NCBI GenBank assembly: GCA_902787365.1
Contig: CADAGC010000013.1
Span: 2,893-66,892 of the forward strand
DNA: 64,000 bases
DNA from: an uncultured Ruminococcus sp.
Lineage (GTDB): Bacteria; Bacillota; Clostridia; Oscillospirales; Ruminococcaceae
Direction of reading: 5' to 3'
The notes beneath the pieces were generated by a model. The model worked only from the letters and a program-made list of their open reading frames with translations, had not been told where the DNA came from and made no database searches. Shown in pieces: positions 1 through 64,000 of this stretch (positions are counted from its first letter, which is position 1; every line of letters starts with the position of its first letter). Both the position numbers and the translations under genes were made by a program.

Positions 1-1419
1 AACACAGACAAGCCCAAGATAATGATCTTAGGCGGCGGCCCCAACAGAATAGGCCAGGGCATCGAGTTTGACTACTGCTGCGTTCACGCTGCACTTGCTC
101 TTAAGAAGCTGGGCTTTGAGTCGATAATCGTAAACTGCAACCCCGAGACAGTTTCTACCGACTATGACACATCTGACAAGCTCTATTTCGAGCCGCTTAC
201 CCTTGAAGATGTGCTTGCAATACACGACAAGGAAAAGCCTGTGGGCGTTATCGCACAGTTCGGCGGCCAGACACCGCTCAACCTTGCTAACGACCTTAAG
301 AAATACGGCGTAAACATACTCGGCACAACTCCCGAGACTATCGACCTTGCTGAGGACAGAGACCATTTCCGTGCTATGATGGACAAGCTTGGTATTCCTA
401 TGCCCGAAGCAGGCATGGCTGTCAACGTTGACGAGGCGCTCGAGATAGCCAACAAGATAGGCTACCCCGTAATGGTTCGCCCCTCTTACGTTTTAGGCGG
501 CAGAGGCATGGAGATAGTTCACGATGACGATATGATGAGAGTTTATATGTCGGCAGCCGTAGGCGTAACACCCGACAGACCTATTCTTATCGACAGATTC
601 TTAAACCACGCAACAGAGTGCGAGGCTGACGCTATATCCGACGGTGAGAACTGCTTTGTTCCCGCTGTTATGGAGCATATCGAGCTTGCGGGCGTTCACT
701 CGGGCGACTCGGCCTGCATACTCCCCTCAAAGAACCTCTCTGAAAAGACTGTTGCTACTATCAAGGAATACACCAAGAAGATAGCAGTCGAGATGAACGT
801 TAAGGGTCTTATGAATATGCAGTATGCTATTGAGGGCGACACGGTTTACGTGCTCGAAGCTAACCCCCGTGCATCACGTACAGTTCCGCTGGTATCAAAG
901 GTTTGCGACATCAATATGGTTAGAATCGCAACCGAGATAGTTACAGCACCCCTTACAGGCAAGCCTTCACCCGTTCCTGCACTTAAGGACAAGAAGATAG
1001 GCCACTACGGCGTTAAGGAAGCTGTATTCCCCTTCAATATGTTCCAGGAGGTTGACCCTGTGCTCGGCCCTGAGATGAGATCGACAGGCGAGGTGCTGGG
1101 TATTTCGCCTTCCTTCGGTGAAGCTTACTACAAGGCACAGGAGGCTACACAGACAAGACTTCCCTCCGAGGGCACAGTGCTTCTCTCGGTAAATGACAGA
1201 GACAAGTTCGAGCTTTTAGAGATCGCACACGCATTCAACGATCTCGGCTTCAACATTCTCGCAACAGGCGGCACATACAACATGATCAAGGAAGAGTCAA
1301 CACCCCCGCAGGCAAGTCGAGCGTTCATGATGACAGCTATATCAGAAAGGCAGCTATCAAGCACAGAGTTCCCTACATCACAACTATGGCAGCAGCCAAG
1401 GCAAGTGCCGAGGGCATAA
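1..1419 (+). CDS. carB: carbamoyl-phosphate synthase large subunit, C-terminal half (5' end outside window; 3' end frame-disrupted)
   Basis: Frame 1 from nt 1 reads KIMILGGGPNRIGQGIEFDYCCVH (second ATP-grasp module) through the start of the MGS-like domain (GTVLLSVNDRDKFELLEIAHAFNDLGFNILATGGTY). The tail after ~1296 is nonsense, while frame 3 carries the genuine C-terminus (VNTPAGKSSVHDDSYIRKAAIKHRVPYITT...) to TAA 1491-1493. Confidence 0.9.
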   Translation, partial: NTDKPKIMILGGGPNRIGQGIEFDYCCVHAALALKKLGFESIIVNCNPETVSTDYDTSDKLYFEPLTLEDVLAIHDKEKPVGVIAQFGGQTPLNLANDLKKYGVNILGTTPETIDLAEDRDHFRAMMDKLGIPMPEAGMAVNVDEALEIANKIGYPVMVRPSYVLGGRGMEIVHDDDMMRVYMSAAVGVTPDRPILIDRFLNHATECEADAISDGENCFVPAVMEHIELAGVHSGDSACILPSKNLSEKTVATIKEYTKKIAVEMNVKGLMNMQYAIEGDTVYVLEANPRASRTVPLVSKVCDINMVRIATEIVTAPLTGKPSPVPALKDKKIGHYGVKEAVFPFNMFQEVDPVLGPEMRSTGEVLGISPSFGEAYYKAQEATQTRLPSEGTVLLSVNDRDKFELLEIAHAFNDLGFNILATGGTYNMIKEESTPPQASRAFMMTAISERQLSSTEFPTSQLWQQPRQVPRA

Positions 1420-1501
1420 AGGCTATCAAGAGCAAGACACATTTCGGTGTCAAGAGCTTACAGGCACATCACGCTGATATAACAGAACTTTAATAACACA
1501 C

Positions 1502-1528
1502 AGCCGTTCCTTCGGGGGCGGCTTTGTT
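1502..1528 (+). terminator. rho-independent terminator candidate after carB
   Basis: GC-rich hairpin AGCCGTTCC-TTCG-GGGGCGGCT followed by TTGTT. A second hairpin ATCGCCC-TTGC-GGGCGAT lies at 1552-1569. Confidence 0.55.
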
Positions 1529-1720
1529 AGTTAACAGTTAACTGTTGAGGTATCGCCCTTGCGGGCGATTATTGGGCTTTTGAGTGCGGCGGCATATCTT
1601 TCTCTAAGTCTATGGTAACACGTTTTATCAAATTTTGCAATCGGCGGATAAAACAAAATTTCGATAATTCGATATGCAACAAAACGACAGACTGACTAAG
1701 CCTTTTTTCTTCGATTTGAA

Positions 1721-1878
1721 GACAGACAGACCGACTGACTGTCTGTCTATCCTTATCAGTCTCATTATCAGTATCATTATCAGTATCACTATGCAAAGAG
1801 TATGCAAAACTATGCATTTGCATCACTTTGCATTGCAAAAGTATGCACTTGCACAGACAGTCGGTCTGACAGTCTCAC
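1721..1878. repeat. inverted-repeat-flanked array of phased short direct repeats (non-coding)
   Basis: Left arm GACAGACAG-accgactga-CTGTCTGTC (1721-1747). An inverted related copy CAGACAGTCGGTCTGACAGTC lies at 1854-1874. Between them TTATCAGT occurs at 1753, 1765 and 1777 (12-bp period), followed by TATGCA units every 10-12 bp. Confidence 0.7.
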
Positions 1879-1997
1879 TAACAAAAGCAGTTACAGTCTC
1901 ATTATCATTAACAGCTAAGTTTGCTAAGTGTTGCTACCATATGCTAAGAATAATAATTGTGCACCTTGCATTGAATCCAAGGTTAACATTAAATACA

Positions 1998-2026
1998 TTG
2001 ACACAGCCGTGAGGTTATGCTATAAT
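1998..2026 (+). promoter_or_regulatory. sigma-A type promoter for metG
   Basis: TTGACA (1998-2003), 17-nt spacer, TATAAT (2021-2026); about 30 nt upstream of the start codon. Confidence 0.7.
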
Positions 2027-2053
2027 AGAAATAGTATTTTTATTTGAAAGAAA

Positions 2054-4078
2054 GTGAATCTAATGGGCAAGAACAAGGACAATAACGGCAGACCCTTTGA
2101 GATACCACGCCCCGAATTCCCCAAGCGTGCGGTAATCACAGGCGGTATGCCTTACGGTAATAAAGAGCTGCATTTCGGCCACGTCGGCGGTATGCTCACC
2201 TTTGCTGACACCTATGCACGTTTCCTGCGTGACAGGATAGGCGAGGAGAATGTTATATTCGTCTCGGGCACAGACTGCTACGGCTCGCCTATAGCAGAGG
2301 GCTGGAGAAAGAAATGCGAGAGCGGCGAGTTTGAGGGCACGCTTGAAGAGTTCGTGCAAAGAAACCACGAAAAGCAGAAAGCCACACTTGACGCCTACGG
2401 CATAAGCCCGAATCTTTTCGGCGCATCGGGTCTGGGCAGAACTAAGGAAGTTCACGCCAAAGTAACCGAGCGCTTTATACGCTCGCTTTACGAAAAGGGT
2501 CAGCTTGAAAGAATAACCACAATGCAGTTCTTTGACGAGAAAGCAGGGGTGTTCTTAAACGGCAGGCAGGTAGTGGGCAAGTGCCCTGTTGAGGGGTGCA
2601 ATTCCGAGAAAGGCTATGCTGACGAGTGCGACTTAGGCCACCAGTATATGCCCGAAAACCTGATAGACCCCGTGAGCACACTCACAGGCGAAAAGCCCTC
2701 GATGAAGCCCGTAACAAACTGGTATTTCAAGCTTCCCGAATACGAGGGCAAGATGAAAGACTGGGTAGAGGAGCTCAAAAAGCGCAAGGACATACGCCCT
2801 GTTGTGTGGAAGACGATAGACGAATTCTTAAAAGCGCCCGTGATCTACATAAAGCGTGAGTTTGAGGAGAAATACCTTGCAATAAAGGACAAGCTGCCTG
2901 CTCACGAGTATCTGGAGGAGCCGAAGAAGCCCTCATTCACCATACAGTTTGAGAAATTAGCCGACAGCGACGAGGCGCACCGCATACTCACAAACGAGGG
3001 TATCAGGTGCAGAACGGGCAAGACGCTCGTGCCGTTCAGGCTCACAGGCAACATCGAGTGGGGCGTGCCCGCACCGACTTTAGAGGACGAGGAGCCGCTT
3101 ACAGTATGGGTATGGCCTGAGTCGCTCTGGGCGCCTATATCCTTCACGCAGGCGTATTTAGAGAGCAAGGGTGCAGCCGAGGACGAGTGGAAGAAATACT
3201 GGTGCAGCAAGGACGCACAGGTGATACAGTTCATCGGGCAGGATAACATATACTTCTACGGCATAGCCGAGCCTGCAATGTGGATGGCACAGCAGGCAGC
3301 AGCCGACAAGAGCGCACAGCCCGAAGAGGGAGAATTACAGCTGCCGATAATCTGCGCTAACCACCACATACTCTTCCTTGACAAGAAAGCTTCAAGCTCA
3401 GGCTCTGTAAAGCCGCCCATGGCTGACGAGCTGCTTGATTACTACACACCCGAGCAGTTGAGAATGCACTGGCTGGGCTTAGGTCTTGGTCAGCGCTCGG
3501 TAAGCTTTATGCCCAAGCCCATGAACCCCGACGCAAAGCCCGAAGACGCCGACCCTGTTGTAAAGGACGGCCTGCTTTTATCAAACGTTTACAACAGAAT
3601 GATAAGAACGGCGTTCTACACCAACCAGAAGCGTTTTGGCAGCAAGCTGCCCGAGGTAAGCCCGAGCGAGCAGGTGCTTGCAGAGGGCAAAAAGGCGGTG
3701 CTTGATTTCGAGCGCCATATGTCGAGGTTTGCGTTCCACCAGTGTACCTATGTGCTTGACAGCTACATAAGAAATGGCAGCAAGTACATGGCAAAGGCGA
3801 TAAAAGACCCCGACGAGATGTCTGACGACGAGCTTGTGCAGGCTTTGGCTGACCTTTTCTACATGATAAGGATAGCTGCAATACTGCTCCACCCGCTCGC
3901 ACCTTTCGGCACGGAAAAGCTGCGTGAATACCTACAGCTTGATGAGCGCATATGGAGCTGGGAGACGGTGTTTGAGCCGCTGAATTTCTTTGCCGCTGAG
4001 GGTCACGAGCTTAAGTTCCTGCCCCCGAGGACGGATTTCTTTACAAGGCATGAGAGCCAGTTCGGTGAAAATGCGTAA
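2054..4078 (+). CDS. metG: methionine--tRNA ligase
   Basis: MPYGNKELHFGHVGG (PYxNGxLHxGH class-I signature) and Zn-knuckle CPVEGCNSEKGYADECDLGH. A KMSKS-like region (DKKASSSGS) follows. Start may be ATG 2063 rather than GTG 2054. Confidence 0.85.
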   Translation: MNLMGKNKDNNGRPFEIPRPEFPKRAVITGGMPYGNKELHFGHVGGMLTFADTYARFLRDRIGEENVIFVSGTDCYGSPIAEGWRKKCESGEFEGTLEEFVQRNHEKQKATLDAYGISPNLFGASGLGRTKEVHAKVTERFIRSLYEKGQLERITTMQFFDEKAGVFLNGRQVVGKCPVEGCNSEKGYADECDLGHQYMPENLIDPVSTLTGEKPSMKPVTNWYFKLPEYEGKMKDWVEELKKRKDIRPVVWKTIDEFLKAPVIYIKREFEEKYLAIKDKLPAHEYLEEPKKPSFTIQFEKLADSDEAHRILTNEGIRCRTGKTLVPFRLTGNIEWGVPAPTLEDEEPLTVWVWPESLWAPISFTQAYLESKGAAEDEWKKYWCSKDAQVIQFIGQDNIYFYGIAEPAMWMAQQAAADKSAQPEEGELQLPIICANHHILFLDKKASSSGSVKPPMADELLDYYTPEQLRMHWLGLGLGQRSVSFMPKPMNPDAKPEDADPVVKDGLLLSNVYNRMIRTAFYTNQKRFGSKLPEVSPSEQVLAEGKKAVLDFERHMSRFAFHQCTYVLDSYIRNGSKYMAKAIKDPDEMSDDELVQALADLFYMIRIAAILLHPLAPFGTEKLREYLQLDERIWSWETVFEPLNFFAAEGHELKFLPPRTDFFTRHESQFGENA

Positions 4079-4240
4079 GCATTTTCACAATTCATAATGA
4101 AGGTGTGCGGCTTACGCCGCATTATCATCAATTAGCAAAACAACACCCCCGAAGTCATCAAGACCTCGGGGGCTATTTTTTAGATCCGTCCGCCGCAGGC
4201 GGACACCATAATTATGCATTATGCATTATGAATTATGCAT
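4079..4240. repeat. mosaic hairpin element, copy A (ATGCATAA-octamer family)
   Basis: Degenerate left end (aattcataatgaagg). Hairpins: TGCGGC-ttac-GCCGCA (4106-4121), CCCCCGA...TCGGGGG (4145-4171) and GTCCGCC-gca-GGCGGAC (4188-4204). Right end is ccataattatgcattatgcattatgaattatgcat (4206-4240). The same modules occur at 11265-11452. Confidence 0.85.
4145..4181 (+). terminator. rho-independent terminator of metG (inside repeat copy A)
   Basis: Stem CCCCCGA / TCGGGGG followed by CTATTTTTT. Confidence 0.7.
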
Positions 4241-4375
4241 TTACCTGTGGCATTTGCCGCAGGTATCGCATCCGCAGCCACAGCCTCCTGAACGTTTTGC
4301 CTTGACAGTATGTCTTACAGCAAGAAAGACGCAAACTGCGATTATCAGAATGAGTATTATATCAACAGGATTCAT
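4241..4375 (-). CDS. FeoB-associated Cys-rich membrane protein
   Basis: MNPVDIILILIIAVCVFLAVRHTVKAKRSGGCGCGCDTCGKCHR: one TM helix plus a CGCGCxxCxxC tail. GGAGGG SD; sits directly downstream of feoB. The tracked ORF start (4426) is upstream of the SD-supported ATG 4375. Confidence 0.8.
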   Translation of the reverse strand: MNPVDIILILIIAVCVFLAVRHTVKAKRSGGCGCGCDTCGKCHR

Positions 4376-4385
4376 ATTATCCCTC

Positions 4386-6722
4386 CTAAACAAGTGAGCC
4401 GATAAGGTGAACGACAAGGGCGGCAAACCACGCTATTGCGCATTGCCATACGACAACTGCGGCTGCCCACTTGGCGCCCAGCTCACGCTTGACTGCGGCG
4501 ATAGCTGCAACGCAGGGGGTATACAGCAGCGAGAAGACCAGAAGACAAGCAGCAGAAAGCGAAGTCATAGCCGCTGCAACGCCGCCCGAATAGAGTATCT
4601 CAAGCGTTGATACGACGCTTTCCTTTGCCATAAAGCCCGATATGAGTGCGACGAGGATCTGCCAGTCGTCAAGGCCTATGGGCTTCATTATAGGGGTTAT
4701 GAGCGATGCGAGGGTGGCAAGAATACTCTCCTCGGCGTTGTCGGTCATTTGCAGGCTGAAGTTGAATTTCTGCAAAAACCACACGATGATAGTTGCTAAG
4801 AGTATCACCGAGAACGCACGCTGCAAAAAGTCCTTTGCCTTTTCCCACAAAAGCTGTGAGACGTTTTTAACAGCAGGCAGGCGGTAGTTTGGCAGCTCCA
4901 TTACAAAGGGCACGGCCTCGCCTTTGAATACCGTTCCCTTATAGAGAAGCGCCGCAAGTATGCCTACGATTATTCCCAAGAGATATAGCCCGACCATTAT
5001 AAGCCCGCCCTTTTTAGGGAAGAAAGCGTTGACAAAGAATGCGTAGATAGGCAGCTTTGCAGTACAGCTCATAAACGGGGTGAGGAGAATGGTCATCTTT
5101 CTGTCACGCTCACTTGGCAGGGTGCGTGTAGCCATTACAGCAGGCACCGAGCAGCCGAAGCCTATGAGCATAGGCACGATACTTCGCCCCGAAAGGCCAA
5201 TTTTGCGCAGCAGCTTATCCATAAAGAACGCAACTCTTGCGATATAGCCGCTGTCCTCCAAAAGCGAGAGGAACAAAAACAGTATCACGATTATCGGCAG
5301 GAAGCTTATGACACTACCCACACCTGCGAATATGCCGTCAATTATCAGGCTGTGTATGACCGAGTTGACGCCGGCGTTATCAAGCGCCTTGTCGCACACG
5401 GCTGTGAGCTTGTCAACGCCTTTTTCGCAAAGCTCCTGAAAGAACGCACCTATGACGTTGAATGTAAGGAAGAACACCAGCGCCATTATGCCGATAAACG
5501 TGGGTATAGCCGTGTATTTGCCCGTAAGCACCGTATCTATGCGGCGTGAGCGAATGTGTTCCTTGCTCTCGTGGGGCTTGGTAACGCACTCGGCGCAGAG
5601 CCTTTGAATAAACGAAAAGCGCATATCAGCAATAGCCGCACTCCTGTCAAGCCCACGCTCTTTTTCCATTTGGGTGACGATGTGTTCAAGGGTCTCGATC
5701 TCGTTCTGGTCGAGTTTGAGTTTGGTGATAACGAGGGGGTCGTCCTCCGTTACCTTGCTTGCTGCGAATTTAAGCGGCAGGCCTGCCTTTTCGGCGTGGT
5801 CTTCTATCAGGTGAGATATGCCGTGCAGGCAGCGGTGTACTGCGCCGCCGTGCTCTGTCTTGTCGCAAAAATCCTGCCTAAGAGGCTTTTCCTGATAGTG
5901 CGCTATATGGATTGCGTGCTCTACAAGCTCGTCAACGCCCTGATTTTTCGCCGCAGATATCGGCACAACGGGCACGCCCAAGAGCTGCTCCATTTCGTTT
6001 ACGTCGATAGAGCCGCCGTTAGAGGTCAGCTCGTCCATCATATTGAGCGCCACCACCATAGGCACATCAAGTTCTAAAAGCTGCATCGTGAGGTAGAGGT
6101 TGCGCTCGATGTTTGTTACATCAAGGATATTTATGATAGCGTGGGGCTTTTCGTCTATGACGAAGTTTCGTGAGACTATCTCCTCGCTCGAATAGGGCGA
6201 CATTGAGTATATGCCCGGCAGGTCGGTTATCAGCGTGTCGGGGTGGCCGATTATTGCCCCATCCTTACGGTCAACAGTCACGCCGGGGAAGTTGCCTACG
6301 TGCTGCTTTGAGCCGGTTAGGCGGTTAAAGAGTGTGGTCTTGCCGCAGTTCTGGTTGCCCACCAAGGCAAAGCGCATTGTCTCGCCCTCGGGCAGCGGCG
6401 TGCCGTCGCCTTTTGCGTGAAAGCGCCCGCCCTCGCCAAGACCCGGGTGCTCGGAATGTTTTTTCTTTCTGGTTTTCTGCTCGTCGGCCTTTGCTTCATC
6501 TATGGGGGAGACTTCTATATGCGCTGCATCATCAAGCCGCAGGGTAAGCTCATACCCCCGAAGCCGCAGCTCCATAGGGTCGCCCATCGGGGCAAACTTT
6601 ACAAGCGTTACCTCGGTGCCCTGAATAAGCCCCATATCAAGAAAATGCTGTCTCAGCGCCCCGTTTCCGCCAAGAGCCTCGACCCGCACAGTCTCGCCAA
6701 TGCCTATATCTCTGAGTGTCAA
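4386..6722 (-). CDS. feoB: ferrous iron transporter, FeoA-FeoB fusion
   Basis: N-terminal FeoA-like SH3 domain (GETVRVEALGGNGALRQHFLDMGLIQGTEVTLVK). G-domain FALVGNQNCGKTTLFNRLTG, then a polytopic membrane domain. TTG start, TAG stop. Confidence 0.9.
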   Translation of the reverse strand: MTLRDIGIGETVRVEALGGNGALRQHFLDMGLIQGTEVTLVKFAPMGDPMELRLRGYELTLRLDDAAHIEVSPIDEAKADEQKTRKKKHSEHPGLGEGGRFHAKGDGTPLPEGETMRFALVGNQNCGKTTLFNRLTGSKQHVGNFPGVTVDRKDGAIIGHPDTLITDLPGIYSMSPYSSEEIVSRNFVIDEKPHAIINILDVTNIERNLYLTMQLLELDVPMVVALNMMDELTSNGGSIDVNEMEQLLGVPVVPISAAKNQGVDELVEHAIHIAHYQEKPLRQDFCDKTEHGGAVHRCLHGISHLIEDHAEKAGLPLKFAASKVTEDDPLVITKLKLDQNEIETLEHIVTQMEKERGLDRSAAIADMRFSFIQRLCAECVTKPHESKEHIRSRRIDTVLTGKYTAIPTFIGIMALVFFLTFNVIGAFFQELCEKGVDKLTAVCDKALDNAGVNSVIHSLIIDGIFAGVGSVISFLPIIVILFLFLSLLEDSGYIARVAFFMDKLLRKIGLSGRSIVPMLIGFGCSVPAVMATRTLPSERDRKMTILLTPFMSCTAKLPIYAFFVNAFFPKKGGLIMVGLYLLGIIVGILAALLYKGTVFKGEAVPFVMELPNYRLPAVKNVSQLLWEKAKDFLQRAFSVILLATIIVWFLQKFNFSLQMTDNAEESILATLASLITPIMKPIGLDDWQILVALISGFMAKESVVSTLEILYSGGVAAAMTSLSAACLLVFSLLYTPCVAAIAAVKRELGAKWAAAVVVWQCAIAWFAALVVHLIGSLV

Positions 6723-6761
6723 ATCACGTTACTCCCTTCAAAGTTAACTTTAGCTAACTTT

Positions 6762-6790
6762 ATTATAGCACATCAGTTACCGCAAAGCAA
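6762..6790 (-). promoter_or_regulatory. promoter candidate for feoB
   Basis: On the minus strand TTGCTT, 17 nt, TGcTATAAT. Followed by palindromes AAAGTTAACTTT (6740-6751) and TTAGCTAA (6750-6757) in the leader. Confidence 0.5.
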
Positions 6791-6930
6791 CCGCACAGGG
6801 GGAAAGTTAACACTCTTTTTACAATACAATGCACAATTATGGTATCGCCTGCGCCGATATATGGCCATTCGGCCTGTTAGGAAAGTGTTTTTGATTATTA
6901 GTATTTATTCTTTTTCTGGCAAACTTTTAA

Positions 6931-7040
6931 AATCCGTCCGCCGCAAGGCCAACGTTTTGCACAGCAAAACTTGCGATTTATCCGCTTGCGGATAAATCAA
7001 GACACCATAATTATGCATTATGAATTATGCATTGTGCATT
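6931..7040. repeat. mosaic hairpin element, copy B (partial)
   Basis: aatccgtccgccgca module. Hairpins GTTTTGC-aca-GCAAAAC (6954-6970) and GATTTATCCGC-tt-GCGGATAAATC (6975-6998). Octamer end ccataattatgcattatgaattatgcattgtgcatt (7005-7040). Its reverse complement is embedded in copy D. Confidence 0.85.
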
Positions 7041-7058
7041 GCCTGATCGTGCATTGAT

Positions 7059-7087
7059 TTGACATTACACTAAAAAGGTAGTATAAT
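7059..7087 (+). promoter_or_regulatory. sigma-A type promoter for the pfkB-family kinase gene
   Basis: TTGACA (7059-7064), 17 nt, TATAAT (7082-7087). Confidence 0.65.
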
Positions 7088-7118
7088 CATACTATATCTG
7101 ATTTTCGGAGGTAACAAA

Positions 7119-8015
7119 ATGATATATACGGTAACATTCAATCCTGCAATAGATTACGTGGTGAGAACGCCTGAGCTTGTGGCGGGGGCGGTCAACCGTG
7201 CGCAGAGCGAGCAGATGTTTTTCGGCGGCAAGGGGATAAATGTCTCCTGCGTGTTAAAAGAGCTTGGCGTGCAGAGCGTGGCTCTGGGCTTTACTGCGGG
7301 CTTTACGGGCGAGGCGATAGAGAAAGGCCTTGCGGATATGGGCATAGATACCGCCTTTGTAAGGCTCAAAAGCGGCTGCTCACGCATAAACGTCAAGATA
7401 AAGGCCGACGCCGAGACAGAGCTTAACGGCAAAGGCCCTGACATAGACAAAGAGTCGCTCAGGAAACTGTTTGAAAAGCTTGACGGCCTGAAAAACGGCG
7501 ATACATTGGTACTTGCGGGCAGCGTGCCGCCCTCTTTGCCGAGCGATATCTACGAGCAGATCTTAGCACGTCTTGACGGGCGTGGGATAAGGGCTGTGGT
7601 TGACGCAACAGGCGGGCTTTTGCTCAATGTGCTTAAATACAGGCCGTTTCTTATCAAGCCAAATAATATCGAGCTTGGCGAGCTGTTCGGCGTGACGCTT
7701 GAAAGCGATGAGGATATAGAAAAATACGCCCGAAAGCTTAGAGATATGGGTGCAGCAAACGTGCTTGTATCAATGGCGGGCGACGGGGCTATGCTTATCG
7801 ACGAGCAAGGCGAAGTTCACCGCTGCGGCGTATGCAAAGGCGAGGTAGTAAACTCGGTCGGTGCGGGGGATTCCATGCTTGCGGGCTTTCTTGCAGGGGC
7901 GCAGCAGGGGTATGATCATGCACTAAAGCTCGGCACGGCCTGCGGCGGCGCCACGGCGTTTTCAAGCGGGCTGGCGGAGAGAAAGATGATTAATGAGATG
8001 CTGGGGACGCTTTAA
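7119..8015 (+). CDS. pfkB: 1-phosphofructokinase family hexose kinase (PfkB family)
   Basis: MIYTVTFNPAIDYVV N-terminus, GGKGINVS, and C-terminal VNSVGAGDSMLAGF motif typical of FruK/LacC-type PfkB kinases. Confidence 0.85.
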   Translation: MIYTVTFNPAIDYVVRTPELVAGAVNRAQSEQMFFGGKGINVSCVLKELGVQSVALGFTAGFTGEAIEKGLADMGIDTAFVRLKSGCSRINVKIKADAETELNGKGPDIDKESLRKLFEKLDGLKNGDTLVLAGSVPPSLPSDIYEQILARLDGRGIRAVVDATGGLLLNVLKYRPFLIKPNNIELGELFGVTLESDEDIEKYARKLRDMGAANVLVSMAGDGAMLIDEQGEVHRCGVCKGEVVNSVGAGDSMLAGFLAGAQQGYDHALKLGTACGGATAFSSGLAERKMINEMLGTL

Positions 8016-8058
8016 TAGAGATATAAAACGGACAGATATATTGAAAGAGAGTAATAAA

Positions 8059-9453
8059 ATGGAACAAACAAAAGAAAACAGGCTTTTCGGCAGCCGGAGC
8101 TTTTACGGCAAGGCGCTGGCGCTTGCTGTGCCTATAATGCTCCAACAGCTGATACAGAGCCTTGTTTCGCTGATAGACAACTTCATGGTGTCGGGGCTTG
8201 GCGATGTGTCGATGTCGGGGGTAAACGTGGCAGGTCAGGTGCTGTTCGTGTTCATGGTCTACCTAAACGCTATATGCATGGCAGGCGGCATATACATGAC
8301 CCAGTTTTTCGGCGCTAAGGACAAGGCGGGCATGGGGCAGGCATTTCGCTTCAAGCTGGCTATGGGGCTGGCGGCGTTTGTGCCCTATGTGCTTGTGTGC
8401 TTAGTGTTCCCAAGGCAGGTGCTGTCGCTTATGCTTATCGGCAACACGCAGGCTGACGCCATACTTGACGAGGGCGTAAAATACATACACATAATGTTTT
8501 TTATGGGGCTGCCTATGACGATATCAATGTGCATAGCAAGTTCGCTGCGAGACATGGGCAGAGTAAAAACGCCCCTTGCAGTGACTGTGGCGGCAACGGC
8601 TATAAACACGCTTTTTAACTGGCTGCTCATATACGGGCGGCTTGGCTTCCCAAGGCTGGAGGTAAAGGGTGCGGCAATCGCTACGGTGATAGCACGCTCG
8701 GTCGAGGTGATAATATTTATAATAGTCTACATAAAGACAAAGCCCGATTTTGCGGTAAGGCTCAGAGAACTTTTAGGGCTTGACAGGGCGCTGTTTAAGC
8801 GCATACTCAAAAAGGGCACATTGGTGCTTTTCTGCGAAATGGTATGGGTGCTGTCGGAAACGATAACCACCGCCATATACAACGGCAGGGGCGGCGCAGA
8901 CGTGGTTTCGGGCATGGCGTCAAGCTTTGCGATAGCTAACCTCTTCTTTGTGGCATTCGGCGGAATCTACTCGGCAACGGGCGTAGTTCTCGGCAAGACA
9001 TTGGGCGAGGGCGACCTTGAAAAGGCAAGGGCGCAGAAAACATGGCTGCTTTCCGGCTCGGCGGTGTTCGGGGTGCTGATGGCAGGCTTCGGCTTTGCGA
9101 CAACGCTCATCATACCGCTTGTATTCGGCAAGCTGAGCGACGGCGCTATCGAGATATGCCGTGACATGGTTATAATGATGTCATGCTTTATGCCGATATG
9201 GGTATACATGAACGCACAAATGGCAGTAGCCCGTGCAGGCGGCGACACGGCAATGGGCGCCATGACCGACTCGGTGATAACCATATTCATCATGCTGCCT
9301 ATGCTGTTTATCTTGGGCTTTGCGACAAACATCGGCCCTGTGGCGATGTATCTGGGCGTAAAGCTGCTTGACCTTGTGAAAGTCGTGGTATTCCACATAT
9401 GGCTCAAAAAAGAGAGGTGGCTCAAAAACCTTGCCGCCAAGGGCGCTTTGTAA
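8059..9453 (+). CDS. MATE family efflux transporter
   Basis: 12-TM profile, with the N-terminal LALAVPIMLQQLIQSLVSLIDNFMVSGLG motif typical of MATE. The ATG at 8059 follows the pfkB-family kinase gene stop. Confidence 0.8.
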   Translation: MEQTKENRLFGSRSFYGKALALAVPIMLQQLIQSLVSLIDNFMVSGLGDVSMSGVNVAGQVLFVFMVYLNAICMAGGIYMTQFFGAKDKAGMGQAFRFKLAMGLAAFVPYVLVCLVFPRQVLSLMLIGNTQADAILDEGVKYIHIMFFMGLPMTISMCIASSLRDMGRVKTPLAVTVAATAINTLFNWLLIYGRLGFPRLEVKGAAIATVIARSVEVIIFIIVYIKTKPDFAVRLRELLGLDRALFKRILKKGTLVLFCEMVWVLSETITTAIYNGRGGADVVSGMASSFAIANLFFVAFGGIYSATGVVLGKTLGEGDLEKARAQKTWLLSGSAVFGVLMAGFGFATTLIIPLVFGKLSDGAIEICRDMVIMMSCFMPIWVYMNAQMAVARAGGDTAMGAMTDSVITIFIMLPMLFILGFATNIGPVAMYLGVKLLDLVKVVVFHIWLKKERWLKNLAAKGAL

Positions 9454-9464
9454 ACGGAGGGAAT

Positions 9465-10160
9465 ATGAAAGACCTTTTAAAACTCGTCATATCATTTGTA
9501 TTTCTGATATGGTTTATAGCATCTATCATTTTTATGATACTCTCGGCAAAGACCGAGGGGCAGGGGTGGCTCGTTCCTGTGTCGCTGGGGCAGTTTTTGT
9601 TCGTGTTCGGCGCATTGGCGTTCTCTATCACCTTAAGCGAGAGAAAGAACGGCTGGTGGGCAGGGGCTTTGGGAATGTTCATTGGTGCATCTGCGGCGGT
9701 AACGGGCGCTGTCTATCACATCGGCAGCGACAGCCTTAAGGACACGCTCATAGCAATGATACCTGTTTTTGTGGGAATTGCTATGGCGATAGGCGGGCTT
9801 AGCGGGGTGCTGATAACAATGCGCACCCACAAAAAAGGCCTTGCACGCTACACCACCCGAATAGAGGGCAAGTGCATAGAGCTAAAGAAAAGGGCAGGCA
9901 AGAGCCACACCCTCTACAGCCCCGTATACGAGATAACCCTGAACAATGAAACCAAGAGGCTTGAAAATGACACATATTCGAGTATGGATATTCCGCAGGT
10001 AGGCGAGGTAAGGGAGCTTTTTATTGACGAAGCGGATTTAGAGGGCTACAGCGAGCCGAGGGTTGACAGCAAGAACAGAGCGTTTATGCTTATTATCTTC
10101 CGGGCGTTTCTTGTCGGCGGCGTTATAGTCTCGGCGGTGAGTATCAGCGGCTTATTGTAA
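9465..10160 (+). CDS. membrane protein, possible DUF3592-like
   Basis: GGAGGG SD then MKDLLKLVISFVFLIWF. Four to five TM helices, a soluble beta-rich segment (RIEGKCIELKKRAGKSHTLYSPVYEITLNN) and a final TM. The family name is a guess. Confidence 0.45.
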   Translation: MKDLLKLVISFVFLIWFIASIIFMILSAKTEGQGWLVPVSLGQFLFVFGALAFSITLSERKNGWWAGALGMFIGASAAVTGAVYHIGSDSLKDTLIAMIPVFVGIAMAIGGLSGVLITMRTHKKGLARYTTRIEGKCIELKKRAGKSHTLYSPVYEITLNNETKRLENDTYSSMDIPQVGEVRELFIDEADLEGYSEPRVDSKNRAFMLIIFRAFLVGGVIVSAVSISGLL

Positions 10161-10167
10161 AAAACTA

Positions 10168-10196
10168 TTGACAAGCTGACGATTGTATGATATAGT
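10168..10196 (+). promoter_or_regulatory. promoter for the riboswitch-CDF transcription unit
   Basis: TTGACA (10168-10173), 17 nt, TGaTATAGT (10188-10196). Confidence 0.6.
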
Positions 10197-10239
10197 ATTA
10201 CAAAGACCTTTCACCGCATTATAAAAGAATGCATATAAT

Positions 10240-10312
10240 ACAGTGAACAGACGGCAGCGAATGTGCTGCGCAGTCGGGCCTGACGGCAGCAGACAGACAT
10301 CTGCGGGACAGC
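10240..10312 (+). promoter_or_regulatory. candidate NiCo (czcD motif) riboswitch aptamer
   Basis: ACAGTGAA...GGCAGCgaatgtGCTGCGCAG...GGCAGCAGACAG...CTGCGGGACAGC. These blocks match my recollection of the czcD-motif consensus. It sits in the 5' leader of a CDF (CzcD-type) exporter, its classical context. Confidence 0.55.
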
Positions 10313-10345
10313 TTACCAAAAAACTGTTCCGTGGGTGTTTTTTTA
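10304..10345 (+). terminator. riboswitch expression-platform terminator candidate
   Basis: CGGGACAG (sharing the aptamer 3' strand) pairs with CTGTTCCG, followed by TGGGTGTTTTTTT. Confidence 0.5.
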
Positions 10346-10358
10346 TGGAGTTGATATT

Positions 10359-11270
10359 ATGGATAATACAGATATACAGATAAAAAAGCCTGACAGCGGG
10401 CAGGCTGTGGCTATGCGTGTATCGGTAGTGAGCATAGCGGTAAACCTTGCTTTGTCGGTCATAAAGCTGATAGCAGGCCTTGTGGCAAGGTCGGGGGCTA
10501 TGGTGTCTGACGCTGTTCACTCGGCATCTGATGTATTCAGCACGCTTGTGGTGATAGTAGGCGTAAGGCTTGCAGGCAAGCAGCCCGACAAGGAGCACCC
10601 CTACGGCCACGAGCGAATGGAGTGCGTGGCGTCTGTTATCCTTGCGGTGGTGCTGGCGGCAACGGGCGCAGGCATCGGCATGAGCGGCATTGAAAAGATA
10701 GCCTCGCCCGACAAGTACGACCTCGCCGTGCCGGGAGTGCTGGCACTCATAGCGGCGGTCGTGTCGGTGATAGTCAAGGAAGCGATGTTCCACTACACCA
10801 GGCGGGCAGCAAGGCAGATAAACTCTGGCGCTCTTATGGCTGATGCGTGGCATCACAGGTCTGATGCATTATCGTCAGTCGGCTCGTTTGCGGGCATACT
10901 GGGCGCAAGAATGGGCTTTCCTATCCTTGACCCTTTAGCAAGCGTTATAATCTGCGTATTTATCGAAAAAGCGGCAGTCGAGATTTTTATGGACGCTGTG
11001 AACAAGATGATAGACAAAGCCTGCCCCGAGGAGACTGTCGAGCAGATGAGAGAGGTCATTCTCGGCACAGAGGGCGTGCTTGGGATAGACGAGTTGAAGA
11101 CACGACTTTTCGGCTCGAAGATATACGTCGAGGTAGAGATTCTCATGGACGCCGCCAAGACCCTCGTTGAAGCCCACGACACCGCCGAGGCCGTCCACGA
11201 CGCCATTGAGGGGGCTTTCCCAGATGTGAAGCATTGTATGGTACACGTAAACCCAAATATCAAGGCATAA
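10359..11270 (+). CDS. cation diffusion facilitator family transporter
   Basis: HSASDVFSTLVVIVGVRLAGKQPDKEHPYGHERMECVA and DAWHHRSDALSS metal-site motifs, plus a C-terminal cytoplasmic dimerisation domain. GGAG SD 8 nt before ATG 10359. Confidence 0.85.
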   Translation: MDNTDIQIKKPDSGQAVAMRVSVVSIAVNLALSVIKLIAGLVARSGAMVSDAVHSASDVFSTLVVIVGVRLAGKQPDKEHPYGHERMECVASVILAVVLAATGAGIGMSGIEKIASPDKYDLAVPGVLALIAAVVSVIVKEAMFHYTRRAARQINSGALMADAWHHRSDALSSVGSFAGILGARMGFPILDPLASVIICVFIEKAAVEIFMDAVNKMIDKACPEETVEQMREVILGTEGVLGIDELKTRLFGSKIYVEVEILMDAAKTLVEAHDTAEAVHDAIEGAFPDVKHCMVHVNPNIKA

Positions 11271-11452
11271 TTCATAATGCATAATGCATAATGCATAATT
11301 GAGGTATGCGGCTTCGCCGCATGAATTTAAAAAGTTCACCCCGAGAGATTATCCCTCGGGGTGCTTTGTCGTTACGGCGCAGCCGTTTTATAATCCGTCC
11401 TGCGCAGCAGGACACATTAATTATGCATTATGAATTATGCATTATGCATTAT
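11265..11452. repeat. mosaic hairpin element, copy C (most complete; inverted octamer ends)
   Basis: Left end gcataattcataatgcataatgcataatgcataatt (11265-11300). Right end attaattatgcattatgaattatgcattatgcattat (11416-11452) is its inverted counterpart. Internal hairpins at 11307-11321, 11337-11363, ~11372-11387 and 11397-11413. Confidence 0.9.
11337..11363. terminator. hairpin CACCCCGAG...CTCGGGGTG, likely terminator for the minus-strand pmbA-tldD unit
   Basis: 9-bp GC-rich stem. On the minus strand it is followed by AACTTTTTAAATTC. Confidence 0.5.
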
Positions 11453-12660
11453 TTACTGTACTGCATTCTCATAAGTATCTGCTTATCGTTGAACACGGGG
11501 TCATCGGAGCCGACGCCGATGAAGTCTTTTCCGAACATATCATACATACTGCCCTTGAATGTAAACTCGGGGAGCCTGCCTATGAAGCGCTCTCCGTCGC
11601 AGAGCATAGCGGTCTGCACGGGGGTTACATACTCGCCCTTGTCGTTGAAGCCGCCGCCTGCGGCAACTATCGGCACGACAGTCAGCCTGCCGTCAAGCAG
11701 CTCCTTTACCGTCTTGTCGCTGCGCTGAATGCGGAAATTGGTATAGCCGTTGTAGGGCACATCTTTCATATTAAGCCCTGCACTTCCCGTGTGGGGGGCG
11801 CCGTATTTGTCGGCGGTGTGCTTGTCGGCATAGCCCGAGAGAATGACGCCGTTTTGTATGTAGATATGTCTGTCGCCCTCGCAGGTCACGCCCTCGCCGT
11901 CAAAGAACGGGGCAAACCATGTTTCCTTATCCGTCACATCATGCGATAGGGTGAAGCTGTCGGCAAAGACTTTCTGCCCTATCTTGTCCTTTAAAAGCGA
12001 GGTGCCCAGGGCGATATTCTCGGCGTCGAGCGACTCATTAAGCTTGCTTAAGCACCAGTAATACTGGGTCTGTATTATAAGCTCTTCGGGCAGGTCTACC
12101 GTATTGGTGAAGTTAGTCAGATAGTTATCCGCCATATCGGTGAATTTCTTCATCTGAAAATCTCTCTGCCCGATACTGAACCAGCCGTCTGAGATATCCT
12201 TGCTGTCCTTGTGCTTGAACTCTATATCGACACTCAGCACCGTGTCGGTGTTTGAAACATCAAGGCCGCAGGTGTTTGTCATGGCCCTGACCGAGCAGTT
12301 GGCGTTCACCGAGCCGCTGAATATAAAATCGGGGAAGTGTGTCTTAAGATAGTCAAGCGCTTCACGGGCTATTTCCATAAGTTCCTTGTCGGTGTAGCAC
12401 CTCTCTGTCTTGTCACGGTGGCGTGTGCCTGTCTCTAAGGTGAATTTGTAGGGGCGCTTAAGTGCAAGGTTATCCTGCGCCTTTTTGTAGCCCTCTTCGT
12501 CATCTATGCTGCCCTGAACATACTGTATGCCCGCATACTCGCCGTCATACACACGGTATGAGCGGTCTGTGCGGCTGTCTTTATTGAAAGCCTTTATCTT
12601 TGTTTCTTCTATCTGCACCTCACTGTAGTCATATTTCGAGGTGATAAGTTCTCTTTCCAT
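11449..12660 (-). CDS. TldD/PmbA family protein (PmbA/TldE-like partner)
   Basis: Size, position next to tldD, and a C-terminal GGGFN / GxxxxxV pattern of the PmbA_TldD fold. Lacks HExxxH. Confidence 0.7.
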   Translation of the reverse strand: MERELITSKYDYSEVQIEETKIKAFNKDSRTDRSYRVYDGEYAGIQYVQGSIDDEEGYKKAQDNLALKRPYKFTLETGTRHRDKTERCYTDKELMEIAREALDYLKTHFPDFIFSGSVNANCSVRAMTNTCGLDVSNTDTVLSVDIEFKHKDSKDISDGWFSIGQRDFQMKKFTDMADNYLTNFTNTVDLPEELIIQTQYYWCLSKLNESLDAENIALGTSLLKDKIGQKVFADSFTLSHDVTDKETWFAPFFDGEGVTCEGDRHIYIQNGVILSGYADKHTADKYGAPHTGSAGLNMKDVPYNGYTNFRIQRSDKTVKELLDGRLTVVPIVAAGGGFNDKGEYVTPVQTAMLCDGERFIGRLPEFTFKGSMYDMFGKDFIGVGSDDPVFNDKQILMRMQYSK

Positions 12661-12674
12661 ATTTCTCCCCCCCC

Positions 12675-14012
12675 TTAGTTGATAGTCAGCGACCTTACAC
12701 GTATTGTCGGCCCTGCGTCTGATACGGGCATCGCCTGGCCGTTCTTGCCGCAGGTTGAGGTGTCGCAGAATTCAAGGTCATTACCCACAGCGTCGATATC
12801 AAAGAGCGTTTTGAATACGCTGCCTGTTACCACGTTTACTCTCAGCGGCTCGGCAAGCTTGCCGTCACGTATGCGGTAGCAGCAGTTGGGCTGCATGGTG
12901 AATGTGCCCTGACCTGTGCCGTAGTTGACGTTGTAGACGTAAATGCCGTCCTTAACGCCTGCGATTATCTCCTCAGGCGGGGTGTCGCCTGCCTGCATAT
13001 ATGTATTGGTCATACGCACCATAGGCGCAAAGCCGAAATCCTGCGCACGGGCGTTGCCTGTCAGCTCTTCGTTAAGGGTGGCCGCAGAGTTTGCATCATG
13101 CAGCCTGCCTGTGAGCACGCCGTTTTTTATCAGCCATGTTTCCTTGGGGGCTGTGCCCTCGTCGTCGTAGGCTATATAGCCACGGTGGAGCATATCGCCG
13201 CTGTCGCAGATAGACACAAGCTCGCTGCCCACCTTTTTGCCCATTACCCACTCGTCCTGCAAGGTCTTGTCATTGAGCATAAAATCTGCCTCGCTCTTGT
13301 GCCCGAAGCTTTCGTGGGTGAACATTCCCGTAACTGCGGGGGAGAGCACGCACACATAGTCGCCGGGGGTGACGTCAACGGCATTTCTTGCAAAGTCAAG
13401 ATAGCGCTCACGTCTGCTTATTACATCCTGCTCGTGGCCGAAAAGCTTGTCAAAATCCATACCTCTGAAATGCCTGCCGCCAGAGGTCTTTATGCCGTCT
13501 ATCACGAAATCATACCATATCCAAAGGCCGCATTGCTGATAGTCCTGCACGATCTCAGCACCCTTGCTCGAATAGAATTCCTTGATAACGTGAGCCTGCG
13601 AATAGCCGCCGTACCATTGTTTCATTTCTTCTATGCTCTCATCGATGCAGGCGTCGATATAGCCCTGCAGAAGCGCTTCACGCTGTGGGCGGGTTATCTT
13701 TCTTACGTCGTTTAAGCCGCTGAATCTTAGAACCTTGTCCTTATGCACCTCGTATTTTCTGACCATAGGGTCATTTTCAATATCGGGGTCGGGCGTGGCA
13801 AGGGCGGCAAGCCCGTCAAGCTCTGCTTGTATCTTGCCGGTGTCATTGGTGACGCTCGTATACCACATACTGCCGTCGTAGACCCTTATCATAGCGCCCT
13901 TGACAAAGCTCTCGCTGTTTTCCTTGACCTCGCCGTTTTGCACGGTATAAACGGCATTAGCCGTCTGCTCTATGCGAATATCGGCATACAGTCCTGCGGG
14001 AAATCTATACAT
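12675..14012 (-). CDS. tldD: TldD-type metalloprotease
   Basis: HESFGHKSEAD (HExxxH zinc motif in the TldD position); ~445 aa; GAGGA SD. Confidence 0.8.
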   Translation of the reverse strand: MYRFPAGLYADIRIEQTANAVYTVQNGEVKENSESFVKGAMIRVYDGSMWYTSVTNDTGKIQAELDGLAALATPDPDIENDPMVRKYEVHKDKVLRFSGLNDVRKITRPQREALLQGYIDACIDESIEEMKQWYGGYSQAHVIKEFYSSKGAEIVQDYQQCGLWIWYDFVIDGIKTSGGRHFRGMDFDKLFGHEQDVISRRERYLDFARNAVDVTPGDYVCVLSPAVTGMFTHESFGHKSEADFMLNDKTLQDEWVMGKKVGSELVSICDSGDMLHRGYIAYDDEGTAPKETWLIKNGVLTGRLHDANSAATLNEELTGNARAQDFGFAPMVRMTNTYMQAGDTPPEEIIAGVKDGIYVYNVNYGTGQGTFTMQPNCCYRIRDGKLAEPLRVNVVTGSVFKTLFDIDAVGNDLEFCDTSTCGKNGQAMPVSDAGPTIRVRSLTIN

Positions 14013-14085
14013 AACTTTAATCCTCGCTTTCAGATATTTTAAAATAATTATAGCATATTAAAAAAATCAAGTCAAGAAAAACCTC

Positions 14086-14113
14086 TTGAAAAACTCATAA
14101 GATATGCTATAAT
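14086..14113 (+). promoter_or_regulatory. promoter for the PPTase gene (very short leader)
   Basis: TTGAAA (14086-14091), 16 nt, TGcTATAAT (14105-14113). The first in-frame ATGs are at 14124 and 14130. Confidence 0.55.
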
Positions 14114-14129
14114 AGTATTGGTGATGAAA

Positions 14130-14747
14130 ATGCATATCTACATATTTGATAAGCCCGAATTGGTGACGGACGAAGAATATAAAAAAATGCTCGCTCTGCT
14201 GCCCGAGGAGCGGCGGCAAAAGGCACAGAGATACAGAAATCTAAGCGACGGCGTGCTGTGTGCGGCCTGCTATCTGCTGTTGAGCTTCGGGCTTAGAACC
14301 GACTACGGCATTGACAGCTTTGAGCTGTTGATAGGCGACAACGGCAAGCCCTACCTTGCAGGGGGAGAGGTGTTTTTCAGCTTCAGCCATTGTAAAAACG
14401 GCTGCGCCTGCCTTATATCATACAGCGAGGCAGGGGTTGACATTCAGCACCCCGTAAGGCTGAGAGAGAGCGTGCTAAAGCGTGTTTGCAGCGAGAGCGA
14501 GCGTGCGCTGATAGCCGCATCAGATGACAGCGAGCTGACCTTTCGTGGCATATGGTGCCAAAAGGAAGCATACCTTAAAATGCTCGGCGTGGGCATAGCA
14601 ACGGATATGAAAAAAGCCGACACCACCGCCAAGGGTTTCCCCGTATGGCACAAAGACTCCGAGCGCTATTCCCTTGCAGCGTGCGATATGGCAGGCAAAA
14701 GTGAGCCGAAGATTAGCTTTGTGGGGCTTGGTGAGATGATTATGTGA
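14130..14747 (+). CDS. 4'-phosphopantetheinyl transferase, Sfp type
   Basis: GKPYL...FSFSHCKNGCACLISYSEAGVDIQ and WCQKEAYLKMLGVG motifs. Start could be 14124. Confidence 0.8.
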   Translation: MHIYIFDKPELVTDEEYKKMLALLPEERRQKAQRYRNLSDGVLCAACYLLLSFGLRTDYGIDSFELLIGDNGKPYLAGGEVFFSFSHCKNGCACLISYSEAGVDIQHPVRLRESVLKRVCSESERALIAASDDSELTFRGIWCQKEAYLKMLGVGIATDMKKADTTAKGFPVWHKDSERYSLAACDMAGKSEPKISFVGLGEMIM

Positions 14748-14768
14748 TAGGGATAATGGGATAAAAAT

Positions 14769-14794
14769 AAGGAGCTGAGTAAAACCAGCTCCTT
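14769..14794. terminator. bidirectional terminator hairpin
   Basis: AAGGAGCTG-agtaaaac-CAGCTCCTT, with A-run upstream and T-run downstream. Lies between convergent genes. Confidence 0.7.
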
Positions 14795-14811
14795 ATCATT
14801 TTAATTAAGTA

Positions 14812-15309
14812 TCAGATCTTCATATTTGTAGTAGGCTTGATGGTGTTCGAGCGCTTGATGCCCTCGTTCTGAAGTTCAAGGTCTTGATTCTTGACTCTTT
14901 TATCAGGAGCATACTGTGCCTTGGCACCCTGCTTTACCATGAATTTATCCATAAGCTTTGCAGGGGCTTTCTCATCGCCGAGGAAAGCTACTATGCTGTC
15001 CTTGTCGATCTTGCCTACGCTCTTGATAAAGTTCGGGCTCTTTGCCAGATCCTTTACTGACTTGACGTAATCTTCATTGGTTATGGGGTCTTTCTGCCCT
15101 GTTACAGCAGACTTTGTCTGAACTGCAAGTGCAGCCATACACTCTCTTACAAGTGTTACATCATCAGGGTCAAGCTCGCCCTTTTCTTTAGCTATTGAAT
15201 TGAGCGTGTCAAGAGCTCTGAGGGCTGTCTGTGCAGCCTGTACCTTTGTGCTTGCGGGCAGGTTGCCGTTGTTGAGAACAGCGTCCTTGTTGGGGTCTTT
15301 CGTTAACAA
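14812..15309 (-). CDS. hypothetical protein, C-terminal fragment of a disrupted ~900-aa gene
   Basis: ORF overlaps the 3' tail of ORF 15209..16342 in another frame. The sensible sequence continues ...EQLKTNF / LTKDPNKDAVLNNG. Confidence 0.6.
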   Translation of the reverse strand: MLTKDPNKDAVLNNGNLPASTKVQAAQTALRALDTLNSIAKEKGELDPDDVTLVRECMAALAVQTKSAVTGQKDPITNEDYVKSVKDLAKSPNFIKSVGKIDKDSIVAFLGDEKAPAKLMDKFMVKQGAKAQYAPDKRVKNQDLELQNEGIKRSNTIKPTTNMKI

Positions 15310-16342
15310 AGTTGGTCTTCAGCTGCTCTGTCTGCTTCTCCAGTTCGGCCTGAGCCTTTTTCTCCATATAGCCGCCCATTATACTTTCAAAGTATTTGCC
15401 AGTGTTTTCTGTGCCTGCCATACGGATAGTGTCGCTTGATATTTTACCGAGAGCATTCTGTGCAGCCTGAGCAAACAGCGGATCGGCAGCAAGCTCATTT
15501 ATCTGCCTGTCATACTCTTCCTTGGTCATATTATGACTTGAATAGCTCTTTGTATTGAAAACTGTTGCCTTTGCAAAGGCTGTAAGGGCTTCTTTCATCT
15601 GCTGCTCGTTAAAGTCGCCTTTAACGCCTGCAAGCTCTGCGAACTTGCTGTAGCCCTCTGCTGCGCCGATCCTTACTGTTTCGGGAACGCCGTTGACTTT
15701 TGTCTGCCTGATCATATCGGCATAATTGCTCATCTCGTCCTTGTCCTGACTGAGAATTTCTTGCTTTTCAGCTTCCCAGAGCCTGTGGTCAAGCTCGGCT
15801 ATGTTGTCGTCCATTCTCATGCACATATCGGAAACGTCTTTGAGTGAGTGCTTCATGGCCTTTAAGCGCTTTTCGCCCTTGGCATCGAGCTTGTGGTTTT
15901 TCTTGCCTGCTTTTTCCTTTTCCTTGCGGTCAACGTATTTCTGTATCTTTTCCTGAGTCTGTCTTATCTTTTCACGAAGCTGCTCGGTTCTCTCTCTGTC
16001 AGCTTCTTTGAGTGCTTCGTTGTCGATAGATCTCTTGTATTCCTTTGCAGCGATCGTCAGCTCACGCATAGCGTCAAGGGCTTTGTTGTAGTCATCGCCG
16101 CCGCCGTGAACGCCTCTCTGTGCTTCTATTGCTTCCTGGATATCTTCGTCAAGGCTCATAGCGTCCTTGCCGAGCATAGTGTTTAATTCTGCGATATCCA
16201 AGCGCTCTTTGCTGTAGCCTCTGTCGGCAATTGCCTTGTTGATGTAAGCAAGCTCTTTCTCGGCCGCAGCTTTCTTTTTAGTTATATTGCCCGAGCCTAT
16301 ATACTTTGAATCTTGTGAAAGATCATAAAGATCGTCTTCCAT
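15209..16342 (-). CDS. hypothetical protein, central fragment of the disrupted gene
   Basis: Helical, charged sequence. Its frame is open upstream of the tracked ATG to 16477 (ETLKLANEYREELRKFPEFHQYRKF...). The last ~30 codons look like out-of-frame read-through. Confidence 0.6.
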   Translation of the reverse strand: MEDDLYDLSQDSKYIGSGNITKKKAAAEKELAYINKAIADRGYSKERLDIAELNTMLGKDAMSLDEDIQEAIEAQRGVHGGGDDYNKALDAMRELTIAAKEYKRSIDNEALKEADRERTEQLREKIRQTQEKIQKYVDRKEKEKAGKKNHKLDAKGEKRLKAMKHSLKDVSDMCMRMDDNIAELDHRLWEAEKQEILSQDKDEMSNYADMIRQTKVNGVPETVRIGAAEGYSKFAELAGVKGDFNEQQMKEALTAFAKATVFNTKSYSSHNMTKEEYDRQINELAADPLFAQAAQNALGKISSDTIRMAGTENTGKYFESIMGGYMEKKAQAELEKQTEQLKTNFVNERPQQGRCSQQRQPARKHKGTGCTDSPQSS

Positions 16343-16437
16343 ATCTTCTTCAAGATTATCAAGTGTTTCGTGAATGCCCTCGTAGAGAGTGTTTATAGTG
16401 CCGAATTTTCTGTACTGGTGAAATTCGGGGAATTTTC

Positions 16438-17511
16438 TCAGCTCTTCTCTGTATTCATTTGCAAGCTTGAGTGTTTCTCAAAGCCGGGCGATGAGAGCCT
16501 TTTCTTGAACCTCGGGTGCATAACCATAAATTCTTCCGAGCCTATCAGCGTAAGGCCTTTAAGAGCGCCCTTTAATGCTTCAAATTTATCCTTTATCTGA
16601 GGGTCGGTCTTGAATTTGGTCTTGGGGTGAGATTCGAGTATTTTCAGGCACTTTTTTGCGTGGGAGGCAAGGTAATCCGAATGACTTATCAAGCTGTCGC
16701 AATGCTTGATATAATCCATCTTTTGCTGTTTGAGGGTGTCAAGCTTCTCGGGGGTGTCTGCTGCTGCTATATCGTTAAGGATCTGCGGCGGCTTTGGGAT
16801 TGCAGTGAACTTTACCTTGCCGTTGTCAAGCTTATAGTCTTTTTCCATTTTAAAGCCTGTATTATTGGCTTCAAGTGCAAGATAGTTGTGTGTATTTAAA
16901 TACTTCTTCGCCTTTTCAATGTCCATGTTTCTCTTCGCAGCTTCTTTTTCAAGAATACCCAGAGTAGTGGGAGAATCTGTGCCACGGTTGAAAGCGCTAT
17001 CGAACTCAAAAACTGCGACTTGATTTCTCCAAGGCAATGATGTACTTCCGATGTGAGTATGAAAGTTAGTGAGAGCTGAATAGGCAGCAGCGTACTGTTT
17101 GCCCTCTTCGGTCTTTACAAGCGCAATATCATGGCCTAACTTGTTGGCAAGCTTTTCCTTTTCCTTGGGCTCATACTGCTCTATCTCGGGTATCTCGCCG
17201 TTTTTAGCTCTTGCCTGCCACTCGTCTACCTTTTCGCCGTATGAGAGAGTGTTTGCAACAAATATTCTCATAAGCTCGCTGCCAAGAGCGAGAGCGTCCT
17301 GCCTTTTCTCCTCGGGCACTCTTTTAGCATCACCGATGTTGCTGAACTCTCTGAAGAACTGAGTTGCAGTATCTGCATAATCTTCCTCGCCTCTTATCTT
17401 TTCAGGATCCTGCATAGCGTTGATCTCAACGAGCTTGCGTGCAAGTGCGGGAAAATCTTTCTGAGCGTAAAGATCTCTAAGTTCCTGTAATAATTCTTCT
17501 TTTACTGCCAT
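16438..17511 (-). CDS. hypothetical protein, N-terminal fragment of the disrupted gene
   Basis: AGGAGGA SD, MAVKEELLQELRDLYAQKDF. No signal peptide or TM, and no recognisable domain. Confidence 0.6.
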   Translation of the reverse strand: MAVKEELLQELRDLYAQKDFPALARKLVEINAMQDPEKIRGEEDYADTATQFFREFSNIGDAKRVPEEKRQDALALGSELMRIFVANTLSYGEKVDEWQARAKNGEIPEIEQYEPKEKEKLANKLGHDIALVKTEEGKQYAAAYSALTNFHTHIGSTSLPWRNQVAVFEFDSAFNRGTDSPTTLGILEKEAAKRNMDIEKAKKYLNTHNYLALEANNTGFKMEKDYKLDNGKVKFTAIPKPPQILNDIAAADTPEKLDTLKQQKMDYIKHCDSLISHSDYLASHAKKCLKILESHPKTKFKTDPQIKDKFEALKGALKGLTLIGSEEFMVMHPRFKKRLSSPGFEKHSSLQMNTEKS

Positions 17512-17653
17512 GATATATTCCTCCTAAAAGTGATCTATCTGCATAGTAAGCCCTTTTTGGGCGCTTTCATAAGTAATACCCCGGATCGGGGCGAATGGGT
17601 GCAGGGGAGTGAAGATTTTTTTACAGGATAATTTGCAACCCCCCACATATGTC

Positions 17654-17682
17654 TTGACAAACTGCGCAATATGTGACATAAT
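17654..17682 (+). promoter_or_regulatory. promoter for the kptA operon
   Basis: TTGACA (17654-17659), 17 nt, TGaCATAAT (17674-17682). Confidence 0.6.
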
Positions 17683-17741
17683 TGTTTTAGAAAGCACCTG
17701 CTGTGCAGGTGATGTATAAATGATCAGCGGGAGTTTTATTT

Positions 17742-18317
17742 ATGTCAAGACCGAGAAATGACGATATATCCCTCGGGCGGTTCATAAGCCTTGTGCTGCG
17801 CCACCACCCCGAGGCCATAAACATTACCCTTGATAAAGAGGGCTGGGCAGACACCAGAGAACTGCTCGACGGCATAAACGCCACGGGCAGGCGGATAGAT
17901 ATGACCGCCCTGGAGCGCATAGTGCGTGAGAACAACAAGCAGCGCTACAGCTTCAATGCGGATAAGTCAAAGATACGTGCAAACCAGGGGCACAGCATAC
18001 CTGTTGATATCAAGATGCGGCAGGTGACGCCGCCCGACAGGCTCTATCACGGCACGAGCGAGACAAATCTGCCCCTTATAAAAGAAAGCGGCATAAAGAA
18101 GATGAGCAGGCTTTATGTTCACCTGTCTTATGACGTTGAAACTGCCGTAACAGTCGGCAGCAGGCACGGCAAGCCCGTGGTGCTTATCATCGACACGGCG
18201 GCTATGGTGAAGGACGGCTACACCTTTATGCTATCAGACAACGGCGTGTGGCAGTCGCAGGATATACCCTTTAAGTACGTTACCGACATAATCACCGACA
18301 TGGAGAGCTTAAGATGA
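17742..18317 (+). CDS. kptA: RNA 2'-phosphotransferase (Tpt1/KptA family)
   Basis: ISLGRFISLVLRHHPE...LDKEGWADTRELL...RYSFNADKSKIRANQGHSI...LYHGTS: the conserved R-H-R-R Tpt1 signature blocks. Confidence 0.9.
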   Translation: MSRPRNDDISLGRFISLVLRHHPEAINITLDKEGWADTRELLDGINATGRRIDMTALERIVRENNKQRYSFNADKSKIRANQGHSIPVDIKMRQVTPPDRLYHGTSETNLPLIKESGIKKMSRLYVHLSYDVETAVTVGSRHGKPVVLIIDTAAMVKDGYTFMLSDNGVWQSQDIPFKYVTDIITDMESLR

Positions 18318-18670
18318 AGCGCAGGCTCATAATTGCTGTATGCATAGGGCTTTTTGTAATAAGCGGGGGGCTGAGCCTGTATTTTTACCTGCGCCCTGCA
18401 GGGCGTGTAGTCGAGATAATCAGCGACGGCACCACCCTCTACGAGCTTGACCTTGACAAAGAGCCTGACCGTGAGATAACCGTTGAATACAAAGGCAGAA
18501 AGAACATCATCAAGATAGAAAAGGGCGATATCTACGTATCAGCAGCCGACTGCCCCGACCACACCTGCATGAAAACGGGTAAGCTCTCACAAAGCGGCGT
18601 GCCCATAGTCTGCCTGCCTAACAAGCTGATAATAAGATACAAGGAGGGCGCCGACACAGATGCCGCATAA
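18314..18670 (+). CDS. NusG domain II-containing membrane-anchored protein
   Basis: N-terminal TM, then IKIEKGDIYVSAADCPDHTCMKTGKLSQSGVPIVCLPNKLII (CPDxxC motif of this family). Start overlaps the kptA stop (ATGA). Confidence 0.7.
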   Translation: MKRRLIIAVCIGLFVISGGLSLYFYLRPAGRVVEIISDGTTLYELDLDKEPDREITVEYKGRKNIIKIEKGDIYVSAADCPDHTCMKTGKLSQSGVPIVCLPNKLIIRYKEGADTDAA

Positions 18671-19157
18671 ACAAAACACCCGCCGACTTGCCGAACTATC
18701 GGTGCTTGTGGCGGTGTCTTTAATAATGTTTGTGATAGAGATGCAGCTGCCGCCGGTAGTGCCCGTGCCTGGGGTCAAGCTGGGGCTTGCGAATATCGTC
18801 ACCGTTTTTGCGGTGTATAAATACGCCCCCCACGAGGCTATACTTGTGTTTTTGGCAAGGGTGCTGTTAGGCTCGCTCTTTGCGGGGAATGTTCAGGCAC
18901 TTATCTTCAGCATAAGCGGTGGAGCGCTATGTCTGCTCGGTATGATAGCCATAAGCCGAATCACCGACAAGGATATGATGATTCCCGCAAGTGTGATAGG
19001 TGCGGTACTTCACAACATAGGCCAGACCGCCGCTGCGGTATTTGTTATGAACACGACTGCGGTGATAGCCTATCTGCCCTATCTGCTCTTTGCAGGCTGC
19101 ATAGCAGGGGCGTTCACGGGCGCCTGCGCTTATGCGGTATCGAAAAGAATACCATAA
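18660..19157 (+). CDS. Gx transporter family protein (heptaprenyl diphosphate synthase component I-like)
   Basis: Five-TM protein with LPPVVPVPGVKLGLANIVTVFAV motif; the usual partner of the NusG-II protein. Confidence 0.7.
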   Translation: MPHKQNTRRLAELSVLVAVSLIMFVIEMQLPPVVPVPGVKLGLANIVTVFAVYKYAPHEAILVFLARVLLGSLFAGNVQALIFSISGGALCLLGMIAISRITDKDMMIPASVIGAVLHNIGQTAAAVFVMNTTAVIAYLPYLLFAGCIAGAFTGACAYAVSKRIP

Positions 19158-19163
19158 ATAAAA

Positions 19164-19194
19164 CCCCGCTGCAAGCGCTATGCCTGCGGCGGGG
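19164..19194. terminator. terminator hairpin between convergent units
   Basis: CCCCGCTGCA...TGCGGCGGGG stem followed by AATGTTGTTTT. Confidence 0.6.
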
Positions 19195-19212
19195 AATGTT
19201 GTTTTATGTGGT

Positions 19213-19956
19213 TTACCAGTTTACTGCTACGTCAACCTGTGTGGCGTTGTCGCCTACGAAAACGGGGCTTGTGTCACACACGATAGCCGTGCCGAGCGAC
19301 GTTGAGATGATAGTTCCTCTCGGCCTTAGTTCAAGGTTACAGGCGACCATTATATAATCACCCAGCATCTTGCAGCCGTCCTCCCTTACCCAGTAGGGGT
19401 AAGCGTCTTCGGAGTAGCCCTGGTTTCTCATTATGTTTACTACACCGCTCATATCGAGGTTGTAGTATGTCTCCTTGCCCGAGGGGCCGTAATACACGCC
19501 CGAGAAAGTGTTGAGCTTGCCGCTCTGGTCCCAGTTTGTGTTTACTGTGTTAGCAGCGGCCTTCTTAGCGTCTTCTGCGGCCTGCTTCTTCTTGGCTTCC
19601 TCTGCCTTTTTCTTGGCTTCGGCTTTCTTTCTCTTTTCCTCTGCCTTTTTTTTCTCGGCAGCCTTTTTCTTTTCGGCCTTTGCCTTTTCTATCTGTTCCT
19701 TTGTGCATTTAACGTTGTTCTTTACCGAGCTCTTGAAGAGCACGCTTGCATTCTGAACGTGGATAAAGTTTCCGTCTGCGCTGTCACCTACTGCTTTGAG
19801 GGCGTCTATGCTTACCTCTGCTGTATTGATAGCGGCGGTGTATTCCTTATTGTCTTGAATGGATGATGCATCGGATGCAAAGGCTGTCATACCTGCTATC
19901 ATAAGCGCCGAGGCTGCAAGAGTCACGATACCCATAATGCTTTTGTTCTTACGCAT
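19213..19956 (-). CDS. secreted protein with Lys/Ala/Glu-rich linker and C-terminal 3D/DPBB-like domain (putative cell-wall acting)
   Basis: Signal peptide MRKNKSIMGIVTLAASALMIAGMTAFA. KAEKKKAAEKKKAEEKRKKAEAKKKAEEAKKK linker. C-terminal block GPSGKETYYNLDM...TSLGTAIVCDTSP. The domain assignment is tentative. Confidence 0.45.
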   Translation of the reverse strand: MRKNKSIMGIVTLAASALMIAGMTAFASDASSIQDNKEYTAAINTAEVSIDALKAVGDSADGNFIHVQNASVLFKSSVKNNVKCTKEQIEKAKAEKKKAAEKKKAEEKRKKAEAKKKAEEAKKKQAAEDAKKAAANTVNTNWDQSGKLNTFSGVYYGPSGKETYYNLDMSGVVNIMRNQGYSEDAYPYWVREDGCKMLGDYIMVACNLELRPRGTIISTSLGTAIVCDTSPVFVGDNATQVDVAVNW

Positions 19957-20393
19957 GATCTGTAAAACACTCCTTCTTAGTCGTCAGAGGCTTTTGCCTC
20001 TCATGTGTTCCTTACTTGTCCGTTTTATTATCATTCCTACGCCTACTATTATAACAGATTTTTCCTTTGCTTATACCGCTTTTTAAAAAAAGTTCAAAAT
20101 GATTTGTCGGTTTTGCTATTTTTATTTTCAAATAAGCCGAAATAGTATACAAAAAGCCACAAGCTTTTTTGGAGAATATGAACAAAGAGTATTTTGGCAA
20201 ACATATATTGCCTAATCGCCCTGATTTTGTTTACTGCATGAGCAAAATGCAAAAACAAGCCGTAAAATCTCTTATGATTTTGGTAAAATGCCATATAATA
20301 TTGTGATATTTCATATTTGGTTAACAATATATGCAACATATAGAAACAATTATGTGATATAATTGTTCATATATAAATTTCGGAGGTCATATC

Positions 20394-22634
20394 ATGGACG
20401 TTTCAGAAAAATATCCTCTTGCCTTGCCTAAAGGAACGGTGCTGGCAGGACAGTATGTTATAGACTCGGTGCTCGGTCAGGGCGGCTTTGGCATAACCTA
20501 CAAGGCTACCGACCACAAGACAGGCGAGAACGTTGCGGTCAAGGAGTATTTTCCCGATACACTTGCTTACAGAGATGCGACTGAGGTAATATCCTACCCA
20601 GGCGAGAGAAGCGAGAACTTTGACTACGGCAAGGAGGGCTTTTTGCAGGAGGCGCAGACTCTTGCACAGTTCATCGGCAACGAGAACATAGCCCGCATAC
20701 ACAGCTACTTTGAAGAAAACGGCACGGCTTACTTCGTTATGGAATATATCGAGGGCATAAGCTTTGACGAATACATAAAACGCAAGGGCGGCAAGATAAC
20801 CGTTGACGAGGCCGAGCGTGTGCTCATACCCATTATGGACGCACTTGATGCGGTACACGCAGCAGGCATAGTTCACCGTGACGTAACGCCCGATAACATC
20901 TATATCTGCCAGGACGGCAAGATAAAGCTGCTCGACTTCGGCGCCGCAAGATACAGCTTAGGCGACAAGAGCCGCAGCCTGGACGTAATACTAAAGCACG
21001 GCTTTGCTCCCAAGGAGCAGTATACAAGGCGTGGCAGGCAGGGGCCTTATACCGATATATACAGCATAGCGGCGACTTTCTACTTTGCAATAACCGGCAA
21101 AAGACCGCCCGATTCGGTCGACAGACTTGATGAGGACGACCTTATACCGCCCTCGTCGCTCGGCGTTGATATAACCGACTATCAGGAAAAGGCGCTGTTT
21201 ACAGCTCTTGAAGTGCAGCCGCAGAACCGCTTCCAGTCAATGGCGGTGTTCAAGAAGGTGCTGCTCAATGAGCGCATAGCGGCGGCAGCCCCCGTGAATA
21301 CTCCGCCCCCCGTGGCGCAGCAGCCGGATAATACACAGGCGATACCCCACACCGTGGCAGCTTCGCCCCACCCGTCGCCCGTGCCGCAGGTCGCTGCAAA
21401 CGGTATGCCCGCAGCGCAGGCTAAAAAGAGCGGCGGCAAGAAGATAGCCATAGGTGCTGCCTGCGTGGCGATAGCTGCAGCCATAGGTGCAGCGGTGCTT
21501 ATCCCGGGGCTTTCAAAGAGCGATGACGATGATGATGACAAGGACAGCTCGTCGAAGCATTCGGTAGTTGCGGTTGACAACAGCACATCTGATGATGACG
21601 GCGGTAATGGCGGCAAAGATGAGCCTGCCGTGACTACGGCCAAGAAGGTAGATGATGACCTGCTGACGGGGACTACTACCACGACGACTACTACAGCCAA
21701 GCAGCAAGACCCGCCCTCGTCGGGTGGGGGAGATACGTCGCTTGATGTGCTTGATATGAACAATGTACATCTCGGCGGCTCGGGAACGGTCGTCGGTAGC
21801 ACATTCTACTTCACCGACAACTGGGGAAATGATGTGACGGCTGCCACCACCACCGAAACAAAAAGTATTTTTACCGACCTTGACAAGCCGGTGTCAAACC
21901 TTATGAGATACGGCGATAAATACCTGTATTTTCTTTATGACAAAACGATATACTGCTACTTCCCCGACACGGGCAAGAATGAAGAGGCAACTCTTCTGTC
22001 GCAGTTCAAGAACAAGGTCGAAAAATTCTATATAACCGGAAGCTATTTCTTCATATACAGCGATAAGACCCTTTACCGTGTCGATTTCAGCGGAAATGTC
22101 GAAGAGAGCTATTCGGGTATCGAATACCCCGAAAACTTCATTCTCGTAGACGGGAACCTGTATATACTGGGCGTAGACACAAACGGCGACCCCGGTTTAT
22201 TCAAAATGCCTGCTGACAATTTCGCTGCAGGTGCCAAGGGAATATCAAACGCCAACTGCAGCTGGGATGCGATCGCATCTGACGGGAGCTATATCTATAT
22301 AGCCTCGACAGATATTTCCACAGGTCAGGTATTTATCGAGCAATGCGACCTCGCTATTTCGCAGGTCTATGCTTCGACAGAGGTCTCGTCTGTGGTGGAT
22401 TCTATCTCAATGCTTACCGTATATAATAACAATGTATTCTTTGGCTATTATAATGTAACCGACTCAAACTTCCCGGTATACAGCACAACTCTCAGCGGCA
22501 CGACCTTCAGCAAGCCGAGCAAGATCACAGATTATGCGCTTTCATACAATATAGCGGTATACTCGGGCGGCGGCTTCAGGTTCTCTTATTTCGGAGAAGA
22601 CGGAATATCACACTATCGTGAGTATGATAAATAA
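20394..22634 (+). CDS. Hanks-type Ser/Thr protein kinase with TM and extracellular beta-propeller-like (DUF5050-like) domain
   Basis: GQGGFGITY, VAVKEY, HRDVTPDNI, DFGAAR, GFAPKEQY. Pro-rich linker, TM KIAIGAACVAIAAAIGAAVLIPGL, D/S/T-rich spacer, then repeated YxYF-type blades. Confidence 0.9.
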   Translation: MDVSEKYPLALPKGTVLAGQYVIDSVLGQGGFGITYKATDHKTGENVAVKEYFPDTLAYRDATEVISYPGERSENFDYGKEGFLQEAQTLAQFIGNENIARIHSYFEENGTAYFVMEYIEGISFDEYIKRKGGKITVDEAERVLIPIMDALDAVHAAGIVHRDVTPDNIYICQDGKIKLLDFGAARYSLGDKSRSLDVILKHGFAPKEQYTRRGRQGPYTDIYSIAATFYFAITGKRPPDSVDRLDEDDLIPPSSLGVDITDYQEKALFTALEVQPQNRFQSMAVFKKVLLNERIAAAAPVNTPPPVAQQPDNTQAIPHTVAASPHPSPVPQVAANGMPAAQAKKSGGKKIAIGAACVAIAAAIGAAVLIPGLSKSDDDDDDKDSSSKHSVVAVDNSTSDDDGGNGGKDEPAVTTAKKVDDDLLTGTTTTTTTTAKQQDPPSSGGGDTSLDVLDMNNVHLGGSGTVVGSTFYFTDNWGNDVTAATTTETKSIFTDLDKPVSNLMRYGDKYLYFLYDKTIYCYFPDTGKNEEATLLSQFKNKVEKFYITGSYFFIYSDKTLYRVDFSGNVEESYSGIEYPENFILVDGNLYILGVDTNGDPGLFKMPADNFAAGAKGISNANCSWDAIASDGSYIYIASTDISTGQVFIEQCDLAISQVYASTEVSSVVDSISMLTVYNNNVFFGYYNVTDSNFPVYSTTLSGTTFSKPSKITDYALSYNIAVYSGGGFRFSYFGEDGISHYREYDK

Positions 22635-22666
22635 TAAATAATAATATATATCAGGAGGAAAAACAA

Positions 22667-23371
22667 ATGGCATTACAGGAATGTGCAAACGGTCATCTTT
22701 ACGATACCGACCAGTACCCCACCTGCCCCTATTGCAGAGGAGGTACAAACGTTATCAACTTCGCAGCCCAGAGCAACGTGGGCAAGACGGTGGCTGCGGC
22801 TAACGCAGTTATACCCCCGCAGGGTGCAGCACCGCAGGGAATGGCGCCTCAGGGTATGCCGCCCCAGCAGGTCATGCCCCAGCAGATAACACCGCCTAAC
22901 GAGGTCGGCGCAACGGTAGCGCCCCAGTCATACATCAAACAGCAGCAGCAACAGCAGCAGAACGCTGCCGATGTAGGCAAGACGGTGGGCGTTTTCCAGA
23001 GGAAGATGAACTTTGAGCCTATCGTGGGCTGGCTGGTATGTGTGGGCGGCCACGAAAAGGGTAAGGATTTCCGCATATACGGCAAGAACAACACCATAGG
23101 CCGCAGCGAGAAAATGGACATCTGCATAAAGGGCGACCAGACTATATCGAGGGAAAACCATGCAAGGCTCGCATATGACGAGAAGCACAACGCTTTCCAC
23201 CTTATACCCGCAGACAGCACAAACACTATCTACCTCAACGACGAGCCTGTTTATGTTCCCACAAAGCTTAACGCAAGGGATATCATCGAGTTCGGTGAGT
23301 GCAAGCTTATGTTCGTGCCTCTGTGTGATGAGAACTTCACATGGAAGAGCGTTGACGAAGCCGGGAAGTAA
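22667..23371 (+). CDS. zinc-ribbon plus FHA domain protein
   Basis: CANGHLYDTDQYPTCPYC ribbon, a P/Q-rich linker with a Q run, and a C-terminal FHA (GRSEKMDICIKGDQTISRENHARLAYD...NTIYLNDEPV). Confidence 0.85.
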   Translation: MALQECANGHLYDTDQYPTCPYCRGGTNVINFAAQSNVGKTVAAANAVIPPQGAAPQGMAPQGMPPQQVMPQQITPPNEVGATVAPQSYIKQQQQQQQNAADVGKTVGVFQRKMNFEPIVGWLVCVGGHEKGKDFRIYGKNNTIGRSEKMDICIKGDQTISRENHARLAYDEKHNAFHLIPADSTNTIYLNDEPVYVPTKLNARDIIEFGECKLMFVPLCDENFTWKSVDEAGK

Positions 23372-23373
23372 TT

Positions 23374-24186
23374 ATGGCAGGTATCGAAAACGATGGCAGA
23401 CAGGTGACTGTTTCTCCCATAACACGAGATGAGAAGCTAAGCTACATGGTGTCAAACCTGCAAGGAGTGGGCGCAAGGCAAAGGCAGGAGGATTCCTTTG
23501 CTTTTGTAAATGCGCTTAGCCCCGAGCAGTATCTGCGTGACGGGCTGATGTTTTGCGTGTGTGACGGCATGGGCGGCATGAGCGACGGCAAGGTGGCCTC
23601 TGAAACGGCAGTCGCTTCTCTGAGGAGGACGTTTGCTTCTCTCGACAAGACGGGCAACATCGGCAGACAGCTTGCCGATGGGCTTATCGGGGCATCTGAT
23701 GAGGTGTTTTCACAGCTCGGCGGCGGAGGCGGCAGCACGGCGGTCTTTTGCGTGATAATAGACGAAAAGCTCTATTTCGCAAGCGCAGGAGACAGCTTTC
23801 TCTACCTTTTCCGTGAGGGCAGGCTGATAAGGCTCAACAGCGAGCACAACCTGTGCCACGAGAAATACCTTGAAAATATCAGAGACGGCTACCTCGACAT
23901 AAACGAGCCGAGAAACGACCCCGAAACAAACGCCCTTACGAGCTTTCTCGGAATGGCAGGGGAGCTGACGGTGGACTTAAGCGAGAACGCCATACCGCTT
24001 TTAAGCGGCGACCTGCTTCTTGCCTGCTCTGACGGCGTGGGCGGCGTGCTTTGCGAAAAGGCACTCAAATCCATGCTCATAAGCACCTCTGTTGCCCAGA
24101 TGACAAAGGACATCGAGGAGAGCATAATCACCATGAACAGGGTAAATCAGGATAACTACACCGCACTTATCGTGCAGTGCATTTAA
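23374..24186 (+). CDS. PP2C family Ser/Thr phosphatase (1)
   Basis: RQEDSFAF, VCDGMGGMSDGKVASE, ACSDGV, and a DN motif near the C-terminus. Confidence 0.85.
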   Translation: MAGIENDGRQVTVSPITRDEKLSYMVSNLQGVGARQRQEDSFAFVNALSPEQYLRDGLMFCVCDGMGGMSDGKVASETAVASLRRTFASLDKTGNIGRQLADGLIGASDEVFSQLGGGGGSTAVFCVIIDEKLYFASAGDSFLYLFREGRLIRLNSEHNLCHEKYLENIRDGYLDINEPRNDPETNALTSFLGMAGELTVDLSENAIPLLSGDLLLACSDGVGGVLCEKALKSMLISTSVAQMTKDIEESIITMNRVNQDNYTALIVQCI

Positions 24187-24206
24187 ATCAAAGGACGGTA
24201 AACAAT

Positions 24207-25622
24207 ATGAAGAAGAGTATAATAAAAAGAGCCGCAGGCTTGCTTTCGGCGGCTGTGATGCTCACATCGACCTATGCTGTGCCGTATGTGAGCGCCAAGG
24301 AATTTGACAACTCCACCAAAGAGGGCGTTGTTGCGGTAGTAATGTATCTTAAGGGCAACGTCAAGGCATACACTACCTATGATATGGAGAATTTTGATTT
24401 CCTGAAGGATTTGGGCAGCGAAGCTGAAATTAGCAGCGGCTCGGGCTTTTTCGTAGGTGAGTCAAAGGACGAGGCACAGTATATCGTTACTAACCACCAC
24501 GTTGTTGCAAACTATATTGATTCGGGCGAGGGCGACCAGTTCGTGCAGCTCATTGACGTTCAGCAGGACGCAAACGGTAACAACGTAGGCATAGTTGTTG
24601 CGGCTGATTCCAGCGAGATGAGAATATACTACGATGACAAGGATTATGATGTGGCATACGTTGACTGCTACGGCGATATGAACAAGGTAGACCTTGCAGT
24701 TCTTAAGCTGCGTGAGCCGACCGACAAGAGACATTGCCTTAAGATAAAGGGTGTCGATGAGGATATGGTTGGCGATACCGTTTATACGGTAGGCTACCCC
24801 GGAAATGCCGAGAATGAGTACACAAGTGCGAGCAAATACAGCGTCAATGATGCAACAGTACATAAAGGCTCGATAACCAAGATAGCTCTCAACGAGGGCA
24901 AGGGCGTAGAGAGATTACAGGTAGATGCTACTATACAGCACGGCAACTCGGGCGGCCCCCTCGTTGATGAAGACGGCTATGTTCTGGGCGTTAATACAAA
25001 CGTTGAGTCAAACGTAAAGTACGGCACACAGGTCGAGGCCGACTACTACTCGATAAGCTCAAATGACCTTATGACATTCCTTGACAAGAACAACATCAAG
25101 TACCAGAAGGCCGGCGACAAGGACGATGAGGACAAGGATAAGGACAAGGACGGCGTGAATATTGCCCTTATCGCAGGTATAGCAGGCGGCGTAGTAGTTC
25201 TTGCTGTAATAATCATACTTATCGCAAAGAAGAGCGGCGGCAAGAGCGCACCCGCACCGGCGCAGGGTATGCCTATGCAGCAGCAGGCGCCTGTAAGAAA
25301 GGGCGTTATACGCTCCGAATCAGTTCAGCACGGCGGCAGGACGTTCCCTGTGGGCAAGGCACCCGTTATGATAGGGCGTGACCCCGCAACCTGTGTAATA
25401 GTATATCAGGAGGGCACACCCGGTGTAAGCTCCAAGCACTGCACGGTAAGCTTTGACTCTGCAACGGGCGAGTTCACTCTTACAGACCTTAAGTCGTCAT
25501 TCGGCACTATACTGGCATCTACAGGCCAGAAGCTGCCCCCCAACACACCTATGAAGCTGCGTGCCGGCGAGAAGTTCTACGTAGGCGACAAGGCGAATAT
25601 CATATCTCTTGAACTGGAGTAA
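24207..25622 (+). CDS. secreted trypsin-like (S1) serine protease, single TM, cytoplasmic FHA domain
   Basis: Signal peptide. Triad contexts TNHHVV, DLAVLKL, GNSGGPLV. TM IALIAGIAGGVVVLAVIIILIA. FHA block GRDPATCVIVYQEGTPGVSSKHCTVSFD...FTLTDLKSSFGT. Confidence 0.85.
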   Translation: MKKSIIKRAAGLLSAAVMLTSTYAVPYVSAKEFDNSTKEGVVAVVMYLKGNVKAYTTYDMENFDFLKDLGSEAEISSGSGFFVGESKDEAQYIVTNHHVVANYIDSGEGDQFVQLIDVQQDANGNNVGIVVAADSSEMRIYYDDKDYDVAYVDCYGDMNKVDLAVLKLREPTDKRHCLKIKGVDEDMVGDTVYTVGYPGNAENEYTSASKYSVNDATVHKGSITKIALNEGKGVERLQVDATIQHGNSGGPLVDEDGYVLGVNTNVESNVKYGTQVEADYYSISSNDLMTFLDKNNIKYQKAGDKDDEDKDKDKDGVNIALIAGIAGGVVVLAVIIILIAKKSGGKSAPAPAQGMPMQQQAPVRKGVIRSESVQHGGRTFPVGKAPVMIGRDPATCVIVYQEGTPGVSSKHCTVSFDSATGEFTLTDLKSSFGTILASTGQKLPPNTPMKLRAGEKFYVGDKANIISLELE

Positions 25623-25625
25623 AAA

Positions 25626-26354
25626 ATGACTTTTGATGTTTTTGAATATTCAAACAAGGGCGGCCGTGACTACAATGAGGACAGCATAGGCAGCCGATAT
25701 GATGAAAACGGCGGCATATTCGTGGTGGCTGACGGCCTCGGAGGGCACAGCTTAGGCGAGGTGGCCTCTGAATGTGTGGTAAGCACCCTTGTTGACGGCT
25801 TTGCAGGGCTTGGTGATGACCCTGTGGCGCAGATAAGGCTTTTGATAAAGGCCGCCAATGACAACGTGCTTGCTCTTCAGGCGCAGAGAAACACCGTGAT
25901 GAAAAGCACGGCGGCTGTGCTGGCGATAAGCGGCGGCAAGGCATTTATCGCAAACACGGGGGATTCGAGGGTGTATTATTTCCACGAGGGCAGGATAGCT
26001 GCCTACACCGAGGATCACTCTGTAGCCTACAAAAAATACAAATCGGGCGAGATAACCCGTGAAGAGATCTGCGATGACGATGATCAGTCACGGCTTCTGC
26101 GTTCGCTGGGCAGCCCCGATAGGTTTGAGCCTGATATTACGGCTATCCCGGGCAATATCTGTGCGGGAGATGCTTTCCTGCTGTGCTCTGACGGCGCATG
26201 GGAGTATGTGCGTGATGACGAGATGCTCATAGATATGTTCAAGGCGGCGGATTCACAGCAATGGGCAGAGCTTATGCTGCTGCGGCTTATGGAGCGCATT
26301 GACGGGCAGAACGACAACGTGTCGATAATGACCGTAAGGGTATTGCAGGAATAA
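25626..26354 (+). CDS. PP2C family Ser/Thr phosphatase (2)
   Basis: RDYNEDS, VADGLGGHSLGEVASE, LCSDGAWE, DNVSIM. Confidence 0.85.
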   Translation: MTFDVFEYSNKGGRDYNEDSIGSRYDENGGIFVVADGLGGHSLGEVASECVVSTLVDGFAGLGDDPVAQIRLLIKAANDNVLALQAQRNTVMKSTAAVLAISGGKAFIANTGDSRVYYFHEGRIAAYTEDHSVAYKKYKSGEITREEICDDDDQSRLLRSLGSPDRFEPDITAIPGNICAGDAFLLCSDGAWEYVRDDEMLIDMFKAADSQQWAELMLLRLMERIDGQNDNVSIMTVRVLQE

Positions 26355-26371
26355 TGGTGAATACTAACAAA

Positions 26372-26398
26372 AGAGCGGCTTTCGGGCTGCTCTTTTTT
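26372..26398 (+). terminator. rho-independent terminator of the kinase operon
   Basis: AGAGCGGC-tttcgg-GCTGCTCT followed by TTTTT. Confidence 0.7.
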
Positions 26399-26431
26399 GT
26401 TTCGCTCATTGTTAATAATCTGTTTCATTCG

Positions 26432-26460
26432 TTGACAACTGTGTGAAAATGTGGTATAAT
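26432..26460 (+). promoter_or_regulatory. promoter for trkA-trkH
   Basis: TTGACA (26432-26437), 17 nt, TGgTATAAT (26452-26460). Confidence 0.7.
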
Positions 26461-26525
26461 ACTATGTTGTATATATTTTACGACTGCTATTTTTGACAGC
26501 TTTTTTTGCTGAAAGGAACAAGTAT

Positions 26526-26975
26526 ATGAAAGTAGTTATCATCGGCAACGGTAAAGTGGGCGGAAACCTCGCATCTACGCTTGCAGAGGAAGGCCACAGC
26601 ATAACCGTGGTGGATATCAAGGCAGAAAACCTTAAAAGAATACAGAACACCCAGGACGTTATGACTATCGAGGGCAACGGCGCTACGATAGACGTTCAGC
26701 GTGAGGCGGGCGTGGGCAAGGCAGGGCTTCTGATTGCCACTACCCCCTATGACGAGCTGAATATGCTCTGCTGCCTGCTCGCAAAGCGTTTGGGGTGCAA
26801 AAAGACCATATCAAGAGTAAGAAACCCTGCATACTACAGCCAGATAGACCTTGTAAAGGAAGAGTTGGGGCTTTCAATGGTAATAAACCCCGAGCTGACC
26901 ACGGCGGAGGAGTTTGCAAGAGTTCTCATCTTCCCGACGGCTGCAAAGGTCGAGGTGTTTGAAAGGGCAGGATAG
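26526..26975 (+). CDS. trkA: Trk potassium uptake protein TrkA, N-terminal fragment (frameshifted gene)
   Basis: MKVVIIGNGKVGGNLASTLAEEGHSITVVD Rossmann (RCK_N) domain. The ORF ends at TAG 26973-26975, only because of a frame change near 26962. Confidence 0.85.
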   Translation: MKVVIIGNGKVGGNLASTLAEEGHSITVVDIKAENLKRIQNTQDVMTIEGNGATIDVQREAGVGKAGLLIATTPYDELNMLCCLLAKRLGCKKTISRVRNPAYYSQIDLVKEELGLSMVINPELTTAEEFARVLIFPTAAKVEVFERAG

Positions 26976-27883
26976 AGCTGGTTGAGCACAGGCTTGCTGA
27001 GGATTCAACGCTTGACGGGCTTTCACTTGCTGAGATATACAAGAGGACCAACATAAGATTCCTTATCTGCGCCGTGCAGAGGGATTCAAAGATATTCGTG
27101 CCTACGGGCGATTTCATACTGCGTGCAGGCGACAGGATAAATATTGCCGCATCACACAAAGACCTGGAGCGCTTCTTCAGAATGTGCGGCGCTCTTAAGG
27201 ACAAGATAAAGAGCGTTATGATAGTGGGCGGCGGCAAGATATGCTACTACCTTTCACGTCAGCTGCTCTCTCTCGGTATGAGGGTAAAGATAATCGAGCA
27301 GAACTACGAGCGCTGCAAGGAGCTTGCCGAGCTTCTGCCCAAGGCCTACGTTATACACGGCGATGGCACCGATCAGGAGCTTTTGCAGGAGGAGGGCATT
27401 GATGATGCCGATTCCTTCGTAGCGATAACGGGCATAGATGAGGAAAACATCATCATGTCGCTTTACGCCAAGATGAACACGGGCGCAAAAGTCGTAACAA
27501 AGGTAAACCGTGACAGCTACGTTGACCTTGCTTCGCAGATAGGCCTTGACACCATAATATCGCCCAAATACATAACCACGAGCAATATTTTAAGCTATGT
27601 ACGAAGCCAGAGTGCGGCGCTTGATTCAAACATCGAGTCGCTGTATCACCTTGTTTCCAATAAGGTCGAGGCGATAGAGTTCAAGGTGCGTGAAAATATT
27701 CCCGGAGTTGTGGGCATAAAGCTTGCATCTATGGCTTTGAAGAAAAATATCCTTATATGCGCTATCGTGAGAAAGCGTGATATCATCATACCGAGCGGTA
27801 TGGATACTATCGAGATAGGCGACAGCGTAGTTGTAGTATGCAAGGAGCACCGTATATCGGAGCTCAAGGATATTCTTGAATAA
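26963..27883 (+). CDS. trkA: TrkA, C-terminal fragment (RCK_C, second RCK_N, RCK_C)
   Basis: Frame 2 is open from 26963 (KGRIELVEHRLAEDSTLDGLSLAEIY...), then SVMIVGGGKICYYLSRQL. The tracked ORF starts only at the internal ATG 27074. Confidence 0.85.
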   Translation, partial: KGRIELVEHRLAEDSTLDGLSLAEIYKRTNIRFLICAVQRDSKIFVPTGDFILRAGDRINIAASHKDLERFFRMCGALKDKIKSVMIVGGGKICYYLSRQLLSLGMRVKIIEQNYERCKELAELLPKAYVIHGDGTDQELLQEEGIDDADSFVAITGIDEENIIMSLYAKMNTGAKVVTKVNRDSYVDLASQIGLDTIISPKYITTSNILSYVRSQSAALDSNIESLYHLVSNKVEAIEFKVRENIPGVVGIKLASMALKKNILICAIVRKRDIIIPSGMDTIEIGDSVVVVCKEHRISELKDILE

Positions 27884-27900
27884 ATAACGGAGGAAGTCCG

Positions 27901-29346
27901 GTGAACAAACAACTTGTTTTTCATTATATTTCAAAGATACTGCTTTTAGGCTCGCTGTTGTTTTTGATACCTATGGCTGTGAGCCTGTATTATCATGAGA
28001 ATGACACGGCAAAGATATTTCTGATAGTCGGCATATGCACCGCCATAGCAGGCGTGCCGCTGACAGTCATCAAGCCTAAGAACAGGCATATGTATGATAG
28101 AGAGGCGCTGGTTATCGTGGCGCTGATGTGGGTGGTCTACCCGATAGTGGGGGCTTTGCCTTTCTATCTAAGCGGCGAGATACCGCACTTTATTGATGCT
28201 GTGTTTGAGAGCGTTTCGGGCTTTACCACTACAGGCTCGACGATACTTACAGACGTTGAGGCGCTCTCACGAGGTATGCTCTTTTACAGAAGCCTTACCC
28301 ACTGGGTAGGCGGTATGGGCGTTCTCGTGCTGGCTATAGCCATACTTCCGTCATCGAACGATGCGCTGACTCTTATGAGAGCAGAGTGTGCAGGCCCGCA
28401 GGTCGGCAAGATAGTTCCCAAGGGCAAGTGGTCGGCTTTATATCTGTATATAATCTATGCAGTACTCACGGCTATAACCATAATACTTCTCGTGATATGC
28501 GATATGCCGCTGTTTGACAGCGTATGCCACGCTATGGGTACGGCAGGCACAGGCGGCTTCGGCATAAAGAATGACGGCATAGCCTACTACAACTCGGCGT
28601 CAATAGATGCTGTTATAACAATAATGATGGCGATGTTCGGCGTCAACTTCTCGCTTTACTACTTCATTCTGGCAAGGCGTCTGGGCGATGTCTGGAAAAA
28701 CACCGAGATAAAGGTATATGTAGGCATCATGGCAGTTGCCACAGGCCTTATCATGATAGACATAGCACCCATTTATCACAGCTTCAACAAGTGTCTGCGT
28801 TATGCGGGCTTCCAGGTGTCGTCGATAATGACATCTACAGGCTACGCAACGGCTGACTTTACCGAGTGGCCGGGCTTTTCGCAGATGATACTGGTCATTC
28901 TTATGTTCATCGGTGCCTGCGGCGGCTCAACAGGCGGCGGCTTCAAGGTGGCAAGGGTGATAATCCTCTTCAAAAACTCGCTGAGGACTATAAGAAAAAT
29001 GCTTCGCCCCAACTCGGTCAACGTGGTAAAGAGCGACTCGAAGACTATGGACGTTCAGATAGTTCACGGCGTACAGAATTATCTGTCGATATACATAGGC
29101 CTTATGGTAGTATCGCTGATAGTCGTTGCTACAGATAATGTCGATTTCTCGACTACCTTTACATCGGTGGCTACCACCATAAACAACATAGGCCCCGGCC
29201 TTAACAAGGTAGGCCCTATCGAGAATTTCTCGTTCTATTCCGATGTTTCAAAGGTAACACTTACCCTTGATATGCTTCTGGGAAGACTTGAATGTATGCC
29301 CATGCTGATACTCTTCTCACCCTCGGTATGGAGGAAGAATTTCTAA
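27901..29346 (+). CDS. trkH: TrkH family potassium uptake protein
   Basis: Polytopic membrane protein with SGFTTTGST and MTSTGYAT selectivity-filter-like motifs. GTG start after a GGAGG SD. Confidence 0.85.
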   Translation: MNKQLVFHYISKILLLGSLLFLIPMAVSLYYHENDTAKIFLIVGICTAIAGVPLTVIKPKNRHMYDREALVIVALMWVVYPIVGALPFYLSGEIPHFIDAVFESVSGFTTTGSTILTDVEALSRGMLFYRSLTHWVGGMGVLVLAIAILPSSNDALTLMRAECAGPQVGKIVPKGKWSALYLYIIYAVLTAITIILLVICDMPLFDSVCHAMGTAGTGGFGIKNDGIAYYNSASIDAVITIMMAMFGVNFSLYYFILARRLGDVWKNTEIKVYVGIMAVATGLIMIDIAPIYHSFNKCLRYAGFQVSSIMTSTGYATADFTEWPGFSQMILVILMFIGACGGSTGGGFKVARVIILFKNSLRTIRKMLRPNSVNVVKSDSKTMDVQIVHGVQNYLSIYIGLMVVSLIVVATDNVDFSTTFTSVATTINNIGPGLNKVGPIENFSFYSDVSKVTLTLDMLLGRLECMPMLILFSPSVWRKNF

Positions 29347-29381
29347 GTCAGAGGTAAGACGTCAGATATAAGAGATAAGAT

Positions 29382-29409
29382 AAGCCGTCCCGAAAGGGGC
29401 GGCTTTTTT
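29382..29409 (+). terminator. rho-independent terminator after trkH
   Basis: AAGCCGTCCC-gaaa-GGGGCGGCTT followed by TTTT. Confidence 0.75.
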
Positions 29410-29464
29410 GGCGTTGGAATCGGTAAGATAAACACCCGTGGTAAATATTTTTTTGTAAAACCTC

Positions 29465-29493
29465 TTGACAAACTTATGAGGCTATGTTATACT
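29465..29493 (+). promoter_or_regulatory. promoter of the GntR/ABC operon
   Basis: TTGACA (29465-29470), 17 nt, TATACT (29488-29493). Confidence 0.65.
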
Positions 29494-29496
29494 GTA

Positions 29497-29521
29497 AGTG
29501 TACTACAGGAGATAGTACACT
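29497..29521 (+). promoter_or_regulatory. inverted-repeat operator candidate (YtrA-type autoregulation)
   Basis: AGTGTACTA-caggaga-TAGTACACT, a perfect 9-bp inverted repeat immediately downstream of the -10 box. Confidence 0.6.
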
Positions 29522-29606
29522 TAATACACATAATGCACTACACAGAAAAAGAGAAAGCAGACAACAAAACAAAGGGCGATGCCCGAAACAAAGGAGGCGT
29601 AAAAGC

Positions 29607-29981
29607 TTGATAACCATTGACATCAGAAGCCGTACACCGATCTACGAGCAGATATATAAAAGCGTGTGTGCTGACATAGCAAAGGGCATACTGCGTGAGG
29701 ACGACAAGCTGCCCGGGGCGAGGACGCTCGCCAAGGAGCTTGGGCTGAACCCGAACACGGTCGCCAAGGCCTACTCAATGCTCGAGCGTGACGGGATAAT
29801 CTATTCCGCAGCGGGCAGGGGGTGCTTTGTGGCGAGCCAGAAAGCAAGCAGCGCCCACAAACGCCTTGAAGACGAGCTTAAAGGCAAGCTTGCCGAGGCG
29901 CTTGCAAGCGGTTTGTCAAAAGAGCGCATAACCGAGCTTCTTGATGAGGCAGAGATGATGAATAAGGAGAGAGAACAATGA
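29607..29981 (+). CDS. GntR family transcriptional regulator, YtrA subfamily (short)
   Basis: TTG start 9 nt after AAAGGAGG. PIYEQIYKSVCADIAKGILREDDKLPGARTLAKELGLNPNTVAKAYSMLERDGIIYSAAGRGCFV winged HTH. About 124 aa with a short helical tail. Confidence 0.8.
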   Translation: MITIDIRSRTPIYEQIYKSVCADIAKGILREDDKLPGARTLAKELGLNPNTVAKAYSMLERDGIIYSAAGRGCFVASQKASSAHKRLEDELKGKLAEALASGLSKERITELLDEAEMMNKEREQ

Positions 29982-30892
29982 TCGAGATAAAAGATTTAAA
30001 CCTTACACTTGGAAACAACAAGGTGCTTGATAATATATCGCTTAATGTGGAAAAGGGCAGCGTGTTCGGCTTTTTAGGTTCGAACGGTGCGGGCAAATCC
30101 ACCCTTATGCGCTGCATATGCGGCGTATATAAGCCCACCTCGGGCAGCGTGTCGATAGACGGGCAGGAGGTTTACGACAACGCCGAGGCAAAGGCTAAGA
30201 TATTCTTTGTAAATGACGAAACGATACAGTACACCTCGTTCACGCTCGGTCAGCTGAAAGAATACTACAAGAGCTATTATGTGGATTTCAGCGAGGAGAC
30301 GTTTGAGCGGCTTTTATCAAAGGTAAATCTGCCCCTTGACAAGAAGCTTTCGTCTTTCTCAAAGGGCATGAAAAGGCAGGCTATCGTGATAATCGCCCTT
30401 GCCTGCAAGACTGATTATCTTATGCTTGATGAGGCATTTGACGGGCTTGACCCTGCTATGAGAATGGCAGTCAAGAACATGATAACAGACGAGCTGTGCG
30501 ACAGAGATGCGGCCGTGATAGTATCATCACACAACATAGCCGAGATAAGCGAGATATGTGACAGGGCTATGATGATATACGGCGGCAAGCTGCTGTTCTC
30601 TGACGAGCTTGACAACATAACGGGCGGCTTTTGCAAGCTTCAGCTTGTGTTCAAGGGTGATGTGCCTGCCGAGAGCAGCATAAAGCTTGCTGTGCCGGGG
30701 GTTATGAAGATAAGCGCTTCAGGCAGCATAGTAACTATCATAACAGCCGACTCCGAGGAGGAGGCAAGGGCGCAGGCGGCAGCGCTTTCACCCGATATGG
30801 TGGAGAGCGTTCCGCTGACCCTCGAAGAGGTATTTATATATGAAATGGAGGCGAGGGGCTATGCAGGTTTCATGGGCGAGATTGAAGAATAA
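29978..30892 (+). CDS. ABC transporter ATP-binding protein
   Basis: Walker A GSNGAGKST, signature-like FSKGMKRQ, Walker B LMLDEAFDGLD. Start overlaps the GntR stop. Confidence 0.9.
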   Translation: MIEIKDLNLTLGNNKVLDNISLNVEKGSVFGFLGSNGAGKSTLMRCICGVYKPTSGSVSIDGQEVYDNAEAKAKIFFVNDETIQYTSFTLGQLKEYYKSYYVDFSEETFERLLSKVNLPLDKKLSSFSKGMKRQAIVIIALACKTDYLMLDEAFDGLDPAMRMAVKNMITDELCDRDAAVIVSSHNIAEISEICDRAMMIYGGKLLFSDELDNITGGFCKLQLVFKGDVPAESSIKLAVPGVMKISASGSIVTIITADSEEEARAQAAALSPDMVESVPLTLEEVFIYEMEARGYAGFMGEIEE

Positions 30893-32582
30893 TGTGCGTG
30901 CCGAAAAGCAGGCGTGTATTAAGATATATGAGATATTCGTGGTGATATGCATACTTGTAGTACCGATAACGGCGGTAACAAGAGATTCATCTATTTATGG
31001 AACACAATTCAAGATGTGCGACCTGCCGGGCGTGTGGCCTGTGATATTCGGCGCATTTGCGGTCATGACTATGGTGCTTACACACAAGCTGTTTCGTGAG
31101 ATGAATTCATCGACAGATGCAGACGTTATACTCTCGCTGCCGATGACCGCAAAGGAGAGGTATTTTTCAAAGGTGCTGACCCTTGCAAGGTGCATACTGC
31201 TGCCCTTTGTTATATCAATGGTGCTGTCAGCCTTTGCGTCATTCCTTTGCGACAAGTTCATTTTCGAGATTAAGAGCGCATCATTTACCTATTATTTCAA
31301 GGGTCTGTTTTTATATTATTCGCTGGGGCTTTGTGCTATAATGTTCTCGGCGGCGGTAAGCTTTCTTTGCTGCTCGTTTGCAAGCAGCAAGAGCGTTGCG
31401 GCGGTGACTACTTTATTTGTTGCTGCGGCGGCAGGGCTGCTGCCAAGGCTCATACTCGAAGGGCTTATTTTGACTAATGCAAATATATGCTTTGAGAGTG
31501 GCTACAGAGGTTATTTCGGCTATTACTGCTTCGGTCTTTCACCCTTTGACAGATTGATTAATGATGAGAATACCGTACTTTTGACGTTTGACTATTCAAG
31601 GCTGTTAGGCGGCGTGTGGGTAAATATCCTGCTCTCGGCTATCGTGCTGCCATTAGGCTTTATAGTCTACAAAAAGCGTGACAAGAGCACACTTACCCAT
31701 AATGTCTATGCCAAGCCCTTTATGCTGGGCGTTATGTCGCTGGTGGCGATATTTGCGATAATGTACGGCATTGAGGCAGATATAGCTTACGTGCCCTACG
31801 CTATGCTGTTTGCAGGCTGTGCGGTGTTTGCGCTTGTTTTCAAGAGAATGGGCTTTAAAATCAAAGAAAACCTCGGCTGGCTGATAGGCTATGCAGGCGT
31901 GATAGCGGGCTTTATGGCGATATGCGCCATAGCATATTTCACCGAGGGCTTCGGGCTGCCCAAGCGCCCCCTTGACCTTGTGGGCAGAAACTATTGTGTC
32001 AATGTCAGCTTTGCTCAGAAAGATGAATTCGGCAGGCCAAGATGGGATCTTTTGAACATTGAAGATGTCGATATGTCAGAGCTTGATAGCATAGTTGCCG
32101 ATGTATCAGAGATTTGTGAAGGCTCTAAGAACTTTTACAACTTCTGCGAGTATTCAGGGCTTGTTTCAAAGGAATCATCACAGGATTACATCTATGTGAC
32201 TAATGACAATGATAATCTTGCAGACTCAAGGTATTATTACAATCCCTACGGTTATGAAGCTATAGAAATAAGCATAAGAGCTTACTATACCGCAGAAGAG
32301 TGGGACAAAATGGTAGGCAATGATGAGGATCTGGCCGCAAATCATATAGAGTTTATCACTCTGACGATGTATATAAAGAATAGTGATTTTGAAAAGATAG
32401 AAACAATGATGAAGCAAAAACACAGAGCACTTGATTATGACGAGTATGAAAGAGTTATCCTGAAAAGAAACAACCCCGAAATGACCGATGAAGAGATAGA
32501 TGCGCTTATCGAAAAGATACATCGCAGTCACGAAGAAGAGCAGGAAGAATACGACCCCGAGGAGGAGGATACAGATGAATAA
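30861..32582 (+). CDS. putative ABC exporter permease with C-terminal soluble domain (paralog 1)
   Basis: About 10 TM helices. DADVILSLPMTAKERYFSKVLTLA motif is shared with the next gene. ~190-aa soluble C-terminus ending in an acidic tail. The SD GGAGGCGAGGGG favours ATG 30861. Confidence 0.6.
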   Translation: MQVSWARLKNNVRAEKQACIKIYEIFVVICILVVPITAVTRDSSIYGTQFKMCDLPGVWPVIFGAFAVMTMVLTHKLFREMNSSTDADVILSLPMTAKERYFSKVLTLARCILLPFVISMVLSAFASFLCDKFIFEIKSASFTYYFKGLFLYYSLGLCAIMFSAAVSFLCCSFASSKSVAAVTTLFVAAAAGLLPRLILEGLILTNANICFESGYRGYFGYYCFGLSPFDRLINDENTVLLTFDYSRLLGGVWVNILLSAIVLPLGFIVYKKRDKSTLTHNVYAKPFMLGVMSLVAIFAIMYGIEADIAYVPYAMLFAGCAVFALVFKRMGFKIKENLGWLIGYAGVIAGFMAICAIAYFTEGFGLPKRPLDLVGRNYCVNVSFAQKDEFGRPRWDLLNIEDVDMSELDSIVADVSEICEGSKNFYNFCEYSGLVSKESSQDYIYVTNDNDNLADSRYYYNPYGYEAIEISIRAYYTAEEWDKMVGNDEDLAANHIEFITLTMYIKNSDFEKIETMMKQKHRALDYDEYERVILKRNNPEMTDEEIDALIEKIHRSHEEEQEEYDPEEEDTDE

Positions 32583-33987
32583 AGCGTTTATGCGGCATTT
32601 AAAGGCAGAGCTAATCTTACATAAAAACTCTGTGATGCTCATGCTGGGCCTTTATGCGCTGATACCCCTGTCTTATCTGATATCACGGGAGTTTTATTTT
32701 CTCGATTTTGAGGATTTTGATACACCAAAGCTTTCGCTGGTGGTATATATAGTGACGCTGATATTGGCAGTACTTTTCAGCACGTCGCTTTTCGGTGAGT
32801 GCCAGAGGGAAGAGAAAGCCGATGTGGCATTCTCGCTCCCCATAAGTGCAAAGAGCCGCTTTTTAGTAAAGCTGACTATGGCGGCAGGCGTTATGGTGAT
32901 ACCCTATATACTGGGTATGCTCATAATACTGCTTACAGCCCTTATCTATTCGGGCATACACGGCTACACTACCGATATCATACACGGCTGGGCGCTGTTT
33001 GCCGCAGCAGGGCTTGCAGGGCTTGTGTTTACTATCGCATTCAGCTTTTTATGCAGCACCTTTACATCATCACTTGCGGGCGCAAGGGCTGTGACCTGTA
33101 TCGGCAGCATAGCATTGACGATACTGCCTATGTTAGCTTATGCGGTGATAATCCTCACCGCACATCTCGACATAGGAAACGATATACCGCTGTTTGCACA
33201 GGCCATTGGCTTTGGCGGATTGTATGCGATGGTCGAATATACACACAGCGGCTTCTTGGCAGAGTTTATTCTTGCAAATGGCTTGAATATAGCCATATCC
33301 TGTTTGATGATATTCATAGCCTATAAAGCATATTGTTCCCGTGAGAGAAAGAGCATATTCTCCTTTGCCCCTGCAAAGGGCTATATGCTGGTGTTTATGT
33401 TGATCTGCGGCGGGCTTGCTATGGCCTATACGATAGGCGAGACAGGCTTTCTGTCAGCAATTGCGATGGCCTTGGCTATCGCTGCGGTATATCTGCTCAT
33501 ACTCGTCAAAAAAGGCTTCGGCGCAAAGTGCTCTGTCAAGTGGGTATCGGGTCTGATAGCAGCAGAGGCGGTGTTTGCGGCAGTAATGCTCGTATCAATT
33601 ATGACCGAGGGCTTTGGTATGTCAAAGCTGCCCGAGACTGAATCGGAAAAATACAATATACAGGTTGATACCAGAGAGGATGATCACTGGGAATGGTGTG
33701 ACAATCTCAAAGAAAGCTACAGCATAGATGAAATGAAAAAGGTACACGAGATATTTGCTCGTTTTGAAAAATCATCGGGTTATGAGCCTGATCTCGGGCA
33801 GTTCGTACTTAAAGGAGTATACTCCGACGAACATATAGACAACGGGTATATGAGGATATATGTAACGACCGAAGTGATGGGTGAAAAAGAGAATAATACT
33901 TATATTGGTTTTGTTGATTCAGATTGCTATTACTACGTAAAAGGATCAGACTTGGAAAAGCTTGTAGCTGAGCTCAATGCTTTATAA
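32575..33987 (+). CDS. putative ABC exporter permease with C-terminal soluble domain (paralog 2)
   Basis: KADVAFSLPISAKSRFLVKLTMAA motif; similar TM layout. GGAGGAGG SD, and the ATG overlaps the previous stop by 8 nt. Confidence 0.6.
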   Translation: MNKAFMRHLKAELILHKNSVMLMLGLYALIPLSYLISREFYFLDFEDFDTPKLSLVVYIVTLILAVLFSTSLFGECQREEKADVAFSLPISAKSRFLVKLTMAAGVMVIPYILGMLIILLTALIYSGIHGYTTDIIHGWALFAAAGLAGLVFTIAFSFLCSTFTSSLAGARAVTCIGSIALTILPMLAYAVIILTAHLDIGNDIPLFAQAIGFGGLYAMVEYTHSGFLAEFILANGLNIAISCLMIFIAYKAYCSRERKSIFSFAPAKGYMLVFMLICGGLAMAYTIGETGFLSAIAMALAIAAVYLLILVKKGFGAKCSVKWVSGLIAAEAVFAAVMLVSIMTEGFGMSKLPETESEKYNIQVDTREDDHWEWCDNLKESYSIDEMKKVHEIFARFEKSSGYEPDLGQFVLKGVYSDEHIDNGYMRIYVTTEVMGEKENNTYIGFVDSDCYYYVKGSDLEKLVAELNAL

Positions 33988-33990
33988 AGA

Positions 33991-34025
33991 AAAATGCTGT
34001 ACGTAAAATCGTACAGCATTTTTTA
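33991..34025. terminator. bidirectional terminator
   Basis: ATGCTGTACG-taaaat-CGTACAGCAT flanked by an A-run and a T-run. Confidence 0.75.
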
Positions 34026-34041
34026 TAAGCTTTTTTGAATT

Positions 34042-34707
34042 TTATTTCATATTGTATCTCTCGGCGTAGTTTTCAATGGCGAAATACAGGTAGATATCGC
34101 CGTCAAGGTTTTCATCTCTTTTCATAGAGATAACGAGGTCTTTCGTTGTTCTTGTAAAGCCTACCTCTTTTAGCTTGCCGTGCACTACGGGCGTACATTC
34201 CTCATACCCCTCGGGCAGCTTGCCGTCGAAAGTTTTTAAGAATGTCTCAAAGATAGCGTCAGTCTCTTCCATGGTGAGCTTGTCAATCTTCTCGGTGTAT
34301 TTTTTGAGCTTGCCTTTTTCAAATGTAACAGTAGCGCTTATATCATACTCTTTTGGCAGCTTGACCCTGCCGCTTAGCATAGTGTCGGTCGTTCCGAGTG
34401 AGTATCTGGCGTAGGTCACTTTGCCATCTTCATCGTATTCGGCTGCGGTGTCTTTAGTCAGCTTGCCGCCTGTAACGTCGGTGAAGGTCTTTTCGTCCAT
34501 ACCGATAAAGTCGCTGCCGCCCTCGCCTATGAGAGGTGCCATAACATCGGGCGCTGTGACTACTACTGCCTTGTCTTCCTGTGAGCTGTCTTCCTGAGAC
34601 TGTAAAGCCGTGCCGCCGTTATCCGAGCTGCTGCCCTTGTCGGCGCAGGCTGTTAAAGCCCCTGCTGCGATAACGAGTGCTGTTAAGAATGCAAAAGTCT
34701 TTTTCAT
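34042..34707 (-). CDS. lipoprotein, function unknown
   Basis: MKKTFAFLTALVIAAGALTAC lipobox, followed by a Ser/Asp-rich linker. Confidence 0.7.
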   Translation of the reverse strand: MKKTFAFLTALVIAAGALTACADKGSSSDNGGTALQSQEDSSQEDKAVVVTAPDVMAPLIGEGGSDFIGMDEKTFTDVTGGKLTKDTAAEYDEDGKVTYARYSLGTTDTMLSGRVKLPKEYDISATVTFEKGKLKKYTEKIDKLTMEETDAIFETFLKTFDGKLPEGYEECTPVVHGKLKEVGFTRTTKDLVISMKRDENLDGDIYLYFAIENYAERYNMK

Positions 34708-34869
34708 ATCCGTCTCTCCTTTGGTCTGTGTGTTTTCTTAATTATATAATAAAATGCCGTCTGTGTCAATGGATTTGGAGAATATTTTTACATAAAGAAT
34801 GCACCCAAAGGGCATTAAATCGGGGTGTTACTAACGGAAGACTCAAAAATCTATAAGGAGAGATGAATC

Positions 34870-37800
34870 ATGCCTATCACAATAGACCAGTATAAACAGA
34901 AAGTACTTGACGGATTTGAGTTTTCACAGGAGCAGCTTGAGGGCGCTGTGAGATTTATAAACGACCTTGAAGTTACCACCAAAAGACTCAGAGAGCGTGG
35001 CAAGACGGAGCTTGCAGACAAGTTATCTGCAATTTCTGCGGGCATAAGAGTAGTTATCACCGCTGATGTAAGCGGCAAGGACGAGCCGATAGGTGACATG
35101 ACAAGACACGACTGGGAAGATGCCATGGCATCACTTGACGGCCTTGCTTCGATAATGACAGATTCGGATATAAGAAGCGACATCGCATCTGCTACAGGCG
35201 CAGGCGATAAGGAGCTTTTCGGCAAAGAGGGCGAGGAGCTTTTTGCGGGCATAAGCCTGTTCTCTCAGGTTCTGGAAATACCCGATGTGCCCGAGTTTGA
35301 CAAGCACATATACAAGTCGTTCAAGCAGGATCAGAATCAGAGGGGCAACAATTTCTATGATGAAAGACCCAACGAAAGGCTTTCTGATGAACAGGTCAAG
35401 CAGATAGTTACAGAACTTACCGAGCCTGTTATCGAGAATGATAACTTTGACTTTAACAACATAAATCTTGACGGCTTTTCAGATGACCTTAAGGCCTATA
35501 CTATGGGCTTTATGAATGATATGAATGCCCAGCCCGAGAATATAAATGAGTTAATGATAGACGTGCCTAAGATTGAAGACCTTGATCTTTCAAAGGATAT
35601 TCAGGGCGGAAACGAGCAGAATAATGCTGACAACAAGCAGGCTGACGATGATGAGATAATCTTTGACCCGAATGAGTTTGGTAAGGATAAAAACATAAAT
35701 GAAATAGCTCTTGACGGCGACGAGATCGTTGCTGATGACATTTTTGACGGTGATGAGAAAGACAAAGCGCTTGATGAGTTTGTAAACCAGCCCCAGGGAA
35801 ATAACATCAACAATGAGGTCAAGCAGGAGGCAAAGAACGAGGGCGAGCTTGAAAACCTTGAAGTGATCGGCGATATTTTTGAGCCGCAGAATCAGACCTT
35901 TGACTATAACGAGGAAGAGGAGATAAAGGTCAACGCAGGCGACGACGGTGCGATCGACATGCTGCCCGACAGCCCTACAAGCATTGCAAATGACAGGCGC
36001 TTCACCTCACTTGATGACTGGAAGACGCTTAAAGATGACCTTTTGGTATTCCTGCCCGAAGGGCGTTTTGACACAGAGATAACAGGTGCAAACGGCCTGC
36101 CTATGACCTCGCAGGAGATACAGGCAGAGGCGGAGGAACAGCTTCGCAATCAGTTCAGAAGCGCCCCCGACTATACGCAGACAAAAGAGCGTGTGCGGTT
36201 TCTGACACAAATGCAGAAAACATTTGAGCGCAATAATACGCCCATGATAGAAGAGGACGCAAACGAGCTTGCCGAGAAGCAGCAGCACCTTGCCGAGCTT
36301 GACGCACAGATAGAGCAGCAGATCGCAAATGCCAAGGAGGACGCTTTAAAGGCCAAGGATAACTTCGACCCCGACAGAAAGGCCATAACAGGTATCAACA
36401 AAAGCGACACCGTCAAGGACTTTGTTCTCACCGAGGAGGGGGCTTCAAAGCTTAACAGACAGTCACGCTATTTGAATCTGGCTTTCAAGGATATAGCCGA
36501 AAAGCAGTCTGACAGAACGATAAGGAGAGCATATTCAGATCTTGCATATCTCACCGACCCGCTTCAGGGCAGCTTCTCAAAGGCAAGGCTTTCAAGACCT
36601 TATCTTACATCGCTTTCTTCCCTTATAAAGTGCGGCCCTAACTATGTTAATGACAGCATAAATAAGCAGAGAGAAACGCTCGGCAAAGACCTTAGCGATG
36701 CGATAAACGACATCAAGCACTATGCGGTAGAGGAGATAAAGGCGGAGAATCATCTTCAGAGGATAAAGCAGGACAAAGAGCGTACCCCCGAGGAAGACAA
36801 GAAATACCTCGAAAGGCTTTATAAGACCCATTCAAACCTCATAAAGACCTATGACAAGCTGACGACCTACAAAAATGACCCCGAGGGCAAGATAGAAGCG
36901 CACTTTCACGGCAGTATTGAAGATACACTTGCCGCTGTCAGCAGCTCTATCGGTTATATAAGGGGCGAGAAAATGGCTATCGAAAACGGCTGGGGCGCTG
37001 AGGATCTTGCAATACTCGGTGTTGTGGGCGCTATGGATCAGAGCCTTAGAAAGCTTGAACGTGAGGGCACGCAGGAGCAGAAGCAGGGCATTGAAGCGTT
37101 CAGAGACAAGTTCACAGCCCTTAAGGCAGCAGCTTACGGCACATACGCCAATACAAGCAAGGAGAAAAAGCAGATAGCCGAGCAGGTCAAGGCGCTGCTT
37201 GACGATAACGACAATTCACCCGCAGCACAGTACTGCAAGAAAACGGCGGCCGACAGCCGTCAGGCCTTTGACAATGCTTTCGCAGTAGTGAACAAGCAGT
37301 ATGAAAGGCAGAGAACAAACGGCGTTTTTGATAATCAGATAGACAATGAAACGACACAGAACGTGCAGTATCTTAAAGATCTTTTCTTTGAAGCAAGAGA
37401 TACAAAGGACGTTAAGAGATTTGCAAGCGAATATGTAAGGATAAAGACACAGCGTGGAAATAAGAAACTTGCGGATTCAGAGGCTTTCAGGGAGTTTGAA
37501 GATGATCTCACGGGCTTTGTATTCAGAAACGGCGATTACGTATCGGGAATAGGCATGGATATGTATTCCAAGATATATTCCGAGATATGCCGTGTGCAGG
37601 CCAACAAGTGCTCGCTCTACGGCCAGATGCTTGAAAACACCGCCGAGCAGATAAGAGAGGGCAGGCTGCCCGTTGATGAAAAGTATGCAGACGTCAAGAC
37701 CGACAACAAGGTGAGCATGGCGCTTGCGGCAGACTATATAAGAAAGCACGATGAGCTTAAGCTCTCAGAGCAGATAAAGCAGGCCGCAGATATACAGAAG

Positions 37801-38817
37801 AGATTCCAGCAAAAGAGCCCGTATATAGAAAAGCTGCAAAAATTCTCGACCCAGAACTTAAAGTCGGCAATACATAACGGTATGGACGCTTTTACGCCGC
37901 AGCAGCGTTTGGGGCAGTTGAAAGAGGAAATAAACGTCAACGAGCTCAGCAGGTTTGAAAATGAAGACAGGCTGTATGATTCGCTTAACGACTCGGCAAG
38001 GGCGCAGAACAAGTATGTAAGCGACGTTGAAAAGACCAAGGCCGAGGCACAGCGCTTCCTTAATGAGCTTACCACCCTTAAAAACGGCAAGGCCGACAAC
38101 TCGCTGCAATTTATGCGTATGTATCACGCACTTGAAGATGTTGTTAATCTCGAAAAGGGCTGCTCGCCTGCCGAGGTCTCGCAAAGGCTTAAGGCGCTCA
38201 ACACCACCTCGAATGATTACTATGATAAGATTCATTCTCACACCTTTGCGGGAATATCTAAAAACGGCTCGGCCAGATATCAGAAATCATTTGACATTGC
38301 AAAGTGGACTGTCAGACAGGAGAACAAGCTCTCAGAGCAGGTGGTAGGCAGTATATCGGCTAACAGGCGTATGGATAAGCAGATAGCCGACACCAAGACC
38401 GCCAAGGATAATTTCTTAAACAAGCCTATCGACCTTGAAGATGCCAAGGGCAAGCTTGAAGAGGAGCTTAAAAGTGACAACATCAGCAACGATGAGGTGC
38501 TTAATGTCAGCGCAAAGCTCATCACCATAAACAAGTTCATTGAAGCGAAGAAAGCAAACCCCGAACTCGGTGATCTTACAAAGGGCGAGCTGATAAGCTC
38601 GAAGAATGAGATCATCAAGTCGGGTGAGCTTAAGCAGGCATATTATATGCTTGATCATGATGAATTTGTCAGCCATGTGCTTGATGGCAAGACGATAGTG
38701 AATGATATGTCAAACGCCAGAAAGGAAATGCAGAACAACCAGCAGATAATGCAGAATGCAAATCATGTTGAGCTTAACGCAAACAAGAACATTGACCCCA
38801 AGGTAAACCATATCTGA
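34870..38817 (+). CDS. giant hypothetical protein (1315 aa): acidic N-terminal region plus long helical region
   Basis: Single uninterrupted ORF with an SD. No signal peptide or TM, and no motif I can assign. A monocistronic unit bounded by strong terminators. Confidence 0.75.
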   Translation: MPITIDQYKQKVLDGFEFSQEQLEGAVRFINDLEVTTKRLRERGKTELADKLSAISAGIRVVITADVSGKDEPIGDMTRHDWEDAMASLDGLASIMTDSDIRSDIASATGAGDKELFGKEGEELFAGISLFSQVLEIPDVPEFDKHIYKSFKQDQNQRGNNFYDERPNERLSDEQVKQIVTELTEPVIENDNFDFNNINLDGFSDDLKAYTMGFMNDMNAQPENINELMIDVPKIEDLDLSKDIQGGNEQNNADNKQADDDEIIFDPNEFGKDKNINEIALDGDEIVADDIFDGDEKDKALDEFVNQPQGNNINNEVKQEAKNEGELENLEVIGDIFEPQNQTFDYNEEEEIKVNAGDDGAIDMLPDSPTSIANDRRFTSLDDWKTLKDDLLVFLPEGRFDTEITGANGLPMTSQEIQAEAEEQLRNQFRSAPDYTQTKERVRFLTQMQKTFERNNTPMIEEDANELAEKQQHLAELDAQIEQQIANAKEDALKAKDNFDPDRKAITGINKSDTVKDFVLTEEGASKLNRQSRYLNLAFKDIAEKQSDRTIRRAYSDLAYLTDPLQGSFSKARLSRPYLTSLSSLIKCGPNYVNDSINKQRETLGKDLSDAINDIKHYAVEEIKAENHLQRIKQDKERTPEEDKKYLERLYKTHSNLIKTYDKLTTYKNDPEGKIEAHFHGSIEDTLAAVSSSIGYIRGEKMAIENGWGAEDLAILGVVGAMDQSLRKLEREGTQEQKQGIEAFRDKFTALKAAAYGTYANTSKEKKQIAEQVKALLDDNDNSPAAQYCKKTAADSRQAFDNAFAVVNKQYERQRTNGVFDNQIDNETTQNVQYLKDLFFEARDTKDVKRFASEYVRIKTQRGNKKLADSEAFREFEDDLTGFVFRNGDYVSGIGMDMYSKIYSEICRVQANKCSLYGQMLENTAEQIREGRLPVDEKYADVKTDNKVSMALAADYIRKHDELKLSEQIKQAADIQKRFQQKSPYIEKLQKFSTQNLKSAIHNGMDAFTPQQRLGQLKEEINVNELSRFENEDRLYDSLNDSARAQNKYVSDVEKTKAEAQRFLNELTTLKNGKADNSLQFMRMYHALEDVVNLEKGCSPAEVSQRLKALNTTSNDYYDKIHSHTFAGISKNGSARYQKSFDIAKWTVRQENKLSEQVVGSISANRRMDKQIADTKTAKDNFLNKPIDLEDAKGKLEEELKSDNISNDEVLNVSAKLITINKFIEAKKANPELGDLTKGELISSKNEIIKSGELKQAYYMLDHDEFVSHVLDGKTIVNDMSNARKEMQNNQQIMQNANHVELNANKNIDPKVNHI

Positions 38818-38830
38818 CAGTGGCATAATA

Positions 38831-38866
38831 AAAGACTGATGCATATTTGCGTGCATCAGTCTTTTT
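38831..38866. terminator. bidirectional terminator
   Basis: AAAGACTGATGCA-tatttgcg-TGCATCAGTCTTT followed by TT. Confidence 0.8.
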
Positions 38867-38871
38867 GTGGT

Positions 38872-41631
38872 TTATCTGTTAACTCGCTTGAAGCTTACGC
38901 TGATAAGGTCAAGGCCGCCGAGGCCAAAGTGCAGGCGCATAACCGTGAAGCGTGAAAACAGCGGGAGCTTTTCGAGGGTGTTGCTCACAGGCTCGCCGCC
39001 CGTGCCGTTCCAGGTGAATGAGCCGTAGGGCGTTCCTAAACGGAACACCGTTACGGGCATCTGTGCCAGCTCGCTCTGCTTTGAGCTTGCGGTTATCGTC
39101 ATATCGTAAAAGCCCAGCTCGGGCAGGTCAAGGGTGAAGCTGTAGTTCTTGCCCCGTGCAGTCTTTACAGCAGACAGGTCGATAGTCAGCTCGTCACGCA
39201 GGGTGAACACGCCGCCGTCTTCGCCGTCGTCCTCGGTGCTGTCATTTCTGCCCTCTATGACTATCTCCTCGTCCTCGCCCAGCAGGCGCTTCATAGCGTG
39301 GGTGCCAAGCAGGAAGCCGAGAATGTTTTTAGCGCACCTCGCAAGCTCGCCACGGGTCAGATCACCTGCTGCAAGGGCGGCGCTTACATTGTCGCTGCCC
39401 TGCTCGCCGTCGGGGCAGACCATATAGACGTCATTCTGCGCCATTACCATAGCCGCAAGGTCGCTGTTGTCGGGCTCTTTGCCACGGCGGTTTATGTGCG
39501 CCCACCAGTCGGTCATCACAAAGCCCTCAAATCCCCATTGTTCACGCAGAATGACCGTGTTTAGGTCATAGCTGCCCGCAGTCCACAGGCCGTTTACCTT
39601 GCCGTAGGTGGTCATAACAGAGCGGCAGCCGCCGTCACGTATAGCCATATGGAAGCCTTTGAGATATATCTCACGAAGCGCCCTCTCGGAAACTATCGTG
39701 TCAAGATTATGCCTGCCCGTTTCCTGATTGTTGCCGCAGAAGTGCTTGATAGTGCCCTCGACACCCTCGCTGTGCAGACCCTTAAGCTCTGCCACAGCCA
39801 TAGCACCTGTGAGGTAGGGGTCTTCCGAGAAGTATTCAAAGTTGCGGCCGTTGAGCGGGTGGCGGTGAATGTTCATGCCGGGGCCTAAAAGGCAGTCAAC
39901 TTTGTTTGCACGCATCTCTCTGCCCATAAAGGTGAACAGCTCGGTCACAAGCTCTCTGTTGAATGTTGAAGCGATGAGCGTTCCTATAGGCAGGCTGAAA
40001 GCCTTAGCCCCCGTGTCGAGCCTCATGCCCGAGGGACCGTCAGAGCAGCAGCCGCAGGGAACACCAAGTTCCGCAAGGCGCTTTGACACGCCGCCGAACG
40101 CCGAGGCAGTTCCGGGTGTTACCTTGGGCGAGCACATACCCTCGCCACGCACAAGGCAGTTAAGGTCATCATCTGTCAGCTGGGATATGAACTCATCAAG
40201 GGTGTGTTTGCCCTTTGCAACGTCGCCGAAGTGTATGCCCTTGTCGCCCGTGAATGGAATGTCTTCAGGGAGTGAAGCAAGCCTGCGCTGCTGCTCGTCA
40301 TACTCAGCTGTCACAACGGTCTCTGACGCTATCTTGCCGCCTTTTCTTACCATTCGCTTAAAGGGCTTGTAGGGGGCGAGCGCCTGCTCAAGCTGTTCTA
40401 TCACGGCGGGTCTGTCGCCAAAGAAATAGTCGGCATAAAAATCATCAACGGCGATAAGCCCCGTGTTGTTTATCGCTTTGGCACATATGAGCATTCTCGG
40501 CTTTTCGGGCAGCACCCAGCAGTTTTTGTGCCCCGTAATGCCGCTGTCGTCATAGACTGCGATATCACGAATATCCATTGATATCGTTATGTCAGCAGAT
40601 TCGTTCGGTGCAAGGGTCTTTGTCTTTTCAAAGCCGCACAGCACATTTTCGGGCAGCGAAATATAATCATCGGGCACCTCGCAGTATTTGCAAAACAGCA
40701 TTACCACGTTCTTGCCGGGGCGGCTGCCGGTATTCTTTACTGTAAAGGTGTAGCTCATGCCGTTTTCGGTCTTTTCTCTGCCTTTGAGTTTTGTTTCAAA
40801 CTCTGTATACGAAAGCCCATAGCCGAAATGGTAGCGCACCCTGTTTTTTGCAAAGGTGTCAAAATATCTGTAGCCTACAAAGATATCTTCGACGTAGTCG
40901 TTGCTTTCCTTGCCGCCGAAAACGCCGTCAGAGGGGTAATCATCAAGGGAATATGCTATCGTGTCGGGCAGGCAGCCGCTGGGGGAGACTTCGCCTAAAA
41001 GCACCCTTGCAGCGCCCGTGCCGCCTGTCATTCCGCCGTGCCAGATATACATAACCGCCTCGGGGGCAAACTCGTCCATAAAGCTCATATCTATGATATT
41101 GCCCGTGTTTAGAAGTACTATCAGCGTGTCAAAATGCGCCCTGACAGTTTTGAGCATTTCACGCTCGCCCTCTGACAGACAGTAAGAGCCTGCGGTGTCG
41201 GTGTTGTCCATTTCCTCGCCTGCGGTGCGGCCTATGACTATGACCGCCTTGCCTGCGGTCTTTGCGACCCTTGCTGTCAGCTCGTCACTAAGCGGCATTT
41301 CCTTTTGCGACCATGGCTCGTTGCCCCAGCCCTCGCCGCTGTCATATGGGTTTTCGGCCACCCAGCTTTTGTAGGTGCCCAGCAGTTCCTTGTTGAGCAA
41401 AGCCCCTGCTTCGAGCAGGCCGTCTGCTATGTTTACTACCTTTGTGGCATTTACAAGCCCGCCCGAGCCTGTGCCGCTTTTGTAGTAGTCAAGCTGCACC
41501 CTGCCAAAGAGCGCAATTTCGTTTTTCGGGTCAAGGGGCAGAGCGCCGCCTTCGTTTTTTAACAGCACAGCACCCTCTGCGCACACCTCTGCGGCTTTAT
41601 CAAGATACTTATTCCAGTCAAGTTTTTGCAT
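38872..41631 (-). CDS. glycoside hydrolase family 3 protein (beta-glucosidase/xylosidase-like)
   Basis: GH3 blocks, including GFEGFVMTDWWA (nucleophile Asp context), an Fn3-like region and a C-terminal beta-sandwich. No signal peptide. Confidence 0.8.
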   Translation of the reverse strand: MQKLDWNKYLDKAAEVCAEGAVLLKNEGGALPLDPKNEIALFGRVQLDYYKSGTGSGGLVNATKVVNIADGLLEAGALLNKELLGTYKSWVAENPYDSGEGWGNEPWSQKEMPLSDELTARVAKTAGKAVIVIGRTAGEEMDNTDTAGSYCLSEGEREMLKTVRAHFDTLIVLLNTGNIIDMSFMDEFAPEAVMYIWHGGMTGGTGAARVLLGEVSPSGCLPDTIAYSLDDYPSDGVFGGKESNDYVEDIFVGYRYFDTFAKNRVRYHFGYGLSYTEFETKLKGREKTENGMSYTFTVKNTGSRPGKNVVMLFCKYCEVPDDYISLPENVLCGFEKTKTLAPNESADITISMDIRDIAVYDDSGITGHKNCWVLPEKPRMLICAKAINNTGLIAVDDFYADYFFGDRPAVIEQLEQALAPYKPFKRMVRKGGKIASETVVTAEYDEQQRRLASLPEDIPFTGDKGIHFGDVAKGKHTLDEFISQLTDDDLNCLVRGEGMCSPKVTPGTASAFGGVSKRLAELGVPCGCCSDGPSGMRLDTGAKAFSLPIGTLIASTFNRELVTELFTFMGREMRANKVDCLLGPGMNIHRHPLNGRNFEYFSEDPYLTGAMAVAELKGLHSEGVEGTIKHFCGNNQETGRHNLDTIVSERALREIYLKGFHMAIRDGGCRSVMTTYGKVNGLWTAGSYDLNTVILREQWGFEGFVMTDWWAHINRRGKEPDNSDLAAMVMAQNDVYMVCPDGEQGSDNVSAALAAGDLTRGELARCAKNILGFLLGTHAMKRLLGEDEEIVIEGRNDSTEDDGEDGGVFTLRDELTIDLSAVKTARGKNYSFTLDLPELGFYDMTITASSKQSELAQMPVTVFRLGTPYGSFTWNGTGGEPVSNTLEKLPLFSRFTVMRLHFGLGGLDLISVSFKRVNR

Positions 41632-41646
41632 AATGTTTCTCCTTGT

Positions 41647-42696
41647 TTATATCGTCATATCGTGTATCATCTCTATCAGCTCGGGTATCATGAGCTTTTG
41701 CGGGCAGTCGGCCATGCAGCGCCTGTCGGTGCAGCTTCGGCAGGAGTTATAAAACTCATCAATGTTCATTTTCATCTTCCGCATCGCCCAGTATTTCTTG
41801 CCGAGGTGGTAGTAGTTATACTGCCTTAGCAGTATATGCACCTCATACCCCTTGGGGCAGACACAGCGCTGGCACCTTGTGCATCTTATGGGCGAAAAAT
41901 GCTCCGTTAGCCGTGATATAACTTCATCAAAGCTGAAATCACGCACGGGGTATTCCTCTTTCATGGCGGCGTCTGCCTGCTCTTTTGTGCCTATGCCGAT
42001 AAGTGCGCTCGAAAAGGGTCTGCTTAGCACGCCGCCTATCAGTTCTTCGGGGGTGAACACGCTAAGTAAGCACCCCGCCGCATAGAGCTTGTTTAGTATA
42101 AGCCCCTTGCCCGCAAAGGCATCGTCTTCAAAAATGCGCTCGATTATGCCACGCTCTAAAATGTTGCCGCTTGTCTGAATAACATCGACCCGCTCATCAA
42201 GGGCGGCACGGCGTGCCACGCTGTAGTAATGCGTTGCTATGCCCGTAAAGCCTATCAGCCCTGCACGCTTAAGGTCGCAAAGCGCATCGAGCGCACCGTA
42301 GCGGCTGAAAGTCTCCTCCTCGTTTTTCTCGTCCACCTGATGAACAAAGTATATGTCGGGCTTTGTGCCAAGCGTTTCTATCGAGCGCTGCACCTCACGG
42401 AACATATCGTTGCCGTCCATAAACCTTGCTTTGTCGGAAATGATTATGTTCTCACGTCCGACTTTCTGTGCAAAGACGCCCAGCTTGTACTCTGCATCAC
42501 CGTATTCTTCGGGAATGGCGGTGTCGTAGAGATTGCAGCCCATATTGTATGCGTGCATCATTATGTCAACCGCTTCGTCAAGCTCGGGGCTGAAATATTC
42601 GGGCAGAACGGGCACATTGCCACTTAGTATAGGTATTGTACCAAAGCCTATCTCCGACACCTTAAGGCCTGTGCTGCCAAGATCTCTGTATCTCAT
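41647..42696 (-). CDS. aldo/keto reductase with C-terminal Cys-rich (Fe-S type) extension
   Basis: MRYRDLGSTGLKVSEIGFG AKR N-terminus. C-terminal CTRCQRCVCPKG ... CRSCTDRRCMADCPQ cysteine clusters. Confidence 0.75.
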   Translation of the reverse strand: MRYRDLGSTGLKVSEIGFGTIPILSGNVPVLPEYFSPELDEAVDIMMHAYNMGCNLYDTAIPEEYGDAEYKLGVFAQKVGRENIIISDKARFMDGNDMFREVQRSIETLGTKPDIYFVHQVDEKNEEETFSRYGALDALCDLKRAGLIGFTGIATHYYSVARRAALDERVDVIQTSGNILERGIIERIFEDDAFAGKGLILNKLYAAGCLLSVFTPEELIGGVLSRPFSSALIGIGTKEQADAAMKEEYPVRDFSFDEVISRLTEHFSPIRCTRCQRCVCPKGYEVHILLRQYNYYHLGKKYWAMRKMKMNIDEFYNSCRSCTDRRCMADCPQKLMIPELIEMIHDMTI

Positions 42697-45600
42697 AGCT
42701 TGTCACACCACCCAAATGCATCATTAGCTACGTCTACGCCCTCTTTGTTTTCAAATACAACCTCGCAAAGCTCTTCGCAGAAAGCAAATGCCTGCGAGCC
42801 TATCTCCTTAACAGATGCGGGAATGAATATGCGTTTTAAGCTCTTGCACCTGAAAAACGCCCTTTCGGGAATGGCGGTCAGCTTGTTTGATATGTGTATC
42901 TCACCGAGAGCGCAACAATGCTCAAAGGCACGTTTGCCTAAAGTCACGAGCGAGTCGGAAAGGTCAATGCTTTCAAGGCTCTTGCAGCCGCTGAATGCCT
43001 GTGCGCCTATGCTCTTTATGCCGCCTGCATTGTCAGCCCTTGTAAGCCACTTGCTGCTTTTGAACGCAGACTTGCCGATAACCTCGGTGTCTTTTGAGAA
43101 TGATATGTGTTCAAGCAGATTGCAGTCCATATACACTTCGTCTGCAATCTCCCTTATCCCATCGGGGAAGACAAGGTCTTTTATGTTGCCGGTGCTCTCA
43201 ATAAGCACGCCGTTTTTGTCGAGCTTGAAGCAGTTTATGCACTCAGAGAATATCCGCCCGACAAGCTCGGGGTAGGCCTTGCTCTCTAAATCTCCGACGC
43301 TCTCCAGCGTGTAGGTCTTGCTGTCATAGAAGTGTATAGTCCGCAAGTTCAGGCAGTTTCTGAATGCAAAGTAATCAACTGCCGTGCGATTGCTTGCAAG
43401 TGTCAGCTCTTTCAGCTGCGTGTTGCCTGCAAATGCCCAGCTGCATATGCGGCTTATGCTGTCGTCAACAACAGCGCTCTCGCCACAGCGGGCGGCATCA
43501 ATGAGCATACCGTTTACGATGTTGAAGCTGTCTTTCCTGCGTCCATTTTCAAGCCAGCCTGTTCCTGCAAAGGTGAGCCTGCCGCTGTTTTTAAAGCCTG
43601 CGGGGAATACTATCTCACTCACCCTTAAGTGGTCACGAAACGCCTCGTCCTCGGCTGATACTATATCGTCGGGCAGGCGCACAGCCGTGGCGTCGCCTTT
43701 GTATTTTATGATACCGTATTTTTTGTTTACATCAAAGCAGGAATACACGCTGCCGATCATCTCCTGCACACGCACGGGCAGCTTGTTGTCGGCGGTGTTT
43801 TTGCTTTGCGAAAAACGTGAGAATGAGTATTCCTCGCCGTCAAGAACTATAGTATCAACAAATGTGCAGCCGAAAAACGCTCCGCTTTGCAGATTTGTCT
43901 TGCTGTCTGCGGTTATGCGCCCAAGAGAGCAGCAGTCGGCAAAGGCGTGGTAGCCCACATGGCAGTCACGCAGTCTTATTTCTTTCAAGCCCTCGCAGCG
44001 CTCAAAGGCACGGCCGTCTATCGCTCTTATGTGAGACAGGTCAATGCTTTCAAGCGACAAGCACTCATCAAAGCACCGCTTGCCTATCTTAGTTATCGTA
44101 TCGGAAAGTGTTATCTCTCTGAGCTTGCCGCAGCCTGCGAACAACTCTGCGTCAAGCAAGGTCACGCCGCTTATCTGCGCCCTTTCAAGCGAGCGGCAGA
44201 ACGAGAACGCCCCGCGCTCTATCGCTCCTGCGTTAACGCTTATCTCCTTAAGTGAGGGGCATTTTTCAAAGGCGAATTTTTCTATCACGCAGTCGGGGGA
44301 GTTTATGATTATTCGTGTAAGCTTCGGGCAGCCCGAGAATGCATACTTGCCGATAATGCAGGGCTTGTCTATGATAAGCTCGCTTACGCTCTCATCGCCG
44401 CAATGGCTGTAGGGAGCATGATCTTCGCTGCTGTATGTGCGCTCGCTTGGGCGGACTGCGGCGGGCGTGCCTGTCTCAAAGCCCTCGTTTTCGAGCGACA
44501 CGCACCCCCTGAACGCTGCAAAGCCAACACTCTTAAGCGCCGCAGGCACGTTAAAGCGCAGAAGCTTTTTGCAGTTTTCAAAAGCCCCTGCATTGATAGC
44601 CGTCAGCCCCTCGGGCATAACTACAGACTGCATACAAATGCAGTTTCTGAATGCGTTTTCGTGTATCTCACGCAGGGTGGAGGGCAGTATCACACGGTCA
44701 AGGCGCTCGTTGCCCTCAAAGGCGCTCTCGCCGATTATCTCAACACCCTCGGGTATCGTCACACGCTCCTCGCTGCCCGAGTATGACATAAGAACCTTGC
44801 CGCTTATGTAAAAATCGCTGCTTATCTGGTCGCTTATGCGCCTGATTATGTAGGGGATATCATTATCGCTCGCTATGCCGCCGAGGGTGTAGCTGCTGTC
44901 GTCTATGACTATGCGTTTGAGGTTGCTGCACCCCTTGAAAGCCCCGTCGTCTATCTCGATATCGGCGCTTTTGAGCGATACCTGTTCAAGGCTTATGCAG
45001 TTGCAGAAAGCGTTTGACTCTATGCGTTCAAGGCTTTCGGGAAAGGCTATCGACACTATGCCTTTCTTGTCAAGAAAACAGCCGCTGCCTATTTCCCTTA
45101 TCCCCTCGGGAAGCTCAAAGGTGCGCAGGTTGACGTGCAGCTTGCCAAGCACGCCGTTTTCAAACTCAACCGACTGGAAAAGGCTCTCGGCTATGCTTCT
45201 GACAACGGGGTGAATATCCTCTTTTGAGATTAGCGCCGAGATGAGATTGTCGGTGTGAAAAGCACTGCCGTCCGAGAGGGTTATGTCTTTTATTTTCAGG
45301 CAGCCCGTGAAAACATCGTTGCCGAAATTCGAGCAGTCTATCTCGCTGTTAAGGCCTATCTCGCAAAGCTGTGTGTCGTTTGCAAAGGCTTGCGTATCAA
45401 GGCGCTTGACACCGTAGGCGTGGATCTTTCTAAGGCCGTCGCAGTAAAGAAATGTGCCCTTGCCGAGTGCCGTTACCGTGTCGGGGATAACTACCTCTTC
45501 AAGAGAGTGGCACCTGTGAAAAGCAAGCTCGCCTATGCGCTCAAGCCCCTGCGGGAAACTGATGTTTTTAAGCTGCCTGCAGCCCTTGAAAGCATTGTCG

Positions 45601-45764
45601 CCTATCTCTTTAAGGCCACCCGGCAGAGTAACATCTTCAAGCCACGCAAGCCCCTTGAAAGCCTCCTTGCCTATCACCCTCACATTATCGGGAATGACCA
45701 CGCTGTGCGCATCGCCTTTATATGAAATGAGCGTGCCCTCTTGTATAATAAGATCTTCCTGCAT
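42693..45764 (-). CDS. leucine-rich repeat protein (BspA/LRR_5 type), 1023 aa, no signal peptide
   Basis: Dozens of repeats of the form IPxxVxxIGxxAFxxCxxLxxI throughout. Confidence 0.85.
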   Translation of the reverse strand: MQEDLIIQEGTLISYKGDAHSVVIPDNVRVIGKEAFKGLAWLEDVTLPGGLKEIGDNAFKGCRQLKNISFPQGLERIGELAFHRCHSLEEVVIPDTVTALGKGTFLYCDGLRKIHAYGVKRLDTQAFANDTQLCEIGLNSEIDCSNFGNDVFTGCLKIKDITLSDGSAFHTDNLISALISKEDIHPVVRSIAESLFQSVEFENGVLGKLHVNLRTFELPEGIREIGSGCFLDKKGIVSIAFPESLERIESNAFCNCISLEQVSLKSADIEIDDGAFKGCSNLKRIVIDDSSYTLGGIASDNDIPYIIRRISDQISSDFYISGKVLMSYSGSEERVTIPEGVEIIGESAFEGNERLDRVILPSTLREIHENAFRNCICMQSVVMPEGLTAINAGAFENCKKLLRFNVPAALKSVGFAAFRGCVSLENEGFETGTPAAVRPSERTYSSEDHAPYSHCGDESVSELIIDKPCIIGKYAFSGCPKLTRIIINSPDCVIEKFAFEKCPSLKEISVNAGAIERGAFSFCRSLERAQISGVTLLDAELFAGCGKLREITLSDTITKIGKRCFDECLSLESIDLSHIRAIDGRAFERCEGLKEIRLRDCHVGYHAFADCCSLGRITADSKTNLQSGAFFGCTFVDTIVLDGEEYSFSRFSQSKNTADNKLPVRVQEMIGSVYSCFDVNKKYGIIKYKGDATAVRLPDDIVSAEDEAFRDHLRVSEIVFPAGFKNSGRLTFAGTGWLENGRRKDSFNIVNGMLIDAARCGESAVVDDSISRICSWAFAGNTQLKELTLASNRTAVDYFAFRNCLNLRTIHFYDSKTYTLESVGDLESKAYPELVGRIFSECINCFKLDKNGVLIESTGNIKDLVFPDGIREIADEVYMDCNLLEHISFSKDTEVIGKSAFKSSKWLTRADNAGGIKSIGAQAFSGCKSLESIDLSDSLVTLGKRAFEHCCALGEIHISNKLTAIPERAFFRCKSLKRIFIPASVKEIGSQAFAFCEELCEVVFENKEGVDVANDAFGWCDKL

Positions 45765-45766
45765 TT

Positions 45767-46738
45767 TTATTTCTCCGTTTCTGCGAATATCAGAGTGAGT
45801 ATTCTTCTGAGCTCACGCATACTGCCGCAGCTGTGCATCTGCGGTTTGAGTGCCTTTGTGCCCGCAAGCTTTTTCATAAAGTATGAAGCTATCTTCTTTG
45901 TATGCTCCATAGCGGAAAGCTCGTCATAGCACTCCTGCGCCATATCTGCCTGAGCGAGTATGAGCGAGAGCTTTGTCTCATATGTCTGCCTGCCTGTGAG
46001 GGTAGAAAAGATGAGCGGGTCTTCAAGGCCGAAGCGTGCTATCATCACGCCGTCTGCGCCCGTGTTTTCTATCATCCTTACAGCGTCTTCCTCGGAGTGT
46101 ATGCCGCCGTTTGCTATCACGGGAATATTCACCGCAGCCTTTGCGGCGCTTATATATTCATACACAGGCTCGCCGTCGTACATCATATTTCTTGTGCGGC
46201 CGTGAACGGTTATCATATCCGCCCCCGAGTCTTCACACATTCTCGCAAACTCCGATACCACAACCCTGTCCTTATTCATTCCCGGGCGGAACTTTACCGT
46301 CACCGTCTTGCCGCTGCGCTTGCAGGCCTCTATTATCTTAGAGGCAAGCGGCAGGTCATTTATCAGAGCGCAGCCCTCGCCGTTTTTTACCACGTTAGGC
46401 ACGGGGCAGCCCATATTTATGTCGATTATATCATAGTCTTTGGTATATTCGCCACGGCAGGCGTATTCAAATGCCGAGGGAACGCTGCCTAAAAGCTGCA
46501 CGGCTCTTGGCGTTTCGTCCTCACGGGTATAGAGCAGCTTGGCGGTGGCCTTGTCGTTATATTTCAGGCCGTTTGCGCTGACCATTTCGGTAAAGCACAG
46601 CCCTGCGCCGAGCCGTCTGCACATTATCCGAAACGGGTAGTTCGTATAGCCCGCAAGCGGCGCCATAAGGACGTTGCTCTCTATGGTGACATTGCCGATA
46701 TGCAGTTTTTTCAGGTAGCTTTCGCAAAATTTCTTCAT
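45767..46738 (-). CDS. dus: tRNA-dihydrouridine synthase
   Basis: VLMAPLAGYTNYPFRIMCRRLGAGLCFTEMVSA, DINMGCPV, TVHGRT motifs of the Dus family. Confidence 0.9.
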   Translation of the reverse strand: MKKFCESYLKKLHIGNVTIESNVLMAPLAGYTNYPFRIMCRRLGAGLCFTEMVSANGLKYNDKATAKLLYTREDETPRAVQLLGSVPSAFEYACRGEYTKDYDIIDINMGCPVPNVVKNGEGCALINDLPLASKIIEACKRSGKTVTVKFRPGMNKDRVVVSEFARMCEDSGADMITVHGRTRNMMYDGEPVYEYISAAKAAVNIPVIANGGIHSEEDAVRMIENTGADGVMIARFGLEDPLIFSTLTGRQTYETKLSLILAQADMAQECYDELSAMEHTKKIASYFMKKLAGTKALKPQMHSCGSMRELRRILTLIFAETEK

Positions 46739-46825
46739 AGCGATCTCCGTTTATGTAGTTTCTGTCAGCTTTAGTATAGCATTATTGCAAGGCTTTGTCA
46801 AGGAATGGCAAATGTTAAAAAGCTA

Positions 46826-46855
46826 TTGACAATATACAATATTAAATGTTATAAT
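46826..46855 (+). promoter_or_regulatory. promoter for the dockerin-protein gene
   Basis: TTGACA (46826-46831), 18 nt, TATAAT (46850-46855). Confidence 0.6.
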
Positions 46856-46909
46856 ATAGACAGAAAAAATACGATAACGTTTTAGACATATTGAAACGGA
46901 GGAGAGATT

Positions 46910-49900
46910 ATGAAAAAAGGCTTTTTGCGCAAGGCGCTTGCCCTTGCCGTGGCTGCGACCCTTGCAGTCGGCGCAGTCCCCGCACAGCCGATAGCCGACT
47001 TTTTTGACGGGCTGACGCTGTCGGCTAAGGCGGCTGACCCTGTCAAGTATATTGATGAGGACGGTGTCGAGCAGACCATTACGGAGTATACTGTGCTTAC
47101 GAGCAGTAATGACGGTCATCAACTTACCGGTGGCAAGTATGTTGTTATGGACGATGTGGAGGTAAGCGGGTCGCTTTATTGTACAGGCGATGTAGAGCTT
47201 ATTGTTTGTGACGGCAAGACGCTGACTATCACGAATACAAGCGGTTGCAGTATATTCAATCTTTCCAATTCTGTCAAAATATTCGGCCAGAGTGACAACA
47301 GCGGTAAAATAATTGCAAACGCCTCAAATGAGACGTTCTTCGTGGACAGTTATAATCAGTATGGTGCCGTGGTAGAAGCTGTTTCTACAGATAGCACGGG
47401 CATCTTTTCTTGTGGAGATGTGCTGATAAAAGGCGGCAGCCTTGATGCCAAAGGCAATTGCAGTGGCATATATGCATTTAACAATGCTATCTTTGCAGGC
47501 GGTGTTGTTAATGCTGTATCTGAATCTGAGAACTTTTTTGGAGTTAATGCAGATACTATAACCAATGACATAAGCACTATCACCCTCTCCGGCGGTATTA
47601 TCAAGTCTAACAGCTACAGCAAAGACCTCACGATCGCCGAGGGTAAAACCTACGCCACTCCCGACGGCGGCGAGTATACAAGCACTAGCGGCATAAGCGC
47701 AGCCGCTGCCGAAAATACCCTCCTCGCCCCCAAGAACGCAGGCTACGTTTTCTACATAAACGAAGCAGGCGAGGACGATATGCTGCAGCCCGGGCAGTAT
47801 ACCGAGCTTAAAAGCAGCATGGGCGGTCAGACTCTTGACGGCGGCACGTATGTTGTTAAGAACGATGTGACGATAAGCGGGCAGCTTAACTTCACAGGCG
47901 ACACCAAGCTTGTTATCATGGACGGCAAGAAGCTGACGGTGACGAATGAGGAAGGCGTGGGCATATTAATCCAAAAAGACCCTAATGATCTTTTTAGTGA
48001 TAAAGACCTTTCCATATACGGTCAGAAGAACAGCACAGGCAAGCTGATTGTTGAGTCAACTGATCACTCGGTATCCATAAAAAACTACAAGCAATACGGC
48101 TGTGATGTGTCGCTGCATGCAACTGGTTATTATCGTAAAGGCCTGTGTGCAAGCGGCAATGTGGTCATGTCGGGCGGAAGACTTAATACTGTCTCCGAGA
48201 AAGATTCGGGCATATATGCCGATAATGTGATACACTTTAACAAGGGCATTGTGATTGCTGATAATAAATCAAGCGGCGCAGATATATTGAACTTAAATAA
48301 AGTATTCTTTAACGGCGCTGTAGTCACGGCTGATAAGTACTATGATTATGGTGATAATATTCTCGTATTGTCAAAGGACTACACCAACGGCACATCAAAC
48401 TTTGTCGCAGGCACACAGCTCACCGAGACTGACACCAACGGCAAAACGCTGATGCCGCAAGGCACAGTCCCCTACATAGACGAGAACGGCGATGAGGCGT
48501 ATTTGATGCCGGGGGAGTATACAGAGCTGACACAGGCTTCGTTTGAGGACGATTACAAAACACTCGAAGCTGGAACATACTATGTAAGTGAAAATATCAC
48601 GTTTGGTTATCAGATTGTATTAAATGGTGATGCTACGTTTATTATCAAAGACGATGTAGAACTTAATATCGACTCGATTTGTCCTATATTTGCATATGGA
48701 AAAACCTTAACAATTACCGGACAAAGTAAAGGAACTGGAAAATTAAGTGTTAACGGATATGACGGTATAGAGTGCAAGAACTATATCCAAAATGGTGCTA
48801 CAGTAGTTGCTATAGGTAATAGTAGCGGCTTTGGATTAAATGCAGATAATGATATAACACTAAACGGTGGTATGCTTGAAGTACAAAATGGCATACAGTC
48901 CAAAGAAGGCACTATCACCCTTACTGGCGGCACGGTCAAAGCAGATAGCTACAATATAGTCCCCACGATCGCCGCAGGCAAGACATACGTTGACGAGCAG
49001 GGCAATGAGTACACCTCCGAGACCGAGAACTTAGCCACGGCTGTCGCAGGCAAATGGATAGCCGAAAAGTCCGCAAGCGTGCCCTATATCGGCGCAGACG
49101 GTAAGACTAAGTACGCTTTGGCAGGGCAGTATACAGAGCTTAGTGATGTGCTGGTGGAGAAGAACATTAACAATGGTTACTATGGAATTCCCGGCGGCAT
49201 ATATGTTATCAGCGGAAGTATTGATAAAAGCGAAATGGAGATATTTTTCAAGAACGCTGACACTACTCTGATAATCAAAGACAGTGCCGAGCTAAAAGCA
49301 AGATACATAAACGCTTATGACTTAACAGTTTTCGGGCAGAGTGGCAATACGGGAAAACTGATAGTGAACAATACCTATAATAACGGTAGTTTGGACGGCT
49401 TGGACTGTGGTCAATACATACAGTATGGCGCGGATGTTTCACTTTATTCAACTGAAGGCATCGGCATATGTGCGTTTGAAAATATAATATTAAATGGCGG
49501 CAGGTTCGAAGCAAATAGTGCCGCTGAGAATTATAATGGCATAAGTGTCTATGACGGTCGCACTATCACTCTTGCAGGCGGCACAGTCAAAGCAAGCAAA
49601 TACAAAATAGCCCCAACAATCGCCGAGGGCGTGACTTACCTCGACGAGGACGGCAACATATACACTAACACTACAGGCATAACCGCCGACGCAGCCGCAG
49701 GCAAGCTGCTCACCCCCGCCTATACCATAACCTATGTCCTCGGCGGCGGCACAAATGCGGCAGCTAACCCCGCAGCCTATACTCCCGGCACGGCAGTCGC
49801 ACTCAAAAACCCCACAAGAACGGGCTATACCTTCACCGGCTGGACTATGAACAGCACGGCGGTGACATCTATACCTGCCACAGCCACGGGCGATATCACA

Positions 49901-51292
49901 CTCACAGCCGGCTGGTCGGTAAATTCCTACAAGGTGACGCTCAACACCAACGGCGGCACAATAAACAAGGGCAACGTGACCCGCTACACCTACGGCACAG
50001 CCAAGACACTGCCTACAGACGTAACAAGAGAGGGCTACACCTTTGAGGGCTGGTATGCAAACAAAAACCTCACAGGCAACCCTGTCAAGAAGATAACCGC
50101 AGGCAGCACGGGCAGCAAGACCTACTACGCCAAGTGGTCGGCTATCGACTGCACTATCACCTACAACCTTAACGGCGGCAGCAACAACGAAGCAAACCCC
50201 GACACCTACAACGCAGACAGCGAGGACATCACTCTTGCAGCCCCCGAGCGTGAGGGTTACACATTCACAGGCTGGACGTTTGAGGGTCAGACCGAGCCGA
50301 CCAAGGACGTGACAATAGCGCAGGGCAGCACGGGCGACAGAGAGTTCACCGCTAACTGGTCGGCTATCGACTGCACTATCAGCTATAAGCTGAACGGCGG
50401 CAGCAACAACGAAGCTAACCCCGACACCTACAACGCAGACAGCGAGGACATCACTCTTGCAGCCCCCGAGCGTGAGGGTTATGCTTTCACGGGCTGGACG
50501 TTTGAGGGGCAGACCGAGCCGACCAAGGACGTGACAATTGCGCAGGGCAGCACAGGCGACAGAGAGTTCACCGCTAACTGGCAGATAAACACCTACAAGG
50601 TGACTTTCGCAGAGGGTGCAGCAGACGAGCAGACAGTTGAGCACGGCAAGGCCGCCGCTCAGCCCGCCGACCCCAAAAAGGAAGGCTATATATTCATGGG
50701 CTGGCTGCTTGGCGACAAGGCGTATGACTTTGAGACACCCGTGACGGCTGATATAACTATCACACCCGACTGGGAGGAGATAGTCTACACCCTCGTTCCC
50801 GCCGTAGCACCTACTTGTGAAGACGACGGAAACGACGAGTACTACACAGGCTCGGACGGCAAGTTCTATGTCAAGCAGGAGGGCAAGTACACAGAGACTA
50901 CCCTTGCCAAGGTAACAAAGGGCGCATACGGCCACAAGCTTGTCAGGGTGGATTTTGAGGACTCGACCTTTGAATCAGAGGGCAATATCGAGCATTATAA
51001 ATGCGAGCGCTGCGGCAGGCTCTTTGCTGACAATAAGGCTAAGGACGAGCTGACGCAGGAGGATGTCGTTATCCCCAGGAAGGTGAAGAAAAAGATCCTT
51101 GGTGATGCTGACGGCGACGGCAAATTCACAGTAAGAGACGTAGCTCTCGTTAAGCAGTATCTTGCAAACTGGAAGGTAACTATCGACCTTGATAACTCCG
51201 ATATCAACGGCGACGGCAAGGTGACAGTCAAAGACCTTGTCTACATGAAGCAAAAGCTTGCAGGGTGGAATACCGAATACTTTGACAGATAA
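46910..51292 (+). CDS. secreted modular protein: 4 x ~230-aa unknown repeats, 5 Listeria-Bacteroides (Flg_new) repeats, Cys-containing module, type-I dockerin
   Basis: Signal peptide MKKGFLRKALALAVAATLAVGAVPA. Flg_new units (YTITYVLGGGT...GYTFTGWT). Dockerin loops DADGDGKFTVRDVALVKQYL and DINGDGKVTVKDLVYMKQKL. Confidence 0.85.
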   Translation: MKKGFLRKALALAVAATLAVGAVPAQPIADFFDGLTLSAKAADPVKYIDEDGVEQTITEYTVLTSSNDGHQLTGGKYVVMDDVEVSGSLYCTGDVELIVCDGKTLTITNTSGCSIFNLSNSVKIFGQSDNSGKIIANASNETFFVDSYNQYGAVVEAVSTDSTGIFSCGDVLIKGGSLDAKGNCSGIYAFNNAIFAGGVVNAVSESENFFGVNADTITNDISTITLSGGIIKSNSYSKDLTIAEGKTYATPDGGEYTSTSGISAAAAENTLLAPKNAGYVFYINEAGEDDMLQPGQYTELKSSMGGQTLDGGTYVVKNDVTISGQLNFTGDTKLVIMDGKKLTVTNEEGVGILIQKDPNDLFSDKDLSIYGQKNSTGKLIVESTDHSVSIKNYKQYGCDVSLHATGYYRKGLCASGNVVMSGGRLNTVSEKDSGIYADNVIHFNKGIVIADNKSSGADILNLNKVFFNGAVVTADKYYDYGDNILVLSKDYTNGTSNFVAGTQLTETDTNGKTLMPQGTVPYIDENGDEAYLMPGEYTELTQASFEDDYKTLEAGTYYVSENITFGYQIVLNGDATFIIKDDVELNIDSICPIFAYGKTLTITGQSKGTGKLSVNGYDGIECKNYIQNGATVVAIGNSSGFGLNADNDITLNGGMLEVQNGIQSKEGTITLTGGTVKADSYNIVPTIAAGKTYVDEQGNEYTSETENLATAVAGKWIAEKSASVPYIGADGKTKYALAGQYTELSDVLVEKNINNGYYGIPGGIYVISGSIDKSEMEIFFKNADTTLIIKDSAELKARYINAYDLTVFGQSGNTGKLIVNNTYNNGSLDGLDCGQYIQYGADVSLYSTEGIGICAFENIILNGGRFEANSAAENYNGISVYDGRTITLAGGTVKASKYKIAPTIAEGVTYLDEDGNIYTNTTGITADAAAGKLLTPAYTITYVLGGGTNAAANPAAYTPGTAVALKNPTRTGYTFTGWTMNSTAVTSIPATATGDITLTAGWSVNSYKVTLNTNGGTINKGNVTRYTYGTAKTLPTDVTREGYTFEGWYANKNLTGNPVKKITAGSTGSKTYYAKWSAIDCTITYNLNGGSNNEANPDTYNADSEDITLAAPEREGYTFTGWTFEGQTEPTKDVTIAQGSTGDREFTANWSAIDCTISYKLNGGSNNEANPDTYNADSEDITLAAPEREGYAFTGWTFEGQTEPTKDVTIAQGSTGDREFTANWQINTYKVTFAEGAADEQTVEHGKAAAQPADPKKEGYIFMGWLLGDKAYDFETPVTADITITPDWEEIVYTLVPAVAPTCEDDGNDEYYTGSDGKFYVKQEGKYTETTLAKVTKGAYGHKLVRVDFEDSTFESEGNIEHYKCERCGRLFADNKAKDELTQEDVVIPRKVKKKILGDADGDGKFTVRDVALVKQYLANWKVTIDLDNSDINGDGKVTVKDLVYMKQKLAGWNTEYFDR
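50135..50578 (+). repeat. tandem duplication, 2 x 222 bp (~93% identical), inside the dockerin-protein gene
   Basis: Units start at 50135 and 50357 (tggtcggctatcgactgcactatc...). Each encodes one 74-aa Flg_new repeat. Confidence 0.9.
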
Positions 51293-51301
51293 CATATCAA
51301 T

Positions 51302-51329
51302 GCCCCCGATGAGTTCGGGGGCGTTTTTT
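51302..51329 (+). terminator. rho-independent terminator
   Basis: GCCCCCGA-tgagt-TCGGGGGC followed by GTTTTTT. Confidence 0.8.
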
Positions 51330-51343
51330 ATACGGCGATCGTG

Positions 51344-51372
51344 TTGAAATCCGTTTTGATTTATGGTATAAT
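51344..51372 (+). promoter_or_regulatory. promoter for the GH5 gene
   Basis: TTGAAA (51344-51349), 17 nt, TGgTATAAT (51364-51372). Confidence 0.65.
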
Positions 51373-51414
51373 GGGCTTATAAGATTACGGCTTGAAACAC
51401 ACAGAGGTGAAAAT

Positions 51415-52608
51415 ATGAAACTGAAAAAGACACTTGCGATACTTGCAGCGGCTGTAATGAGCCTGTCGGTATTTACTGGCTGCGGAGATAAGAACGACAG
51501 CTCGTCCGTTTCGGCAGGGGAGAGCAGCGGCGAATCCTCCTCACAGGGCGGCAAAGCATCTGCTAACCTTTCAAGAAGCGGCGAGGTAAGAGATATAAAG
51601 GCGTCAGACCTTGTAGCTGAAATGACCGCAGGCTGGAATCTCGGCAACTCGCTTGATGTGTTCGACGGCGAGGGAGTATCTACTGAGACGGGCTGGGGAA
51701 ACCCCAAGACCACGCAGGAGATGATCGACGGCGTGCGTGACAAGGGCTTTGATGTCATTCGCATACCCGTGACCTGGGGCAACCATGTTGACGAGAACTA
51801 TACTATCGACACCGATTGGCTCGACAGGGTGCAGGAGGTAGTCAACTACGCTTATGACGACGGGCTTTATGTTATCATAAACTCCCACCACGAGGAGGAG
51901 TGGCGCATACCCGACAACGAGCATATAGATGAAGTCGATAAGCAATCGACGGCTATCTGGAAACAGGTGGCAGAGCGCTTTAAGGACTACGGCGACCACC
52001 TTATCTTTGAGGGGCTGAACGAGCCGAGAGTAAAAGGCTCGCCGCAGGAGTGGAACGGCGGCACGGAAGAGGGCAGGCACTGTGTTGACAGGCTAAACAA
52101 GAGCTTTGTTGATACCGTGCGTGCGACAGGCGGCAACAATGAGAAAAGGCTTCTGCTGCTGACCACCTACGCTTCGTCCTGCCTTGCAACTGCGGTCAAG
52201 GACGTGGCTATCATCGAAGACGAGCACATAGGCTTTTCTATACACGCATACACCCCCTATGCCTTTACCTACGCACCGGGGGAGAGCTGGGAGCTTTTTG
52301 AGTGGGACGGCACCCACGACGGCGAGATACAGGACGTTATGCTAAGGCTCAAAAAGACATTCGTTGACAACGGCATACCTGTTATCATAACCGAGTACGG
52401 CGCAGTCAACAAGAGCGGCAACGATGCCGAGGTGGCAAAGTGGGCGACCTCCTACATAGGCTTTGCCAAGAGCGCAGGCATACCATGCGTGTGGTGGGAT
52501 AACGGCTACTATATAAGCGGCAACGAGCTTTTCGGCATATATGACCGCAGCCATTGTGACTGGTATACCGATACGGTCGCTGATGCGCTGATAGAGGCAG
52601 CTAAATAA
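51415..52608 (+). CDS. glycoside hydrolase family 5 endoglucanase (lipoprotein-type signal, no dockerin)
   Basis: LSVFTGC lipobox, GWNLGNSLD, RIPVTW, FEGLNEP (acid/base Glu), ITEYG (nucleophile Glu). Confidence 0.85.
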   Translation: MKLKKTLAILAAAVMSLSVFTGCGDKNDSSSVSAGESSGESSSQGGKASANLSRSGEVRDIKASDLVAEMTAGWNLGNSLDVFDGEGVSTETGWGNPKTTQEMIDGVRDKGFDVIRIPVTWGNHVDENYTIDTDWLDRVQEVVNYAYDDGLYVIINSHHEEEWRIPDNEHIDEVDKQSTAIWKQVAERFKDYGDHLIFEGLNEPRVKGSPQEWNGGTEEGRHCVDRLNKSFVDTVRATGGNNEKRLLLLTTYASSCLATAVKDVAIIEDEHIGFSIHAYTPYAFTYAPGESWELFEWDGTHDGEIQDVMLRLKKTFVDNGIPVIITEYGAVNKSGNDAEVAKWATSYIGFAKSAGIPCVWWDNGYYISGNELFGIYDRSHCDWYTDTVADALIEAAK

Positions 52609-52848
52609 TGCATAATTCATAATGCATAAGGCATAATTGAGGTGTCTTGATTTATCCGCAAGCGGATACTGATTTATCCGTAAACGGATAAATCGCAAGT
52701 TTTGCTGTGCAAAACGTTGGCCTTACGGCGGACGGATACGGCGGACGGATCAAAAAACAACACCCCGAGAATCTGATTTCCTCGGGGTGTTTGCTTTGAC
52801 ATATTTTAATACGCCCGAAGGGCGCACCTTCATTATGCATTATGCATT
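52604..52848. repeat. mosaic hairpin element, copy D (expanded; contains reverse complement of copy B)
   Basis: Left end aataatgcataattcataatgcataaggcataatt (52604-52638). Duplicated GATTTATCCG hairpins. Tandem acggcggacggat x2 (52725-52750). Hairpin CACCCCGAG...CTCGGGGTG (52761-52789). Right end cattatgcattatgcatt (52831-52848). Confidence 0.9.
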
Positions 52849-54474
52849 GAGCGAAATGCTCCTTACCTTTTCTCTTAACGGCAGAACGAATGGCGGTGAT
52901 ACCGACAGCTCGTCTATGCCCATTCTGATAAACTGCTCGGTGAGTGTGAGATCTGCTGCAAGTTCGCCGCAGATGCCTATCCAGGCGCCGTTTGCGTGGG
53001 CGTTTTTTGCCGACATCTCGATAAGGCGGAGTACAGCTTCGTGGTGAGTATCGGCAAATGCTTCAAGCTTTGCGTTCTGCCTGTCGCAGGCAAGGGTGTA
53101 CTGGGTCAGGTCATTCGTGCCTACGCTGAAAAAGTCCACCAGCGGTGCGAGCCTGTCGCTGATAACAGCCGCCGCAGGGGTCTCTATCATTATGCCTACC
53201 TCGGTGTTCTCACCTATGCGTATTCCGTCGGCAGTAAGCTCTTTTTTGACCTCATCGCACATCGCAAGGCACTTTTCCACCTCGGAAACACTCGTTATCA
53301 TCGGGAACATTATTCCGAGGTTGCCGTAAGCGGAAGCACGATAGAGCGCACGCAGCTGTGTGCGGAATATCTCAGGGCGTGTCAGACATATGCGTATAGC
53401 CCTGAAACCAAGTGCAGGGTTGTCTTCCTTTTCAAGCCCGAAATAGTCTATCTGCTTGTCAGCGCCAATGTCGAGGGTGCGGATTATCACCTTTTTGCCC
53501 GCCATGCTTTCGAGCACCTTTTTGTATGCCTGGAACTGCTGCTCCTCGGTGGGGTAGTCCTCGCTTTCGAGATAGAGGAACTCGCTCCTGAAAAGCCCTA
53601 TGCCGCCCGCATCATTTGCAAGCACCGCACCTATGCCGCCTACGCCGCCGATGTTTGCATAGATGTTTATTTTCCTGCCGTCAAGGGTGATGTTTTCCTT
53701 GCCCTTTAGCTCCTGCAAAAGCTGCTTTTTGCGTGAGTCTTCTGCCTGCTTTTCTTCAAAGCGCTTTACAGTTTCCTCATCGGGTGAGATGTATACTTCG
53801 CCTGTATGGCCGTCAACTATCATTAACTCACCGTCGCTCACAGCGCTTAAAAACTCCTCGCCAAGCCCGATAACGGCGGGAATGTTCATATTCCTCGCAA
53901 GAATCGCCGTGTGGGAATTTGATGAGCCGAAAGCCGTGACGAAAGCCAGCACCCTGTCCTTGTCAAGCGATACGGTCTCGCTTGGTGCAAGGTCATCAGC
54001 GCATACTATCATCATTTCGTCGGTGCTGTTTTCGCTGCTGCCGCTGTCTGTCAGGCAGGCGATAAGGCGGTTTGATATGTCCTTGACATCAGCAGCACGA
54101 GCCTGCATATATGCATCGTCCATGCTCGCAAACATCTCGGCAAAGTTATCCGAGGTGACTGCCACGGCATACTCTGCGTTGACCTTCTGTGTCTCAATTA
54201 TGCTCACGATAGACTCGTTGTAGTCTTCATCATCAAGCATCATTATGTGTATCTCAAAGATCTCGGCATTGGCTTCGCCGACTTCTTTCAGCGCCTTGTC
54301 GTGAATGGCTGTCAGTTGTTCGACTGCTTTTTGCTTTGCGGCCTCAATGCGCTCTATCTCTTTTTTCGGGTCATCGACAGATACTCGCCTTACCTCGGCT
54401 GCCTGCCTTTTAAAGAGCGATACTTTTCCTATCGCTATCGCCCCGTAAACTCCCTTGCCCTTGAATACAGTCAT
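52840..54474 (-). CDS. ptsI: phosphoenolpyruvate-protein phosphotransferase (PTS Enzyme I)
   Basis: GSSNSHTAILAR (active-site His), GGIGLFRSEFLY, and a C-terminal PEP-utilising TIM barrel with SVGTNDLTQY. Confidence 0.95.
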   Translation of the reverse strand: MTVFKGKGVYGAIAIGKVSLFKRQAAEVRRVSVDDPKKEIERIEAAKQKAVEQLTAIHDKALKEVGEANAEIFEIHIMMLDDEDYNESIVSIIETQKVNAEYAVAVTSDNFAEMFASMDDAYMQARAADVKDISNRLIACLTDSGSSENSTDEMMIVCADDLAPSETVSLDKDRVLAFVTAFGSSNSHTAILARNMNIPAVIGLGEEFLSAVSDGELMIVDGHTGEVYISPDEETVKRFEEKQAEDSRKKQLLQELKGKENITLDGRKINIYANIGGVGGIGAVLANDAGGIGLFRSEFLYLESEDYPTEEQQFQAYKKVLESMAGKKVIIRTLDIGADKQIDYFGLEKEDNPALGFRAIRICLTRPEIFRTQLRALYRASAYGNLGIMFPMITSVSEVEKCLAMCDEVKKELTADGIRIGENTEVGIMIETPAAAVISDRLAPLVDFFSVGTNDLTQYTLACDRQNAKLEAFADTHHEAVLRLIEMSAKNAHANGAWIGICGELAADLTLTEQFIRMGIDELSVSPPFVLPLREKVRSISLNA

Positions 54475-54512
54475 TAGTGTATCACCTCCGCATTAGGAAA
54501 AAGACACAGCTG

Positions 54513-54773
54513 TCAAAGATTAGCCTGCATAAATTCCTCTATGCCCTTAGCTGCTGCTTCTTCATCGTCGCCTGTGACAGTGAATTTCACCGTGTCACCG
54601 CACTTTACACCAAGCCCCATGAGCTTCATAAGAGCTGTGGCGTTGATTGTTGGCTTGCCCTCTTTTTCAATAGTTACCGAGCTTGAATAGCCCTTGATGA
54701 GCTTTACAAGATTGCCCGCAGGTCTTGCGTGTATGCCTATCTCGTCCTTGATAGTGTAGGTAAATTCTTTCAT
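54513..54773 (-). CDS. ptsH: phosphocarrier protein HPr
   Basis: MKEFTYTIKDEIGIHARPAGNLV (His15 context). The SD GAGGAAAG favours ATG 54773 over the tracked GTG 54782. Confidence 0.9.
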   Translation of the reverse strand: MKEFTYTIKDEIGIHARPAGNLVKLIKGYSSSVTIEKEGKPTINATALMKLMGLGVKCGDTVKFTVTGDDEEAAAKGIEEFMQANL

Positions 54774-54793
54774 AGTGTTCACTTTCCTCTCTG

Positions 54794-55768
54794 TTAGTTT
54801 TGATTTATCTGCCGCATCTGTTCCGCTGTCGGATATGATGCTATTGCACCTTTTTTCTGCACGCTCACAGCACAGAAGCTGTTTGCAAAGTCAAGACACT
54901 CGCAAAGATACTGCATGGGTATCTTTTCAAGCGCTGCTTTTGTGGTGCCTTTCTGACCGAGCTTCCACAGGAAAGCCCCCGTGAAGCCGTCGCCCGCACC
55001 TGTTGTGTCAATTGCCTTTACGGGCTTTGCAGGCGAGAAGCCCTGTGAGGTCTTCGTAAAGGCGTAAGCCCCCTTGCTGCCCATAGTGATGAGCGCCAAG
55101 CTCACACCCTGCGAAAAGAGCCATGCTGCACTCTGCTCGGGTTCTGCCGTTCCCGTGACGAATTCAAGCTCGTCCTCCGAGAGCTTGACTATGTCGCTGA
55201 GCGGAATAAACTCCCTCACCGCATTTTTAAGCGCCTCTTTGCTTTGCCACAGATTAAAGCGCAGGTTCGGGTCAAAGCTTATTATACCGCCTTTTTTGCG
55301 CATTATATCTATCGCACGCAGGTGAGCCTGCTTCATCGGGAAATCGCCTATGTCCACGCTGCAAAAATGCAGCACCGAGACCCCGTCGAAGAACTCCTCC
55401 TTCACCGCTTCGGGCGGCATGAGCATATCAGCACTCGGGTTTCGGTAGAATGAGAACTCCCTGTCGCCGTTTTCTTTGAGCGTTACAAAGGCAAGGGCGG
55501 TGTTGGCTTTGTCGGTAAGGCTTATGCAGCTTGTATCGACGCCCACCTCGTCAAGCCTTCTGATTATCCTGTGCCCGAAAAGGTCGTCGCCCAGCTGGGT
55601 TATCATTCTCGATTTGCCGCCGAGCACCGAGTAGGCGGCGCAGACGTTTGCGGGCGCACCGCCCACCTTTGGCGCAAACGAGCCTATCTCGTCAAAGGGG
55701 CAGCCGCTTTTGTCGGGAATAAAGTCTATCAGCGCCTCGCCGATAGCTGCGAGTATATTATCCATCAT
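54794..55768 (-). CDS. scrK: PfkB family carbohydrate kinase, fructokinase-like
   Basis: AIGEALIDFIP, GGAPANV, TTGAGDGFTGAFL. Located in the sucrose operon. Confidence 0.8.
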   Translation of the reverse strand: MMDNILAAIGEALIDFIPDKSGCPFDEIGSFAPKVGGAPANVCAAYSVLGGKSRMITQLGDDLFGHRIIRRLDEVGVDTSCISLTDKANTALAFVTLKENGDREFSFYRNPSADMLMPPEAVKEEFFDGVSVLHFCSVDIGDFPMKQAHLRAIDIMRKKGGIISFDPNLRFNLWQSKEALKNAVREFIPLSDIVKLSEDELEFVTGTAEPEQSAAWLFSQGVSLALITMGSKGAYAFTKTSQGFSPAKPVKAIDTTGAGDGFTGAFLWKLGQKGTTKAALEKIPMQYLCECLDFANSFCAVSVQKKGAIASYPTAEQMRQINQN

Positions 55769-57080
55769 AGGTCACCTCAATGCTTTCAAGCTCGTATAGT
55801 CTGCCGTTTACACCATACACAGCAAGTTTCACTTGTATGTCGTCGGGGTACATTCTTGTGGATAGCACCCTCTCGCCGCCGCCGAGATATACCTCCAGCG
55901 ATGATTTATCGGCAATTATTCTTATGCTGCGGCAGTCTTTTATTTGTGCATACCTCACATCACGCCCGCAGCCTGCGGCGTCTGATAAGAACTTAAGCGA
56001 GAACTCATCGCTCTTGTATTCGAGGGTGAGTATGTTTTCAAGCGTTACCGTAAAATCGCCCTGCGTCTGCCCGATAAGCTCAAAGGGGAGAGTTATGCTG
56101 TTTGTCTGCCCTAAAGCCCTTTCATTTCTGCGAAGCGCTTCAAGCTCTCGTATAGGCTGCTGATAAACTATGCCGCCTTTTTGCGTAAGCTCTCTCGGCA
56201 GGGTCAGACAATGCTGCCAGCCTGAGCTTACCGTGGGGTTTGTGTAGGGTATGTCGCCTATGCCCTCCCAGCCTATGAGAATTTTTCTGCCGTCGGGGGC
56301 ATCGAATGTCTGCGGTGCGTAGAAATCAAAGCCGCAGTCCCACTCTCTGTATCTGCCTGTGTCTATGCCAAGATAGCCCGAGCTGTAGACGTTTTGCGAA
56401 AAGTATTTCTCGTGCTTAAGCCCCTGCGGCGATATGCTTAAAAACCTTTTGCCGCCAAGCTCGAATTCATCGGGGCATTCCCACATATAGCCTGAGTCGG
56501 GGGTGCGCAGCTCCTCCTCGAATTCCCAGTTTATCAGGTCTTTTGAGGTGTAGTATAGCACACAGCCCTTGTCATCGAGCGTCCTTGCGCCGAGCACCAT
56601 TTTGTATATGCCGTTTTCCTCCCAAACCTTTGGGTCACGCACATGGCATGAGCAGTAGTCGGGGTAGTCGGCGTTTGTGAGCAGCGTCTTTTTCTCGCTC
56701 ATCGTCACGCCGTCTTTGGTGGTGACAAGAATGACGTTTGCCCCTCTGCCTGAGGTGATGTAGTCGTGCTCGCCCTCATCCTTGACGTTGCCCGTGTAGA
56801 AGAGATACAGCGTGTCGCCCTTTACAAAGCCGTAGCCCGAGTAAACGCCGTCTTTGTCATCAGCGCTGTCGGGGCGCAGCACCGTGCCGGTGAAGCGCCA
56901 GCTCAGCATATCGGGGCTTTCAAAGTGCCCCCAGCATTTGCCCCCTTTTCCCTCTGCGCTCTCGGGGGCATACTGGAAATAAACGTGATATTTGCCGTTA
57001 AAGAAGCTCAGCCCGTTGGGGTCATTGAGCCAGCCGCTCTGCGGCTCTAAGTGAAGTGCCTGTCTGAAGTTATTTTTCAT
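55758..57080 (-). CDS. scrB: sucrose-6-phosphate hydrolase (GH32)
   Basis: SGWLNDPNG, FQY, RDPKV, WECPD catalytic blocks of GH32. Confidence 0.9.
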   Translation of the reverse strand: MKNNFRQALHLEPQSGWLNDPNGLSFFNGKYHVYFQYAPESAEGKGGKCWGHFESPDMLSWRFTGTVLRPDSADDKDGVYSGYGFVKGDTLYLFYTGNVKDEGEHDYITSGRGANVILVTTKDGVTMSEKKTLLTNADYPDYCSCHVRDPKVWEENGIYKMVLGARTLDDKGCVLYYTSKDLINWEFEEELRTPDSGYMWECPDEFELGGKRFLSISPQGLKHEKYFSQNVYSSGYLGIDTGRYREWDCGFDFYAPQTFDAPDGRKILIGWEGIGDIPYTNPTVSSGWQHCLTLPRELTQKGGIVYQQPIRELEALRRNERALGQTNSITLPFELIGQTQGDFTVTLENILTLEYKSDEFSLKFLSDAAGCGRDVRYAQIKDCRSIRIIADKSSLEVYLGGGERVLSTRMYPDDIQVKLAVYGVNGRLYELESIEVTYDG

Positions 57081-57102
57081 GTAAACACTCCTTTTTGTGC
57101 GG

Positions 57103-58992
57103 TTACTTTTTCGTTGCTATCAGCTTGTCAAGATAGGTTACGTCGCCGTCTGCTGCCTTGACTATCTCTGTGTAATCGTCGGGATTTGTGATGATTACGG
57201 GGGTTATCGTCTTGTAGCCCTTGTCCTTGATAAGGGGAATGTCAAAGGTTATGAGCGTCTGCCCTCTTGTCACCCTGTCGCCCTCGGCAACGTGAGCGGT
57301 GAAGCCCTCGCCGTTCAGCTCAACTGTGTTTATACCTATGTGAATGAGCAGCTCCATGCCGTTGTCAAGTGTCAGGCCTATTGCGTGGTGAGTATCGAAC
57401 AGCGTGCTTACCTCGCCGTCAGCAGGGGCAACGACCTTGCCCTCGGCGGGGTCAACTGCTACACCCATGCCCAGCACGTCGGAAGCGAATGTCTCATCGG
57501 GAACGTCTGCCATAAGAACAGCCTTGCCCTTAAGGGGAGAATAAACGTCAGCGTCGTCGTAGTTCTCTGCCGCCTTGACCTCTACAGTTTCTGTCTCGGC
57601 TGCGGGGGTCTCTGCTACTTCTTCTTCGACGGGGTCTTTGTATAAGAACCAGGAAAGCCCAAATGCTACTACGCTTGCTACAGCAAAGGTGAGCAGATAG
57701 CCCACAAAGCTGTCAGTCGTGATAAGGAAGCCGAATATGCCCGTAACGCCGTTAGCTGTTGCATAAACGTTCATAACAGATGCTACCGCAGCGCCGCACG
57801 CACCGCCGACCATACCTGCGATAAGGGGCTTGACAAATCTTACGTTGACACCGAATATAGCAGGCTCGGTAATGCCCATAAATGCCGAGAGAGATGCGGG
57901 CAGAGCCATTGATTTCGTTTTCTTGTTGTGTGTCTTTACCGCAACTGCAAGAGCGGCAGCGCCCTGTGCAACATTTGCGGCTGTTGCGATAGGCATCCAG
58001 ATGTTCTTACCGTTGTCGGCTATCATTGAAAGCTCGATAGCGTTATACATATGGTGAACGCCTGCAACTACCGTAGGTGCATACGCCGCACCCATAAGGA
58101 ACGAGCCTATGCCGAAAGGAATTGATATGAGCCACTGTGCGCCCGAGAGCACCCAAGTCTCTATCTGCGAGAATACAGGGCCTATAACTGTCATTGTAAG
58201 GAAGCCTGTAACGAGTACCGATACAAGCGGTGTCACGAACAGGTCAAACATCTCAGGCACCTTCTTGTGCAGCCATTTCTCGATCACCGAGAGCAGCAGT
58301 ACTGCAATAACTACGGGTATAACGTGCCCCTGATAGCCCGTGGCGTTAATATCCCACAGGCCGAACCACGACCATAGGGTAGGTAAGTCTGAGCCGTCGC
58401 CCACGCTCCATGCGTTAACAAGGCTCGGGTGTATCATTATCATACCGATAACAGCGCCGAGGTAAACATTGGCACCGAATATCTTTGCCGCACTTACTGC
58501 AATAAGTATCGGCAGGAAGGTCAATGCTGCGTTAGAGAAAATGTCGAGCAGATGATATATCTGCGTGTCGGCTATGTCGGGGAATGCCTTTGACAGACCG
58601 CCCAGAAGCCCGCACAGAAGACCCGTCGCTACAATTGCGGGAATGATAGGCACGAATATATCGCCTAAGGTCTTTACTGCCCTTTTGTACCACGGCGAGG
58701 CTGCTGCGGCTGCCTTCTTGACATCGTCTTTAGATGCTGCCTCTACTCCTGCAAGATCTATGAACTCGTCATATACCTTGTTTACTGTGCCTGTGCCTAT
58801 GATTATCTGAAGCTGCCCTGCCGCCTCAAATACGCCCTTTACGCCGTCAATGCCCTCGAGCACCGACTTTTTCACCTTTGAGTTATCTGCTATGACAAGC
58901 CTTAAGCGTGTTGCGCAATGTGCAGCACTTGCAAGATTTTCCTTGCCGCCTATGGCGGAAAGGATTTCTGATGCACACTTGTTATAATCCAT
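57103..58992 (-). CDS. scrA: PTS sucrose-type transporter, EIIBCA
   Basis: EIIB CATRLRL, a polytopic EIIC, and C-terminal EIIA-Glc type (THHAIGL, LIHIGINTV). ATG 58992 (MDYNK) is preferred to GTG 59001. Confidence 0.9.
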   Translation of the reverse strand: MDYNKCASEILSAIGGKENLASAAHCATRLRLVIADNSKVKKSVLEGIDGVKGVFEAAGQLQIIIGTGTVNKVYDEFIDLAGVEAASKDDVKKAAAAASPWYKRAVKTLGDIFVPIIPAIVATGLLCGLLGGLSKAFPDIADTQIYHLLDIFSNAALTFLPILIAVSAAKIFGANVYLGAVIGMIMIHPSLVNAWSVGDGSDLPTLWSWFGLWDINATGYQGHVIPVVIAVLLLSVIEKWLHKKVPEMFDLFVTPLVSVLVTGFLTMTVIGPVFSQIETWVLSGAQWLISIPFGIGSFLMGAAYAPTVVAGVHHMYNAIELSMIADNGKNIWMPIATAANVAQGAAALAVAVKTHNKKTKSMALPASLSAFMGITEPAIFGVNVRFVKPLIAGMVGGACGAAVASVMNVYATANGVTGIFGFLITTDSFVGYLLTFAVASVVAFGLSWFLYKDPVEEEVAETPAAETETVEVKAAENYDDADVYSPLKGKAVLMADVPDETFASDVLGMGVAVDPAEGKVVAPADGEVSTLFDTHHAIGLTLDNGMELLIHIGINTVELNGEGFTAHVAEGDRVTRGQTLITFDIPLIKDKGYKTITPVIITNPDDYTEIVKAADGDVTYLDKLIATKK

Positions 58993-59026
58993 ACTCTTCA
59001 CCCTTTCATATATTCGTCTGAGTTAC

Positions 59027-59063
59027 TGAAAGCCTATCACAATAATATGTGATAACGGTTTCA
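59027..59063. promoter_or_regulatory. paired LacI-family operator-like sites (ScrR/cre-like) in the scrA leader
   Basis: TGAAAGCCTATCACA-ataata-TGTGATAACGGTTTCA. On the minus strand the right-hand site (59050-59064) reads ATGAAACCGTTATCA, fitting WTGNAANCGNWNNCW. Lies just downstream of the -10 box. Confidence 0.6.
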
Positions 59064-59075
59064 TATCGTATGTAT

Positions 59076-59104
59076 ATTATAACACAGTTTATCTGCCCTG
59101 TCTA
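59076..59104 (-). promoter_or_regulatory. promoter for scrA-scrB-scrK-ptsH-ptsI
   Basis: Minus strand: TAGACA, 17 nt, TGtTATAAT. Confidence 0.55.
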
Positions 59105-59178
59105 TTGACGTATTATCAGAATTGCAGGGTGCTTTTCGGTAAGTTTCACACAGTTTCACATCGAAATCAGGCTATTTT

Positions 59179-60168
59179 CTACAAACGTGCGGTAGATTCT
59201 CTTTCGATTATATCATATTCAAGCTGCATTATGCGGTGAACGCTGCTGCTGCCTTTCATCTCATTAAGCAGCATCTTGGCCCCCTCTATGCCTGCCGTCT
59301 TGTAGTGCAGGTGAACAGATGACAGCGGCACATACAACAGCCTGCCCATTCTCGAATCGCCCACAGCGCCTATCATAACATCATCGGGAATCCTGATATT
59401 ATTCTCCCGACAGTAGAGCATTACGCCTGCGGCGATGTTGTCGGTGGCGCAGAATATGCAGTCGGGCTTTTTCTTTTGCGTAAATATCCGCCCTGCCTTT
59501 TCGTAGCCCGACTCCATGCTGAATTTAGCTATCTCGCACAGGCTTTTGTCGAGTTCTATTCCTGCCTCTGCCAAGGCTTTTTCAAAGCCCAAGCGCCTGT
59601 CCCGCCCTGCTGCATTGTCCTCGGGGTTTGCGCCTATGAACGCAGGAACTTTCGCTCCCTTGTCAAGCATAAGCTTGGTCATGCTGTAGGCAGCACCAAG
59701 GTCGTTGTGACATACGCAGTTGAAGCCCATAAGCTTCTGCCCCACGATTATCGCAGGCACACGCATTTTTGAGAGCAGCGAGCGGTGCAGGTCGGTAAAT
59801 ACGCTTGCAAGGAGTATCACCCCGTCAACACGGTTCTGCCTGAAAAGCTCCAGCGAGCTTATCTCACGGTTATAGTCATTGGCGGTGTTGACAAGCAAAA
59901 GCTCAAACCCCTCTGCCCCCAGCACCTCGCTTATCCCCTCGGTGACACGGGATATGCTCTCGCTCGAAAGCTTCGGCAGAATGACGCCCACCAGCTTTGT
60001 GACCTTTGAGCGTACCGTCCTTGCCGAGTAGCTGGGCATATAGCCCGTGCTTTCAAGGGCGGCTTCTATCTTAAGGCGCTTGTCCTCGCTGAGATATCCG
60101 TCATTGAAATATCTGCTGACAGCCGAAACGGAAACCCCTGCCGCCTTTGCAAATTCGGTTATATTCAT
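59179..60168 (-). CDS. scrR: LacI family transcriptional regulator (sucrose operon repressor-like)
   Basis: MNITEFAKAAGVSVSAVSRYFN HTH plus a periplasmic-binding-protein-like core. Confidence 0.85.
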   Translation of the reverse strand: MNITEFAKAAGVSVSAVSRYFNDGYLSEDKRLKIEAALESTGYMPSYSARTVRSKVTKLVGVILPKLSSESISRVTEGISEVLGAEGFELLLVNTANDYNREISSLELFRQNRVDGVILLASVFTDLHRSLLSKMRVPAIIVGQKLMGFNCVCHNDLGAAYSMTKLMLDKGAKVPAFIGANPEDNAAGRDRRLGFEKALAEAGIELDKSLCEIAKFSMESGYEKAGRIFTQKKKPDCIFCATDNIAAGVMLYCRENNIRIPDDVMIGAVGDSRMGRLLYVPLSSVHLHYKTAGIEGAKMLLNEMKGSSSVHRIMQLEYDIIERESTARL

Positions 60169-60359
60169 ATATTTCGCCTCTCTTTCACTGTGATACTGAT
60201 TTCATATATTATACCATATTTTTCACATAAAATCAATACCCCTGCACAAAAAAGTTATAGCCCTAATCGGGCGGCTTTTCTTTTGCTCCCACTTTACAAA
60301 TAATGAAAAATAAGTTATAATGTAATAGACGCTTATATTAAATAACGGAGGAAAATGAT

Positions 60360-61937
60360 TTGAAGCAGAGCAGGTTTCGCAAGCTCTCGGTGCAGCTTAT
60401 TGTTATGACTGTTATGCTGTTTATTGTGGGAACGGCTATCGGTGCTGTGCTTTTGTATACGGGCAGCAGAGATATGTACCTACAGGCCAAGGACGATATG
60501 ATATCCTACGACCTGAAAGAAATGGGCAAGTTTTTAGATGAGAACGTCTGCGTAGACTGGCTCTTTGAATACGCCCGTGAGCATGATGACTTTAACCATA
60601 AGCTTTTGGACAGAGAGTTTGACACTATACAAGAGATACAGATCGAGAATGATCTCTACGAAAAAGATACAAAGACCAAGGCTGAAGTGTATAGGTCGCT
60701 TGATGCAGATCAGCAGTCGCTTATGGCAAAATATGAGTATATGAATTTTGGCAATTACTTAAGCTCATCTTATCAGATGACGGATTATGAAAAGCTCTAC
60801 TGCATACAGGTGGGCAGCGATAAATGCGGCTTTGTTTACTTTGATGCGATAAAGACGGACAGACCCGACACGGCTGTTTTCAGGCCGGAAGCATCGGGCG
60901 TGACGTGGGATTACAAGGAAGAAGACCACCCCGCCATTGAAAAGCTCAGAGAGGGCAGCGGCGATATGGCCTTTGAAATTGCCGCCATAGATACGAGCAA
61001 CAAAGCCACCAGCTACATCGGTTATCTGCCGCTTGGCAGCGGCGAAGCCGCACTTTGCATAAGCTATGACTGGGCGCCATTCCAGAAACAGCTTATGAGC
61101 AAGGTGATAATACTTGTTCTCGTGCTGCTGGGCGCTATGCTGCTGACCTGTGTGCTGATTCTGGTGTTCCTGCGCAGGATAGTCATAAAGCCCCTCAACA
61201 CCGTACAGACCGCCATGCTCGGCTATATGGAGGAAAAGGACAGCACGCTTGTCAAGGATAAGCTCGAATCTGTCAAGACCCAGAACGAGATACAGATGCT
61301 GTCAGAGAATTTCGAGGAGCTTACCACAGAGATCGACAGCTACATCAGCAGTATCAGAAAGCTTACCCGTGAGGTAATGGAAGCCTTGGCGCAGACCATA
61401 GATGCCAAGGACAAATACACAAACGGCCACTCGTTCCGTGTGGCGCTCTATTCAAGAATGCTTGCCAAGGCGCTCGGCCTTTCAAAGCAAGAGCAGGAAG
61501 CTATCTACGATATGGGGCTATTGCACGATATCGGCAAGATAGGCATACCCGGCGCTATCATCAACAAGACCACCAAGCTCACGGAAGAGGAGTATGAGAC
61601 TATCAAAAAGCACCCGATATACGGCTATGAGATACTTTCAAAGATAAAGTCGATGCCCGAGCTTTCGATAGGCGCACGCTATCACCACGAGCGTATTGAC
61701 GGCAGGGGATACCCCGACGGCCTTAAGGGCGACGATATACCCTACATGGCAAGGATAATCGCCGTAGCCGACAGCTACGACACTATGACATCAAACCGCA
61801 GCTACCGTAACTTTCTTTCGCAGGACGTGGTGAGAGAAGAGATAGAAAAGAACATCGGCACCCAGTTTGACGAAGCCCCCGCAAGGGCTATGCTCAAAAT
61901 AATCGACAGCGATAAGCTGTATATGCTGCACGAATGA
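60360..61937 (+). CDS. membrane-anchored sensor with HD-GYP domain (c-di-GMP phosphodiesterase-like)
   Basis: Two TM helices flank a ~220-aa extracytoplasmic region. A coiled linker follows, then HSFRVA...LHDIGKIGIP...HHERIDGRGYPDGL (HD and GYP motifs). TTG start after a GGAGG SD. Confidence 0.8.
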   Translation: MKQSRFRKLSVQLIVMTVMLFIVGTAIGAVLLYTGSRDMYLQAKDDMISYDLKEMGKFLDENVCVDWLFEYAREHDDFNHKLLDREFDTIQEIQIENDLYEKDTKTKAEVYRSLDADQQSLMAKYEYMNFGNYLSSSYQMTDYEKLYCIQVGSDKCGFVYFDAIKTDRPDTAVFRPEASGVTWDYKEEDHPAIEKLREGSGDMAFEIAAIDTSNKATSYIGYLPLGSGEAALCISYDWAPFQKQLMSKVIILVLVLLGAMLLTCVLILVFLRRIVIKPLNTVQTAMLGYMEEKDSTLVKDKLESVKTQNEIQMLSENFEELTTEIDSYISSIRKLTREVMEALAQTIDAKDKYTNGHSFRVALYSRMLAKALGLSKQEQEAIYDMGLLHDIGKIGIPGAIINKTTKLTEEEYETIKKHPIYGYEILSKIKSMPELSIGARYHHERIDGRGYPDGLKGDDIPYMARIIAVADSYDTMTSNRSYRNFLSQDVVREEIEKNIGTQFDEAPARAMLKIIDSDKLYMLHE

Positions 61938-61945
61938 TAAAAAAC

Positions 61946-61973
61946 AGAGGTATCACTTATTTGTGATACCTCT
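61946..61973. terminator. bidirectional terminator
   Basis: AGAGGTATCAC-ttattt-GTGATACCTCT with an A-run before and a T-rich tail after. Confidence 0.75.
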
Positions 61974-61988
61974 TATGTTTTGCTCGGT

Positions 61989-62367
61989 TTACATTCCTGC
62001 GGGGTAGAAAGTCATTCCCTCGGCGCAGTCACGCATATTGTCGTTCCAGGTAAGTGTACCCTGACGCATAACGAATACCGCCGTGCCGTCTGTGTAGTGT
62101 ACCTTTACGTCTTCGTTGTTTTCGTCTTTCCTATTAGTCTCGGTGTATTTGCCGTTTGAGCATTCCATTGTTGCATTTTCTGTGTTGTATGTGCAGGTGT
62201 AGTGCCATGTTTCGTGACGGAGTGTCTCACCGGGGCTGTAGCTCCAGTCAACGTCTGCATAGAAGCCGTCATCATCAGCATTTATTGATATTATGCACCT
62301 GTCGCAAGCCCATACGCCGAGATAGTCTTCAGACTTTACGCCCTCTGCTGTGCGGGTGAGTGTGTCG
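61989..62367 (-). pseudogene. 5'-truncated small secreted/lipoprotein-like gene remnant
   Basis: The C-terminal ~125 aa look genuine (DYLGVWACDRCIISINADDDGFYADVDWSYSPGE...GTLTWNDNMRDCAEGMTFYP). The tracked ORF continues upstream only through repeat DNA, with no signal peptide or credible start. Confidence 0.5.
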
Positions 62368-62401
62368 CCGCTTTTTTGCGCGATCCGCTTTTTTGCGCGA
62401 T
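62368..62401. repeat. perfect 17-bp tandem duplication
   Basis: ccgcttttttgcgcgat occurs twice (62368-62384 and 62385-62401). Followed by hairpins GTACGAAC-gaa-GTTCGTAC (62404-62422), AAGGGGC-gga-GCCCCTT (62454-62470) and CATGAAC-aa-GTTCATG (62485-62500). Confidence 0.9.
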
Positions 62402-62554
62402 CGGTACGAACGAAGTTCGTACACTCGTGCGTGCGGTCTCCCCCCAGCGGGGTCAAGGGGCGGAGCCCCTTGCGGGTGAGCGCTGCATGAACAAGTTCAT
62501 GCCAAGGCAGCGCCCCTGCAAACGTCGCCCGCAGAAAAAAACTGCGCAACCCCC

Positions 62555-62583
62555 TTGACAAATCAAGTGATATGTTGTATAAT
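62555..62583 (+). promoter_or_regulatory. consensus sigma-A promoter
   Basis: TTGACA (62555-62560), 17 nt, TATAAT (62578-62583). Confidence 0.65.
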
Positions 62584-62641
62584 TGTATACAATCATACAA
62601 ACATACACACATACAGATATTCAGAGAAGGAGAAATGCCGT

Positions 62642-63160
62642 ATGGAACACGCAATGACGAACATAAACCTCAGCGGGAGCACGAATCTGCTCGAATTCGA
62701 CCCCTATGAGTACGAGCTGCACGACGTAGCGGAGCCGGAGCTTTTCCGCGAGATGTTCCCCTACACGGAGGTGCCGAAGGTAGCGTTCAACTACCGTCAC
62801 GTACCGATGAATATGCAGGAGCATATATACATAACGGACACGACCTTCCGCGACGGGCAGCAGTCGAGGGCACCCTATACCTCCGGGCAGATGGTCGAGA
62901 TATTCAAGATGCTCCACCATCTCGGCGGCGAAAAGGGCATAATCAGACAGACGGAGTTCTTTGTGTACTCGGAGAACGACCGCCGGGCGCTCGAAAAGTG
63001 TATGGAGCTCGGTTACGAATTCCCCGAGATAACTACGTGGATAAGGGCGAACAAGAAAGATTTCCAGCTTGTGAAGGATATCGGCATCAAGGAGACGGGT
63101 ATACTCGTTTCCTGCTCCGACCATCATATATTCAATAAAATGGGGCTCACACGCCGTTAG
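62642..63160 (+). CDS. homocitrate/isopropylmalate synthase family, Re-citrate-synthase-like, fragment 1 (ends at in-frame TAG)
   Basis: GGAG SD then MEHAMTNINL. YITDTTFRDGQQS (HMGL-like motif). Stops at TAG 63158-63160, where the sequence continues in the same frame. Confidence 0.7.
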   Translation: MEHAMTNINLSGSTNLLEFDPYEYELHDVAEPELFREMFPYTEVPKVAFNYRHVPMNMQEHIYITDTTFRDGQQSRAPYTSGQMVEIFKMLHHLGGEKGIIRQTEFFVYSENDRRALEKCMELGYEFPEITTWIRANKKDFQLVKDIGIKETGILVSCSDHHIFNKMGLTRR

Positions 63161-63163
63161 GCT

Positions 63164-63820
63164 ATGGATAAGTACCTCGGCATCGTCAAGGACTGTATCG
63201 ACGCGGGGCTTCGTCCGCGCTGCCATTTCGAGGACATCACACGCGCTGATTTCTACGGCTTTGTCGTGCCCTTCGCCATCGCGCTGAAAAAGCTCTCCGA
63301 CGAGAGCGGTGTCCCCGTCAAGATACGCGCCTGCGACACGATGGGCTACGGCGTTCCCTACCGCGGCGTGGCTCTGCCGCGAAGTGTATCGGGCATAATC
63401 TACGGCTTGCAGCACTACGCGGGCTTCAACGGGGATATGCTCGAATGGCACGGACATAACGATTTCTACAAGGGCGTAGTCAACGCCGCGACCGCGTGGC
63501 TTTACGGTGCGGGGGCTGTCAACTGCTCGCTGCTCGGCATCGGCGAGAGAACGGGCAACGTGCCGCTCGAAGCTATGGTGTTCGAGTACGCGTCGCTCAA
63601 AGGCACCCTCGACGGCATGGACACGACCGTCATTACCGAGATGGCCGATTATATCGTGAACGAGACCGGCTACGACCTTCCCCCGATGACCCCCTTCGTC
63701 GGTAAGAGCTTCAATATGACAAGGGCGGGCATACACGCCGACGGGCTCATGAAGGACGAGGAGATATACAACATATTCGACACCGAAAAGCTGCTTGACC
63801 GCCCCCGCTCGTCGCGGTAA
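63164..63820 (+). CDS. Re-citrate-synthase-like, fragment 2
   Basis: Same frame as fragment 1. HFEDITRAD, LEWHGHNDFY, GIGERTGN, TRAGIHADG. The tail PRSSR is out of frame. Confidence 0.7.
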   Translation: MDKYLGIVKDCIDAGLRPRCHFEDITRADFYGFVVPFAIALKKLSDESGVPVKIRACDTMGYGVPYRGVALPRSVSGIIYGLQHYAGFNGDMLEWHGHNDFYKGVVNAATAWLYGAGAVNCSLLGIGERTGNVPLEAMVFEYASLKGTLDGMDTTVITEMADYIVNETGYDLPPMTPFVGKSFNMTRAGIHADGLMKDEEIYNIFDTEKLLDRPRSSR

Positions 63821-64000
63821 GTCAGACCTCCGGACTCGCGGGGATAGCCTGCTGGATAAACAGCTTCTACCGTCTCACCGGCGACAGGGCGATAGACAAA
63901 AAGCACCCGACCGTCGCGAAGATGAAGGAATGGGTCGATAAGGAGTACGAAAACGTCAGAGTCACCGTCATAAGCGACGACGAGCTCAATGCGCTCGCCG
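63799..64000 (+). CDS. Re-citrate-synthase-like, fragment 3 (runs off window)
   Basis: Frame 1 from 63799 reads PPPLVAVSQTSGLAGIACWINSFYRLTGDRAIDKKHPTVAKMKEWVDKEYENVRVTVISDDELNALA, a plausible continuation. Confidence 0.6.

Follow-up and report, generated by a model that had tools for sequence, protein, structure and literature searches.

A heptamer-armed foldback repeat at gene ends of rumen Ruminococcus with a possible REPIN/BIME-like origin

INTRODUCTION

A stretch of 64,000 nucleotides from an uncultured Ruminococcus sp. (contig CADAGC010000013.1), referred to here as the window, contains a 188-bp spacer (positions 11265–11452) between two converging genes, a CDF exporter gene on the plus strand and pmbA on the minus strand. 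What kind of sequence occupies this spacer, and how did it come to lie so exactly between two gene ends? An initial annotation had described it as a structured mosaic element, MITE-like or similar to REP/BIME repeats, with modules that recur at three further loci. We found that the spacer is one copy of a non-coding dispersed repeat. We tentatively propose, with a probability of roughly 45%, that it belongs to a non-autonomous REPIN/BIME-like mosaic repeat of rumen Ruminococcus that is mobilised in trans.

RESULTS

Anatomy of the 11265–11452 copy

The left arm (11265–11299, plus strand) consists of five tandem heptamers, in the order GCATAAT, TCATAAT and three times GCATAAT (TRF: period 7, 5.0 copies, 92% matches). 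The terminus had initially been taken for an array of octamers; the octamer ATGCATAA is the heptamer unit plus one base, and TRF assigned a period of 7 to every arm. The right arm (11420–11452) is an inverted copy of the left (34 nt, 94% complementary), and the arms can be extended to 67 nt at 79% complementarity. Its heptamer array, assigned to the minus strand and followed to position 11454, runs ATTATGC, ATTATGA, twice ATTATGC and a degenerate ATTAT(TT). Both arms reach into the neighbouring genes: the stop codon of the CDF exporter gene (TAA, 11268–11270) lies within the first unit of the left arm, and that of pmbA (11449–11451, TTA as the reverse complement of TAA) within the degenerate last unit of the right arm, where the C-terminus ..YSK* is the same as in homologues. 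A sigma-70-like site (TTCATA-17-CATAAT) occurs in the left-side array and is missing from the right arm; such a site is not general, and a promoter reading was accordingly set aside.

Four hairpins lie between the arms, as had been described, and the whole interval folds far better than shuffled sequences on each strand (z = –9.4 and –10.6), in agreement with a single structured element with inverted ends. The outer two hairpins belong to two facing copies of one unit, for which we used a covariance model (R1). The left unit (11294–11343, plus strand; 47.3 bits, E = 4.9e-10) comprises the last heptamer, a foot TGAGGTAT (11300–11307), hairpin A (ATGCGGC-TTC-GCCGCAT, 11306–11322) and the inner flank GAATTTAAAAAG. 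The right unit (11375–11425, minus strand; 50.4 bits, E = 8e-11) contains hairpin D (GTCCTGC-GCA-GCAGGAC, 11397–11413), with TAATGTGT as the reverse complement of the foot and GGATTATAAAAC as the inner flank. Of the two central hairpins, B (CACCCCGAGAGAT-T-ATCCCTCGGGGTG, 11337–11363) is an intrinsic-terminator-like stem for the minus-strand gene, with the tail AACTTTTTAA, and is probably terminator-like for the plus-strand gene as well, with the tail CTTTGTCGTT. Hairpin C (ACGGC-GCA-GCCGT, 11374–11386, plus strand), followed by TTTATAAT, is a weak terminator-like site.

Four copies in the window

Model R1 gave eight significant matches in the window, which form exactly four convergent plus/minus pairs at the interval and the three other loci that had been named. 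The recurrence of the modules at these loci was thereby upheld, except that one of them, locus 2, is larger than first drawn (approximately 6822–7041 instead of 6931–7040). The array motif was matched 25 times in the window, compared with 0.84 matches expected, and all but one of the matches fall in the four loci. Likewise, the hairpin modules ATCCGTCCKSCG, TTTATCCG..CGGATA and CCCCGAG..CTCGGGG occur far above chance and, within the window, only there.

Locus 1 (4071–4243) has a decayed left array (GCGTAAG.. TCACAAT TCATAAT, 4073–4098) holding the stop codon of a MetRS-like gene (4076–4078), two units (4093–4143, plus; 4166–4216, minus), a terminator (4145–4173) and a right array (4211–4241) abutting the stop codon (4241–4243) of a small FeoB-associated Cys-rich ORF. 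In locus 2, which lies in a divergent promoter region, a decayed left array (ACAATAC AATGCAC AAT) is followed by units at 6832–6880 (plus) and 6974–7015 (minus), a 75-nt module (6931–7005) that is common to locus 4 in inverted form, and a right array (7006–7041), which stops 18 nt short of the –35 box that serves a PfkB-kinase gene. Locus 4 (52603–52852) begins with an array (52603–52637) that contains the stop codon of a cellulase gene (52606–52608); next come a plus-strand unit (52632–52673), TTTATCCG-hairpins (52648–52692), two copies of the 13-nt repeat TACGGCGGACGGA (52724–52750), which is polymorphic among strains, a terminator (52760–52790), a minus-strand unit (52791–52837) and a right array (52832–52852) encoding the last two codons and the stop codon of ptsI (AAT GCA TAA, stop at 52840–52842). 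The terminator stems of loci 1 and 4 belong to the same family as hairpin B.

A possible distant relative lies at 1522–1591 (plus strand), where the heptamers GTTAACA GTTAACT precede TGAGGTAT and a hairpin CGCCC-TTGC-GGGCG; its match to model R1 (1545–1591) is weak (E = 0.19). None of the four loci matched Rfam at the gathering threshold or at E <= 5. The sole Rfam match was a NiCo riboswitch at 10233–10313.

A conserved and covarying building block

The block common to these copies is composed of two to five tandem heptamers (here KCAYAAT), a foot T-NN-GGTRT, a GC hairpin of 5–7 bp and, on the inner side, an A/T-rich flank (GGATTTwAAA). A copy holds two such blocks in facing orientation, and the arrays are the arms of a long foldback. 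The A/T-rich centre of the doublet can hold extra hairpins, among them one or more intrinsic terminators that belong to the genes on either side. The last GT of the foot, T-NN-GGT[G/A]T, is already part of the stem, and the foot reads AATCC on the opposite strand. The hairpin itself has the form GTC-N2–4-loop-N2–4-GAC, with a stem that co-varies: pairing was retained in 90.3% of cells, compared with 68.8% in shuffled alignments, double changes numbered 42 against 11.3, and the covariation score was 0.525 against 0.144 (reached by 0 of 500 shuffles; slid controls, <= 0.125). Because pairing, double changes and covariation all exceed those of the shuffles, the unit hairpin is under selection. 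Its stems fall into discrete subfamilies that are common to different species. The arms, on the other hand, do not have a fixed terminal sequence: the same hairpin core carries GTAACAG heptamers at one locus (L284), GAATAAA-type heptamers at another (L304) and GTTAACW at window positions 1522–1538, and KCAYAAT arrays are also widespread without the hairpin.

Copies elsewhere and their turnover

Other rumen Ruminococcus and Oscillospiraceae carry the same block, at sites that are not orthologous. Among 96 other loci, model R1 gave 62 matches, with 15 close plus/minus pairs and 0 close minus/plus pairs; many of these doublets are minimal, their units lying just 17–27 nt apart. The repeat is a dispersed non-coding mosaic of GC-rich hairpin modules in varying combinations, as had been suggested. 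For example, 37 identical nucleotides and the terminator that follows are common to window positions 11288–11372 and a locus (L134) of the sister MAG RGIG7024, and a further locus (L260) has hairpins C and D with their array in a block of 76 nt that is 92% identical. The genes around the copies are unrelated housekeeping genes.

Comparison with relatives indicates turnover of copies. In relatives with 95% nucleotide identity in ptsI, the element is missing and homology ends at the last codon: the protein ends in ..SISLK* or ..SISLT*, as opposed to ..SISLNA* here, with NA* contributed by the array. MetRS relatives lack the element too, and here the MetRS tail has given way to ..GENA* in the same manner. 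The insertion boundary is fixed on the gene side only, because the downstream DNA of these ptsI and MetRS relatives differs too, and the relatives compared contained no clean pair of filled and empty sites with both flanks conserved. The pmbA relatives from genome and metagenome scans are 70–72% identical, not syntenic and end in a plain terminator; they accordingly allow no empty-site comparison. Indels distinguish strains inside locus 4. The arrays are invariant across 4–6 metagenome contigs of this species and are therefore not hypermutable on that scale.

Position at gene ends and a possible role in the transcript

Six of the eight arrays in the window start at or hold the stop codon of the adjacent gene. 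Across loci, an array ends a long same-sense ORF in 94 of 165 cases, compared with 24 of 163 in the control orientation, and follows a same-sense gene end in 106 of 170 (62%); in many cases the array supplies the stop codon itself (42 arrays, at offsets –1, +6, +13 and +20). Such a placement would be expected of a host-selected RNA element whose arrays and hairpins are kept for their action in the transcript, whether as an any-frame ribosome stop before the terminator, as protection from 3'-end exonucleases, or for termination and insulation against convergent (antisense) transcription. Similar copies would then result from duplication or recombination plus selection, with no transposition. 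The strand asymmetries also support this hypothesis. Loops of the GNA/GNRA type are found on the strand where the U-richer ATTATGC array comes after the hairpin (23/36, compared with 1/36 on the other strand), which is the polarity of a hairpin with a U-rich tail, and the outward arm of L304 is a true U-rich run. Moreover, arms are A-rich inward and T-rich outward (left A > T and right T > A) in 23 of 33 pairs, real terminators occupy the centre of three of the four window copies, and arrays of phage contigs lie between co-directional genes. Read inward, every array has stop codons in all three frames; this orientation is confounded with the A-rich/T-rich polarity, and we do not claim it as a selected property.

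However, most convergent junctions in the window manage with a plain terminator and no array, and at locus 2 neither arm follows a gene. Within the copies, a terminator scan flagged central hairpins only (11363–11337 and 4173–4145 on the minus strand, 11374–11386 on the plus strand) and neither of the unit hairpins A and D, the KCAYAAT tail being no canonical U-tract. In addition, a copying process is required for composite blocks that are nearly identical in two species although their loci are not orthologous, and orthologous gene ends of close relatives do without the element. We accordingly consider it somewhat unlikely that a role in the transcript accounts for the repeat.

Heptamer arrays without the hairpin

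KCAYAAT arrays that lack this hairpin were also found in gut Bacteroidales, in other phyla and in phage contigs. (Microviridae were rejected as the identity of the viral contigs of 4.5–7 kb, as their ORFs look like tailed-phage fragments.) In Bacteroidales and phage contigs, most such arrays lie where one gene meets the next in the same direction and are themselves in sense orientation, and this pattern suggests that the arrays have a life or function of their own. Arrays of different phyla share the same two variable positions (K1 and Y5). Searching the literature for the array sequence GCATAATGCATAAT itself or its complement turned up no paper. It is conceivable, although quite unlikely, that the KCAYAAT arrays are the trace of an undescribed, horizontally spreading process that acts across several phyla of gut and rumen bacteria and in their phages, by which tandem three-frame-stop heptamers are written or copied exactly at gene boundaries, the Ruminococcus doublet being one lineage-specific rider. 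Candidates for such a process may be a hairpin-guided nuclease or polymerase, or an exchange of gene cassettes in which the arrays provide universal homology at the junctions.

Alternatively, the arrays could be simple-sequence repeats born by slippage beside stalling hairpins and homogenised by gene conversion, with no dedicated mobility. Slippage is reportedly the explanation that Mrazek gave for the general excess of heptanucleotide repeats. Carrier genomes are approximately ten-fold enriched in period-7 arrays, built from over 100 kinds of unit: in 825 kb of carrier loci we counted 267–333 such arrays against <= 24 for any other period, and control DNA had 9 in 680 kb. Unit numbers differ at orthologous phage junctions (4 and 6, 5 and 8), and the module shared with L134 has 1.5 units there and 5 in the window. 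That the literature regards heptanucleotide repeats as the commonest class of long simple-sequence repeats (PMC4679880) also counts for slippage. Nevertheless, slippage explains neither the identical foot, hairpin and terminator blocks at unrelated loci, nor the strict convergent pairing of units, nor the variable positions shared across phyla, and mixed orders of G and T units are not expected of simple slippage. This explanation is therefore very unlikely.

Searches for a mobility enzyme and insertion traces

The 40 ORFs of the window contained no transposase domain (E <= 1e-5), in line with the initial annotation, and no recombinase near the copies. No transposase was detected among 92 ORFs adjoining units elsewhere, and no HUH-Y1 (RAYT) gene in either set, in which a gene of single copy would easily be missed; clustering of 904 ORFs near arrays revealed no recurrent enzyme. 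Arrays adjoin YhcG/DUF1016 nuclease genes in three cases and genes for 23S-rRNA-IVS proteins in two, too few for a link.

A classical MITE, that is, a deletion derivative of an IS moved by cut-and-paste through a transposase that binds terminal inverted repeats, would share with the repeat its inverted ends, small size, many copies, non-coding nature and intergenic position. The MITE reading in the strict sense did not survive the search for target-site duplications, since the longest word shared by the flanks averaged 3.73 nt, compared with 3.69 nt in controls (array borders are fuzzy). Copies with the same core differ in their arms, which argues against a sequence-specific terminal repeat; furthermore, neither the window nor approximately 300 other loci yielded an autonomous IS with such ends, and approximately 130 neighbouring ORFs held no transposase. 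The classical MITE is thus already disfavoured and highly improbable.

Scarcely credible, finally, is an iteron array for a protein of the RHH or nucleoid type, or a site-specific invertase switch: ATGCAT is palindromic, three units would span two helical turns and inverted repeats enclose a short segment as in invertons, but copies of one core vary in the sequence of their arms, the inner segment has one orientation in all 4–6 independent metagenome contigs per locus (a small sample), no recombinase is near, and inverting a bidirectional terminator would change nothing. A ATCATAATGCATAA array upstream of CopG/ParA genes in Providencia plasmids had seemed to favour iterons. Beside parA/copG, these iterons gave the sole BLAST matches in plasmid and phage records, and we rejected them as an unrelated look-alike.

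DISCUSSION

The REPIN/BIME-like reading would account for the spacer as follows. An enzyme whose gene lies elsewhere in the genome would copy the doublet, now or recently, into further intergenic positions, with folded single-stranded DNA as the intermediate, as RAYTs do for REPINs. Its arms would grow, shrink and drift through 7-nt slippage while complementarity is kept. Copies would survive chiefly right at gene ends: because inward arrays stop all three frames, landing at or inside the last codons costs only 0–2 residues. The hairpins, together with arms that are A-rich inward and U-rich outward, probably aid 3'-end formation or stability and probably block antisense read-through, a role that we regard as secondary and co-opted. 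The missing target-site duplication fits REP-like elements and proves nothing. Counting against this reading are the failure to find an enzyme in the ORFs examined, the failure to obtain a clean filled and empty site pair from the relatives compared, the absence of the canonical foot GT[AG]G, the existence of arrays on their own, the invariance of the arrays among the metagenome contigs and the confounding of stop-codon orientation with arm polarity.

In rumen Ruminococcus and in many anaerobes of the gut, such heptamer-armed repeats apparently number in the hundreds at gene ends, yet Rfam does not list them and the searchable literature does not mention them. Short-read assemblies break at these repeats, which coincide with synteny breakpoints, replace the final codons and the stop codons of housekeeping genes and probably shape 3'-end formation and antisense insulation. 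If arrays were actively written or exchanged across phyla, genomes would be changing by a mechanism that is new.

To our knowledge, REPINs have not been described in the Clostridia lineage of the host. The REP, BIME and REPIN elements of Enterobacteria and Pseudomonas, mobilised by RAYT (TnpA-REP, HUH-Y1), share with the units described here a short extragenic GC hairpin, a conserved foot and a high copy number (PMC3337134, PMC3116915, PMC6006769). The proposed REP/BIME likeness held for the architecture, and more precisely for REPIN-like inverted doublets: most copies are inverted doublets able to fold back in single-stranded DNA, with compensatory changes in the hairpin and discrete subfamilies, and, as in REP/BIME, they form mosaics with other motifs, lie at gene ends and have neither target-site duplication nor an enzyme in cis. 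It did not hold for the foot. REPs are defined by a GTAG or GTGG tetranucleotide 0–2 nt 5' of the hairpin foot (PMC6006769), whereas the foot here is GGTRT, followed by stems of 5–7 bp. Unlike described REPs, each unit also has an outer arm of tandem heptamers, and unlike REPINs with their RAYT, the Ruminococcus element has no RAYT linked to it.

A second resemblance is to the heptanucleotide STRR repeats of cyanobacteria with embedded small dispersed repeats (SDR), reportedly described by Mazel in 1990 and by Elhai et al. in 2008 (Genome Res 18:1484). These are said to be small hairpin elements with compensatory changes, in or next to tandem heptamers, nested or mosaic and with no known enzyme. 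They differ in phylum and in unit and hairpin sequences, and here the arrays are inverted arms of a doublet and abut stop codons. Correia/NEMIS, ERIC, RUP and BOX are foldback-type or hairpin MITEs of bacteria, which are similarly non-coding, structured, intergenic and sometimes co-transcribed, and can affect mRNA 3' ends. In contrast to the present element, they have fixed terminal inverted repeats, and Correia and RUP also have target duplications and cognate IS families; we know of none with tandem-heptamer arms.

The arrays themselves resemble the TAACTGA direct repeats found in marine Beggiatoaceae, in Cyanobacteria and in some Bacteroidetes (MacGregor 2015, PMC4679880), which are intergenic heptamers repeated in tandem 2–6 times or more and which, read in one orientation, stop all three frames. 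TAACTGA arrays, too, overlap the stop codons of upstream genes, use the same unit across distant phyla and are suspected of horizontal spread, with no known mechanism. Unlike the arrays here, most of them immediately precede start codons; they are single direct arrays of a different unit, and the inverted pairing and hairpin core present here were not reported for them (PMC4679880). With its intergenic arrays of period 7 and many unit types in the same genomes, the Ruminococcus system falls into the heptanucleotide class of simple-sequence repeats, and its unit KCAYAAT differs from those of the described families CCCCAGT, TTGGTCA, CAACAGT and TAACTGA. The element thus resembles REP/REPIN, STRR/SDR and TAACTGA arrays and matches none of them, and its one anatomy links the heptanucleotide-repeat excess of some prokaryotes with REP-like hairpin elements.

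The element at 11265–11452

The interval 11265–11452 separates a CDF-type cation exporter gene (10335–11270, + strand; Pfam Cation_efflux/ZT_dimer) from a pmbA/tldE-type gene (11449–12660, – strand). Its left end comprises five tandem units (GCATAAT, TCATAAT and then GCATAAT three times) and its right end an inverted array (ATTATGC, ATTATGA, ATTATGC twice and ATTAT), and these arms are 94% complementary across 34 nt. Because Tandem Repeats Finder returned period 7 at every arm in the window, the octamer proposed in the initial annotation is a heptamer to which one additional base was counted; the four hairpins proposed between the arms were confirmed. Compared with dinucleotide shuffles, both strands folded much more stably, one at –87 kcal/mol (z = –9.4) and the other at –92 kcal/mol (z = –10.6). 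The array motif matched 25 times in the window compared with 0.84 expected, all but one match falling within four loci (4071–4243, 6822–7041, 11265–11454 and 52603–52852), and within the window the three inner modules recurred at these loci only. These results rule out chance low-complexity matching and indicate that the structured element is real.

A putative sigma-70-like site (TTCATA-17 nt-CATAAT, 9/12), apparently produced by the T-variant heptamer, lies in the left array at 11271–11299 (+) and is directed into the element. A NiCo (nickel/cobalt) riboswitch aptamer (10233–10313, +; 44.2 bits, above the gathering score) immediately precedes the exporter gene, a typical czcD-type arrangement.

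A covarying unit arranged in doublets

By comparing 11265–11452 with copies from other genomes, we defined a building block in which a heptamer array is joined by a foot, a hairpin and an A/T-rich inner flank that read T-NN-GGT(G/A)T, GTC-N2-4-loop-N2-4-GAC and GGATTTwAAA, respectively. When 33 non-identical copies were aligned, 90% of stem cells were paired compared with 69% in shuffles, double changes numbered 42 compared with 11, and the covariation score was 0.525 compared with 0.144 (reached by 0/500 shuffles; slid controls, ≤0.125). The stem is maintained through compensatory change, and stems form discrete subfamilies common to several species. On the strand carrying the array as ATTATGC, on which the hairpin precedes the U-richer arm, 23/36 loops were GNA or GNRA, compared with 1/36 on the opposite strand. 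GNA triloops with C:G closure are unusually stable in DNA, as are GNRA loops in RNA; this asymmetry therefore assigns the selected fold to the ATTATGC strand. The fold could be adopted by single-stranded DNA or by RNA transcribed outward through the arm, which would resemble a hairpin with a U-rich tail.

Across the 64 kb of the window, the covariance model of the unit (R1) gave eight significant matches, which form four convergent pairs: 4093–4143 (+) with 4166–4216 (–), 6832–6880 (+) with 6974–7015 (–), 11294–11343 (+) with 11375–11425 (–) and 52632–52673 (+) with 52791–52837 (–). The second pair upholds the earlier recognition of that locus and extends its bounds to about 6822–7041, with a decayed left arm. 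A further 96 loci yielded 62 R1 copies, with 15 close +/– pairs and 0 close –/+ pairs. Many of these are minimal doublets with only a palindromic centre (GGATTT/AAAATCC) between two hairpins; the window copies are the same doublets with additional hairpins in the centre, including a canonical terminator-like stem and T-run in 3/4.

Dispersal among rumen bacteria

The host is a rumen Ruminococcus with a GH5 cellulase and a dockerin protein among the neighbouring genes; identical contigs came from cattle-rumen metagenomes, and the closest genome is MAG RGIG7024 (PtsI 97% identical). A 222-nt tandem duplication (50128–50581; 2.0 copies, 93% identical) sits inside a 1460-aa dockerin/Flg_new-repeat ORF (46910–51292). 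The hairpin block is carried by R. flavefaciens Y1 and SAb67, Ruminococcus sp. JL13D9, several RGIG MAGs and Oscillospiraceae such as Faecousia. Composite blocks occupy non-orthologous sites in the window and in two fetched loci, L134 (37 identical nucleotides and the following terminator) and L260 (76 nt, 92% identity). Orthologous gene ends of close relatives lack the element: ptsI relatives share 95% nucleotide identity up to the last codon, followed by different DNA. Behind the MetRS-like gene, relatives sharing 91% and 87% of the protein sequence show either a plain terminator or, 190 nt downstream, a doublet whose arms differ. Four same-species metagenome contigs (L005, L006, L179 and L181) terminate within heptamer arrays or adjacent hairpins; thus, the repeat fragments short-read assemblies.

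The best-supported reading, to which we assign a probability of roughly 45%, is a REPIN/BIME-like non-autonomous dispersed repeat, an inverted doublet of foot and hairpin units with heptamer-array arms. The doublet would be copied in trans by an enzyme encoded elsewhere, perhaps through mobilisation of single-stranded DNA; its arms would evolve through 7-nt slippage with complementarity kept, and a selective filter would leave copies chiefly at gene ends, presumably harmless there and perhaps useful. It may also have a role as RNA.

Arrays at gene ends

A stop codon of a neighbouring gene is touched or contained by 6/8 window arrays (4076–4078, 4241–4243, 11268–11270, 11449–11451, 52606–52608 and 52840–52842). 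Since 7 mod 3 = 1, arrays with TAA in the unit present an inward stop in every frame. The pmbA gene retains its conserved C-terminus (..YSK*), the array beginning at the stop; ptsI ends in ..SISLNA*, compared with ..SISLK* or ..SISLT* in relatives, and its final codons (AAT GCA TAA) are part of the array; the MetRS-like gene ends in ..QFGENA*, where relatives have acidic tails. In 120 loci from other genomes among the matches listed, 94/165 arrays ended a same-sense long open frame compared with 24/163 in the opposite orientation. A same-sense gene end preceded 106/170 arrays in loci from other genomes, and arrays of other units showed the same bias (28/61 compared with 8/61). The stop-bearing direction coincides with arm polarity, which is A-rich inward and T-rich outward in 23/33 pairs, and either property may be the selected one. 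A short heptamer-like run (GTCAGAG, GTAAGAC, GTCAGAT, ATAAGAG, ATAAGAT) at 29347–29375, between the TrkH gene stop codon and its terminator, is a further period-7 array close to a stop codon, again with a unit that includes TAA.

The main rival, to which we give about one chance in four, is an RNA element kept by host selection at gene ends, where it would stop ribosomes, stabilise 3΄ ends and insulate against antisense transcription. It draws on this bias and is compatible with the REPIN/BIME-like reading.

Variable arms and possible slippage

Arm sequence is not constant among copies. In L284 the foot and hairpin core is bordered on one side by GTAACAG heptamers, and at 1522–1538 of the window possibly by GTTAACW heptamers. 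L304/L305 (3390–3500) contain a minimal doublet of this family with GAATAAA-type arms on both sides, A-rich inward and U-rich outward, an arrangement that resembles a bidirectional terminator with two symmetric halves. The window also has an intergenic stretch of 580 nt rich in repeats (1470–2050). Here GTTAACA/GTTAACT heptamers precede TGAGGTAT and a hairpin (1522–1570), and TATCAG hexamers (1748–1792), 11-nt TATGCAAA-type repeats (1788–1853) and GACAGAC/GTCTGTC palindromes are also present; the stretch could represent a repeat graveyard or a separate branch of the same system.

KCAYAAT arrays also occur without this hairpin. Arrays of three perfect units were present at no fewer than 120 loci; the matches listed, nearly all gut or rumen, include Prevotella, Muribaculaceae, other Bacteroidales, Ruminococcus, other Clostridia, Victivallales, Melainabacteria and a Proteobacteria MAG. 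They also occurred in 24 IMG/VR contigs, between co-directional phage genes. Carrier loci held 267–333 period-7 arrays in 825 kb, of which more than 100 have other units, whereas no other period exceeded 24 arrays; control DNA from unrelated taxa held nine period-7 arrays in 680 kb, a number not above those for periods 5 or 6. Strains of the window species differ inside the 52603–52852 locus: the window has two copies of a 13-nt unit (TACGGCGGACGGA; 52724–52750), L177 has one, and L178 has an additional 23-nt deletion, with identical flanks. The arrays themselves did not vary in 4–6 contigs of this species. An origin by slippage alone would suit the period-7 excess; given the convergent pairing of units and the blocks shared between unrelated loci, it fits less well and is improbable.

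Inverted KCAYAAT arrays surround a 120-aa ORF of the 23S-rRNA-intervening-sequence protein family (PF05635, four-helix bundle, Avd-like; E 6e-26) in two Prevotella MAGs (L024, 5891–6335; L088, 5638–6103), resembling a small array-bounded gene cassette. YhcG/DUF1016 PDDEXK-nuclease genes adjoin arrays in L038 (2380–3465, between direct copies of an array-containing segment), L064 (4427–5488) and L119 (3297–4358, between inverted GCTNTGA arrays), an association that may be fortuitous or may point to a nuclease linked with the repeat. In a Providencia alcalifaciens plasmid (NZ_CP151777.1; L301, 217–290), ATCATAATGCATAA iterons precede copG-like and parA-like genes and probably serve in partition or as an operator; they are a look-alike with no relation to the Ruminococcus element.

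Borders and neighbouring genes

The 40 window ORFs yielded no transposase domain at E ≤ 1e-5, in agreement with the initial annotation, and no transposase or nuclease family recurs among them or among 92 unit-adjacent ORFs elsewhere; genes adjoining units are ordinary housekeeping genes. The inverted ends invite comparison with a classical MITE, but no target-site duplication was detectable at the element borders, and this reading is very unlikely. An iteron or inverton role, for all the tandem and inverted arrays, also fits less well and is highly improbable.

Comparison with known repeats

In cyanobacteria, small hairpin elements (SDRs) that lie within heptamer arrays were reportedly described by Elhai in 2008 (cited in PMC3116915) and would be the closest anatomical precedent. 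The architecture resembles that of REP and BIME sequences, as first suggested, and of REPINs, whereas the foot T-NN-GGT(G/A)T departs from the GT[AG]G that defines canonical REPs (PMC6006769). The element also belongs to the loosely defined heptanucleotide tandem repeats, which Mrazek, as cited in PMC4679880, found to be the commonest long SSRs. The TAACTGA arrays of MacGregor (PMC4679880) provide three-frame stops, overlap stop codons and cross phyla, with no mechanism given. Four features are new: inverted heptamer arms combined with a hairpin doublet, KCAYAAT as the unit, occurrence in rumen and gut anaerobes and their phages, and the precise stop-codon abutment with rewritten terminal codons.
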